In this document: positions 1-64,000 of the stretch, one piece after another
How the letters are laid out: the number at the start of each line of letters is the position of its first letter
Position numbering within the stretch: the first letter of the stretch is position 1
DNA from: Eledone cirrhosa
Taxonomy: Eukaryota
DNA length: 64,000 nt
Direction: 5' to 3'
Assembly (NCBI GenBank): GCA_964016885.1
Contig: OZ024741.1
Location: forward strand, 188,914,001-188,978,000
Notes under the pieces: generated by a model
Databases searched by the model: none
Told to the model about the DNA's origin: nothing
The model's input: the letters and a program-made list of their open reading frames with translations, nothing else
Made by a program: the position numbers and the translations under genes

Positions 1-600
1 ATCTTGGAAAAAGGCCTCAACACAAACCAAAAATGAAGTTCAGGTACAGCATGAAGAACAACCTCAAAGATCTGGCATTTGATGTAGACAACTGGGAGGA
101 GATAGCTCTAAACAGGACTGAGTGGAGAAAGCGCATAAAGGGCAGTTGCAAAACTTTTGAGGAATGTCGTCTCTAGAACATAAACAACTGAAGTGTCAGC
201 TCTGGAAGGGCTGTGCTCACAGTCTTGATGAAGTCATCAGTAGTTGGACATGGAAATGCTGTCAACGTGTACCCCTCACAAAGGTTGGTTATGTTAATCA
301 CCTGAAGTCACATGAAAGGATAACCACCCGCAACATCACTCAACAAAGACCTGGTGAAACAACATGCAAATGTGTAGAACTAGTTCCAGACTAAAAAAAA
401 CACATGGTGGTACATTAAGATTGTGTCCCACAGGGAGACCCCACCGCTCCTGTGCAAAGCACAACTCTCTTCTGTCACCTGTGTCTTAAACCATGCAGAT
501 CTGCAGCTGGTCTATAAAGTCATCTATGAAGTCATGGACGCAGATGGGATGATAATGGAAAATCAATAAGAGACAGCAATCATCTGTGAAGATGCTGCAA
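1..600 (+). mobile_element. Decayed 3' end of an RTE/BovB-like LINE ORF with C2H2 zinc-finger remnants
   Basis: Frameshifted translation gives RPQHKPKMKFRYSMKNNLKDLAFDVDNWEEIALNRTEWRKRIK (RTE C-terminal GRP...W...R..WR pattern), then C..R....GYVNHLKSH and CHLCLKPCRSAAGL*SH. A (TATG)-like tail follows. Confidence 0.65.
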
Positions 601-1015
601 TCCTCAAGTATGTATGTGTATGTAGGTCGGTTGGTATATAAGTATGTACATATGTCTAAGTATGTAATGTGTTGGACCACCATCATTTCCAACAACAAGT
701 GTTCCATTTGTTTGACCAACAGAAAAACCTGATCATTAAATTAACATACAAGTAGCTGAGCATTTCACCGACATGTGCACCCTTAACATAGTTCTCAGGC
801 AGATTCAGCATGTCACAAAATGTGACAAGGTTTGTCCTTTGAACCACAGTTACTACTAATTTTTCCCAGTTAAGTGAAATGGAGCAAGGTGAAATAAAGT
901 GTCTTGCTCAAAGACAAAATGCACCATCAGAAATCAAACTTAGGTCCTTACATTTGTGAGTCAAATATCCTAACAACTAAGTCACGTGCCTTCAGATGTA
1001 TGTAGAGTTTATCTC

Positions 1016-1237
1016 TTTAACATTTACATTACTCTACTGTTATACTTTCATAATAAAGTCTTTATCTTACATAATAGTCTCACATAATATGGAATGTACA
1101 AGGTTTTGATGTTGATATTATTTATTTTGAGAACAATACCTTAATGTTAGTATGAGTGGCCAGTTATGGCCAGTTTGAACAGAAAGAGGTGAGATAATTC
1201 TGGTTGGATATGGCCGGTTTAACTGCTAAAAGGTTAA
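1016..1237. mobile_element. piggyBac-type MITE (about 220 bp family)
   Basis: Ends in GCTAAAAGG-TTAA; internal sequence is shared with the copies at 41829, 43773, 49139 and 58476. Confidence 0.6.
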
Positions 1238-1528
1238 AACAATGATGTAAAATTATTTGTGTTTTGTGCAAAAATTGGTGTAAATAACTGCAGTATTCAG
1301 AAGTGTATAGCAGAACAAAATACTGGGTTGATAGGATATAATCAAAGATCATTGTTTAACCAGATTGTACCAACTAGAAAGACTAAACATTTGGTTTTTG
1401 AGATGGTTTGGTACTCATTAAAAGAATAGTTGTCAATCTGTTTGGTATGCTAAATCTCTTTGATATTTTATATCAATAAATCTTGAAAACTTTGATATTT
1501 TGCATATATTATGATTATTATATTGCAG

Positions 1529-1637
1529 TTGGTATCCATCAATAATAAACATATTTAAAAATAGTAATACAGTGAAGATGAAAGGAACTAAGCTGGACTC
1601 CTTCTACACATCTATCACCACCATTCTGTCAAATGAG
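1529..1637 (+). CDS. DNAH12: Axonemal dynein heavy chain (DNAH12-like), internal exon 1 of window
   Basis: ttgcag|...GAG|gtaaga. Encodes WYPSIINIFKNSNTVKMKGTKLDSFYTSITTILSNE, resembling DNAH12 WYPKVINLF...KLDAFYSCVSTLMSNQ (from memory). Ends in phase 0, in frame with the next exon. Confidence 0.85.
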
Positions 1638-3539
1638 GTAAGAAGTTTCTTTTTAATATTATTATTATACAGGCATAACTATGTGGCTAAGAAGTTTGCT
1701 TAGCAATCATGTGGTTTTGGGTTCACCTTGAGTTGACTAGTAAATTACCAGTCATGTAATGTGATTGATTTAATTGGCTTTCATCTTCTCCATCCCAAAT
1801 ATGTTTTATTTAGAAATCATTGTTAGAGGGTTGGATTGGCAGACTGATTAGAGCTTTGGACAAAATGCTTTTACATTCTGTGTTCAAATCCCACCGATGC
1901 CAACTTTGCCTTTCATCTTTCTGGGGTCAATGAAATAATGTACCAGCCAAGTACCAGAGTTGATTTAATCAACTTTCCCCTTCTGCCAAATTACTGATCC
2001 TATGCCAATGTTAGAAGCAATTATTAAATGTTGCACTAAACTGGTGCCATGAAAAAGTAAATTTTACTAGGATTACTTAATAAAAATCTTTTTTTACTAA
2101 AATCTTTTAAATTTTAGATGATATTCAAAGTTTATTGAGACATATTCAATGTATTTTGTGAAAAATATGGTCAGGAAAGGGTTAAGCATACACTTGTAAA
2201 TGTATTAGCAATTTATCTACACACATGAGCAGGGTGACCAGATGTTCTCTTGTAGGTGCTCTGCAATGGGATAAAACCCCAAACGATGTGGTTGCAAAGT
2301 GAATTTCTTGACCATACAGCCTTGCATCCACCAACCACACACTCACATAGAGGTACATGTACACACACACACACACACACACTCTTGATGTCATTCTGAT
2401 ACAACCTAAGAAACACTGTCTATTACAACTAATTCATATAGTAAAAGAAAGAAATCAATGAAAGAGAGAGGAACAGAAAGAAAAAAAATGTTGCAGAGTT
2501 GTGATAGAAGCCATTACCATAACCATAGCTACCAGATTGTACAGTATTATATCCTAACTAGTGACAATATAGACTTGTCTGGAACCACCTCATTCTCTGG
2601 TGATAGTTCCATAGCAAATTATCTTTCACTATACTGACAGCGTTCAATCAAATTATCAGACCAGACAGATTCCACTTGATATTAACAGAACCTACATACT
2701 ATAATACAAACCATTTCTCATAATGGCATTATCACTTGGATTTAAACTGTCATCCAGTTTAACACTACCTCATGGTCCTTGGGTGCTTTTAATGTTTACT
2801 TTGTTGCAAGCATTTGGGATATGTCTCTGGTCTGAAGATAACTCCGCTCATCGTTCTATCAGACATGCAGACTCTGAAAATCGATTTGGGCATGGTTCAC
2901 CCTCTTCTGTTGAAGCAATAAGCTATAAAATAAATATTTATGTAAATTAAATCTGATTGTAAGATAAAATAGCCCCCCCCCCCCTCCTCATCTCACTCAT
3001 CATTGTCGGTAATAAGGGTTCTGTTTGTTTAGTTGATAATAGCCTACTCATAGATTAACGTGTAAGTTACTAAATATGTATCCCCTTAACTCTAACAGAA
3101 AATATCTGAAAAAAAAATCTAAAAATAAATTTAATTCAAATATTTATAGTACATTTACTATTGAAAAGTTTGCTCTATTAAAGTAAACATTTCAATTTTT
3201 AATGTAATGCTGTCATAGTGTCATAGTGCTGTTTTATACTTTTGAAGAATGCCTTGCTAATGTAGTTTCATGTGGTATAGGATATTAAGAGTTAAATTAA
3301 TTCTCAGGAAGATTCAGCATGACACTTGTTTAAAAGCTGAACCTTTGAATTACATGTACAGTTCGAGTTTGTATAATATTGTAAGTGGCTGAGTATTCCA
3401 TAGGCAAGTATACCTATAATGTAATTTTCATGGAGATTCAACATGACTCATTGTGTATAAGGCTGGACCTTATACAGTCTAACTAGTATAATAATGTGAA
3501 TATCTAATTATTCAGCAGACAAGTGTACCTTCATCATAA

Positions 3540-4595
3540 TACATAATAGCTTCATCATCCTGGCTGGTGACTTCAATGGACATGTTGGGCAGCACCAGGG
3601 TGGTTACTTTGGAGTTCTCAGTGGATATGGATATAGCATAAGAACCATAGATTGAGCATGTTTCCCAGAATTCCGTGAAGCAAATGATCTAACTATCTAC
3701 AACATTAACTTCAGAAAATCAACAAGCTATTTGATCACCTACAATTTAGGATGCCAGGATGACTTCATACTTATCAGAAAATGAAATAGACAGATGGTTG
3801 TGAATACTAAGTCTTTTCCCAGAGAAGTATGTATCAACTAACATAGATTAGTTGTTAGCAATATTAGTGTAAGAACTAGATAGACTCAGGAAAACAGGAC
3901 AATCTGGAGAAGAGTGTGGAAACTATAATATCTCTCTGTTAAATATAGGTTCAGAAAGGTATAATGTGATACTTATATAAAAAATTGGAGATAGATATCT
4001 ATGATGTAGAGACTAACTGGAAGACAACCTATTGTAGGTCACTGATGAGTAAGGTTTGAATAAGGTACCAACCACACAAAAAATGACAAAGATGCTTTCA
4101 GAGATATAAAAAAAAGAGGAAAGCTGCTAGAGCAGCAGAGATAGTTCTTTAGTTGCTTAAAATATCCAGTGAAGTAGGGCTTCAGCTGGTCACTCACATA
4201 GTCAATCAGGTACAGCATGAGGGTGTCATACCCAATACTGGCATAGCAGTATAATCGTTAATTGCTACAAGGTAAAAGGTGATGCTTTAGAAAATAGCAA
4301 TTATAGATGCATCAAACTGATGGATTGTTATGATAGTAGCCAAAAGAGTTTTAGCAAAACTGATTGAGAAAGTAATCAGATTAGATGAGATGCAGTTTGG
4401 ATTTATGCCAGGATGGAATACCACCAATGTTCTCTTCTTAGTGAGACAACTATAAGAACAGTTCCTAGCTAAGTGTAAACCACTATATTTAGCTTTCATT
4501 GATCTGGAGAAAGTATTTGTTAGAACACCATGACCTGTGGTCTGATGGTATTTAGAAAACTTGGGGTAAATGAATGGCTTTAAAGAGCAGTGCAT
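3540..4595 (+). mobile_element. Old degenerate RTE LINE fragment (APE to RT)
   Basis: Remnants of ILAGDFNGHVG, NCYKG..DAL and LDEMQFGFMPG..TT..LFLVRQL...YLAFIDLEK that match the intact RTE at 11691; many stops and frameshifts. Confidence 0.8.
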
Positions 4596-4600
4596 TTATT

Positions 4601-4850
4601 GAACCTCTCTTTCATTGACTCAGTAAAGATAGAACCTCTACATTATTGGCTCACTAATGATAAAACCTCTACATTATTGACTCAGCTATGATAGAACCTC
4701 TATACCATTGACTCACCTATGATAAAACCTCAACATCATTGACTCACCTATGATAAAACCATCATAAAAACATCATTGGCTTAGTAAAGACAGAACTTCA
4801 ATATCATTAGCTCACATATGATAGTACCTCTATATCATTAACTTGCTTAT
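4601..4850. repeat. 31-bp minisatellite, about 8 diverged copies
   Basis: Unit approximates GAACCTCTACATTATTGACTCAGCTATGATA, repeated in tandem. Confidence 0.8.
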
Positions 4851-5299
4851 GTAAGCTAATTAAAATTAATTGATACACTGGTTATCTTTTCATTTATGAA
4901 AGTGCTCAATAACCATGACTTCATCTTTTTTTTATACTAAACTTGCCAGAAACTGGCCTGGATTATGATGCAAAACTCCCTATTTTATAATACTCCTATT
5001 AAAACCTTCCAACAAAAATTTTCTAAAGAAATTTTTAAGGTCCAATCATCAGCTTAATAATGGTTTCTGATTTAAGAACAAGGTCAGCAATTTTGGAGAA
5101 GTGGAATGTCGATTAAATCGTCCTCATTGCATTATCAGTGCTTTATTTTATTGATCCTGTAAGGATTAGAGCAATGGTAACCTCGGTGGGATTTGAGCTC
5201 AGAATGTAAAGGGCTATAACTCTATGCTGCAAAGCATGTTGTCCAATGATCTAACAATTCTCCCTATCTTAATAATTGTTTCTACGTTAGGCACAATAA

Positions 5300-5480
5300 T
5301 TGTTTCTACTTTAGGCACAAGGCCAGCAAATACCCAGTGCATTACTGGTACTTTATTTTATCGACCCCGTAAGGATGAAAGGCAAAGTTAACCTCGGCGG
5401 GATTTGAACTCAGACCGAAAAGGGACGTAACTATGCTAGAAAACATGGCGTCCAACCCGATACTGCCAATTCACCGCCCT
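5300..5480 (-). mobile_element. tRNA-headed SINE family A with TSD
   Basis: Flanked by the direct repeat TACGTTAGGCACAATAAT. Reverse strand carries A-box/B-box-like motifs and the GCCTTTCATCCTTACGGGGTCGATAAA core. Confidence 0.85.
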
Positions 5481-5644
5481 TACGTTAGGCACAATAATGA
5501 AAAGGTTAATTATTTTATTAAATTTTTCCAAATTTCTGATGATTTTCAACATTTAAAAAAATAGATAGGTAGTGTATTCCATTAGAAATACAGTAATGAA
5601 TGGGTTAAATACAATTTGACAGTGATTGTTAAGAGCAGAAGAAA

Positions 5645-5685
5645 CAGTTGCTGATGAGAATATAATTGAAACTTTAGTCCAACTG
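5645..5685 (+). ncRNA. Minimal type-I hammerhead ribozyme-like motif
   Basis: cagttg-CTGATGA-gaatataatt-GAAA-ctttag-TC-caactg: 6-bp stem I, intact core, GUC triplet, weak stem II. Confidence 0.55.
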
Positions 5686-6159
5686 ATTCCTCTTCTATTC
5701 ACAATGAAGTTGTACAAACAGTTGTTTACAACTGACCAATGTATCTGATTTGTTTTAATTAGTTCATACAGATAAGCATCTGTGGTGATTTGCTTCACAA
5801 AATTGTGGTTTTGTGTTCAGTTTAACTGCACACCACCTTGAACAAGTGCCTTCTACTATAACACCAACTTCACTAATGTATTGTAAGTAAAGTTTGGTTG
5901 ACAGAAAAGGGGCAGAAGTTCATTGTATATATGTGTGTTTGTGTTGATATGCATTTGTGTGCATTCATATATATGTTTATGTCCACACTGCTTAACAGCT
6001 AGTGATGTTTGTTTATGTACTATAACTTAGTAGTTCAGCAAATAGAAATCGATAAAATAAGTACCAGACTTTATAAAAAGTACTAGAGTGTGATATGGTC
6101 AACTAAATTCTTGAATGATTGAAATCACTAAAAGAATTTCTTTTTAAAAATGCACATAG

Positions 6160-6530
6160 CGCAGGCAAGCTAAAATCTATACTTGTCCTTAGTATAACAA
6201 AAACCACCAAAAATATAGCACTTCAAACATGTCAGTAATTGATAAGATCAAAATGTTGCCGGCCCGTCTGAGGAAGGTGCCCCACAAGGTGGGGTGGCTG
6301 TTGCAGTGGGTGTTGCTGGCCATTGACTGCGGGAATGCTTTTGCGGTCTTGCCTGTGGGACGCAGTTCCATTACCACCATGCCCTAGGCCCAGAGCCCAA
6401 TCAACCTCACCCTCACCTATTCTTCTGTGACACTAGAGCCCTTGCCTTTCCCTTCCTTTTCCGTTTTTTATTTTTATTTTTATATTTTCTTATTTTACAT
6501 TCCATTCTTTCTTCTCAATTAACGAAATAA
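6160..6530 (+). mobile_element. Possible 3' fragment of a CRE-clade (restriction-like endonuclease) non-LTR retrotransposon
   Basis: GC-rich island. Frame 6253-6387 reads ...GWLLQWVLLAIDCGNAFAVL, resembling the WLxQRxSLAIQRGNAxxVL C-terminus of CRE-like ORFs. Followed by a T-rich UTR and AATAAA. Confidence 0.4.
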
Positions 6531-6587
6531 ACTTATTCTTATATTGTATTTAAATCATATCTATAATATAGAGCATGGAATATAACC

Positions 6588-7737
6588 TAGGTTGTTCAGA
6601 AGTTAATGCAGGTTTTAAAAATTTTAAATGTCTATCTCAGTCCAGAATAAACTTTATTGATCTAAATAAAAACCCTTAGAATCCACACACTTTTGCCAAC
6701 AGGATACAATTTTATTTATCCTAGTAACATAGAATTTTAAAGTTCTTGAAGTGATGAATTCTTCAAAGGCATTTTTTACAGTTGTTTGCTTGTTGAAGAC
6801 TTTTCTTTGTAAGAATTGGTCAAAATGCTTGAAAAAGTGGTAACTGGTTGGTGAACAATCCAATGATTGAGTATATTGGTTGAGGCAGAGTTTTGTAGCC
6901 CAATGTGATCTACTTCTGGAGCATTGGTTGTGTGAAGTGTGATTGAGCATTGTCATGCAAAATGATTGGACCCATTCTATTGGCCAAAGCTGTATATATA
7001 CTCATGCTGCAATTTTGCATAAATTTCATCCATTTTGTGATTATACTTCTCTGCCGTGATTGTTGCGCTAGGATTCAGAAAGCTGTAGAGGATTAATCCA
7101 GCTGCAGACCACCAAACAGTCACCATAACTTTTTTTTGCTGCAACTTAATTTATGGGAAGTATTTAGGGTCTCCATCTTGGTTTGAAAGCTGTGCTGAAA
7201 GTCATTGGTTGTTATATAAGATCCATTTTTCATCACATGTCACAATGCGATAAAAAAATGGGTTGCTTTTGTTGCATAATAACGATTTTTCTGGTTTTCA
7301 TTCAATTCACGTGACACCCTTTTGGTTCAAATGTTCAAAAGTTGTTTCAATGCTTACATGTAGCTCTCCTGCAAGCTGTCAAACAGTTGTGTGAGGATTT
7401 GCTTCAATCGAAGCCTTCAGCTGATCATTTTCAATAGTAGAAGGACATCTCCAACCTTCTTTAACTTCTAGTGTGAAATCACTCTAATGGAATTTTTGAA
7501 ACCAACATTGCACTGTGACTTCATTAACAGTTCCTTGACCCCAAACTTCATTAATATTTTTAGCCATTTGTGCTGCACTGCAGCTGAGTTTAAACTCAGA
7601 AATAAATTTGCCGAAAATCCTGTTAACTTCATGGATCTGAAAATTGACAAAAATGCGATTTATATAAAAAATTATTTACATGAAAAGGAAGAACAAAAAA
7701 TAACCTTAAAAATAATACATAATTTTGCACACCTTGC
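6588..7737 (-). mobile_element. Decayed Tc1/mariner (mariner, SETMAR-like transposase) element
   Basis: ORF 6654-6956 reads SLDCSPTSYHFFKHFDQFLQRKVF...WQKCVDSKGFY (YSPDLxPxDYHFF motif and mariner C-terminus). N-terminal HTH-region remnant at 7468-7650; degenerate TIR-like ends. Confidence 0.85.
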
Positions 7738-8147
7738 ATGAGTTTTTAGTCTTAAAAAAAATGCTGAAACATATATAGTACATAGATACTATACTACATA
7801 TATACTTAATATGCATTCTACATAGATTATCAAGATTGCTTGTGACAGTACATGTGATGTGCTAAGAAAATCTTGTGAAAATATCTAAGGAGTTGGTATC
7901 TATTTTTATCTTGCACATTGTATTTCCATAAGTATCTGAATTCTTCAATTCAAAAGGAAACAAGTGGCTTGCTATCATAATCTAATTAGATTCTGTTTAT
8001 CTACATATTTATATTATCTATATATCATATCTTTTTTGTCACCTTTGTTATGTATTTATGTATTTATTTTATTGACTGATTATATGGTGTGTGTAAAACT
8101 GGTGATTGAATGATAACAAGATGCACTGGATTTTGAATTGCTGTGTG

Positions 8148-8202
<55 letters not shown>

Positions 8203-8203
<1 letters not shown>

Positions 8204-8596
8204 GTATAATAAACAATACAATTACCTCATTACCAGAGATTTCCCGAATAAGACGAATACGAAAAACGTCCTCATTCGTTTGTCGAATAAGGCAATTTAA
8301 AACATAGTGAAATATTAAAAAAATCTCCTCAAGAAAGGCAAAAGTTTAACGGGCAAAAAAAAAATATAAATAAAAGTAGTGCAAGGGATATATAAAAAAA
8401 TAAGGAAATATAGTTAGGGTATGTGTATAAATGTGTGTATATTCACTCACAAATGTACATATGTGTGTATATACAAATGCATGTGCATCGTGAAAAATTA
8501 TGTGCGTAAGTACATATATGAGGGCAAGCATATCAGTGTATGTGTGACCACAAATACATATATAATATATGTTGAAAAAGGAATTGTAAGATAATA
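8203..8596. repeat. Third copy of a 394-bp segment (direct repeat of 9478-9871; inverted copy at about 15550-15943)
   Basis: Near-identical sequence and matching ORF translations (8346-8531 vs 9621-9974). Abuts a (TA)n tract. Confidence 0.9.
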
Positions 8597-8614
8597 TTAA
8601 ACCAATGTGTGCAT

Positions 8615-10804
8615 TGGAATGTAATAAATCAAATGCGAAGAAACTAGCCGAAATATGAAGAGACAGGTCAATACAGAAATGGGCAGAAAAAAAAAAATGG
8701 GGAATGTAATAGACAATGAATACAAAGGAATTCCAATCATCACCTAACAGCCTCTAAACTTTTTTTGGTAATCACACAATTGGGAAACGTACCTCAGAGT
8801 CCTTAGAACAAAAGGGTTGTGATGGATTCTGTACTTGTCTTCAATGTTTCATCCTGGTATCACAACCATTTTGTTCTTACCTGTTCATTATTTTATCCCA
8901 TTATTTATTTACAAGGGCGGTGGTTTGGCAGTATCGGTAGAGCGTCAGACACCATGCTTTGCAGCATAGAGTTATGGCCCTTTATGGTCAAATCCCGTCG
9001 AGGTTAACTTTGCCTTTCATCCCTATGGGGTCGATAAAATAAAGCACCAGTAATGCACTGGCGTAATTGCTGGCCTTGTGCCAAAAGTAGAAAACATTAT
9101 TTATTTACAATTTTGGTGACTGAACAACGAGAATCTTTATCTGTCTGTGCGACACCGACACATGTAGTATGTCTCACGTGTTGTTCATCTCTTCTGAACA
9201 ACACCTTCCTAATTTGAAAGTCTTGTGCTAGTATGACTCTAAGCTATGGCTTTCCATCTGTCTGCCTATTTAAAAACCATAAATTTAGAGGAATCAGCTG
9301 ATGATTAGAATTTCTCTTGTATTCCTTAAGTCTTTAATATTCCACATTTTTTCCATTCCTTCTTGTCTCTGTATTTCATCCCACTCATTTATATATATAG
9401 GTATGAAGTTTCCGTTGAAAATTGAAAAAGTCATAGGAGTGAAGAGTGTTCTATGTAAGTGCCAGAGCTAAATTTAGTGTATAATAAACAATACAATAAC
9501 CTCATTACCAGAGGTTTTCCGAATAAGACGAATACGAAAAACGTCCTCATTCGTTCGTCGAATAAGGCAATTTAAAGCATAGTGAAATATTTGAAAAATC
9601 TCCTCAAGAAAGGCAAAAGTTTAACAGGCAAAAAAAATATATAAATAAAAGTAGTGCAAGAGATATATAAAAAAATAAGGAAATATAGTTAGGGTATGTG
9701 TATAAATGTGTGTATATTCACTCACAAATGTACATATGTGTGTATATACAAATGCATGTGCATAGTGAAAAATTATGTGCGTAAGTACATATATGAGGGC
9801 AAGCATATCAGTGTATGTGTGACCACAAATATGTATATAATATATGTTGAAAAAGGAATTGTAAGATAATAGAGTTAACGTACATCCAGATACAAGTATT
9901 AAGGAATGAAATATACACACATACCAGTATGAAAGCACGCGTATAAACACACACACATGTGCGATCACACACATGCGAGTGATATATACAGGGAAGGGAG
10001 TATATCAGACAAAAGGGTGTCAGTCTGAGGCTCGATACATATAAAAATGAAACAATATAAGAGAATAAAAATGTTTAAATCAAAGAGAAAGTAAGAGGGA
10101 GGGGTTATCAATTATAAATTAACACTAGAAAAAAAGAAAACAAACATAGGTTCGTACGTATACACATATATATATATAAATATATTAATGAAAAAGAACA
10201 AAGGAACTATTATGACATTACAACAAGTTTATTGCCGACAGCCGTTTCGTCCGACCATATGGTGGGACTTTTATAGAGCTTAACTAGCTACCGTCGCATA
10301 TTTGGTAGGTCAGGCGTGATCATCGCGATTCACATACGACCTACCATACATCTTGCTTATATAAATATATATATATAAATACGTACAGACAAAAGCACAT
10401 ACAAACGTACATACATACAGAGGCGCGCATACATACACACGAAGCACATATATATATATATCAGCACATGTATATCTAATCACACCTACGTACGCGACTA
10501 TATATATATATACATATACACATATACATACACATACATATATATATACATGCATATACACATACATTCACCCATACACATACACACATATATATAAGTA
10601 TGTAAAAAACATAGATATAAAAACACACATACACACACATATATACACACACACGCACACATACGAAGGCGTTCGTATACATATACAGAACACATACACA
10701 CACATGCACGCTCACACGCATAGATACAAATTATAAACCAGCCGTATGAATAAATGAGTACAAATATAAAAGTGGCTGCGAAGCAACAGAATATATCTGG
10801 AGTT
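8615..10804. repeat. Left arm of large inverted duplication IR1
   Basis: Reverse complement of 11268-11550 plus 15120-16807. Identical ORF translations on opposite strands (8819-9007 + and 16415-16603 -). Confidence 0.95.
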
Positions 10805-11267
10805 ATATATCCAAGGTATCCAATATAAATTGGATTGGTCAATTTTGAACCAATCTAAAGAATATGCAAGAGGAACAAGAAGATGCACACTCTGCATAAG
10901 TGAAAAATATTGGATTTTACAGTATCTTAAATCACCAAAAACCTACCTAAATGCAAAAACAAAAATTTTCACCAGTTGCCCACACATGAAATCACACTTC
11001 CTTTCCAGCCCATGTAAACTTAACTCACTTTCAGATACTTATCCTCCATAAACTCTTGTTCTTCACTTTCCTTAAATTATCCTCTTTACAGACTTCTCTT
11101 TCTGATTTATTTTTAACTTTATTTTTATTTTTACATTTTACTTCACATCCACCAGTGACCCCCCCACCCCCACACTTTTTGATTCACTTACCTAATATCT
11201 TCACAATTCCACATTTTACTTCTCCATTTTCTTTCACTACCTGTTATCACATGTCACTTGCGTTTTC
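10805..11267 (+). mobile_element. Penelope-like element 3' fragment (GIY-YIG endonuclease C-terminus plus 3' UTR); spacer of IR1
   Basis: ORF 10830-11051 WSILNQSKEYARGTRRCTLCISEKYWIL...LNAKTKIFTSCPH matches the W.IL...Y.....C.LC..EK..I....LN.......C.H C-terminus typical of PLE ORFs. Confidence 0.8.
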
Positions 11268-11550
11268 AACTCCAGATATATTCTGTTGCTTCGCAGCCGC
11301 TTTTATATTTGTACTCATTTATTCATACGGCTGGTTTATAATTTGTATCTATGTGTGTGAGCGTGCATGTGTGTGTATGCATTCTGTATATGTATACAAA
11401 CGCCTCCGTATGTGTGCGTGTGTGTGTATATATGTGTGTTTTTATATCTATGTTTTTTACATACTTATATATACGTGTGTGTGTGTGTATGGGTGAATGT
11501 ATGTGTATATGCATGTATATATATATATATTTATGTGTGTATATGTATAT

Positions 11551-14500
11551 AACTCTCTCCTCCTCTGGCGCAGCCCAACACACCCTGCCATTATCCCACC
11601 ACCACTGTTCTTCTAGCCCTCAATTTTCCCACCGTTATGGATGGATGAGCTGAGAATAAATTTGAGCAACTCTGAATCAATAGATGAAATATGAATCTGC
11701 GAGCTACCAAGCACCCACGTGAAACGCCAACCCAGAGACCCTCCCCTATGAGTGTCGACAAATGCCCAAAACTCCGAGTTGGAACCATCAATGTAGGCTC
11801 AATGAAAGGAAGAGCAGGAGAAATCGTAGAAATGCTAGAGCGAAAGGAAATTGACGTATGCTGTGTGCAAGAGACAAGATGGAGAGGAGAGTCTGCTAGA
11901 GTCCTTGTAGGAAAAAGTCGGTGCTACAAATTTTTCTGGGTGGGAAATGATGATGGGATGGGTGGTGTAGGTATACTACTAGCTGACAAGTGGGTAGATA
12001 AAGTAATCTCAGTGTACAGGGTAAACGCAAGAATCATTAAACTCAGACTAGTCCTGAATAAAACAATTACCACAATAATATCAGCTTACGCACCCCAATC
12101 GGGGCTGCCAGACGAACTTAAGGATAGGTTTTACGAGTCCCTAATACACACTACTGCTCTAACAGACGACAAGGACTTCCTAATCATCGCAGGAGATTTT
12201 AACAGACACGTAGGTAAACACTGCGACGGCTACAATAGAGTACATGGAGGCCATGGGGTTGGCACAAGGAATGAGGAAGGATTCAGACTTCTAGAATTCT
12301 GCGACGCCAATGACATGTCGATATGTAACACAAACTTTAAAAAACCCGACAACCACCTGATCACCTATAGATCAGGGGAGCACTCTAGTCAGTTAGATTT
12401 TATCCTCATCAGAGGACGTGACAGATGGACGGTCGTAAACACAAAAGCCTTCCCTAGTGAGGAATGTACATCCCAACATAGCTTAGTTGTCAGCGACCTC
12501 ACGGTCAGAACTAGACGAGCCCTGAAACAGAGGCCAACCTGGAGAAGGAAGATCTGGAAGCTGAAAGTCCCCTCAACCAGTAACAGATTTAAAGATATTT
12601 TACTCAACGCCTACGACAGTAAAGAAGAACAGATAGAGACATTTAATGTAGAAGAGAACTGGGAGTTCCTAAAAAATAATTTACTAGAGGCGACGGACGA
12701 GGTCTGTGGCTGGAGTAAGACCTCAAGCAGGAGGAGAGTGACTTGGTGGTGGAACAATAAGGTAGATGAAGCAGTCAAGGCCAAGAGACAGGCATGGAAA
12801 GAATGGAAGAACGGGGGGAGCAGGGTACATTACATAGAGACCAAGAGGGAAGCTAGGCGACAAGTATACTTAGCTAGGAGGGAAGCAGAGGATAGAAAAT
12901 TCAAGCATGTTTTACAACGTGAGGACCAGAAACAAGAGGTATTCAAGATTGCGAGGCAGTGTGTCAGAGATAGTTGTGATGTCATTGGAGAGAAGTGTAT
13001 CCGGAATGATAAAGGTGAGCTTGCCCTCACAAGTGCTGAGAAGAAAGATGCATGGAAGAGTCATTATGATAGATTACTAAATGAGGAGAATGCATGGGAA
13101 GAAGAGACCCTACCCCAAGTAGACCCTATAGAGGGACCGGCAGTACAAGTGAGCGGCGGCGTAGTAAGTAAGGCAATCAGAGATATGAAGATGGGGAAGG
13201 CAACCGGTCCATCGGGTATAGCTGCCGAGATGCTGAAGGCATCTGGGTCTGTAGGTCACACTATAACCACACGTATCGTTAACCAGGTAATACTAGAAGG
13301 GGCCATACCAAAAGATTGGTGCAGTAGCATCATTGTCAACTGCTACAAAGGTAAAGGCGATGCACTAGATAGAGGAAACTATAGAGGTATAAAGTTGATG
13401 GACCAGGTCATGAAAGTAACAGAAAGAGTTATAGCACAGCTGATTAGGGACCGGGTGAAAATAGACGAGATGCAATTTGGGTTTGTACCAGGAAGAGGCA
13501 CCACTGATGCCCTCTTCCTTGTGAGGCAATTACAGGAAAAGTACCTAGCTAAAAGTAAGCCACTCTACTTGGCATTTGTCGACCTTGAGAAAGCTTTTGA
13601 CAGAGTTCCACGTGCTGTAATCTGGTGGGCTCTTAGAAAACTAGGAGTAGAGGAATGGCTTGTGAAAGCGGTACGAGCCATGTATAGGGGAGCAGTCAGC
13701 AAAGTTAGGATTAGCAATGAGTATAGCGAGGAATTTAGCGTACAGGTTGGGGTCCACCAGGGCTCTGTTCTTAGCCCTCTCCTGTTCATCATAGTCCTGC
13801 AGGCAATAACGGAGGAGTTTAGGACCGGATGCCCATGGGAACTCCTGTATGCTGATGACTTCGCACTCATAGCTGAATCTATGGTAGAACTAGAGAATAA
13901 ATTCCAAACCTGGAAGCAGGGACTAGAAAGAAAGGGTCTCAAAGTCAACATGACAAAGACTAAGGTCCTTGTAAGTAGACGAGAAAACAGAACCCAGATT
14001 CCCTCAGGGAAATGGCCTTGCTCAGTATGTAGGAAAGGTGTAGGTAGGAACTCCATTCTCTGCCCCAAATGCAAACAATGGGTACACAAGAGATGTAGCG
14101 GGATCTCAGGAAGCTTAATTAAGAATGTAGGATTCACATGCAGCAGCTGTGCTGAGACAGCAAACAGCAAACAGCCACAGGAAACAAGTACCACCAATCT
14201 CTGGGAGGGCTCTGTAGAAACAGTTGACAGCTTCTGCTACCTAGGTGACCGAATTAGCAACGGAGGTGGGTGTTCAGAAAGTGCAATAACTAGGGTAAGA
14301 ACGGGATGGAAGAAGTTTAGGGAACTACTACCACTGCTAGCTGCAAAAGGCTTCTCCCTCAGAATGAAAGGCAGACTGTATGATGCGTGTATCCGAACAG
14401 CGATGTTGCATGGTAGCGAGACCTGGGCGCTGAAGGTGGAAGACTTACGTAGATTAGAGAGAAACAAAGCCTGCATGCTCCGATGGATGTGTAACAATAA

Positions 14501-15120
14501 TATACGTGAACGACAAAGCATAAATGAATTGAGAGAGAGACTGAGCATAAGAGGAATCAAATGCTGTGTGCAGGAGAGGCGGTTGCGCTGGTATGGACAT
14601 GTGATGCGTATGAAGGATGATAGCTGCATAAAAAGGTGCAGAGCACTAGAAGTTGATGGAAACCGCGGAGTGGGGAGACCCAAGATGACCTGGGATGAGG
14701 TGATAAAAGCCGACCTTACCTAATTACACCTCTCAAAGACAATGACACACGACCGTGACTTCTGGCGTCACGCAGTAATGCAGAGTACCCGACCTCCCAT
14801 GGGTACACGCTGAAGCATATAGACAATATGCCCCATGCCCCCCACCGCAGTGTGGTCATGGAGGTGCCACGGAAAAAAAGCACCCAGCCCACACTGTAAA
14901 GTGGACGTGTAAGCGCCACGGAAAAAAAGTACCCAGCACTCACTGTAAATGAGGTTGGTGTTAGGAAGGGCATCCAGCTGTAGAAACCAAGCCAAATCAG
15001 TTCCTGTATGAGCAAGGCATGGTCAGCCGACCAGACACTGCCCACAACAGGACAACCCGTCTAACCCATGCTAGCGTGGAAGAACGGACGTAAAACGGTG
15101 ATGATGATGATGATGATGAT
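11551..15120 (+). mobile_element. Near-full-length RTE-clade LINE with (GAT)n tail, inserted in a (TA)n tract
   Basis: Short 5' region, a single long ORF, and a 3' UTR ending GGACGTAAAACGGT(GAT)n. The flanks rejoin to the uninterrupted sequence in the left arm of IR1. Confidence 0.95.
11691..14723 (+). CDS. RTE ORF: apurinic-like endonuclease, reverse transcriptase and PHD-type zinc finger
   Basis: 1010 aa. APE motifs TINVGS, QET, GDFN, DFIL, SQH. RT motifs KGKGD...NYRGI, QFGF, DLEKAFD, GVHQGSVLSPLLF, YADD. C4HC3 finger CSVC...CPKC..WVHKRC...CSSC. Confidence 0.95.
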   Translation: MNLRATKHPRETPTQRPSPMSVDKCPKLRVGTINVGSMKGRAGEIVEMLERKEIDVCCVQETRWRGESARVLVGKSRCYKFFWVGNDDGMGGVGILLADKWVDKVISVYRVNARIIKLRLVLNKTITTIISAYAPQSGLPDELKDRFYESLIHTTALTDDKDFLIIAGDFNRHVGKHCDGYNRVHGGHGVGTRNEEGFRLLEFCDANDMSICNTNFKKPDNHLITYRSGEHSSQLDFILIRGRDRWTVVNTKAFPSEECTSQHSLVVSDLTVRTRRALKQRPTWRRKIWKLKVPSTSNRFKDILLNAYDSKEEQIETFNVEENWEFLKNNLLEATDEVCGWSKTSSRRRVTWWWNNKVDEAVKAKRQAWKEWKNGGSRVHYIETKREARRQVYLARREAEDRKFKHVLQREDQKQEVFKIARQCVRDSCDVIGEKCIRNDKGELALTSAEKKDAWKSHYDRLLNEENAWEEETLPQVDPIEGPAVQVSGGVVSKAIRDMKMGKATGPSGIAAEMLKASGSVGHTITTRIVNQVILEGAIPKDWCSSIIVNCYKGKGDALDRGNYRGIKLMDQVMKVTERVIAQLIRDRVKIDEMQFGFVPGRGTTDALFLVRQLQEKYLAKSKPLYLAFVDLEKAFDRVPRAVIWWALRKLGVEEWLVKAVRAMYRGAVSKVRISNEYSEEFSVQVGVHQGSVLSPLLFIIVLQAITEEFRTGCPWELLYADDFALIAESMVELENKFQTWKQGLERKGLKVNMTKTKVLVSRRENRTQIPSGKWPCSVCRKGVGRNSILCPKCKQWVHKRCSGISGSLIKNVGFTCSSCAETANSKQPQETSTTNLWEGSVETVDSFCYLGDRISNGGGCSESAITRVRTGWKKFRELLPLLAAKGFSLRMKGRLYDACIRTAMLHGSETWALKVEDLRRLERNKACMLRWMCNNNIRERQSINELRERLSIRGIKCCVQERRLRWYGHVMRMKDDSCIKRCRALEVDGNRGVGRPKMTWDEVIKADLT

Positions 15121-16826
15121 ATATATAGTTGCGTATGTACGTGTGATTAGATATAAATGTGCCGATATATATATATGTGCTTCGTGTGTATGTATGCGCG
15201 CCTCTGTATGTACGTTTGTATGTGCTTTTGTCTGTACGTATTTATATATATATATGTGTGTTCGTACGAACCTATGTTTGTTTTCTTTTTTTCTAGTGTT
15301 AATTTATAATTGATAACCCCTCCCTCTTACTTTCTCTTTGATTTAAAAATTTTTATTCTCTTATATTGTTTCATTTTTATATGTATCGAGCCTCAGACTG
15401 ACACCACTTTGGCTGATAGACTCCCTTCCCTCTATATATCACTCGCATGTGTGTGATCGCGCGTGTGTGTGTGTTTATACGCGTGCTTTCATACTGGTAT
15501 GTGTGTATATTTCATTCCTTAATACTTGTATCTGGATGTACGTTAACTCTATTATCCTACAATTCCTTTTTCAACATATATTATATATGTATTTGTGGTC
15601 ACACATACACTGATATGCTTGCCCTCATATATGTACTTACGCACATGATTTTTCACTATGCACATGCATTTGTATATACACACATATGTACATTTGTGAG
15701 TGAATATACACACATTTATACACATACCCTAACTATATTTCCTTATTTTTTTATATATCTCTTGCACTACTTTTATTTATATATTTTTTTTGCCTGTTAA
15801 ACTTTTGCCTTTCTTGAGGAGATTTTTCAAATATTTCACTATGCTTTAAATTGCCTTATTCGACGAACGAATGAGGACGTTTTTCGTATTCGTCTTATTC
15901 GGAAAACCTCTGGTAATGAGGTTATTGTATTGTTTATTATACACTAAATTTAGCTCTGGCACTTACATAGAACACTCTTCACTCCTATGACTTTTTCAAT
16001 TTTCAACGGAAACTTCAATACCTATATATATAAATGAGTGGGATGAAATACAGAGACAAGAAGGAATGGAAAAAATGTGGAATATTAAAGACTTAAGGAA
16101 TACAAGAGAAATTCTAATCATCAGCTGATTCCTCTAAATTTATGGTTTTTAAATAGGCAGACAGATGGAAAGCCATAGCTTAGAGTCATACTAGCACAAG
16201 ACTTTCAAATTAGGAAGGTGTTGTTCAGAAGAGATGAACAACACGTGAGACATACTACATGTGTCGGTGTCGCACAGACAGATAAAGATTCTCGTTGTTC
16301 AGTCACCAAAATTGTAAATAAATAATGTTTTCTACTTTTGGCACAAGGCCAGCAATTACGCCAGTGCATTACTGGTGCTGTATTTTATCGACCCCATAGG
16401 GATGAAAGGCAAAGTTAACCTCGACGGGATTTGACCATAAAGGGCCATAACTCTATGCTGCAAAGCATGGTGTCTGACGCTCTACCGATACTGCCAAACC
16501 ACCGCCCTTGTAAATAAATAATGGGATAAAATAATGAACAGGTAAGAACAAAATGGTTGTGATACCAGGATGAAACATTGAAGACAAGTACAGAATCCAT
16601 CACAACCCTTTTGTTCTAAGGACTCTGAGGTACTTTTCCCAATTGTGTGATTACCAAAAAAAGTTTAGAGGCTGTTAGGTGATGATTGGAATTCTTTTGT
16701 ATTCATTGTCTATTACATTCCCCATTTTTTTTTTTCTGCCCATTTCTGTATTGACCTGTCTCTTCATATTTCGGCTAGTTTCTTCACATTTGATTTATTA
16801 CATTCCACACAGATATATATTAGGCA

Positions 16827-17160
16827 TATGGCTTAGTGGTTAGAGCATTGGCCTTGCAATCAAAAGGTTGTGAGTTCAATTCTCAGACCGGGTGATATGT
16901 TGTTTCCTTGAGCAAGAGACTTTATTTCACATTGCTCCAGTTTACTCAGCTGTAGAAATGAGATGATAGGGACTGGGGTCTCTATCATTCCACTGCAAAG
17001 TGGTCGTGGAGGTGCCACGGCAAAAAAAGCACCCAGCACTCACTGTAAATGAGTTGGTGTTAGGAAGGGCATCCAGCTGTAGAAATCAAGCCAAAATCAG
17101 TTCCCGTCCCACCCTTGCAAGCAGGGAAAAGCGGACGTAAAATGAAATGATGATGATGAT
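16827..17160 (+). mobile_element. tRNA-headed SINE family B with RTE-derived 3' tail
   Basis: TGGCTTAGTGGTTAGAGC (A box), GAGTTCAATTC (B box), a CCTTGAGCAAG core, then TTGGTGTTAGGAAGGGCATCCAGC shared with the RTE 3' UTR, and (TGA)n. Confidence 0.85.
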
Positions 17161-17326
17161 ATGAAAAATGAAATGATGATATATATATATATATATCATC
17201 ATCATCATCACCACCACCACTTAACATCCATTTTTCCACACTAGTATGGCTTAGATGAGTTGTCCCATTGTGAGACAAGTCAGATCAGGCAACCGTGTCT
17301 TGCTCATTCAGAACTGATATACATAT

Positions 17327-17480
17327 ATATGAAAAGATTCAGGACTCCGACGGCTGAGCTCCAGATCTAGCTGTCGAAATGGCCAGAGCTCAGCCGTCAG
17401 GGTCCTGAATCTTTTCATATTACCCACTCTACTACCCCAAGTATCGAGTATCATGGTGGGTTATGGTCAGGTAGTGCATA
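17327..17480 (+). repeat. Palindromic short element, copy 1 (94-bp hairpin plus conserved tail)
   Basis: ATATGAAAAGATTCAGGACTCCGACGGCTGAGCTC pairs with GAGCTCAGCCGTCAGGGTCCTGAATCTTTTCATAT. Tail TACCCACTCTACTACC is shared with the 24111 copy. Confidence 0.85.
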
Positions 17481-17492
17481 TATATAATGTAG

Positions 17493-17526
<34 letters not shown>

Positions 17527-17640
17527 TTTAAAAAAATGAAAACGAAATTTCATTTCTCACTCTTAGTATGGCACTTACTTAAATGTAAGTATGTATGTAT
17601 ACGTACATACATATATGTATACAGACGTACAGTAGCATGC

Positions 17641-17672
<32 letters not shown>

Positions 17673-17974
17673 GCATACAGGTACACATACATATATGCAC
17701 GCATCAGTTTAGCCAACGTTTATTATAACGCCGGCCGTTTTGTTCGTTTGTTTGTCAACAAACCGAACAGCCTGAATTTATGCCATACGGTGTTAAGGCA
17801 ACCACGTCACCTTTTTGTTCAACACTGACACAGGAACGATGTACTAGTTTCAAGCTTGTTAGCTATCATCAGCACCGTTTACCCATCTGTTATATATATA
17901 TATATATATATATTAGAAAGTGAGGTTTTTTTTACAAAATGAAAAATAACCAAGGTGTCCTACACGAGTGAAAG

Positions 17975-19141
17975 TATAAAGAAAAAGAGATGAAATCGAA
18001 AATGCAACTGGAGTCTTATTTTTTTTTAAAATATATATATTTATTTGGTTCCTTTACCGGTTTCGCAGTTCTTCTGCTTTTCAAAAGGTGAGTTGAGATG
18101 GAGGGTCTGTGGTTTTTCTCACATCTGGTTGGTCTCTGAATGTTACTTGTTTTATATGGAAAAAGTGGCTCAAAATGCCAGGTTTTTCGAGAAGTAATTT
18201 GATTGTTTTGTCAATAATTATAATAAATTTCGCGCCAGTTCGCGTTACAATAGTTCTTCAAATAAGAGGGGGGAGGTTGTCACAGGTTGTTTTTTCATAT
18301 ATGAGTATTTGAATTTCTTTTTACTTGAAAAAAGGGGGCTCACGAAGGCTTTTTTTTGGTTGGTTATAAATGAAATTATGGCTGTCACGTGAACAAGTTT
18401 TCATTAAATTTTTGTGCCCTTATTTGGAAATCCATTCTGTAGCCTTTTTAGAGAATTTTATGATAAGTGAAAGATAATTGTTTCTACTTTAGGCACAAGG
18501 CCAGCAATTACCCAGTGTGTTACTGGTACTTTATTTCATCGACCCCGTAAGGATGAAAGGCAAAAGATAATGGTCAAGAGAAAGGGATGGGAGAATTGTT
18601 CTGGTTCAGTGAATATGGTTAGTTCGCTGGGGTGTCAGAATTCAGATTTTCTATTGAATAAAGAAAGTAAAGATATGTATGTTTATTTGTGTGCTTGTGT
18701 GTGTGTGCGTGTGTGTGTGTGTGTGTTTGAATTTCTTTACTTTAAAAAGGTGGCTCACGAAGGCTTTTTTTTAATAAACGTGATTTGATTGGTTATAAAT
18801 GAAATTTGGCTGTCACGTGAACAAGTTTTCATTACATTTTTGCGCCCTTATTTGGAAAACTATTCTGTAGCCTTTATAGAGAATGTTATGACAATGGAAA
18901 GATAGTGGTCAAGAGAAATGGGATTGGGAGAATTGTTCTGGTTCAGTGAATATGGTTAGTTCGCTCGGGTGTCAGAGTTCAGATTTTCTATTGAAGTGAA
19001 GATATGTATGTTTAGAAAATAAAAACCCGAACTAAATAAACCTTAACATACGTTTGCACTGACAATACAACAGAGCAAATACGAATAAGTAAGGAAAATA
19101 TGTTCATTCAAAAATATTCCTACTAAAGGAATCATTTTCCT

Positions 19142-19180
<39 letters not shown>

Positions 19181-20426
19181 ATATATATATATATTCTCTT
19201 CATCTTAACATGCTAACCAAACTCCCACACACATAACACCCATACACACACATAACAACCCCCACACCCACAACTCCCTCCCCCATTTCTACTAATAGAA
19301 CCACTTTCCTACACATATATATACACACACACAAAATATATATTCTCTCCATCTTAACATACTCGCACACACACACATAACACCCATATACACACACACA
19401 CAACTCCCTCCCCCATTTCTACTAATAGAATCATCTTCCAATACACACACACACACATACACACACACAAGCACACAAATAAACTTCACTTCAATAGAAA
19501 ATCTGAACTCTGACACCCCAGCGAACTAATCATATTCACTGAACCAGAACAATTCTCCCAATCCCATTTCTCTTGACCACTATCTTTCCATTGTCATAAC
19601 ATTCTCTATAAAGGCTACAGAATAGTTTTCCAAATAAGGGTGCAAAAATGTAATGAAAACTTGTTCACGTGACAGCCAAATTTCATTTATAACCAATCAA
19701 ATCACGTTTATTAAAAAAAAGCCTTCGTGAGCCACCTTTTTTAAAGTAAAGAAATTCAAACACACACACACACACACGCACACACGCACACACACACAAG
19801 CACACAAATAAACATACATATCTTTACTTTCTTTATTCAATAGAAAATCTGAATTCTGACACCCCAGCGAACTAACCATATTCACTGAACCAGAACAATT
19901 CTCCCATCCCTTTCTCTTGACCATTATCTTTCACTTATCATAAAATTCTCTAAAAAGGCTATAGAATGGATTTCCAAATAAGGGCACAAAAATTTAATGA
20001 AAACTTGTTCACGTGACAGCCATAATTTCATTTATAACCAACCAAAAAAAAGCCTTCGTGAGCCCCCTTTTTTCAAGTAAAAAGAAATTCAAATACTCAT
20101 ATATGAAAAAACAACCTGTGACAACCTCCCCCCTCTTATTTGAAGAACTATTGTAACGCGAACTGGCGCGAAATTTATTATAATTATTGACAAACCAATC
20201 AAATTACTTCTCGAAAAACCTGGCATTTCGAGCCACTTTTTCCATATAAAACAAGTAACATTCAGAGACCAACCAGATGTGAGAAAAACCACAGACCCTC
20301 CATCTCAACTCACCTTTTGAAAAGCAGAAGAACTGCGAAACCGGTAAAGGAACCAAATAAATATATATATTTTTAAAATAAATAAGACTCCAGTAGCATT
20401 TTCGATTTCATCTTTTTTTCTTTATA
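17975..20426. repeat. Inverted duplication IR2 (arms 17975-19001 and 19484-20426; spacer about 480 bp)
   Basis: Arms are reverse complements, with near-identical ORF translations on opposite strands (18109-18312 + and 20089-20292 -). Each arm contains an internal tandem duplication. Confidence 0.95.
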
Positions 20427-20892
20427 TATATATATATATATATGTAGATAAATAAGTATTTTATATATATATATATATATAATGTAGTGAATTTTGTAAA
20501 AAAAAATTTATATCTAAAGTTAGCAGAGTACTCCATCCAAGGGTTGAGTTGTGATATACATAATTTGGTTAGATTCTCAACATATTTCCATCCATTGAAA
20601 TGTATGTATTCAACAAATGAAAATGTAAACTTAACCAAATTTTGTGCGTGTGTGTGTATATATATATGTTTGAAATGTGTATATCCCAATGCAAATGAAT
20701 GTAATAATAGTCAATCATTATAAAGAACATTAGTACCCCTGGCAACAGAAAAAGTACATAGAAATGCCTACAATATAATCAAACACCAAATTTCTCAGAT
20801 GTTAAATGAGTGTGTTAACCATTATGCCATCTTTTTTAGAAATCTTCTAAAAATAAAAGATGGAATTGGTGGCCAGTGGCTCTTTAACCAGG

Positions 20893-21510
20893 GAGCATGG
20901 TTTTTATGCTTGGATGCCCTTCCTAATGCCAGCCACTTTTCAGTGTGTACTAGAAGCATGGTTTCTATTGCTGGATGCCCTTCCTAATGCCAGCCACTTT
21001 TCAGTGTGTACTAGAAGCATGGTTTCTATTGCTGGATGCCCTTCCTAATGCCAGCCACTTTTCAGTGTGTACTAGAAGCATGGTTTCTATTGCTGGATGC
21101 CCTTCCTAATGCCAGCCACTTTTCAGTGTGTACTAGAAGCATTGTTTCTATTGCTGGATGCCCTTCCTAATGCCAGCCACTTTTCAGTGTGTACTAGAAG
21201 CATGGTTTCTATTGCTGGATGCCCTTCCTAATGCCAGCCACTTTTCAGTGTGTACTAGAAGCATGGTTTCTATTGCTTGGATGCCCTTCCTAATGCCAGC
21301 CACTTTTCAGTGTGTACTAGAAGCATGGTTTCTATTGCTTGGATGCCCTTCCTAATGCCAGCCACTTTTCAGTGTGTACTAGAAGCATGGTTTCTATGGC
21401 TGGATGCCCTTCCTAACACAAACCCTTTTGCAGTGTGTACTGGGAGCATAGTTTCTATGGCTAGATGCCCTTCCTAATACCAATTCCTTTACAGAATGTA
21501 CTGGGAGCAT
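20893..21510. repeat. 61/62-bp minisatellite, about 10 copies
   Basis: Unit AGCATGGTTTCTATTGCTGGATGCCCTTCCTAATGCCAGCCACTTTTCAGTGTGTACTAGA; central copies are nearly identical. Confidence 0.95.
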
Positions 21511-22365
21511 TTTATTGTGACTCTGACACTACCACCTTTCAGGGTGGAATGGGTGCTTTTTGTTGTGGCACCTGACCACCACCTTACAGAGTGTACTTGG
21601 TGTGGCACCTGCACTATTTCATTACAACAGTTGAGTGATCAGTATACAAGGTTATGCTGCAATACAGGCATTGAACTGTTGGAGAAGAAGGTCATAGTGG
21701 TGGCCTTGAAAGAAATGGATGTTGTCTGATATATTGTGGGGTCTGCTTGGCATAAAAAGGGGCATTTATATACTGCTTGGGACAAGTGTTAAGGTGGGTG
21801 GTGTCAGTCATTTTGAGGTATGCCAGGATTTCCTGGGTTGGCAAAGTATTGGGGGTGCAAGGGTTCAGCAGGGGTGGTGAATCAGTCAAGGTTCGTTCTA
21901 GCTTTCCATGCTAGCATGGGTTGGACGATGAAGTCAAGAGTATATTGGCAGATGAGGACCTGAGAGTTGTTCCATCTCACTGCTTCTTTAACTTTAGGGT
22001 AGAGAAGGTATCAGGAGCATCCTGGCAGGGATTTCAGGAGTATACTTAGTTTGTTGCCCATTTTAACCACTTAACCCTTGAATGCCTTAAGTGAAGTCCA
22101 CACATCATTTGTATCCATCCATAGTTCTGTTGAGAACTTGATACTTTGATGCACTCTTTCCTTATGCAAAAGCCTTCAATTGCAGTTTCTACTTTTTTTC
22201 CAGCAGTCACAAAAGCCCTGAACAAAATGTTATGGATACTAAAATCTTTCCTTCCTTCCTCTCTAAGATATAGAAAAAAGAGTGATGCCCTTCCTATGAG
22301 AAACACAAGCAAATTGAAGCACCCTCTGAACTAATGTGATCTGTTTTCTTTTTTTCTTCCATCAG

Positions 22366-22714
22366 TTGAAAGACATCCTAGTACGAACCATCAATGATTT
22401 CGTATCCCTGTTTGAAGAAAACAACTTGAAGCATTTGCCTCTTCTCAAAATGGAACTGACATTTGATGATGAAAAGATGCAATTCTACCCACCGAGTGGT
22501 GACTTAGAAGAGACCTTGGTGTTCGTTGTTGAATCGATATGCGGCACATTGCAGCAGCTGCCTACAGTTAAGTCTTGGCTGGCTGAAACCCATCGCAACA
22601 CAGAAACTATTGATACCAAAGTTGCCGAGCATATAATTCTGAAAGCCAAACATAAACTCCAGTGTGCAGTTGATAGGAATTTCCTCGACCCTGAAAAACA
22701 ACTTCAGGCTTTTG
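22366..22714 (+). CDS. DNAH12: DNAH12-like exon 2 of window
   Basis: Polypyrimidine tract-CAG acceptor and G|gtcagt donor. LKDILVRTINDFVSLF...LPLLKMELTFDDEKMQFYP...DLEE resembles DNAH12 LPIFKIELTFDDDKMEFYP. 349 nt, phase 0 to 1. Confidence 0.92.
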
Positions 22715-24110
22715 GTCAGTGTTCACATATTTTTATATATTCATGTTTAATTTAATTTATTTGAATTTGATTTAATTTTTCACCTATGTTTTAGTCAGAT
22801 GATTTAATGCAGGCCTAGTGATTTGGATTCATGAATGTAAGGATGTGCATTTGATTTGTAAATTGGTGGTACATTGTTGTTGAGTTAAGAATTTCATTTC
22901 ATATTGCTCCAGTCTGATCAGCTGAAGAAATGAGCACGAGTAGTAGATGGGTGTTAATCTTGCAACAGACTGATGTCCTGACTAGGAGGAAAGGAATATC
23001 CTACTCTCAGTCATATACAGCCTTATGAAACAGGGATAAACCACAGCAAAGGAAGACAGACAGCACCTGTGAATCTTTTTTTGGGGCCTTTTAGACTAAT
23101 GGTGGGAAAAGGAAGAAAAGATCACAACCCCATAGGATATTGTTGTAGGAATCAACATACGAAGATATTAAATTATTCTCAGACCAAAGAGCTAGTCTCA
23201 GTTCTTGCAAGGGCCATATGGTGGAGTTGATCAAGACAGTGGAATGGTAAAAACAGTAGATTGTTGGACTGAATGCCTCCTTTTTTTCTTAGTTTAGTCT
23301 AGAGGAAGAAGCCTTCGAAGACCCTCAAAGATGGGTGAAATTAATTGGGTAAACATTCTTCTTAAAAAGTCAGTAGGTGCAGGAAAAGTCTGTTCATAAC
23401 AGTTACAACTGAATCTGTTATTCATAGTAGTTAAATAATTGTTTCTACTTTAGGCACAAGGCCAGCAATTACCCAGTGCATTACTGGTACTTTATTTTAT
23501 CGACCCCGTAAGGATGAAAGGCAAAGTCAACCTCGGCGGGATAGTTAAATAATATATGCAGATATTACATAAGAGGGCACTGTAGCACGTCCTCAGTAGG
23601 TAATGCTCCGCCCCTCAAATGGAAAAGTTTGTTGAAAAAACTCATGAACGTCCAATTCATGCCACCACTAAGTGTAGCAGTTTTCAGTTTCTAGTGTCAC
23701 GTGACCTCTCCTAAAGAGAAGGTCGGTCAAAAACTGACCATTGCGAGGGAACATTATGGCAAGAAATTCAACGACTGAATACAAGCCAAAGCTCCCAATT
23801 AGGCTGATTATGTAAAGAGCAAAGACAAATACATATAAACACATGTATATATATATTGTGAAGGTGCGTGGCTGGGTGGCTAGAGAATTGGATTCATAAT
23901 TATGAGGTTGTGAGTTTGATTCCCAGATGTGTTATGTCCTTGAGCAAGACTCTTTATTTAACGTTGCTCCTTCTGTCTGGATCAACGATTGGAAAGACCA
24001 ATGGAAACATTGTTTCCTCGGTCCGATATGATGGGTTCCACCCCACTCGTTAAGCGAATGAGATCTGGGATCTTGTTGATCGACTATCATATATATATAT
24101 ATATATATAT

Positions 24111-24301
24111 ATAGGAACAAGTAAGACCCCGACGGCTGAGCTGAAGCCGTTTCGACGGCTAATTCTGTACGAATTAGCCGTCGAAACGGCTTGAGCTCAG
24201 CCGTCGGGGTCTTACTTGTTCCTATTACCCACTCTACTACCCTAAGTATTGAGTACTTTGGTGCGTTATGGTCCACCTGGTTCCTTACCACATTTCCTTC
24301 G

Positions 24302-24303
<2 letters not shown>
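24111..24303 (+). repeat. Palindromic short element, copy 2 (115-bp near-perfect palindrome plus tail) between (TA)n tracts
   Basis: 24111-24225 is self-complementary apart from one mismatch and a TGTAC loop. The tail recurs in reverse at 39265-39322. Confidence 0.9.
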
Positions 24304-24343
<40 letters not shown>

Positions 24344-24480
24344 CATACATATATGTATGTATATTATATATATGTATATATTACTATATGTATGTAAAAG
24401 GTAAACAGAAATAACAACACAATTGGTACAGTATATGGAAGGAATATATTAGGTTAACGCTTGAAATAGCAGGAAGAGGG

Positions 24481-24516
24481 TCTTAATGTTTCGGACGCAA
24501 GTCCTTCATCAGAAGA
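24481..24516 (-). ncRNA. Minimal type-I hammerhead ribozyme-like motif
   Basis: Reverse strand reads tctt-CTGATGA-a-GGAC-ttgc-GTCC-GAAA-cATT-aaga. Confidence 0.65.
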
Positions 24517-24878
24517 AAGAATGAGAAATAAGATAGATTGAAGGGACAGGCGGGTTGGAATTGGAAAAAATGTCTTTAGGATAAAAATAACAGGTCCATT
24601 CATGTTGACATCTCTTTGATATATATATATATATATATATAGTATTAATTATACTATTTATGGTTATGTAAATACAAAAACCTTATGCAGTTATATGTAT
24701 TTTTATACAAACCCTAAATAGTGGTAGGCAGTAATGTATTACTACCTTATTACCAGTAAGTTAAGTAGCTCAATGTAAAAACATCAGATGATTTACAGAG
24801 CAGTTATATGAAATATAAGAATCAAAGAACTGTTCAAAACATAATGTTTTGAACAGCTCTTTGATTCTTATATTTCAT

Positions 24879-24950
<72 letters not shown>

Positions 24951-25163
24951 AAGAATGAAGAGTAACATGGTTGGCTGTACAACAAGGGGCTTTATTTCAG
25001 GTATTAACAATTGTTTCATTGATCAGGGGAGTCTAGAGGCCACTAATCGCTCGAAGTTGCGTCACTCGATCTCCATTACATTATTTACCTCTGATCAAAT
25101 CCTCAGAATACAAAAACTGGATTACCTATAACGATAATTTGTTACCGCAAATATATATATATA

Positions 25164-25820
25164 TAAAATATATGGAGAATAGGATTGGCTGTGTAGTTGG
25201 TAGTTAAGTTAGGCTTAAAAATAAAAATGAGAAGAAAGCAAGAATGGGAGTGCGGGGGGGGGGGGGGGGGAGTTTTCCTCATCAGTTGTCTACTGGGGGT
25301 CTCGGATATTTCAACGCTTTAAAGACAATATATCTACCCCCAGTGCGTTCAATAACTGGGTAAGTTATTGGGAAAACAGAGGAGGGAGGGAAGGAAAATA
25401 TAGGATAACAGAAGAGAAAAGGGAAAAAAAGAGAGAAAAGGGAAAAAAAGAGAGAAAAGAAAAAAACAACGAAAAAAAACAGGAAAAAAACCCGAAAAAA
25501 ATGGGAAACAACAAACCAAAGAATGTGCGAGCAACTTGAAGAAAGAAAATCTAAGTCCATGTCGGTGGCTGAACATAAGTTCTAGAACATGTGATCCCAG
25601 CGAGTGTGAGTGAGAAAAGAACTGCTAGAGGGTGAGGCGAGGGAAACAATGAGGTGGCTGACAGAGAGAGGGTGAGTGAAAGGGAGAGAAAGAAAGAGGG
25701 GGGAAGAGTAGATATCAACGAAATAGGTAGGTAGAAGGAGACAGAAGATGGATCACACCGAAACATGATAAAATGTATGGAGAATAGGATTGGCTGTGTA
25801 GTTGCTAGTTAAGGTAGGCT

Positions 25821-25824
<4 letters not shown>
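25164..25824. repeat. Segment bounded by about 56-bp direct repeats (25164-25219 and 25769-25824); probable Penelope-type remnant
   Basis: TGGAGAATAGGATTGGCTGTGTAGTTG occurs at both ends. A degenerate hammerhead-like CAGAAGA-tggatcacacc-GAAACATG lies just before the second copy. Confidence 0.55.
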
Positions 25825-25859
<35 letters not shown>

Positions 25860-26077
25860 AGATCAAAAGATGGTTAAAAGAGTTCCATGTATTTTATTAT
25901 GCACATTTCAAATACATACAAGCTGTCCACAAAGTCACTAGACAATTTTATATATAAACTTGTATAAAATGATCTAGTGACTTTGTGGACACCTTGTATA
26001 TATATATATATAAAGAGAGGGAGAGATACACAGACAGGCACACATACCAATGCACAATATATATATCTTTCCTGTAG

Positions 26078-26169
26078 TGGATGAGTATGGTTATATGGTT
26101 GATGGAACAGCAGCCGCACAAATCCAGACATTCATTAATGAAGGGCGAACTTTTGAAGAATATATGGAA
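26078..26169 (+). CDS. DNAH12: DNAH12-like exon 3 of window
   Basis: cctgtag|...GAA|gtaagt; VDEYGYMVDGTAAAQIQTFINEGRTFEEYME; phase 1 to 0. Confidence 0.92.
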
Positions 26170-28147
26170 GTAAGTTGTAAAAGACAAAACTTTGCCTTAA
26201 TTCGTCTTGCTATCTTCTTCATTAACCTCATATCTTGATCACATTGCTTATATCAAATTCCCCAATCTATACTATAGTAACAGTACAACCATTTTATTCA
26301 TGTGTTTTACACGAATGTTGTGATCTGTCAAAAACATTCTAAATTTTTAAATTGAGAGTTTATGGAATACAGAGTAGGACAAAAAAAGTGAGGGCCTTCT
26401 AAAACATTCTCTGCCAATGGTGTTGTCTATCTGTCTCCACTTTTTCTCTCTCAATTTATCTATGTCTCACTCAGATCAAAATGTAGTATTTGATATGAGC
26501 TTAATATCTTATCTGTTCCTAATATAGGAATTCTGATGCCATAATATAGGAATTCTGATGCCAACTGCTATCAAAATCTGCTACTAAATGATCAAGACAA
26601 TACTATTGGCATCACTTTTAATACAAAAAGGTTAGCCCCCCCCCCCCCCCCCCCATCCTTCACACACACTTTGACAGGTCATTTTGCACCTTAAATGATG
26701 AATATTAATACACCAATACATATGGTATGAAAATAAGCCATAGTTTTATGCTGAATAACATCCTGCCTATGTACTAGTTTGCTATATATATAAATTAACC
26801 TGTGCTAACAATGAAACAATGAAACAGACATTAAACAATTGTTTCTACTTTAGGCATAAGACCAGAAATTACCCCAGTGCATTACTGGTGCTTTACTTTA
26901 TCGACCCCCGTAAGGATGAAAGGCAAAGTTAACTTCGGCGGGAGTTGAACTCAGAACGTAAAGAGACATAACTCTATGCTGCAAAGCATGGTGTCTGACC
27001 CGAAGGGTGGTTTTTCCGCTAGTACTAATAATGTTTGTGGCATTTTAAAATATGGATTTTTTTAAGCACACACATGCACACACACACACACATTATTCTT
27101 TGCCTCTTTCTTTGGTCTTAGGTCTCTTTCACCTTCTTTGGTAGAGAAAAGGATTAAAAAGCTATTTGGTTATATGTCTTTGTGACCTGAGTTCAAATGC
27201 CACCAACGTGAATTTTTCCTTTCATCTTTCCTGAGTTGATAAAATAAAATATCAGCCAAGTACTGGAGTCAATGTATTCGACTGTTCCCCTTACCCCAAA
27301 TTGCTGGTCTAGTATACTAAAATTAGAAACAATCATCATAATCATCATCATTATCATCGTCATCATCATCATCAATAGTAGTGGTAGTGTTAGTAGCAAC
27401 AGTAGTATGTTGTTTTTGTCACTTTTAAATTTGGAATATATTATTTTAAATTCCTAGAAATGAAGCTGAGGATATAATCAATACACTTTTATCACCTGCA
27501 AGGAATGTAAATCTCAATAATATTGATTTTTGGTCAATTTTTGGCTATGAAGTCTCAGACAACAACCGCAAATCAACTGATTCTATAGACTGACACAATA
27601 TTATCCTTGTACTACTGTTTGCTTTGTAATGCAGCACATATTCTTCTGGACAGAATATATGCATAGCTATCTAGTTAAAGAATTTTCTTAACAATTAAAG
27701 GATTCTGGGTTCAGTTCTGCTGTACAACACTTTTGGCATGTGTCTTCTACTATGGCCAATGGAGCTGATTATTATAAACCCAGCCAAAATATAGTTTTAT
27801 TTGAGCAAGTTATGGTGTGGCCAAACATGGCTCACTATGAGCAAGGTATGGTACAGCCAAATGGCCAGACCTTCCTCATAATGAGACTGCCCAGCCCCCA
27901 AAACACGGTCCTGCTATGAGCAAGGTACGTCACAGCCAACTTGCCTAATAAGTGGGATTAGTCTGGTCCACACTGTAAACACGGTTGGTGTTAGGAAGGG
28001 TATCCAACTGTAAAAAACTCAGCCAAAATACAGTTGCATTTCAGCAAGGTATTGTGTGGCCAACTAGCCTGACTTACCTCATAATGTGGACAACCCATCT
28101 AACCATGGAAAAATCGACGTTAAACAATGATGATATATAGATAGATA

Positions 28148-30229
28148 TGTAGTGCTCTCTAGACGGGAAGTAGCTGGAGTTACTTCCCGTTGAGGTTCCA
28201 GAACCTTTTTTGTGACTTCCATCCAGGGAACTATAAAGGAGAGAGCTGAAAGCTATCTCCCTCTCTTTTCACCTTTTGGCTGCTGGCCTTCGGCCAGGCG
28301 CGTTCCGCCGAAGGTATACGGACCGAGTCTTCTGAAATCCTTAATTCATTGTTTCATCTCTCTTGGCATGTCAGCTATTCAGCTCTACTCAGCTCAATCT
28401 TCGTAAATAAATATTGTACATACAACCCAGTGTCCTGTTATAATTGGTGACCCCGAAAAAAAAATAATAGGATTTGGTGTTGTGTGAATATGAAAAAAAA
28501 GAAAAAAATTCCTCTAACAACATTCCACATGAATTTTTTCTCCGAAACTGTCTACAACGAAAAATAGAAGTAATCTTTTTCTCAGCAGCAAACAAACAAA
28601 AAAATTTTTTGCTCCTCACCTCATGTATTTACATCGTTTAAATGTGTTTCACTCACTGGATATATCCTTCATTCTTCTCACAACGAACAGTCAAAAAGAC
28701 TTGGACTCCTGTATTCTTATATTCAACATGTCAATTTTGATGAACATCACAGCTCGTTTACTCATTCAACTAAGCCTTTTTCGCTACTTTTTCATCACTT
28801 TCACAAAAAAAATTGAACTCTCACCATATTTGTTATACAAAGTGAATATAGCCTTTCCTTCTTTTTCATCATATTGTCACGTTCACACAAATTTTTCAAA
28901 ATGGCTGCCAACGACCTGTTCCACTATCATTTTCGTGCCATTTTCTCGCGCAATAGAAATATCTTTTTTTATTCAACTTGACTTTAACCTTGTTTCGGCA
29001 CGTGTGTGGGAGCACACATCTCGACACACTGAGATAACACACGCCATAGATAATGTTTCTTGCCAAGGATTCTCCAGCCTTAAGCGATATTCTCCTATTT
29101 GCCGGTTTAAAAATTTACCACGGAAATTTGCCGTTGAAAACTGCACATTTATTCAGAATGCTTATTCCTATGGTCGCTGGCCTCTTGACTCATCCAAGTC
29201 AACGCGTTCTCAACATCGACCATCAACTTTAGCTGTTATTTCTAGCACTTTGCGCAACTCATCTTTTCTGGGAAACTTTTTACTGTGAATTGAAACAACT
29301 TCGAATAGGCTATCTCACTCCGCGAGACAACAACAACACAGCTTCATCTTTGTTTTATCAACAACCAAAACCAGCAGAACAAAACACAGAGAATTTATTT
29401 TTGCAGCACTCATCCTGTGAGAAAATCCCACCGCCTTCGGAGGTTGGGAATTTCATGTTGTACCACAGTCCAGAAACCACCTGCACACATTCTCTTGGGG
29501 ACACATTCTCTTTCCTGCTGTCATGTGCTTACATACCTGTTAACTTTATTTTTGAACATTTGAACTTTTTTTAATAACTATGTTCGAGCACGTTTCTTTG
29601 CCTTTGACCTCTTCTTTTAGGCTGATTACATTGTATCTTTGTGTGATGGATAGATAGCTGTCCAGTCGTTCTCTGGCCAAGAGCGGTTTTCTACCTTGAT
29701 ATCTATCATTAATTTTTGCATGCTCATTTTGCTATTTGCTTGCTCATGATTTGTTCATTCATGTTCTTGTACCTTTTGCCTTGTTCCTCGTGTTCTCGCT
29801 ACAATGATTTCATTTGGTCATTCGACTTCTCGTCTGGGAGGGGGAGTCTTGTAACGCTCTCTAGACGGAAAGTAGCTGGAGTTACTTCTCGTTGAGGTTC
29901 GAGAACCTTTTTTGTGACTTCCGTCCAGGGAACTATAAAGGAGAGAACTGAAAGCTATCTCACTCTCTTTTCACCTTTTGGCTGGCTGGCCTTTCGGCCA
30001 AGCGCGTTCTGCCGAAGGTATACTCTCTCGCTGCCTGTCTGTGAAAAGGTAAACAACTAACTTTCTTTCGTCGTGAAATCACTAGCCTGGCAACACTTCA
30101 GCCAGTGGACTGTGTCTTCTGAAATCCTTAATTCATTGTTTCATCTCTCTTGGCATGTCAGCTATTCAGCTCTACTCAGCTCAATCTTCGTAAATAAATA
30201 TTGTACATACAACCCAGTGTCCTGTTATA
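28148..30229 (+). mobile_element. Non-autonomous LTR retrotransposon (probably Gypsy-derived), 2.08 kb
   Basis: LTRs at 28148-28442 and 29850-30229; GATA TSD; PBS TGGTGACCCCG (28445-28455, complementary to the tRNA-Trp 3' end); PPT GGGAGGGGGAG before the 3' LTR; no pol motifs. Confidence 0.9.
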
Positions 30230-30656
30230 GATAGATATACATATATATAATAGGGGTGTATATTAAAACATATATAAACATATACTGTATGTTTATATAC
30301 AATAAAAAAATGGGTAGCCTCGCTATCAAAGAAAAATTATTTTTCATAATGAAAAAATTAGATTTTTCTCTATTTTCCTCTGTGAACATATCACAGAGTT
30401 GTCAGTATGGTTGAGAATGCCAGGCAGCACTTTTCAATATCCATTAATATTTCATCAGTGACCTTCACTCAACCAGTATTGACATGAAAATTGACTAGAG
30501 CCTATATAGATTTTGTGTGATGAACATTTGCTGGAGATGCTCATTTGCAAATATAAAACATTAACTGGAAATGCTCATTTGCATATAGTGTGAACTTGGC
30601 CAGTTTTAAATAATTGACACTAGCACTAAGATAGTGTTAAGCATAATAAGGGTATA

Positions 30657-31820
30657 CAAGGTACATAAAAGAAGTTTTAAGAGTTTTATTAGAGAGACAT
30701 TTGACTCAGATTAACATAAAAATAGTCTCCCTCAAAGTAGGATCCTCCAACTTCAATGCACTTGTAGTGCCTCAGCCACTTCTGGAAGGCCCCCTTGTAG
30801 TCCTCCAAAGTGAAGGTCTCCAGTGTGCTTGTCACAGCCTCTTTCATCTCCTCAACATCCTCAAAGCAGGTACCCCTGAGCTTCTTCAGCTTCGAGAACA
30901 ACCAAAAGTGACATGGGGCTAAGTCTGGACAGTAGGAAGGATGAGGAACAGTCTTAATCAACATATCAGCCAAGTAGTTGATCACCAGGATGGATTTGTG
31001 GTAGGGCCATTGTCCTGGTGCAGGTGCCACTGATCAGACTTGAAGAGTTCTGGTCTCTTATGATGACATCTCTTTCTGAACTTCCTCAAAACCTCTACAT
31101 AATACTCTGTTGACTTCCTGGCCATGGGGGGCTCAGTGGATGTATATGATGCCCTTGCTGTCGAAAGATGGGATCATCATGAGCTTCCCAGTGGATTTGC
31201 TTTGCCTGGCCTTCTTGGGTTTTGGGGAATCAGAATATTTCCACTGGTAAATCTGTCTCTTCATTTCTGGATAATAACAGTAGACCCAGCTCTCGTCACA
31301 ACATGCCTCTGCTGTCATCAATGTGCCTCTGCTTTTGATCTTCATTGAGTACCATGTGAACAAACTTTGCACATGTTCAGATCGTAATGAATGACGCTGT
31401 GTACAGTGCCCTCAGCCACTTCAAATTGTTTAGCAATCATCAGAAGAGATGCACGATGGTCCTTGTTCAGAAATTTGTGAATTGTGGCAACCAACTTTCA
31501 CCTCCTGATGTCTCTCTCCCTGCCACACCTCTCGTCATCCCTCACTTGCTCCCTGACCTCCTGAAACCTCTCGTGCCAGCAAAAAAACAGTTGCCTAGCT
31601 CATGAAAGTTATTCCATAAGCAGATTTGACCAGTTCATAGATTTCTTCAGTGTTTTTGCTGAGCTTCACACAAAACCTTATTGCATATTGAGCCTCCAAG
31701 TTGTCCTCATATCCTCACTGTATTGTGGAAGCAGTCACCTGTGACAAGATGTGTATGACAGGTAGTCTTTCAAGTGCTGCAGCGGCCTGAAAAAGTTCGG
31801 AACTTCTTGAGTGTACCTCG
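30657..31820 (-). mobile_element. Decayed mariner transposon with TIRs and TA TSDs
   Basis: PHPSYCPDLAPCHFWLFSKLK and DESWVYCYYPE motifs. TIRs CAAGGTACATAAAAGAAGTT and AACTTCTTGAGTGTACCTCG are flanked by TA. Confidence 0.9.
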
Positions 31821-32866
31821 TACATGAAAGTATATACTATATGTTTATCTACAATACATGTATGAGAACCTTGCTATTAAAAAAAGTACTTTGTTTCTTT
31901 ATTTTGGTTAATGAAGTAAATTCAAAGAGAATTCGGAGAGCCTCACTCTCTCCATGAGGTTATAAGATTTGTATGTAAGAGAATACGAACTTATAACTCC
32001 ACTTACACACTGCATATTACTAGTAAGGAAACAGGCATTGTGTGGATAGTGATAATTGTACACCATATACCATATAACTACATTACATCTCCCCATACAC
32101 TAACTATCTATCCCTTACCTGCTACCTATCTCTCTATCATCTCTATCATGCCCCCACCATATTGACCATATCCATCACCCCACTACATCCCCATACTAAT
32201 CAGCCACACCTACCCATCCACACAAACACGTATAACTTAATACCTATCTCCCTTCCCTATTGCCCACACCCCAGAACTGAGAGGATTCAACAGATTGGTC
32301 TATGACCAACAACCTTTCTAGTGATGGTGCCACAAAATTCCCCCGGTACACTCCGTATGGGTGGTTGGCAACAACACCTCACTATAGAAATCATGCCTAA
32401 AAGGGTTAAGAGGGCCCTTTTGCTGTGTCAAAGACAACAATCTTTCTAGTATTGATGATCTTACATGATAAACACGCCCAGTACACACTGTAAAGTGGTT
32501 TGTGATAGGAAGGACAACCAGCCATAGAAAGATTGCCAAACAAAGGGTTGGGAGGATCCTTTAGTTATGTCTAGGATATGACACCCTCCCCAGTGCTGGT
32601 GATCTACACAACAAAAGCACCCAAAGTGTTTGGTGTTAGGAAGGGCATCCAACTTTACAAAGCTTGCCAAACAAGGGATTAGGAGGATCCTTCAGTTTGT
32701 GTCAAAAGACACCACAACTTCTCTGCAATCGATGTGATGGTATTTAAGTGTGATACGGACTCCTCAGCCTGTCTGGGAGGTCTGTAGCCCTGCTTCAATA
32801 CTGACTTGGTCTATGTAGACCCATCCAACCCTTGCTGGCAGGGAAAGCAAACATTGAACGATATGA

Positions 32867-32907
<41 letters not shown>

Positions 32908-33138
32908 ATATAAATATCAATATATAAATATATTGATTTACTTGTTAACCATTATATATATGTACCATAAATTTGGAATTTATCAAAGTCATATTTGCAT
33001 GAAAGCAACATGAATTAACTCAGTCAATGTGGAATGATATATGAAATGGGTTTGTTGTCTCAGCGTAGCAATTAACTCTTTAACATTTATATTGCTCTGT
33101 CAAATGTCATGCTTATTTATTTACATTATTTTGAGTTT

Positions 33139-33518
33139 TGGCAGTATCGGTGGAGGGTTGGACGCCATGCTTTCTAGCATAGTTCTTTACGGTCTGAGTT
33201 CAAATCCCGCCGAGGTTAACTTTGCCTTTCATCCTTACGGGGTCGATAAAATAAAGTACCAGTAATGTACTGGGTAATTGATGGCCTTGTGCCTAAAGTA
33301 GAAACAATTATTTTGAGTTAATCAAAATTGGCGGTGGATTGGCAGTATCGGTAGAGGGTCGGACGCCATGCTTTCCAGCATAGTTACGTCCCTTTACGAT
33401 CTGAATTCAAATCCCGCTGAAGTTGACTTTGCCTTTCATCCTTACGGGGTTGATAAAATAAAGTACCAGTAATACACTGGGATAATTGCTGGCCTTGTGC
33501 CAAAATTAGAAACAATTA
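33139..33518 (+). mobile_element. Two tandem SINE-A copies
   Basis: Two consecutive family-A units, each bordered by ATTATTTTGAGTT. Confidence 0.85.
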
Positions 33519-34069
33519 TTTTGAGTTAATCATACTCAAGGGGGTCATCAATTATATTTGTAACTTCGTTAATTTTCCAAGTGCAAACTTGAAAGTTTGT
33601 CAGTAGTTGTTTAAATATATATGATTTACAATTATGTATTTTTACCTGATTTTGTTTTGTTAAATTTGACTTTTATGGACAGGTGACATTAATTAACAGG
33701 TATAAAAGAAATAACTTTATGGATAAGCACAAAAACATTATACTTTATGTGTCTTACCTGTTGTTATGTTGTATTACAAAAATTATTCAACAATGACCCA
33801 GATGTTGAGAGCCAACAATTTTTTGCCACTTTTAACAAGCAAGTGAATTAATTAAAATACAGGTATAATCAGTATAAGGTTTTATTCTTTCTTTAAATTT
33901 CTTGGAAATATTTTCATTGAAAATGTACATAACAATATGCCCAATAAAAAAAGCTCATTAACAGGTGTGATACAGGTGGATACAGGTGTGAATATATACA
34001 GAAATCAATACATATTTCTGGTTTTCGCATATAATTTGTGTTAAAATCATAATCTTTTTTAACAGTATA

Positions 34070-36013
34070 ATTAATATTGTCGGGCAATATTTCTGTCATG
34101 AAATTGGCCAAAGCACACTTTACATAATGGCACTTTGCAAAAGCAACACATGAAAGATGTTCCTATCTGGTAACCTTTAGCAGTTTTTCTCTTTTGCAAA
34201 GAGCACATTCTGCAAATTTTCTTCTTCCCATTAATTTTTTTCTATCTCATGAAAATCAATATTTTCTCTGTTAACATCTAGTTCAGATAGTTTTGATTTT
34301 CTCCCAGCTCTGTGTTTGTGGCAAGTGTACCCCACCATATAACTGTGATGCAACATCCACACAAAATTTCATGTGGCAGTGGTCTTTAGTTGTGGTGGAT
34401 CCTTGTGGCTTTTACTGAATACAATAAAAGAATTTACAATGGTTAAATTCGCTAAAAACCACATTTCTTTCCAGGACATCCAACTAAGTAGCATTCATAA
34501 TATTGGTTAGATTTGTCAACCCCACCCATGTATTTATTGTAGGAAATATTTACTAAAGGTTTGCCTTCAGTCCAAACACCTGGTTATTGATTTGAAAACA
34601 AGAATAACATTTGCTGTTTGTTCTTGCATAATGTGGCTAGCATGTTTCTTTTTTGCACCTGGAGAATGTCTCCTCATTTTTTAAATTTTGTGCATTTTAT
34701 TTTTTGAGGCAACCCCTTGCGATTCCCTGTTATTGTACTGCAGATGTACGTGTTTACGAGGGCAAGATGCTTTGCCAATAGCATTGAAGAAAAAATATGG
34801 TCAAAATATCCATGTCTGTGTTGAGAGTGGAAAGGTTCAGTCAGGGACCACACAACATCATATCCTAATACATTTTGTCTCACTCTGTTATATTTTTCCT
34901 GTGTAAACATTGAAGTTTGCACAGTAGCCTGTGTCCAATTCACAAAGCTCCCTTACCTTGATGTCCCATTTGGTGGGTTTAACTGGCACATATTGTTGGA
35001 AATGTACCCTACCTTTATAGCCAGTCATTACTTTATCAACACTAAGATTTTTTCCAGGTACATACATAGTTTTAGATTTCTCAGATAATAAATCAAGTAT
35101 TCGGCAGACTCTATACAAAGGATCATAATTTACTTTATTCCTACCGGGGACATTGGAAGTATCAGCCAAGTGCAAATATTGGTTTAATTTAAAAGAGCTG
35201 GTTTTAGGCATATATAAGGGTCACCATACCTTATATCTTGGCCCCAGTAATTCCACAGTCTTGGAAATTGTTTTATACCAAATATAATATTTATCTATAT
35301 ATAAATTTGAACAACTTCCCTCCATCCGTCCGCCACACAATGTGTGTGTGTGTAAAAGGAAGGAAGGCGATGGTGAAAAAACTATAGCAAAACAGTGGCT
35401 GCACTGCATTTGCTACACTGTTCATGAGTGTGTTTGTGTAAACGTATGTGTATATGTGTTTGTGTGAATATATGTGTATTTGTGAGAGTGTATTTTTGTC
35501 ATTGTGTCTGTGTTTGCACATTTATATTTATACACTCATACATATAAATGTATGCATTTGCACATACACATACACATACGTGTCAGCATGTTGAAAAAAA
35601 TTCTAGTTGTAAAAAATGCTTGAATTTTGTCAGTCAGCATTATAGATTGGGTTTTCCTCGATTAGAAATGATTTGTTGGGCATACCAATTTGTCTCTGCT
35701 GCCATGGCTTCAAAGAAAGTCTGGCAAAAACAAAAAAAAATAATTCAATGGTTGAGCATTGGGAGGTAGAGAATGTTGTCAACCAGATTTTTCAATAAAA
35801 TCAGGAATATGTACTAGTGTTGTGTTCTTCAACCATGTCACTGTAATATTTTCAATGGCATAATGGAAATCATCTTCACTTTCACTATCAAAATAACAAT
35901 CAACATTGGATGAAAATTCAGAAATATATCCAATTCATTTGAAGATAAATCACTGTTATTTTCTTTTTTCTTTTTCTTCATTTTGTAAGTCAGTATCACT
36001 GCTTTCAGAAGCC
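34070..36013 (-). mobile_element. piggyBac (PGBD4-like) transposase relic
   Basis: LHLAD...DPLYRV..ILD...YVPGKNLSVDKVMTGYKGRVHFQQYVPVKPTKWDIK...TGYCANFNVYTGK; YNKYMGGVD remnant near 34520; AETNWYAQQ near 35690; C-terminal Cys-rich remnant; interrupted and frameshifted. Confidence 0.85.
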
Positions 36014-36158
36014 ATATTGATAAGCACTAAAACAACATGTACTATCACAAGTTTCACTATATTTACTATTATATATTTGCAGTAAAGCCTTATCTTGCAC
36101 AATCTCGACTCTATGAGATTTTGATGATGTTATTGGTTTCTTTTAGAATGATATATTA

Positions 36159-36347
36159 ATTGTTTCTACCTTTGACACAAGGCCAGCAATTATCCCAGTG
36201 TATTACTGGAACTTTATTTTATCGACCCCGTAAGGATGAAAGGTAAAATTAACCTCGGCGGGATTTGAACTCAGTCCGTAAAGGGATGTAACTATGCTGG
36301 AAAGCATGGCGTCCGACCCTCTACCGATACTGCCAATCCACCGCCCT
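36159..36347 (-). mobile_element. SINE family A with 13-bp TSD
   Basis: ATGATATATTAAT is duplicated on both sides. Confidence 0.9.
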
Positions 36348-36869
36348 ATGATATATTAATGTTGGTATGATAGGCTGGTTTCAGCCAGATTGAACAGAAA
36401 GAGAGATTTCTGGCCAGATTTGACTAGTGTAAATGCTAAAGGGTTAATATTTCAATTTTGAAAGGGCTGTGAATAGAAGGCATAGATGACATGTAGAGTT
36501 TGGACAGAAAATCACTGCAACAAATACCCAGGGAAAAGCAGATTTACCTGAACCATTTAATAATAATATTCAATTCATCTGCAAGCAAACAGCCTATGAG
36601 CTTTATATTGAATAAAAATATTTGATTTGTTTGCAAGCAAACAACCTCATTATGCTATAGTTACAGAGTGACAGAAAAGAGATACACAATCTTGACAAAG
36701 GGCAATAACCCAGAAAGAACGTTGTCGATTGTTTCTCTGTGCTACTGCTAGAACAAAAGGATGATGATGGTCATCTAAAAAACAGCTTAATGAAGTTGTT
36801 TGCTTGCAAACAAATCAAATATCATTATTCAATATAAAACTCATGAATACATATTTTTTTTATTTTCAG

Positions 36870-37048
36870 TATATTGGTAATTTCCAAAATGTTGCCTATG
36901 TCATTCTGGGACTGCCAAGAGCCAGACAATTTGATATGGTCCATTTGGATTGTGAAGATCTGAAGCTTGGACTTGTGAAGGTTGCTCGGGCACATGCTCA
37001 GTCACTTCTACATAAAGTGGCTGCAGATCTTCGTGAAGATAACTTATT
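36870..37048 (+). CDS. DNAH12: DNAH12-like exon 4 of window
   Basis: ttttcag|...TT|gtaagg; MVHLDCEDLKLGL resembles DNAH12 MVRLDCEDLKTGL; phase 0 to 2. Confidence 0.92.
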
Positions 37049-38828
37049 GTAAGGAAATGTGTTACTGTTATTACACATAATTTTACACCCAGGGGATTGA
37101 ACCATTGTATGTAATTTCTACCTCATATTTACAGCTGACTGTCAGCTTGCACTGACACATATTTAGAAATATGGGAGTGTGTTTCATGAAAGTCCTCAAG
37201 GAAGGGGGTAGGTTAAGGACTGGTGCTTTGTTTAGATCTGAATTCAAGCTATTATGTCATTATCATCATCGTTTAACGTCCATTTTGCACACTAGCATGG
37301 GTTAGACGGGTCATCCCATTTGAGGTAAATTTCGTTAGGTGACTTTGTCTTACTCATATAGGACTGTTTTGGGCCAGATTTCTGCAGCTGGATGCCCTTC
37401 CTAATGCCAACCACATTTACAGTGTGTGTTGGGTGCTTTTTGCCGTGACTCCTACACGACCACCTTACAGTGTGGACTTCAAGCTTTTTGTTGTGACACC
37501 TACACAATCACTTGACTGTGGGCTAGATATGTTTTGTTCAGAGTGTAAGGGTGGTATAGTGGTTAGGAGGTGCCTACTAAATGTATGTTTGAGTTTGTGT
37601 GCATGGGAAGGTGTGTCTTCTGTATTACTGCATAACGTCAAAGATCTCGATCCTGTGTTATTGTCTTTGAGAGGTTCAATTCTGCAAGGTCAGATTTTAT
37701 CACCTCGTCCCAGGTCTTCCATTCAGAAATAAATCTTCCCCTGGGATAGGATACCGGTCTATCATACAGATTATTTGGTGTTACCTATTCCTTTATGCAG
37801 TTATGTATTTTTATTTTTGCTCCATTGTGTTATAAGCAGTGGTACTTGGGTTTGTGGCTAAAGTGATAAGGTTGGAACTGGCGAACATGTAGCATGTGAC
37901 ATCACAGATTAGTGATATATCCCCCTTTGTGCGAATGGGAAATGGGTTATCCCATCTGGGCACTTAGCATTATAAAGGTTGGCGCCTGCAAATTCCAGTT
38001 GTGAGGTGAAACTGGATGCCTCAAAGCTCCTCATGATGTCATTCAAGGGGGCATGCCACAGGTACTGACCTGTACTGTTGCAACAAGAAAGTGAGTGTAC
38101 TCATCATTAAAAAAGAGTACTAGTTGATGAAGAGAGTACCACATTCTACTGTTTGGTTATGTGTCGGGCTGGAGGCAGGCGAGATGATGTCAGTCCAAGG
38201 AAGATTCAATCCTTGTGCAGGTTTAACTCCATTTGATGTCATCCCAGTTGTATTGGTATTCTGCATAAGGAGGGAAAATGAGTCCATCATCAACACTAGC
38301 CAAAGTTGACTTGAGTTCTCAGTCTACATTAGGTTCAAATGTCATGCAGAGAACCTTATTGATGAGGCTGCAACTGGGAACATAAGCAGCTGACTGGGTG
38401 TGAATAAAAGCAAGCACTTATGATCACTCAGAAGTGGTGGGGGACAAAAAAGATCAAATATCAGTCAATAAAAGAACTTTTACCGGATTCCTTGCCTGCT
38501 TGGAATTGAGGCCAAATCTTCCTCGAATCCTACCCTACTGACTTAAGTAGGACCAAGGCATAGATTGTGAAGTCCTAGATATCTCTAAAATGATAAGAGT
38601 GTCACCATCAAATTGACTTTGATTATAGATCTGCTATGCAAGATGGGGGTAGTGGAGTTTCAAGTTTAGTTAAGTAGTTTGCATTTCATTTAAAATATGG
38701 CCCCACATCAAAAATACTGATCTATTGGAACCTAGATGTTGTATTATTTGATGATGATGAGAGTTTTGTTGTTGTGTATGACAATGATGATAATGGTATT
38801 CTTGTCGTTGTGTGTGATGATCTTGCAG

Positions 38829-38964
38829 GATATGCCAGGAATTTGAAAATATAAAGAAGAGAGCTGAGAAAGAACCAGAAACTAGTGAAGAATTGATGGA
38901 TATGATTGTTTTTGTGGAAATGACCCAGTCTATAGGACTGGTCCAACTGGACGAACATATTAAA
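38829..38964 (+). CDS. DNAH12: DNAH12-like exon 5 of window
   Basis: ttgcag|G...AAA|gtaagt; ICQEFENIKKRAEKEPETSEELMDMIVFVE...; phase 2 to 0. Confidence 0.92.
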
Positions 38965-39319
38965 GTAAGTAGTAGTCTACAATATATACATATCATCAGT
39001 TAACTATTTTCCATGGTTGTGTAGATTAGCTGGGTTGTCACATGTTAGGTGACAACCCAGTTAGGTGACCAGTCCTGCTTGTACACTCCATTGCTTTTGG
39101 ATTCTACAACTGGGTGCCTTTCTTAATACCTATCACTTTATTGCATATATATATGCATATATATATACGGGTGATATGGCGCATGTCTATCCGGCATGAC
39201 ACCCTTAATTTAATTTAATTTAATTTATCTTAATTTTGGATATATATATATATATATATATATATAACGAAGGAAATGTGGTAAGGAACCAGGTGGACCA
39301 TAACGCACCAAAGTACTCA

Positions 39320-39354
<35 letters not shown>

Positions 39355-39710
39355 GAGGCATGTGGCCTAGTAGTAAGGATGTTGAACTTATGACCATAAT
39401 GTCGTGGGGTCGATTCCTGGGTTGCGTGTTGTGTTCTTGAGCAAAATACTTCATTTCACGTTGCTCCAGTGTACTCAGCTGAAAATGAGTACAAGCTGGG
39501 GGTTTAACCCTGCAATGGACTGGTATCCTGTCCAGCAGGGAGTCTTGTACTCTCAGTCGCTTCACACCATGAAACCGGGATAAGCACCAGCCAAATGAGC
39601 CTTCTGGCTTAAGACAGACTTTAGACTTTATATATATATATATACTATGAATATTGAAAAGCTGATGGCTAACACTGTCTAGCAGATTCCTGCCGAAGTA
39701 GCGGAAGACA

Positions 39711-39751
39711 ACTGCCAACATGTTTCTGGCTCTGACCATCATCAGGACAGT
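39711..39751 (-). ncRNA. Minimal type-I hammerhead ribozyme with intact core
   Basis: Reverse strand reads actgtc-CTGATGA-tggt-caga-gcca-GAAA-CATG-TT-ggcagt: 6-bp stem I, 4-bp stem II, palindromic stem III, GUU triplet. Confidence 0.75.
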
Positions 39752-40027
39752 GCATCTCCTGTTCTCTGCTGGAATTTGAAACAGGCGAAAATATATAGTT
39801 TTTGCCTATGTAGATGGGCTGATAAGCCTCATTTGCATATGGAGCTGTTAAACTGGCTCAGCTTAAAGTAGAATTTAAGTATTTGCTCTGACATAGCTGT
39901 ATATGAATTTTATGAGTATTTTATGAGTATGTGAATTTTATGCATCTAATGATATATGTTATGCAAATATGCAATAAAGTGAATTAGAAACCATTGTTTG
40001 TATTTTTCTATTATTATTGCTTGAATA

Positions 40028-40216
40028 TGGGCGGTGGATTGGCAGTATCGGTAGAGGGTTGGACGCCATGCTTTCCAGCATAGTTACGTCCCTTTACAAT
40101 CTGAGTTCAAATCCCGCCGAGGTTGACTTTGCCTTTCATACTTACGGGGTCGATAAAATAAAGTACCAGTAATGCACTGGGTAATTGCTGGCCTTGTGCC
40201 TAAAGTAGAAACAATT
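40028..40216 (+). mobile_element. Full-length SINE family A with TSD (representative of more than 15 copies in the window)
   Basis: TGGCAGTATCGGT A box, GAGTTCAAATC B box, GCCTTTCATNCTTACGGGGTCGATAAA core (resembles the Deu/Nin SINE domain); TSD TTGCTTGAATAT. Confidence 0.9.
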
Positions 40217-40375
40217 TTTGCTTGAATATATGCATCTGATTTTTTCTTATTTCTTATTTGCTTAATACCTTAAAAATACTTTTTATGGTTTTTAACTAGT
40301 TACTACTTTTAAATATAACTGTTGTCTGACCGAATATTTGCCTCTGATTCCATATTTTCAATTTTTCTATTCAAG

Positions 40376-40495
40376 CAAATTAAAAAGAAATTGTCATATC
40401 TGGTTGATAATTACCAATTCTCAGAGGAAGACTTAGAACTAAATGCTGCAGTCCTTACATGGCCAGAGAATATTAACTCTGCTTTTGATGATGAT
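40376..40495 (+). CDS. DNAH12: DNAH12-like exon 6 of window
   Basis: AAG acceptor and gtaagt donor; QIKKKLSYLVDNYQFSEEDLELNAAVLTWPENINSAFDDD resembles DNAH12 EDLALNATVLMWP; phase 0 to 0. Confidence 0.88.
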
Positions 40496-41828
40496 GTAAG
40501 TTGTAATATAAATTTATATTTAAACCTCTATTATTTCTAGTAAATATTAAACATACAGCTAAATACATGAGCTAATGATGTGTTTATCTACTTTAGGATA
40601 GTTACACTGTTTCACTACATAATGTAAGAGATGGCTAATAGTGTTAACGTGAGGAAGGTTATCCAATTGTAAAACATTGCTTCAAAAAGGACCCTATGAT
40701 GAATATGAAATCCTTCATCAGGCTCTCAAGGCTAACTCTAAAATGGCTATGATATGTTTGCTGCTGCAACCAAATATATAAGCTAATGAAGAAGCCTCAA
40801 CACAGTCATATAATTTGCTAGGAATAGCAACCAAATTTCTTTCATATCACATCCTGCTATTTTAAATGAAGGAGGTCTAATTGGATAATGAAGTCTTAGA
40901 GAGATTATGTCTAGAAAAAGGTGGCAAATTTGCAGGATGATTAGGGTATTGAACAGAATTCCCTGCAATATTAATTCCATCTCTCTCTGCTTTAAATTCC
41001 TATAGTACCAGGGTTAGCTTTACCTTCATCCTAACTTAATAAAATACTAATCCAGTACTAGGGTTGATTTTTCTCTCTTTCTCCTCTTTCTTTCTTCTCT
41101 TCTCTCTTCCTTCTCTCCACCCCCTCTCTCCAGATTGTACTTATAATTCAAAGGTCCTAACTTGGATTTGACCTAAGAATTACATTAAAGATACATGTCA
41201 TTGTGGAATACTCAGTCACTTATATATTAATTTCACTACGAGGAATTTAGTTGGTCAAAGATCATTGAGACTGATAGGTGATCATGTCTAGAACACATTT
41301 GATAATAGGTCACTTCACTAGGGATTACCTTTCACTAAATAAGACGAAAGGACATATTGCTAGACCTACCACCCTACTAAAATCACCCAAGGACCAGGTG
41401 TTTGTGTTAAACCTGGAAATATGTTGGTAGGGTGGTTGTAGTATGTTCTACCCCCCACCACCACCTACTGAAGATGCCCAAAGCCAGGTGGTGGTGTTAA
41501 ATCTGGAAGTATGTTGTTAAGGTAGTAGAAATATGTTCTACCACCTTACAAAAGACAGCCAAGGACCTGGTTATAGTATGTTAGACCTGCTACCTTATTA
41601 ATAGCACCAAAAAACTAGAAGGCCTGGTAGACCTACTGCCTTATTATGAAAGCACTTGGCTTAGTGGCTAGAATGTTTGGCTCATGACCATAAGGTCATG
41701 AGTTTGATTCTTGATGCAAGACACTTTATTTCACATTGCTCCAATCCACTCATTTGGCAAAAATGAGTTTATCTGTTATTCAAAGGGCTAGCCTTGTCAC
41801 ACACTGGGTCATTTCCATAAGAATTATA

Positions 41829-42045
41829 TTAACCCTTTAGCATTTAAACCAGCCATATCCGGTCAGAATTCTCTCACCTCTTTTTTTTTCAAACTGGCTG
41901 TAACTGGCAGCTCATAATTATGTTAAAGCATTGTTCTCAAAATAAATAACATCAAATTCTCATAGATTTGATATTATGTGAGATAAGACCTTTACTGTGA
42001 AAATATAATAGTAAATATAAAGTAATGTAAATGTTAAAGTGTTAA
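41829..42045. mobile_element. piggyBac-type MITE
   Basis: TTAA-CCCTTTAGCATT ... AATGTTAAAGTG-TTAA. Confidence 0.8.
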
Positions 42046-42393
42046 GGGTACATGTGTTTGCAGAATGCTCAGCCACACGAGCATGCAGTTTAGTTGATGG
42101 AACAAGAGGAACACTTATCGTTGAAACTGAGGTCCATTCCTTCTATTATTCTCCTAAAGACATCCATTTGGTGGTGTTAAACCAGGTGTATTTACCACCC
42201 ATCTTACTAAAGACACCTATCAGTTGTTAAACTGCACAGGGTGCTATACTTACAACTCAGTGTTAGTATCTAACTGTTGTTATGAAAAAAGGAATTAACA
42301 AAGGTTATTGCCATTGAATATGGATCCAAACACCCAGTCTTCAGTTAAATAACAACTTGTTGCTTATGATAATATGGTGTTTCATTTTTACAG

Positions 42394-42600
42394 TTGATAG
42401 AATTTTACAAGCAGAGGGGGGAGAAGATATTGTTGGAACGTCGAGAGAAATTGACAGCAGAATTGTTAAAACTGAGGCAACGTGTCGATGAATTCAACGA
42501 TTTTGGTGAAATTGATATGATGCAACAATACATCAAAGATGGCACAGCTGTACAAAAACGGCTGAATGAGGCCAGAACACAAGTTACTTGGATTAACAAG
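42394..42600 (+). CDS. DNAH12: DNAH12-like exon 7 of window
   Basis: tttacag|...AAG|gtaggt; LIEFYKQRGEKILLERREKL...EFNDFGEIDMMQQYIKD...WINK; phase 0 to 0. Confidence 0.93.
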
Positions 42601-42979
42601 GTAGGTTGGTTACCATTTTTTGTTTGAGAAGTAAACTAAATAGATAAAGGGATGAAGTGAGAGGTAGCTGTATGGGAAATGGGGAGAGAGAGAGAGAGAG
42701 AGATTAGGTTTGAAAGAGATGGGAAAGAGTATGAGAGTGAGAGAGAAAGAGAGAAATGGTTGAATGAGTGAAGAACACAAGTTGTTTGTTTGGATCAACA
42801 AGACAAGTTAGTCACCATTTGATGTAAGGAAGTAAATAGAGGGAGAAAGTGAAAGGGGAGAGGCGAAACAGAGAGGATTGAAACTGGCTAGAAACAGAGA
42901 GAGAGAAGGGGGAGGTGCAGAAATAGATGTTAGACTGGACAAAAAGAGATAAAGGAGAACGAAGGAGAGAGAAAAACAA

Positions 42980-42984
42980 TTACT

Positions 42985-43037
<53 letters not shown>

Positions 43038-43180
43038 ACTGGGAGAGAGAGAGAGAGAAACAATTACTGGGAGAGAGAGAGAGAGACAATTAGTGGAAGA
43101 AAGGAAGAGAGAGTGGGAGAGAGACAAACATACAGAAGTGATATGTTGGATAGAGAGAAGTAGGGAGAGAGAGACAGAAA
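42980..43180. repeat. (GA)n-rich compound repeat with AACAATTACTGG spacers
   Basis: Directly visible in the sequence. Confidence 0.85.
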
Positions 43181-43369
43181 GATATATAGAGAAAAAGGAA
43201 TATGTTAATTATTTGAAAACTTTAAATGTTTTCATAACGTATTTTTTTAAATTCCTTAATGCTTTTTTTTTATTTACACCTTGTCTAAATGGGTATGAGG
43301 TGGAGTTAGATAGCTGTAGTTGCTTTACCCCTGGGCACCTCTAAAGTGTGTGTGCGTGGATGGCTGTGT

Positions 43370-43631
43370 TTAACCCTTTCATTACCATATTTCCACTAAA
43401 AGACACTGCTGGTGATTTTTGAATAATTTGAAAATAAAAAGTATTTGGATGGATTTAGTAATATAATTAACTTTCTTCTTATTAAGTTGGTATTGGGAAC
43501 ATTACTTAACAAAGGTTCTTTCATAAAATTAGGATGAAATTTTTTTAGGAAAATATAAACACTTTAAAAAAGTGAGTTTTGTAGTGTCAAACCAGTGGCG
43601 GTTTCAGGTTGTTTGATACCAAAAGGGTTAA
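43370..43631. mobile_element. Second piggyBac-type MITE family
   Basis: TTAA-CCCTTTCATTACC ... GATACCAAAAGGG-TTAA; a related copy lies at about 44345-44550. Confidence 0.7.
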
Positions 43632-43772
43632 TGGTTCAAGTTCTGATACTAGTACTATATTATGGGACTGAGACACTTAACTCTAAACACCCAATTCCAC
43701 TTAGCTGCATGTACTATAAAGTGGTACAGTCCATCTAGACTGTAAGTAGGTACCACACTTGTTTTCAGTCCA

Positions 43773-43997
43773 TTAACCCTTTAATGTTCAAACCAGCCAA
43801 ACTCGGCCAGAATTCTCTACCTTTTTCTGTTGAAACTGGCTGTAACTGGTCACTCACACTGATGTTAAGGTATTGTTCTCAAAATAAATACTTTCAAAAT
43901 CTCATAGATTCGATATGTGAGATAATTATGCGAGATAAAGCCTTTACCATGAAAATATAATAGTATATATAGAGTAATGTGAATGCTAAAGGGTTAA
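43773..43997. mobile_element. piggyBac-type MITE inserted in an about 36-bp minisatellite (about 43700-44180)
   Basis: TTAA-CCCTTTA ... TAAAGGG-TTAA. Flanks are GCTGTATGTAGGTACCACA...CAGTCCATTAA units. Confidence 0.8.
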
Positions 43998-44770
43998 GCT
44001 GTATGTAGGTACTACACTTGTTTGCAGTCCATTAAGCTGTATGTAGGTACCACATTTGTGTGCAGTCTATTAATCTGTATGTAGGTACCACATTTGTGTG
44101 CAGTCCATCTAGCTATAAGTAGGTACCACAGTCACATACAGTCTATCTAGTATGAGAAAGTATCACATTGTAGCATAGTCCATCTGACTGTTAGTAGGCA
44201 CTAGAATATAGTACAGTCTACTTAGCTGTAGAGTGATATACTCCAGTTAGCTATAAGTATGTGCCTCTGGCTGTTGGTAGATACCACAGTGGTATCTACT
44301 TACAGCTAGGTGGACGATATTCAGATATGGTACATCCTTTTCCCTTAACTCTTTCGTTACCATATTTCTAATAAAAAACATTGCCTATGGTTTTCAAATA
44401 ATCAAGAATTTTGAAGGATTTTATCATTATTAAAGTGGTGTTTGGAACATAGCTTAAAAGTTCTTTTACATAATTATGATAGAAAATTTTAAAAAATTTA
44501 TATACACACTTTGAAAGAAACAGTTTTGTCTTGTAGAACCAAGCTGGTTAAATGATTACATATAAGCCCCTTTATCGGCACATACTTATATATGTAATAA
44601 TGATTTCTAAGATAGTTACAAGGTCAAAAATTATTATGAAAGTGGGTACATTAAAAATATTGACCCCAGTATTTGACTGGAACTATATTTTTTTACCCTG
44701 GAAAGATAAAAGGAATAGTCAATCTCAGTGGGATATAAACTCAGTATGTAAAGGGCTATAATGAAATATG

Positions 44771-45664
44771 TACAGTAGCTAGAGTCGCTAGAGTCAGAAC
44801 GGGATGGAAAAAGTTCAGAGAGCTTATACCACTATTGGCTGCTAAAGGATTCTCTCTAAAAATGAAAGGCAGGCTGTATGATGCCTGCATACGAACAGCA
44901 ATGTTACATGGCAGTGAGACCTGGGCATTGTGTGCAGAGGATATACGCAGACTGGAGAGAAACGAAGCTTGCATGCTCCGCTGGATGTGTAATAGTAATA
45001 TACATGAACGGCAAAGCATAAACAAACTAAGGGAGAAATTAGAAATAAGAGGGATCAGATGTTGTTTACTCGAGAGAAGACTACGTTGGTACGGTCACGT
45101 GATGCGCATGAAAGATGACAGCTGTATAAAAAAGTGCAGGGCGATAAAAATAGATGGTAGCCACGGAGTAGGCAGACCCAGAAAAACCTGGAACGACTTG
45201 ATAAATTCCGACCTCACACACTTACACTTCTCCAAGACAATGTCACTGGACCGAGATCTTTGGCGCTATACAGTTATACAGAAGACCCGCCTTGCCTAAG
45301 TACAAAGCGAAACCTACAGTCAGTAGGCACCTCTAACAAAATACACCCCTGTCCCACTACCGCCAGCCCATCCACACCACCTCCTTAAATGTGAAGTTAT
45401 GTTGGTACCACAACATCCAGTCCGAAACAAATGAGGTTGTGTAGGTGTCACGACAAAAAAATACACAGTCGACGCTGTAATGTGGCCGTGAAGGTAACAC
45501 GGTAAAAACCTCCCAGTCCACACTGTAAACGTGGTTGGTGTTAGGAAGGGCATCCAGCCGTAGAAAACCCACCAGACAGTCCTATACGAGCAGGATAACC
45601 AATCTTGCCTCAAGTGGGGAAAACTCCCATCCAAACCCATGCAAGCGTGGAAGATGGACGTTAA

Positions 45665-45697
<33 letters not shown>
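44771..45697 (+). mobile_element. 5'-truncated RTE LINE
   Basis: ORF 44835-45299 matches the C-terminus of the 11691 ORF; 3' UTR and (GAT)n tail present. Confidence 0.92.
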
Positions 45698-46310
45698 TGT
45701 TCCTCCTTATCTTTGAACCTCAACCAATGATGAAATCATAAACATGTCACAGTGACATATGGCGTGTCTTAGGTATTTTAAACCAAGCTGAATCCATCCC
45801 TTTCCAGATCTAAATACAGCTGATTTCTGAAAGAAAGAAAGAGAGAGAGAGAGAATAACAGTTTCTAATTTAAGCACAAGGCCCGCAATTTCAGAAAGGA
45901 GGAAAGTTGGTTAAATCAGCCGGTACATGACTGGTAATCGACCCCAAAAGGTTGAAATGCAAAATTTACTTTGTTGGGACTTGAATTCAGAACAGTGCTA
46001 AAATAAATGTCACAAAGCATGTCGTCTGACACCCTAGGGGTTCTGTCAATCCACCACCCTATATATATATAGAGAGAGAGGGAGAATAATAAGAATTCAC
46101 CCCAGTACTGGACTGATATGTTTATTTTATTGACCCTGTGAAGATGAAAAATAAATTTGGCTCTGGCTGAATTCAATCTGAGAGTGCAAAGAACCAGACT
46201 AAAAACTGCAGAGCATTCTAACCTAGTGACTATGATACCTTACCTTCTTTTTTATATATGTAATATTGATTTATCTCACCTCATTGATGTTTTTTTTTTT
46301 TACTGAACAG

Positions 46311-46432
46311 GAAGAAATACTGTACAAGTACCCACTAACTAACTACCCTGACATTGAAGAACTCTCATCAACTCTGGATCCTTTCATCAGACTTTTCAAT
46401 GTTGTCGTGAAATGGCAGAAATCAGAGAGAAA
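46311..46432 (+). CDS. DNAH12: DNAH12-like exon 8 of window
   Basis: T-tract-aacag|...AA|gtgggt; EEILYKYPLTNYPDIEELSSTLDPFIRLFNVVVKWQKSER; phase 0 to 2. Confidence 0.92.
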
Positions 46433-47596
46433 GTGGGTCCCTTGCTTCACTTCAACTAAATTTTATCTTTCACTGTACAATAGTTGTAGTGTTGATGGTG
46501 ATGGTAGTGGTAGTTGTGGTGTTTGTAGTAGTAGCTGTACTAGTAGTAGTAGTCGCAGTAGTGGTAACAACAATAGAATGTGCAGCTGGTGCAGTAATTG
46601 TAATTGCTTGCTCCTATATTTTTGTATATTTTTAATCATGTTTCTGAAGATACAGGATTCAATGAAATCAATGGTTAAAGGTAAATTCCTTGAGTCAATG
46701 CTCAGGTTCTAATATATAGATACATTTTTATATATTAATAAGGGGTCTTGTTCTGCCTTGCAAAATTTCTCTTGGAGGCCCTGCTTATGATTAACATAAT
46801 ATAAATCTAATTAAAAAAAGTTTTAGTGTACATGTTAATACACTTTAATTATGATATGCTTTTAAATATAAGATAAATTTATAATCAGAATATTTTATGA
46901 GAAAGTTTATTGCATAAAACTTCTACTACGTTATTAAATAAATACTATACAGATCACCCTGTTATAATTTCTACTCCTTTCATGTTCTATATTGATATTA
47001 TAAGTTCCCTCATGTAAACCACAGAATGTATAGCTTAATGTATGTTCACTATCAGTATGTGCATTCACTTTAAATAATACCTTTGTGGAATTAATAGGGA
47101 AATTGCAATTTTTATATGACTAATGTTTTGTATTTCTCTTCTTAATTTTCATATATTTTATTTTTTCTCTATACTCTCAACATGAAGGTATTATGGATAT
47201 GTTTATTAATAATGTTCTAATTTCAATGTTTCTAAAATTTCAATAACATAAAAAGATTTAATTCTTTCATATATAGATTGTTATTATTAAAGAATATTAG
47301 GGCGGTGGATTGGCAGAATCGGTAGAGCGTTGGACACCATGATTTACGGTGCATAGAGTTACGGCCCTTTACGTTCTGAGTTCAAATCCTGCCTTTCATC
47401 CTTACAGGGTCGATAGGATAAAGTACCAGTAATGCACTGGGGTTAATTGCTGGCCTTTTGCCAAAAGTAGAAACAATTATTAACATTAAAGTATTTTCGA
47501 ACCTTAAGCATTTCGATACCAACCTGATCCAAACTGGTAGAACCTATTGTTTATCTATGTGTGTGTCTGTATGTATGTGTTTGTGTGTGTGATTGA

Positions 47597-48030
47597 CAGT
47601 ATTGGTAGAGCATCGGACACCATGCTTTGTAACATGGAGTTATGGCCCTTTACGTTCTGGGTTCAAATCTTGCCGAGGTTAGCTTTGCCTTTCATCATTA
47701 CGGGGGTCGATAAAATAAAGCACCAGTAATGCACTGGGGTCAATTTAATCGACTTCCCCTCCCCACCAAGTTTCTGGTCTTGTGCCTATAGTAGAAATCA
47801 TTATTTTTCTGGGTATTGGCAGTACTTGGTAGAGTGGCAGACACCATGCTGTATGGCATGGGGTTACGGCTCTTTATGATCTGAGTTCAAATCCTGTCGA
47901 GGTTAGCTTTGCCTTTCATCCTTACGGGGGTCAATAAAATAAAGCACCAGTAATGCACTGGGGTCGATTTAATCGACTTCCCCCTCCCCACCAAGTTTCT
48001 GGCCTTGTGCCTATAGTAGAAATCATTATT
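47597..48030 (+). mobile_element. Tandem pair of SINE-A variants with a longer tail
   Basis: Two units of about 220 bp, both ending CTTCCCCTCCCCACCAAGTTTCTGG...AGAAATCATTAT. Confidence 0.8.
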
Positions 48031-49138
48031 AAAATATAATAATATTTGTTGAATAGTCAAGAATTTTTATTTACCATACCTTGGAAGATGGTATAATTAC
48101 TGGTGATATTCTGTATATAATCACTTGCTAAGAATACTTATTTATTATGATTGTGAATTTGTAATCTCTATATATGTAACACCTGTTACTTCTGTTTTAC
48201 CTCTACACAAATTATATTATACATTTTGTTACATCTATATATAATCTCTAATAGTATCACATTTTTATTACTTCTCAATTCATTTTACGATTACTCCCTC
48301 CTTGATATTGCACAGATGTTTTCACTCTTATATATTATCTATCAATATCATGTTCTTTCTATGTTTCACTTTCACTTAGTTGAATATATTGACATTGTTA
48401 TCATTTAAGACTCAACATATGTTTTTAACAGCTATTAATTGAGGAATATTATTTTTCAAATATTATGTAATTGTTGTGATATGGGGATGTGTTTTCATTG
48501 ATATTGTTTCTTTGAATATTATATGAACTCTTTGAAGATACAGAAACAAATGGTGTTAAGGTTTAATACCATTTTCCTTGAGTCAGTGGTCAGATTATAA
48601 TATATAGACACATCTATATATAAATAATGGAGCTTGAGCAATGTTTTTCAACATTTTTATTTCCCCCTTGCTTTTTTTTCCTGCTCATCCTTATAGAAGT
48701 ACTCTTGTGTCCCAAATAATAGAGGGTGGGTGGAATAAGCAGGGGTGGGGGTGGGTATTTGTTTAAATTCTTGTCTAAATGGGGCTGATTGGTAATTGTA
48801 TAGAGTGTGTTCGTAAATATGGGATTTCTTGTAATGCTCTTTTTTTTTTGTCATATATAATATTTTTTTTAATGTAAAATAAAATAATTATTAGATTCTC
48901 CAGCTGCTGTATCAATATGAATCACTTACAATAAAATTTTGCCGGAGATAGATTAGCAAAATTAAATAAGAAAGTGGGTTGTCGGGAGGGTTAAAGCGGA
49001 GGGGAGAGGGTTTGGAAAATATCTGAAAAATTAATAAGTGGAGAGGGGGGGGGGGGGGGGGGGCAATCATCCAAGACCTGAGAGTATGTGTTAGAAAAAT
49101 AGAATATCAAAACTATTTAATTTGGGCTATTCATCCAT

Positions 49139-49739
49139 TTAACCCTTTAGCATTCACATGGCTTAGTGGTTAGAGCATTGGGCTTGCAATCGAAAGGTTG
49201 TGAGTTCAATTCTCCGACCGGGTGATGTGTTATTTCCTTGAGCAAGACACTTTATTTCACATTACTCCAGTTTACTCAGCTGTAGAAATGAGATGATAGG
49301 GACTGGGCTCCATATCATTCCACTGCAAAGTGGTCGTGTAGGTGCAACGGAAAAAAAGCACCCAGCACTCACTGTAAATGAGGTTGGTGTTAGGAAGGGC
49401 ATCCAGCTGTAGAAATCAAGCCAGAATCTGTTCCCGTATGAGCAAGACAAGATCAGCCGACCGGACACTGCCCACAACAGAACAACCCGTCTAACCCATG
49501 CTAATGTGGAAGAACGGACGTAAAACGGTGATGATGATGATTACTCTTTATTTACTATATATTTTCATGGTAAACGCTTTACCTCACACAATTATCTCAC
49601 ATAATATCGAATCTATGAGATTTTGAAAGTATTTATTTTGAGAACAATACTTTAGCATCAGTTTGAATGACCAGTTACAGCCAGTTTCAACAGAAAGAGG
49701 TAGAGAATTCTGGCCGGTTTTTTTACATTAAAGGGTTAA
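49139..49739. mobile_element. piggyBac-type MITE interrupted by a SINE-B copy (about 49157-49540)
   Basis: TTAA-CCCTTTAGCATTCACA, then a SINE head through its (GAT)n tail, then the rest of the MITE ending AAAGGG-TTAA. Confidence 0.85.
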
Positions 49740-50307
49740 ATATAGAGTGAGAGACCAAGGCAGTACTGAAGTGAGACTACTGACTCCCAGACAGGCTGAG
49801 TGTCCTCATCTCATTTACAGTCTCATGTGCTATTGAGTGCATTATATCATGGCACCAATGCAAGAGACGTTGTCATGTTATTGAGATAACTGAAGAGTCC
49901 TCTCTTGTTTGGTAAGTTTTCTACAACTGGAAGCCCTTCCTATCAACAACTACTTCACAGCATGTACTGGGTGAACTTATCATGTAGATCCCCAACACTA
50001 GGGAGGTTGTTGTGCTTTTGATACAACTGAAGGGTCCTCTCAACCATTTAGGCATGGTTTCTACAGCGGGGTGCTTTTCCCTACCACCAAACACCCTGTA
50101 GAGTGTACCAGGTGCATTTTCATGGCACCAGCACTAGAAAGGTTGTTGATCATTGTCTTAACTGAAGCACACTCTTTGCTCTGTGGGAGTTGGGGTTAGA
50201 AGAGAAGAAAGATAAATATGAAGTTGCAGTTGCTAACAGACTCACTCCCATTGGATCTCGGCCCTATTGGCCAGCGATCCGAGACAATCATACTCCTGAT
50301 CAATTCC

Positions 50308-51088
50308 ATCATCATCATCGTTTAGCGTCTATCTTCCATGCTAGCATGGGTTAGACGGGTTTGTCCCATTTGAGGCAAGTTGGGTTGGGCGACTGTGTCT
50401 CGCTCATATAGGACTGTTTCTGGCTGGTTTTCTATGACTGGATGCCCTTCTTAATGCCAACCACATTTACAGTGTGGGCTGGGTGCTTTTTGTTGTGACA
50501 CCTACACGACCACTTTACAGTGTGGGATGTTTTTTTTGTTGTGATACCAGAATAACTTTACAGTGTAAGGGTGGGTGGATTTTGGGAGTGTGGGAGATGT
50601 ATGGAAGGGAGCGAGGTGGTTAAGAGGTGCCTACTAGATGTATGTTTGAGTCTGTGCACATGGGAAGGCATTTCTTTTGTATTACTGCATAACACCAAAG
50701 ATCTCAATCCTGTGTCATTGTCTTTGAGAGGTGCAATTGCACAAGGTCAGCTTTTATCACTACATCCCGGGTCTTCCTATTCCATAGCTTGCATCAACTT
50801 TGATCACCCTGCACCTTTTTAAACAGCTGTCATACTTCATATACATCATATGACCATATCATTTCAATCTCCTCTCTAGCATACTGCATGTGATACCTCT
50901 TATGCCTAATTTCTCTCTCAGTTCATTTACGATTTGCCATTCATATATATTACTATTATGCATCCATTAGAGCATGCATGCTTCATTTCTTTCCAATCAT
51001 CACAGGTCCTCTGCACATAGTTCCCAGGTCTCACTACTATGTAAAATTGCTATTCGTATACATGTATCATACAATCTTTCCTTAATTG
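50308..51088 (-). mobile_element. Degenerate RTE 3' end
   Basis: (CAT)n, reverse-complement RTE UTR core and decayed C-terminal coding sequence. Confidence 0.8.
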
Positions 51089-51107
51089 GGTATATATATA
51101 TATATAT

Positions 51108-52696
51108 ATTTGTTGACTTGGAGAAAGCCTTTGACAGAGTCCCCGCTCCATTATCTGGTGGGCTCTTAGAAAACTAGGTGTTGATGAATTGCTTGTGAGA
51201 GCTATACAAGCCATGTATAAAGAAACAGTCTGTAAGGTTAGAATTAACAATGAATATAGTGAAGAATTTAGCGTAAAGGTTGGTGTTCACCAAGGCTCTG
51301 TCCTTAGCCCCCTCCTATTTATTATTGCCCTTCAGGCTATAACAGAGGAGTTCAAGACCGGCTGCCTATGGGAACTTCTATACATAGATGATCTAACTCT
51401 CATAGCTGAATCAATGGCTGAACTAGAGAAGAAATTCCAAACATGGAAGCATGGCCTAGAATCAAAAGGCCTTAAAGTTAACTTGTTTAAAACTAAAGTT
51501 CTAGTATGTAGAAAGGAAAATAACCATGCTCAGTGTGTAGGAAAGAAGTAGGCAGAAATTCCATTTTATGTCCCAAATGCAAACTATGTATGGGATCACA
51601 GGTAAGCTATCTAAGAACATAGATTTTATATGTGGCCGATGCTCAGGTGCAATAAGTAGCAAGTGCCCACAGGATACTAGCTTCTTCTATTGCCCAGATG
51701 GTTCTATAGAAATAGTGGACACCTTCCGTTACCTGGGTGACAACATCAGCAGTGGTGGAGAGTGCTCTGAAAGTACAGTAGCCAGAGTTAGAACAGGATG
51801 GAAAATGTTCAGAGAGCTTATACCACTATTGGCCACTAAAGGTTTCTCTCTAAAAATGAAAGGCAGATTGTATGATGCCTGTATACGAACAGCAATGCTA
51901 CATGGCAGAGAGAATGGGCATTGTGTGCAGAGGATCTGCGCAGACTGGAGAGGAACGAAGCGTGCATGCTCCGTTGGATGTGTAATAGTAATATACGCAA
52001 ACGGCAAAGCATAAATGGACTAAGTGAGAAATTAGGAATAAGAGGGATCAGATGCTGTTTACTCGAAATAAGACTACGTTGGTATGGCCACGTGATGCGC
52101 ATAAAAGACGACAGTTGTATAAAAAGGTGCAGGGCGATCAAAATTGATGGAAGTTACGGAGTAGGTAGACCCAGAAAAGCCTGGGACGATTTGATAATTT
52201 CCAACCTCACACACTTACACCTCTCTAAGACAATGTCACTAGACCGAGAGCTTTGGCGCTACACAGTAATACATAAAACCCGCCTTGCCTATGTACAAAG
52301 CAAAACCTACAGTGAGTAGACACCTCTTAACCAAATATATACCCTATCCCACTACCCCTACTCTCCACTCCCACCAACACCACCCTTTCTCTGTAAAGTT
52401 ATGTTGGTACCACAACATCCAGTCTAAAATAAGTGAGGTCGTGTAGGTGTCACGACAAAAACAAAACACACACAGTCCACACTGTAATGTGGCTGTGTAG
52501 GTAACACAGTAAAAACCTCCCAGTCCACACTGTAAACGTGGTTGGTGTTAGGAAGGGCATCCAGCTGTAGAAAACCTGCCAGATAGCCCTATACGAGCGA
52601 GACATGGTCACCTGACCAATCTTGCCTCAAGTAGGACAATTCCCGTCTAAACCCATGCTAGCGTGGTAGATAGACGTTAAACGATGATGATGATGA
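51108..52696 (+). mobile_element. 5'-truncated, frameshifted RTE LINE (RT to 3' end)
   Basis: FVDLEKAFD, GVHQGSVLSPLLF, LLYIDD and the C-terminus are split over ORFs at 51189, 51568 and 51921; (GAT)n tail. Confidence 0.92.
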
Positions 52697-53948
52697 TATA
52701 TATCATGATCATTTAAGGTTCATTTTCTGTGCTAACATGGGTTAGATGGGTTGTCACGTTGAGAGAAGTCAGGTCAGGAGACTATTTTGCTCATACAGAC
52801 CTGTATTTTGGTTCAGTTTCTACTGCCAGATGCCCTTCCTAAAACCAACTACATTACAGTGTGCTTTTTATCATGGCACCAAAATGACCATCTAACAGGA
52901 TGGACTGGGTGGTTTTTGTTGTGTCAGCAGCATGACTACCTTACTTGGGTAGACTGGGCACATTTTGTTGTGTCACCAGCACAACCACCTTACAGGGTGG
53001 CCTGGGTGCTTTCTTTTGTCATGTTGTGTTACCAGCACGACCAGCTTATTAGGTGTACTAAGTGTTTTTTTGTGTCACTAGCACTACCATCTTATAGATT
53101 GCATTTGTAGCTGCCTCTTTTCATGTTATGTGTATGACTCCCTTACAGGATGGACTGGGTGCTTTTCTTGTTGTGGTGCCGGATTGCCATACAGGGTGGA
53201 TAAAGTGAGTTTTGTCATAGCAACAACATTATGAGAGTTGGGGAGTAGATTTGGAACATGTCCTACTTTCCATGCTTGTATATAAGGGTTGAACATGACT
53301 GGAGAGATACGATAGAAGCATGTAAGGTGGGGAGAGTAGGAATTAGAAGGCAGTATGTTTGAATTTCACTATATTCTATTTATTACGTAATCACTGTTAT
53401 ACATATTTTGATGGTATCTGGTATGTCAGATAAGAACTTACATCACTAATGTTTATGTAAGTAAAAAACTGATGAGATTATAACTGCAGATTACACAAGT
53501 GTTTATTAATCTATACCCGAAAACTATCATATATATGTGACAAAAATAATTAATGGTAAAATGGGAGAGTGGATTATGTTTAAGGTCAATATTTTGTAAA
53601 TTTTCACCGACTTCAAATTCTACATAAATGAGATGCTATAATATTTCACTTTGGATGTGAATATTACACTGATTTCACTTTCGCCATGTATTTTTAATGT
53701 TTTTCATGAATATGGACTTCAAAGCAGTCAAAATTTGTAAACAAAATCATTACGTAATGGAGTTCTGAAACAAAAAACTTACTCTAAACAATACTTAAAA
53801 CATTTTAAATGTCAAAATATTTAAAATATATTCTCCACTCATGAGAATTTCAAAACTGCGCCATCTAAATATTGTGTGTGAGTATATATATATATACACA
53901 CACACACACATATACACACACATATATATATCATTATCATGATATATA

Positions 53949-54433
53949 TCTAAACTATAATAAAGTAAGGAGCGCGGGACTGCGTACGGTTTATCAATTT
54001 TTATCCCATTAGTAAAATAAGTTGGATTACTTTGAATAAATAATGAATGAATATTACATAATTTATCTACTAAATTTCGTGGCTGTTCATTAAATATATT
54101 TTATTACTTATTTAAAGATTCACTTCTTTAAAATGTTCAAATGTCAACACTTCCGGTTAGCGATCGCTTAAATAAATATTCATATATTTCTGTCACTAAT
54201 TTTCTCCTAATGCAGTTTATATATAATATCGTCTTTTTTTAATGTATCATGGATTACGTTACTGATTACATAAGACAGTGTAACGCAGTCTTCGTTCATT
54301 TTCTGTATATATTGTCAATTACGATTTTATTTGATGTATCACATCTACATGCATATATACTTGCGTATAATATCAATATACACACTACACATGCTAGCAG
54401 AAAACCACCCAAAGGGTGGTTTTTTTCTGCTAG
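53949..54433 (+). mobile_element. Non-autonomous Helitron (485 bp)
   Basis: A|TCTAAACTATAATAAAG 5' end; subterminal hairpin ACCACCC-AAA-GGGTGGT; CTAG|T 3' end; no TSD. Confidence 0.7.
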
Positions 54434-54691
54434 TATATATAATATATATATATTTAAAATTCATATCGTTTTTCACAAAAACAATATAAAAAGTTAAAAC
54501 TGTAGGTGGAGAGGTTAAACACAAAATAGAGTAATTTATCAAAATAGAGTCATTTATCATAATAAGCAAAACAAAATCTATATATCAACCCTTCTGAAAG
54601 GTATGTATACAAACTCCTATTGTGCCAAAAATAACAATCACACTAGAACCAAATTAGTCATTAAAAAAATACACCAAATACATTAATACAT

Positions 54692-54875
54692 TAAATGCTG
54701 ATTAACGAACGTTTCATCCTCTTTTGGCATATCTTCGTATTTTTAAAAAATGTAAACAACTCCTTTGGGCATTGGGTGTAATGTATTGCGGTAAGATTAT
54801 AATGAGGTTTCTATATTAAATATCTAATTTTGAAAAATCCCAGGAGGGGATGAAACGTTCGTTAATCAGCATTTA
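54692..54875. repeat. Short inverted repeat IR3 (28-bp perfect arms) built on hammerhead-like sequence
   Basis: TAAATGCTGATTAACGAACGTTTCATCC at 54692-54719; its reverse complement at 54848-54875. Confidence 0.8.
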
Positions 54876-57800
54876 GTGTCTTTATATATATATATTTAAT
54901 TATGTCTCATATAAAATAATACAACCAACTTTCCACGGAATACTATATAGTTAGCACCCCAAACACTTAATTGGGATTATACTTAGGTATATCCTAATGT
55001 TTGTTGAGTGAGATGGAGTTGGTCAGAGTATCGCTTAAAGCTTTCTCTGTTAATGTATTAAATATATATATGTATATGTATGTATGTTTTATTGGTACTA
55101 CAAAACATTCAGCCTACACTGTAAATGTGGTTGGCATTAGGAAGGGCATCCAGCTGTAGAAAACTAGCCAGAAAAGGTCCTATATGAGCGAGAATGGTCA
55201 CCTGACCCAACTTGCCTCGAAATAGGACAAACCTGTTGAACCCATGCTAGCATAGAAGATAGACATTAAATGATGATGATGATATATATCTCTCTCTATA
55301 TATATACAATATGTTGAAAAGGTAACACACTAGAGAGAGATACAGTGCGCCATCAATAAAACAGGGAAAAACCACCAGTGTATGGAATCTATAACCTATG
55401 AAAGGCAGACTATAGACACGATAATTAAAAATATAAATTAAAGCGTAAATAAATACCTCTATAACTATATAACGCACGTAAGCTCAGGATTTCCTCTCCT
55501 TTGAGCACATTATTTACAGGGAATGGCGAGAGTCTATGGCTCCGTTAATTTATCGTGATATATATAGCGCTGCCCCATCATGTTGCCCATATAGCTTTTC
55601 TACTTAACTTTGTACTCTCTACAAACATCTCACATTCTCTACATTCTCTATTGCTCTGTTTCCTCCTTTCACTCTTGTATCCATACTCTCCTCTCCATCT
55701 TAATTATATTCTCAGTCACATTTGCTTTGAAAGAATGGAGAGGACCTATTAGCTTTGCAGAGGCTAAGGCAACCTCTCTTGTGCTGATGCTATGATAAAT
55801 GCACCCAGTATACTGTAACATGTCTGGCAACAACAAGCAAGTCAGGACTCTTTTGTAATGTCATGGTCTTGACAACCTTTCTAGTGATATTGCAATGATA
55901 AAAATGCACCTACTACACTCTTTAAAGTAGTTGATGATGGAAAGAGTATCTAGCCACAAAAAACCATATGGAAAAAGATGTGGTTCTTTGCTACGTCTAA
56001 GAGAAAAGTAACTCCAAATAAAAACTAATGTCGAACCTCATTTAACCCATGCCAACCAAGAAACCAGATGTAAAATGATGATGCTGTGTATATATCATAA
56101 TTGTTTCTACTTTTGGCACAAGGCCAGCAAATTAGCCAGTACATTACTGGTACTTTATTTTATCGACCCTGTAAGGATGAAAGGCAAAGTTAACCTCAGC
56201 GGGATTTGAAATCTGTGTATATATCATAATCATCATTACCGTTTAATGTCCATTTCCCATGTTTGCATGGGTTAGATGGGTCGTCTATGTCATGAGACAA
56301 ATCTGGCCAGATTGGCTGCGCCGTACCTTGCTCAGACGGAACTCTAAAATTGGCCAGGATTTTTACAGCTGGATGTCCTTCCTAACACCAGCCACATTTA
56401 CAGTGTGGAACTATATATATATAGAGAGATTTATATATAGATACAATTATATATATATATATATAAAACATTATGTCATATCTCTGAATTATGCGTGAGA
56501 ATGCATATATTATGTATGTGTATGCACATGGATGTTCTAGTGATGTCTCATGTCCATCTCAAAAGCAGGAACTGGATCGTTACATGGTAAATAATTCAGC
56601 ATTCCATTAGTGATCTCTTGCCCGGATACTATGATAAATATTTCACCATCACAAAGCATATTTCACAGTTAACTTAACATCTAAATTACTAAATGATATA
56701 TCCCTGTTTAGTACTCAGCAACTCTTAATCTAAATTACTGCTAGCATTAAAATCAATCGATATATTCAATATATCTATTGGATATAGCTCTTGTGTTCTG
56801 GTAGTTATTGATTGAAATTTTTGGTTTTGCTATGTTATAGGAAGACATATAACTATAAGGATCTCTAATGTATTCTCAATGCTATAAATATTCAGGTGAG
56901 CGTGTATAGCTGATTGCATTGAGTCAAGTGTCTGGCTCAATTTCTTTATATCTCTTAATAATTGTTTCTACTTTTGGCACAAGGCCAGCAATTAACCCAG
57001 TGCATTACTGGTATTTTATTTTATCGACCTCGTAAAGATGAAAGGCAAAGCTAACCTCAGTAGGATTCGAACTTGGAACGTAAAGAGCCATAACTTTATG
57101 CTGCAAAGCATGGTGTCTGACACTCTACTGATACTACCAACGTTTGAATCATGGCATTGTTGGTTAACAAATTTACAACAAGCCAATCTCCGGTTTGTCA
57201 GATTTCTGGTGACAAGAATGATACTGGTGTGTCTGTAACTCAGTACAGAATAATTACCAGCAAGGGCTGGTAAGCTTTGATCCTGCAGACCTATGGCACA
57301 TAGGTAGTCGGCTTGGTAAATGACTAACTGCAAATAAGGGATCAGTAGTTAATTCTATATGGTGCTACATGGCAGTCTGGGAATCTACTCTCTCCTTTGT
57401 CCTGTCTATTTTTGTATATCTATCGATGTTTTGTTGATTTTCGACATAACTTGATCCAGCAGATCTGTGATCATACATTCTAGCTGTGGCCATCTTATCT
57501 CTTTTTTTTTCAGGCATCTTATGTCTTTTTTCTTTAAAGCAAGAGTTTGTGATTTGTGAGGGATTTGGCTGTTATTTCAAGCAGGTTGAAGGACTATTTA
57601 GAGGTTCCCTCACCAGCTCATCATACACTGGTGATATTGTTGTTGTTTAACCTAAGTCAGCTCTGATTCAGTAGGTTTATGGCATTTGAATCAACCATCT
57701 AGTATTTTAAAGACAAAAATGAAGAGTGAGATTTTAAGAAATTTTAGCTATTATTTTTAGCAGGTAAAGTGACAATGTAGTGGGTCTTTTATTGACTTGT

Positions 57801-58475
57801 AAAATTGGATATGTTGTTATTTAACAGCAGGTCAGTTCTGATCCAGCTAACCTATAATCAAAGATGTTCTCGACATGGCTATTCCGTCTTTTATTCAGAC
57901 ATGGTGCATCTCTGAGGTGGATTAGCAGTATCGGTAGAGGGTCGGACGCCATGCTTTGCAGCATAGAGTTATACCCCTTTATGATCTGAGTTAAAATCCC
58001 ACCGAGGTTAACTTTTCTTTTCATCCTTACAGGGTCGATAAAATAGAGCACCAGTAATGCACTGGGATAATTGCTGGCCTTGCGCCATTTTTGTTAAGTA
58101 ATATTCTAAATAACAGTTTACTAATGAATACCTTTATTATCAAAATCCTTCCAAATTTTTGGTTAGTTTCAAAATTAATTAAAATGCATAAGCAGTGTAT
58201 TTCATTAGAAATTTGGCAATGAGAGGGTTCAGTGGATGTTTGCTTGCTTGTTTTGTGGGGTTTTCTTGCGCAGTGGATGCAGCTTGGCTGAAGGATTACA
58301 ATGTTTACTTCAGAATCTTGAGATTTATGGTTCTGTTCCACTTCATAGCATCTTGGGCAAGTGTCTTTTGCCATAGCTTCAGGTGACTCAAACCTTGTAA
58401 ATGAAAGTGTGTAGAGAGAAATAGTATGGAAGTCTGTCAGATGAACAGTACCTGTTATTCAAAGGGCCAGGTTTA

Positions 58476-58696
58476 CTAACCCGTTAGCAATTACATTACT
58501 CTATATTTACTATTGTATTTCCATTAAAAGGCTTTACTTCACATAATGATCTCACATAATATCAAATCTATACGATTTTGATATTATTTATTTTGAGAAC
58601 AATACCTTAACGCCAGTATGAGTTACAGCCGGTTTGAACAGAATGAGGTGAGAGAATTCTGGCTGGATATGGCGAGTTTAAATGCTAAAGGGTTAA
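58476..58696. mobile_element. piggyBac-type MITE
   Basis: CTAA-CCCGTTAGCA ... TGCTAAAGGG-TTAA; same family as the 41829 copy. Confidence 0.8.
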
Positions 58697-58812
58697 ACAC
58701 TGTACCTAAGAAATGCATTTAGGTTACATGTATCATGTATCTGTGGAATACTGAGTAGCTTCCTTGTTAATTTAACACATTTGTTACTATATTTCTATTG
58801 AAGTATAATGTA

Positions 58813-59152
58813 CATCATCATCATCATCATCATTTCATTTTACGTCCGCTTTTCCCTGCTTGCAAGGGTGGGACGGGAACTGATTCTGGCTTGATTTCTA
58901 CAGCTGGATGCCCTTCCTAACACCAACCTCATTTACAGTGAGTGCTGGGTGCTTTTTTGCCGTGGCGCCTACACGTCCACTTTACAGTGGAATGATAGGG
59001 ACCTCAGTCCTATCATCTCATTTCTACAGCTGAGTAAACTGGAGAAATGTGAAATAAAGTGTCTTGCTCAAGGAAACAACACATCACCCGGTCTGAGAAT
59101 TGAACTCACAACATTTTGATTGCAAGTCCAATGCTCTAACCACTAAGACATG
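58813..59152 (-). mobile_element. SINE family B
   Basis: Reverse complement closely matches 16827-17160. Confidence 0.88.
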
Positions 59153-59534
59153 AATTAATTAATGTAGAATTTTGGCATGATTTATAAAAATTATTAGCTA
59201 TTTTATTTTTGATATGGTATTTGTAACGTAACTTAAAAGGTTCTTTTATCAAATTATGTTGAAATCGGAACCATTTAAATTGGTGGTTTTGTTTCATAGA
59301 ACCAGTGACAGTTATGGGTGCGTTAGTAACAGGAGGGTTTAAGAAGCAGGCCATTCCAATTACTGAGAAACTGGAACATTCATCATTAGAACAGACAGAA
59401 GTCCATTTATCTTTTGTGGTGAGTTTGTGTGTGTATGTGTGTACATGCATGTAAGCGTGTGTGTGAAACTGTATATGTGTATTATGTGTCTGTGTTTATT
59501 TTACTAATGTCTAAGAATTTCACTGTCATTGAAG

Positions 59535-59799
59535 GTGGGTGGATGGATCATTCCTAGATCTGGTTTCTGAAGATATCGAGAAAGGTACTGATGAGTTTAA
59601 CCGAGAATTGTTCAAGCTGCAGAAAATATTCAAGTTGAAGGAGAAGAAGCTGGTGATGGAGAAAGAGGAGAGGGAAAGGGAGAAAAAGAAAAAGAAAAGA
59701 TTGTCAGATGTTGGTGTAGAGGAGGTTGAAGAAGAATTGCATCTGCCTGTAGGGCCGAGGGTCTGTGAAACGGTCCTGGAGGAACTGAAAGAGTTTAAG
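59535..59799 (+). CDS. DNAH12: DNAH12-like exon 9 of window
   Basis: AAG acceptor and AAG|gtaggt donor; WVDGSFLDL...EFNRELFK...K/E-rich insert...VCETVLEELKEFK; phase 2 to 0. Confidence 0.9.
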
Positions 59800-60070
59800 G
59801 TAGGTCTAGTTGACATGGAGGGGCTCTTCATTATTGTCACTGCTATCACCAACCCCACCCATCATCATCATGATTTCTATTATCATTATCAGGATTAGCA
59901 TAACTATCATCACTACCATCAAAGCCACTGAAACCACCATCACTACAACTACCATTAATGTTGTCATCACTCTCACTACTAACACTACCACTTCCACTGT
60001 CATTACCATAACCACCACTACCAGCACAACTATCATTTCTATTACCATCATCACAACCTTCCAGTAACTA

Positions 60071-61313
60071 CCATATATACTCGCGTATAGGTCGCCCCGG
60101 CAGATAGGTCGCATACCCACTTTTCATTTAACAAATAGGCTATTTGCCATTGACTCGCAGATAGGTCGCACTGAAATTTGGGCCGTCAAACTACTATTTT
60201 TTATGATAATTGAAACTAATAATCTGTTAGCTTCCATTACTTCACCGTTGCGATATATACTCCAAACCATGTTTTATTTATAAAATAAAGATTAACGTCA
60301 TCGAAATCTCGTCATTTCAAGATTACTGCGATATAAAGCTTTTAAGCGCGAAAATTAACTCTCAATATAGTGAAACAACTTGAAATAACACGTGTTTTTT
60401 AACGTTGAAAGTATAACAGATTTTTAGCACAATCAACATGGCTTCCCAAAGTAGCGAATACCGACTTTGAAGGTTTTACATGCGACGGCTTTCGAAATGA
60501 AAAAGAAACACAAGATAATATTAGTGATTTATCTTCAAATGAATCAGACGTATTTATTTCTGATGATGATAGTTACTTTGAAAGTGAAAGCGAAGATCTG
60601 ATGGACACCATTGAAAATATTACAGCAATGTGGTTGAAAGATACAACACCAATACATGTTCACACCTGTTAATGAACTTATATATTGGGAAGACTCTGTT
60701 ATGTAAATTTACACCATACACTGTGTAAGAGTACATTGCAAATATTATTTTGATTGGTGAAAAGATTTTATAAATTTTTTTAAATGAAAATAAAAATATT
60801 TGCCTGGAAATGTAGAGAAAGACTAAAACCTTGTACTGATTATATCTGCATTTTTAATTAATTCACCTGTTCAGAAAATTGCTAGATTTCAACTATCAAC
60901 TTTTCTCACTTGCTAATTTTGAAAAGAAATGCCACGTGCAATAATCTGTTTCCTGTTAAAGTAAATACATCACAATACGTGTTCATAACAACGCTAAGAC
61001 AATGAAATCAGATTTTAAATACCGGGTATGCATTTCTATGGATTTTAATGACGGATGGTTCGCTCAGATAAAAAAAAACGTAAACACTACGAAGTTTTAG
61101 TAAAAAATTTAAAAGCAAGAAATATATGTATAAGAAGGTAGATATATGAAATTATTATGTTAAATATTAACAAAGTTATTTTTATAAATACCCATCGTTG
61201 ATTAAGTCTATGAAAAATCATTGGTCAGTCTGATGTTGATCGGATAGGTCGCACCCCAAAAATGTATACTTATTTATCGTAAAAAAGTGTGACCTATACG
61301 CAAGTATATACGG
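60071..61313. mobile_element. TA-flanked TIR DNA transposon (Tc1/mariner-pogo superfamily), non-autonomous
   Basis: TIRs CCATATATACTCGCGTATAGGTCGC and GTGACCTATACGCAAGTATATACGG; TA on both sides; subterminal GATAGGTCGCA repeats. Confidence 0.85.
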
Positions 61314-61696
61314 TACATTGTGTTTTCTATATGTTATGTGGTGTATGTTGAATTTGTTGTTGTTGTTTGTATACATTGTGAAGACAGGTTTGCAAGCTAC
61401 TCATAGAGGAGATCACACCCAAGTTGTCTTAGTGCTCCAGAAGTCATCACATAGAGTGTAAAATATATTTCAAGTACAGTCTCTCCTACAAAACTGTCTC
61501 CATAGCCTAACAAGTCAATCTGGTTGTAATGTCTCCAAGTTAATATCTGGCATGATGACTGCAACTTCTTTTTCAGTGAACAAATTATATTTTTGGAAAC
61601 CAAATCTAGAAATCTTTTTTTTTTAAGAATAACCACTGAAAACTCTCAAGTGTTAACAGTATCCAATAATAGAGGTGTACACGAAGATGTGTGAAG

Positions 61697-62030
61697 GTGC
61701 ATGGCTTAGTGGTTAGAGCGTTGGACTTACAATCGTGAGTTTGTGAGTTCAATTCTTGGACCGGGCTTTGCATTGTGTTCTTGAGTGAGGCACTTTTTTC
61801 ACATTGCTCCAGTTCACTCAGCTGTAGAAATGAGTTGCGACATCACTGGTGCTAAGCTGTATTGGCCACTGCCTTCCCCTTGGACAACATTGGTGGCATG
61901 GAGAGGAGAGACTGGTATGCATGGGCAACTGCTGGTCTTCCACTAACAGCCTTGCCCGGACATGTGCCTCAGAAGGGAACTTTCTAGGTACAAATCCCAT
62001 GGTCATTCATGACCCGAAGGGGGTCTTTAC
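61697..62030 (+). mobile_element. tRNA-headed SINE (family B head, different 3' tail)
   Basis: Same head and core as family B but an unrelated tail. Other head-sharing copies lie at about 23864 and 39355. Confidence 0.7.
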
Positions 62031-62510
62031 ATGAAGGCATATATGATATATGTACCGTCCTGCATTGTCCTGCACTGTCCTTAATGTCTACTTTATGTAA
62101 ACCCTTGTGGTTAATAAAGAAATCATTATTATTTCAGAACTTTTTAATTCATCATCAGTAAAATTTACTCGCTCAGTACTGAGACTAGAATAAGCTATTG
62201 CTTATATACATTGTGCATATAAAACATCTGCTGGAGAAGTTCATTTATATATAGTGTATGCTTAATTTGACTGGGATTAATTAGCGATAGCACTAACATA
62301 GTATGATTCATTTACATCTCCATTTTGCATACAAAGTTTACAATGTACCATATATTTTGAGTTGAGGTTTTATAGATCCAGTGGATAAGTTGCATGGTTT
62401 TTCATGTTACAGTTTTTTGTGGAAAAAGGTTTGACTTACATATGCTTATCAACAAATATATTAATTGGAATAATTCTTTGACTGTTTACCTCTTTTCTGA
62501 TGTATTCCAG

Positions 62511-62696
62511 AAAAACATTCCTTTAATAATAATCATGTGTAACCCTGGAATGAGAAACCGTCACTGGAATTCCATGTCAGAGTTGGTTAAATTTAATCTC
62601 ACTCCTCATACCGGAACTACTCTTCGCAAAATGCTGAAGCATGATCTGGAAGGATATTTGGAAGTCTTTGAAACAATAAGTATTGGTGCTTCAAAG
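62511..62696 (+). CDS. DNAH12: DNAH12-like exon 10 of window (DHC_N2 region)
   Basis: ttccag|...AAG|gtgagt; IPLIIIMCNPGMRNRHW...LTPHTGTTLRKML...ISIGASK, the dynein heavy chain CNPGMR.RHW signature. Confidence 0.95.
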
Positions 62697-62960
62697 GTGA
62701 GTGAGAAGTTTGTATAAAGTCTAAATTTAAATAATTGGATTTTGCCAACACATACCATCAGATTATTTTTCTTTACAGTTGTGTATGAACAGTTGAGTAT
62801 GTTGCAATAGCGAATTTGAAAACAATATCTATTGTTTGGTATTGTGGTGTGTAGGTCTAGTAACCCTTATAGAATAACTGGGCCAATTCTCTTGAACGAG
62901 ATATATGCTTATATATCATCATCATCATTTTTACATTCACTTTGTTTTGTTAGTATGTGT

Positions 62961-62997
<37 letters not shown>

Positions 62998-63159
62998 CCA
63001 AAGGACCTCAAAGTAAACTTAGTAAGGATTAAAGGCTTAGTAAGTAGGAAAAAGTGGACTCTGCAATCTTAGGACTTAGCTGTGCTCAATATGCAGAAAA
63101 GGAGTAGGTAGGATATCCATATTCAATGAAAGCATAAGAGGTGTTGTGGGTTATAAGTG

Positions 63160-63630
63160 TCCTCATTATCAGTGAAGGTGGTTGTAGTGAAAGTGTCATG
63201 ACCAGAGTTGGAATGAGGTAGAAGTTCAGGATGCTGTTACCTCTGCTGGCAAATAAGAACTCTTTCTGTGTGAAGATCAGATTATATGATGCCTGTGTTT
63301 GATTTGATATGCTACATGACAGTGAAGCATGAACCTTGAGTGCAGAAAATGTCTAATGTTAGTGTTCTTGAGAAATGATGCCCAAGGAAACTGAAAGAAA
63401 AGCTAAATATAAGAGGAATTGGATGTTGTGTGTGCTGATGATTGCACTGGTTTGGACATATGATGGGTAACAAAAGCAAGAGTTGTTTAAAAATGTGCCA
63501 AGCACTTGAAGTAGACCAAACCCGTGGAAGATAAAGACCATGGAAGAACTGGGACAACGACATACACAATAACTTGAAGAAACTGAACCTCACAAAGATG
63601 ATGACAAAAACATTGAATTGACCAGATACT
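63160..63630 (+). mobile_element. Old RTE 3' ORF remnant
   Basis: Decayed GGCSESV..RV, RLYDAC..MLH.SE and W.GHMM sequence matching the RTE C-terminus. Confidence 0.7.
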
Positions 63631-64000
63631 CATCATACTGCAGATTCAGCCACCAGCACTATCACTGCAGAGTTAAATGTAAATTTAGTGAGAAATTGGA
63701 GACTGCATTGATTAAAGAGATTCCTTTATAGCCTGCAGTGGACCAGACAGCCTCTAGTTTTGGTGTATCAATGGAATGCACTAAGTACCACCTGTAAAGT
63801 TGTGGATTAACAAACTGAGACAACATAGACTAGAAGGACCTTTGTTTTGCTCCACATTTATCACCGTAAAAAGGTGTTTGTGTATGCTTGTGATTGCATT
63901 GGCACCTAAAACTCTTAGTGACAGTATAGTACATACTACCAAGTTATTCTTCACTGTGAGTGACAATGTATTAATCCAGTTTGTATCTATCAAACTGATG

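What the first reader, a model, noticed from the sequence alone, without database searches (positions are those of the whole stretch)
8203..16807. 2.2-kb-arm inverted duplication wrapped around a Penelope endonuclease fragment
Seen in sequence: arms 8615-10804 and 11268-16807 (minus the LINE) are near-identical reverse complements, and the 463-bp spacer is the 3' end of a PLE GIY-YIG ORF. The arms hold the putative element 3' region, ending about 20 nt after a hammerhead-like fold. They also hold about 860 bp of host-like DNA containing an older SINE with its own TSD. A third copy of the terminal 394 bp sits just outside. Established: PLEs form inverted pseudo-LTRs and flanking 'tail' extensions. 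Inference: one PLE integration with template switches duplicated host intron DNA and created a kilobase-scale hairpin in the pre-mRNA. That is a candidate ADAR or small-RNA substrate, notable if the host is a cephalopod.
Basis: partly seen in the sequence, partly recalled or inferred. Interest (0 to 1): 0.75.

Follow-up and report, generated by a model that had tools for sequence, protein, structure and literature searches.

The report
Two-age inverted repeat from Penelope insertion
An ordinary two-armed Penelope-type jumping gene in a dynein intron carries a rare back-to-front copy of 772 bases of neighbouring host DNA, and because its arms are of two different ages the copy was likely made by a later DNA-repair slip between the arms rather than in one jump.

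Summary
The inverted repeat is real in the assembly: 33 substitutions in 1,969 aligned bases. The core is a 5'-truncated Hydra-clade Penelope-like element in a (TA)n tract, inside a 20.7-kb intron of a DNAH12-like gene. Two-armed insertions are routine for this family (27 of 80 loci). The copied host flank is 772 bp, not 860, and 0 of 80 family loci show such a copy. The arms have two ages: 8615-9773 differ at 4 of 1,159 sites, 9774-10804 at 29 of 810. Both arms share derived alleles that the third copy lacks, so sequence passed between them long after insertion. One integration alone cannot explain this. Best reading (0.5): a later template switch between the old inverted arms inserted a copy of the right end plus flank into the left arm, a miniature DUP-NML-INV/DUP. 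Close rival (0.33): fold-back at integration, then gene conversion. Editing, small RNAs and a cephalopod host were not tested, and a tighter hairpin lies 1 kb away in the same intron. The scan noted similar events on other DNA (unchecked AI notes). Modest interest.

The parts
1530..1637 (+). Exon of a DNAH12-like axonemal dynein heavy chain gene; 5' side of the host intron (GT at 1638)
   Evidence: phmmer match to DNAH12 residues 262-303, E=1.2e-4; splice site read from sequence
8146..8201 (.). (TA)n tract, left side of the insertion target
   Evidence: sequence; most family 3' ends abut (TA)n
8203..8596 (-). Third copy (A): untailed 3' end of the Hydra-clade element; old stratum
   Evidence: 12/390 differences to each arm; ends at the family's untailed end point
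8597..8614 (.). 18-nt junction filler; its last 13 nt plus the next 3 form a 6-bp hairpin (snap-back synthesis inferred)
   Evidence: sequence; the junction 30-mer occurs once in the genome with up to 1 mismatch
8615..9386 (-). Inverted copy of 772 bp of host flank (matches 16036-16807), with an older SINE at 8915-9094 and its 16-bp TSD
   Evidence: 4 substitutions in 772; non-SINE parts found only at these two places
9387..9773 (-). Left arm, young part: element tail (9387-9477) and 3' end
   Evidence: 0 substitutions and 1 indel in 387 against the right arm; shared derived alleles at 9477, 9518, 9577, 9626
9774..10804 (-). Left arm, old part: 3' UTR of the element
   Evidence: 29 substitutions in 810 aligned bases, 6 indel events, 10 of 33 CpG sites decayed
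10183..10364 (-). 181-bp insertion of another short repeat with a degenerate hammerhead-like motif, in a TA tract, left arm only
   Evidence: 1,342 candidates genome-wide; 9 of 9 examined loci carry it without Hydra flanks; motif read by eye
10805..10810 (.). 6-nt central filler at the inversion point, in register with a TTGAAA microhomology between the arm end and the family ORF
10811..11048 (+). Last codons and stop of the Hydra-clade ORF (GIY-YIG endonuclease C-terminus with CxxC..E..N..CxH)
   Evidence: family copies continue upstream into the GIY-YIG and RT domains; tblastn to a full-length relative E=4e-7
11049..11267 (+). 3' UTR, unpaired part of the spacer
11268..11551 (+). Right arm, inner piece of 3' UTR
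11552..15119 (+). RTE-type LINE in a TA tract of the right arm; stop-to-stop frame 11688-14723 (1,011 aa: AP endonuclease, RT, PHD)
   Evidence: best of 24 siblings 98.6% identical, 23 private sites in 3,563; 'RTE' label recalled
15120..16035 (+). Right arm: 3' UTR, hammerhead-like fold (about 15849-15921, core C3 mutated in all three window copies) and tail (15944-16035)
16036..16807 (+). Original host flank, starting with the right half of the (TA)n target (inferred original)
   Evidence: follows the tailed end as in family copies; continuous with downstream DNA
22366..22714 (+). Next exon of the DNAH12-like gene; intron 1638-22365 is 20,728 nt, GT-AG, phase 0
   Evidence: match to DNAH12 residues 296-413, E=1.3e-23

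Best explanation
This is a two-armed Hydra-clade Penelope-like insertion whose left arm likely gained, much later, an inverted copy of the right end plus 772 bp of host flank through a template switch between the old arms. Step 1 (shown for anatomy, inferred for mechanism): the element entered a (TA)n tract primed from both cut strands, giving a tailed sense copy (10811-16035) and an untailed inverted arm (third copy plus 9774-10804). Step 2 (shown): a LINE and a 181-bp repeat later landed in the old parts. Step 3 (inferred): a broken end in the left arm near 9626-9774 invaded the homologous right arm, copied through the tail and 772 bp of flank to 16807, and rejoined the rest of the left arm through an 18-nt snap-back filler, duplicating about 100 bp (9774-9871). 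Whether the template was DNA or the plus-strand host pre-mRNA cannot be told from sequence.
For: Strata 4/1159 vs 29/810, p=5e-8; CpG decay 0/19 vs 10/33, p=0.009. Both arms share derived alleles absent from the third copy and have no private substitution in 9387-9773. Third copy vs right arm (12/390) looks like a normal family pair (median 3.7%, minimum 1.2%, 24 pairs). Family ends: 24 of 28 outward-facing pairs are one tailed plus one untailed; the single tailed-tailed pair (L190) is an internal pLTR. Flank copy in 0 of 80 loci. Longest substitution-free run is 731 nt here and at most 181 nt in 19 family pairs, so long conversion is not routine; this model needs one rare event, the rival two. 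The inner edge of the young stratum falls inside the stretch covered by the third copy. One homologous and one filler junction match the DUP-NML-INV/DUP pattern of oppositely oriented LINEs or Alus (PMC6902434, passages).
Against: Three of the four young-stratum substitutions lie in the outer 174 bp (3/174 vs 1/985, p=0.012, boundary chosen after looking). That outer piece is not distinguishable from the old stratum (p=0.34), and one change is a CpG decay on the right arm, so not a copying error in the new copy. In the duplicated 100 bp, left arm and third copy share no derived allele and differ at 9832-9833. The model needs an original inverted arm of about 1.15 kb, while family arms have a median of 475 nt and only 1 of 24 exceeds 1.1 kb; the 394-nt third copy is a typical arm length. 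The tailed/untailed rule also fits the fold-back rival. No empty-site or pre-switch allele was seen.
Confidence: 0.5

Rival explanations
1. Fold-back at integration plus later gene conversion. The first cDNA folded back at the central microhomology and copied itself, its tail and 772 bp of resected flank, then joined the short second cDNA (third copy). Much later a conversion tract of 730-990 nt homogenised the middle of the arms.
For: Outer 174 bp fits the old rate. The third copy has a typical short-arm length. Microhomology in register at the centre. L1 insertions with local inversions and inverted duplications at integration are reported (bioRxiv 10.1101/2024.12.14.628481, passages). Host DNA captured between pLTRs is reported for rotifer Penelopes (PMC3846280, parts 2-3).
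Against: Needs two rare events: flank copies in 0 of 80 loci, and no run over 181 nt in 19 family pairs. The tract's inner edge must fall by chance inside the third copy's span. The A11 and T8 runs in the outer 174 bp are unchanged between arms.
Confidence: 0.33
2. One integration with template switches and no later exchange, possibly with two different source RNAs giving the apparent old divergence.
For: All three copies share alleles seen nowhere else: a 26-nt pattern hits only these three places in the genome.
Against: The inner arms are each other's nearest neighbours at 9872-10160 and share unique alleles, so they come from one source (at 10655-10804 other copies are as close). Most differing alleles are absent from 62 family copies. 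The LINE has 23 private sites in 3,563 (0.65%, an upper bound on its age) against 0.17% per arm in the young stratum. Two later insertions sit in the old parts.
Confidence: 0.05
3. Assembly artefact: a fold-back read or two haplotypes joined in mirror image.
For: The 0.35% outer divergence is of the order of heterozygosity (general knowledge). Depth ratios conflict: 19.2 vs 17.5 in X1 and 10.0 vs 3.0 in X3. No listed contig bridges the filler junction.
Against: Arm-specific insertions and 29 inner differences. Contigs of X1 and X2 start at exactly 8615 with left-arm alleles; the X3 contig carries the right-arm allele at 8727 and 43 further letters before 8615; the right-arm +T at 9403 is seen in X1, X2 and X3. 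A graph break at 8615 is what two real junctions would give (inference). These three runs are one sample and may be the assembly's source.
Confidence: 0.06
4. The 772 bp is a 3' transduction from a source element elsewhere, or part of the element's consensus.
For: 9387-9477 did prove to be element sequence.
Against: Non-SINE parts of 8615-9386 match only these two places; family copies stop at 9387. The search skips common words and the assembly may be incomplete.
Confidence: 0.03

Closest known systems
Hydra clade of C-terminal EN+ Penelope-like elements, e.g. Hydra-1_Obim of Octopus bimaculoides (Craig et al. 2021, PMC8557442: passages, section 11, supplement rows and excerpts)
   Same: RWK, DKT, CxCX5C linker, CxxC..E..N..CxH endonuclease end, (TA)n target, inverted 5'-truncated copy, tail at one end.
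   Different: 3' UTR about 1.3 kb, so full copies are about 3.6-4 kb rather than under 3 kb; tail 91 nt rather than 30-40; hammerhead core has U4C and a long stem II; here an extra tailed arm with host flank.
PLE tail from two internal RT start sites, with both target strands cut and extended (Frangieh et al. 2024, PMC11167929, parts 1-2 of 4 read)
   Same: Two fixed 3' end points, one at each end in 24 of 28 inverted pairs.
   Different: Shown in vitro for a Poseidon element; says nothing on flank duplication.
DUP-NML-INV/DUP and DUP-TRP/INV-DUP rearrangements at inverted repeats (PMC6902434, PMC11293582; passages)
   Same: Duplicated piece, normal middle, inverted duplicated piece; one junction in homology between inverted repeats, the other with a short filler.
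   Different: 1.3 kb in all rather than tens of kb to Mb; the repeats are the two arms of one insertion; age and order are inferred from divergence, not from a family trio.
L1 insertions with local inversion or inverted duplication (bioRxiv 10.1101/2024.12.14.628481, passages)
   Same: Host DNA beside the insertion site copied in inverted orientation with hairpin-like junctions.
   Different: Those arise at integration and give arms of one age; here the arms have two ages.
Host DNA captured between pLTRs in Adineta vaga (PMC3846280, abstract and parts 2-3 of 5)
   Same: [quoted passage not shown]
   Different: There the cargo moved to a new site with a TSD; here it is the adjacent flank and no TSD can be read in (TA)n.

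Membership tests
Hydra-clade PLE | C-terminal GIY-YIG endonuclease after the RT in one ORF | tested here: met
   Family copy L049 aligns over RT and EN to full-length relatives P0003 and P0005; IVY...YVG motif upstream of the window fragment
Hydra-clade PLE | RWK motif and DKT in place of DKG | tested here: met
   RMRWKAL and SDKTKNLY in L049; 95 and 97 of 98 long relatives
Hydra-clade PLE | CxCX5C linker; CxxC and CxH around the conserved E and N | tested here: met
   CSCRVKSEC in L049; CTLC..E..N..CPH in the window spacer
Hydra-clade PLE | No internal CCHH motif in the endonuclease | tested here: inconclusive
   None seen by eye in translations; no alignment to CCHH-bearing clades was made
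Hydra-clade PLE | Insertion into (TA)n | tested here: met
   Most of 81 listed 3' ends are followed by TA repeats
Hydra-clade PLE | Hammerhead ribozyme in the pLTR | tested here: inconclusive
   Three helices pair in 96.8% of cells in 47 distinct copies but with no covariation above shuffles; core has U4C; no Rfam hammerhead at E<=1 in 7500-21000; C3 mutated in the window copies
Hydra-clade PLE | RT phylogeny groups with Hydra | not tested
   Compared by eye with Hydra-1_Obim excerpts in the supplement; no tree built
DUP-NML-INV/DUP | Two duplicated segments around a single-copy middle, one inverted | tested here: met
   9774-9871 present twice on the left; 15648-16807 copied inverted; middle single
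DUP-NML-INV/DUP | One junction within pre-existing inverted repeats, the other with microhomology or a templated insert | tested here: inconclusive
   Allele switch between 9626 and 9774 and an 18-nt filler are seen, but a conversion edge looks the same
DUP-NML-INV/DUP | A parental allele with the inverted repeats but without the duplication | not testable with these tools
   No relative genome held; no joint of this kind among those listed
ADAR-hyper-edited intronic dsRNA | Both arms in one transcript | tested here: met
   Both lie in intron 1638-22365 of a predicted gene; expression not shown
ADAR-hyper-edited intronic dsRNA | A-to-G clusters in RNA reads against matched DNA | not testable with these tools
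   No RNA run was available to lay

The most novel reading that the evidence does not exclude
Every two-armed Penelope insertion is a ready-made kilobase inverted repeat, and in genomes with thousands of them they seed germline micro-duplications of host DNA by template switching: a PLE-driven, kilobase-scale counterpart of Alu- and LINE-mediated DUP-NML-INV/DUP, datable from the strata in the arms.
Probability: 0.4. Interest if true: 0.5.

Novelty: new member of a known kind. Interest (0 to 1): 0.3.

Why it matters
If the two-step reading holds, it is a clean, datable case of a retroelement's own inverted arms driving a structural variant, and it shows that flank-containing palindromes at PLE sites should not be read as footprints of integration without an age test. 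If the fold-back rival holds, it records a repair step of PLE integration, which is still poorly known. Either way it is rare (0 of 80 sister loci), lies deep in an intron, and has no shown effect on the gene.

Tried and rejected
No RNA holder listed, so editing and small RNAs could not be examined. Contig depth as copy number: ratios 1.1 (X1) and 3.3 (X3) conflict and the tool warns against this use. Runs X5 and X6 gave only short repeat matches, no empty site. Rfam gave no hammerhead; its miRNA hits are microsatellite matches below threshold. Pfam did not recognise the spacer peptide or the L049 RT. A first idea that the inner arms came from two subfamilies was dropped after full alignment showed shared unique alleles. 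The idea that 10183-10364 is a deletion in the right arm was dropped: family copies lack it. Seven other loci with the same 5-nt deletion were found; the five that aligned long enough lack the window's other alleles. Seven flank-duplication candidates in 6 of 80 loci were other repeats, an LTR-like insert or direct repeats; L088, L092, L190 and L193 were read as sequence, L062 and L098 judged from coverage and orientation only. Host lineage: protein searches with two dynein exons gave one unnamed hit and no hit. Paper searches listed no report of a flank-containing inverted duplication at a PLE site; the library lacks most subscription papers and bioRxiv supplements were not seen.

Full report
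1. Observation. Self-BLAST and global alignment confirm the arms: 8615-10804 against the reverse complement of 11268-11551 plus 15120-16807, with 33 substitutions in 1,969 aligned bases. The right arm holds a 3.57-kb LINE with AP-endonuclease, RT and PHD domains. The left arm holds a 181-bp insert of another repeat family. The third copy is at 8203-8596. The locus lies in a 20,728-nt GT-AG intron between two consecutive exons matching DNAH12 residues 262-303 and 296-413, on the plus strand.

2. The element. The spacer gave 1,538 candidates in the 3.0-Gb genome, 40 scored. Other copies run upstream into a GIY-YIG and RT ORF. The motifs given for the Hydra clade in PMC8557442 section 11 are present: RWK, DKT, CxCX5C, CxxC..E..N..CxH and (TA)n targets. 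The supplement lists an octopus member, Hydra-1_Obim, which resembles L049 by eye; no tree was built and the host was not identified by any search. Family copies end at two points, equivalent to about 15943 (untailed) and 16035 (tailed). So 9387-9477 is element tail and the host part is 772 bp. A hammerhead-like fold can be drawn just before the untailed end; its helices pair in 96.8% of cells but show no covariation above shuffles, and core C3 is mutated in all three window copies. Two RT start sites with a tail between them, and extension of both target strands, were shown in vitro for a Poseidon element (PMC11167929, parts 1-2).

3. What is ordinary. I fetched 80 family loci of 9.9 kb, chosen as best matches to the spacer, to the tailed end, or to a shared deletion; this is a biased sample of over 1,500 candidates. 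27 of 80 carry outward-facing inverted pairs. Of 28 pairs, 24 are one tailed plus one untailed, 2 tailed plus partial, 1 both untailed, and 1 both tailed, where the second end is an internal pLTR. Arm divergence has a median of 3.7% and a minimum of 1.2% in 24 pairs. The third copy and the right arm form such a normal pair: untailed plus tailed, 12/390.

4. What is unusual. The host flank is found only at the two window places. None of 80 family loci, and none of 20 loci of the neighbouring family, shows an inverted flank copy within the stretch fetched. The arms have strata: 3/174 at 8615-8788, 1/985 at 8789-9773, 29/810 at 9774-10804. Young against old gives p=5e-8; CpG decay is 0/19 against 10/33. 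Against family copies, left and right share derived alleles at 9477, 9518, 9577 and 9626 that the third copy lacks, and have no private substitution before 9774. The longest substitution-free run is 731 nt, against at most 181 nt in 19 family pairs; L073 was left out because its best pair was another repeat. All three copies come from one source: a 26-nt pattern hits only these three places. The LINE's 23 private sites in 3,563 (0.65%, upper bound) exceed the 0.17% per arm of the young stratum. It is therefore shown that sequence passed between the arms long after the insertion.

5. Mechanism. Best reading (0.5, inferred): the original left arm was the third copy continuous with 9872-10804. 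A later break near 9626-9774 invaded the right arm, copied its end, tail and 772 bp of flank, and rejoined at 8596 through an 18-nt filler with a 6-bp hairpin, leaving about 100 bp duplicated. This is the DUP-NML-INV/DUP layout that oppositely oriented LINEs and Alus produce in people (PMC6902434, passages; PMC11293582, passages). Rival (0.33): the first cDNA folded back at the central TTGAAA microhomology and copied itself and the flank at integration, as reported for some L1 insertions (bioRxiv 10.1101/2024.12.14.628481, passages), and a later conversion erased the middle differences. For the rival: the outer 174 bp fits the old rate (p=0.34) better than the middle (p=0.012, post hoc), one outer change is a CpG decay on the right arm, the third copy has a typical short-arm length, and only 1 of 24 family arms exceeds 1.1 kb. 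Against it: it needs two rare events. The tailed/untailed rule fits both. The data do not separate them cleanly.

6. Is the assembly right? Contigs of X1 and X2 begin at exactly 8615 with left-arm alleles. The X3 contig has the right-arm allele at 8727 and 43 extra letters that I could not see. The right-arm +T at 9403 appears in all three. This fits two real junctions, but the runs are one sample, depth is inconclusive, no listed contig bridges the filler and no long reads were held.

7. The dsRNA claim. A pre-mRNA could pair 1.16 kb at 99.65% across a 5.9-kb loop (from sequence). This was not tested. It would be ordinary: editing of inverted repeats, Penelope included, is known across animals (PMC5625713, passages), and a pair of about 950 bp at 98-99% with a 0.5-kb loop lies at 17975-20426 in the same intron.

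8. Papers and notes. Besides those cited: PMC3846280 (abstract, parts 2-3 of 5), PMC13334657 (abstract and outline only), bioRxiv 10.64898/2026.07.22.740005 (passages, not used). Searches listed no report of this arrangement at a PLE site. Earlier AI notes of the scan describe similar events in other genomes under both readings and the two end points in this genome; my two-step reading was written down before I saw them, while the fold-back form of the rival was prompted by them.

9. Verdict. Real, partly as described; a known element with a rare, mechanistically ambiguous flank duplication. New member of a known kind; interest 0.3.

Noticed in passing
window 17915-20426: A second two-armed insertion of another high-copy family (2,687 candidates), tailed on the left and untailed on the right, arms 98-99% identical about 0.5 kb apart, with a 91-bp SINE piece in the left arm. 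Loci L199 and L208 link the family to an RT plus GIY-YIG ORF that looks Neptune-like (label recalled).
   Followed up: partly
window 17530-17890: Fragment with a canonical hammerhead core on the minus strand at about 17872; a related unit forms a tandem and inverted array in L208:1300-2900, like a retrozyme.
   Followed up: partly
window 9989-10015: Five substitutions in 27 bp, with the right arm matching its subfamily, so probably one clustered event on the left arm.
   Followed up: partly
window 11552-15119: Near-intact young LINE; a private C-to-T at 14721 gives a stop about 30 codons before the family's end.
   Followed up: partly
window 1530-62700: DNAH12-like gene on the plus strand with exons near 1530, 22366, 40376, 42415, 46308, 59491 and 62499.
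   Followed up: partly
window 20894-21510: Tandem array of about ten 61-bp units related to the LINE 3' end.
   Followed up: no
window 6980-7675, 31136-31411, 34074-35220: Decayed mariner-type and piggyBac-type (DDE_Tnp_1_7) transposase remnants.
   Followed up: no
L193:4870-6984: 2.1-kb insert with 367-bp direct repeats at 99.2%, LTR-like, without a clear coding frame, inside a Hydra arm.
   Followed up: partly
L199:2231-2501 and L059:2984-3358: Inverted arms with clustered differences (runs of 213 and 166 nt without substitution), possibly short conversion tracts.
   Followed up: no
L058:149-2449: 767-aa frame of a different Penelope-like RT, Naiad- or Poseidon-like by recall, next to a Hydra copy.
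   Followed up: no
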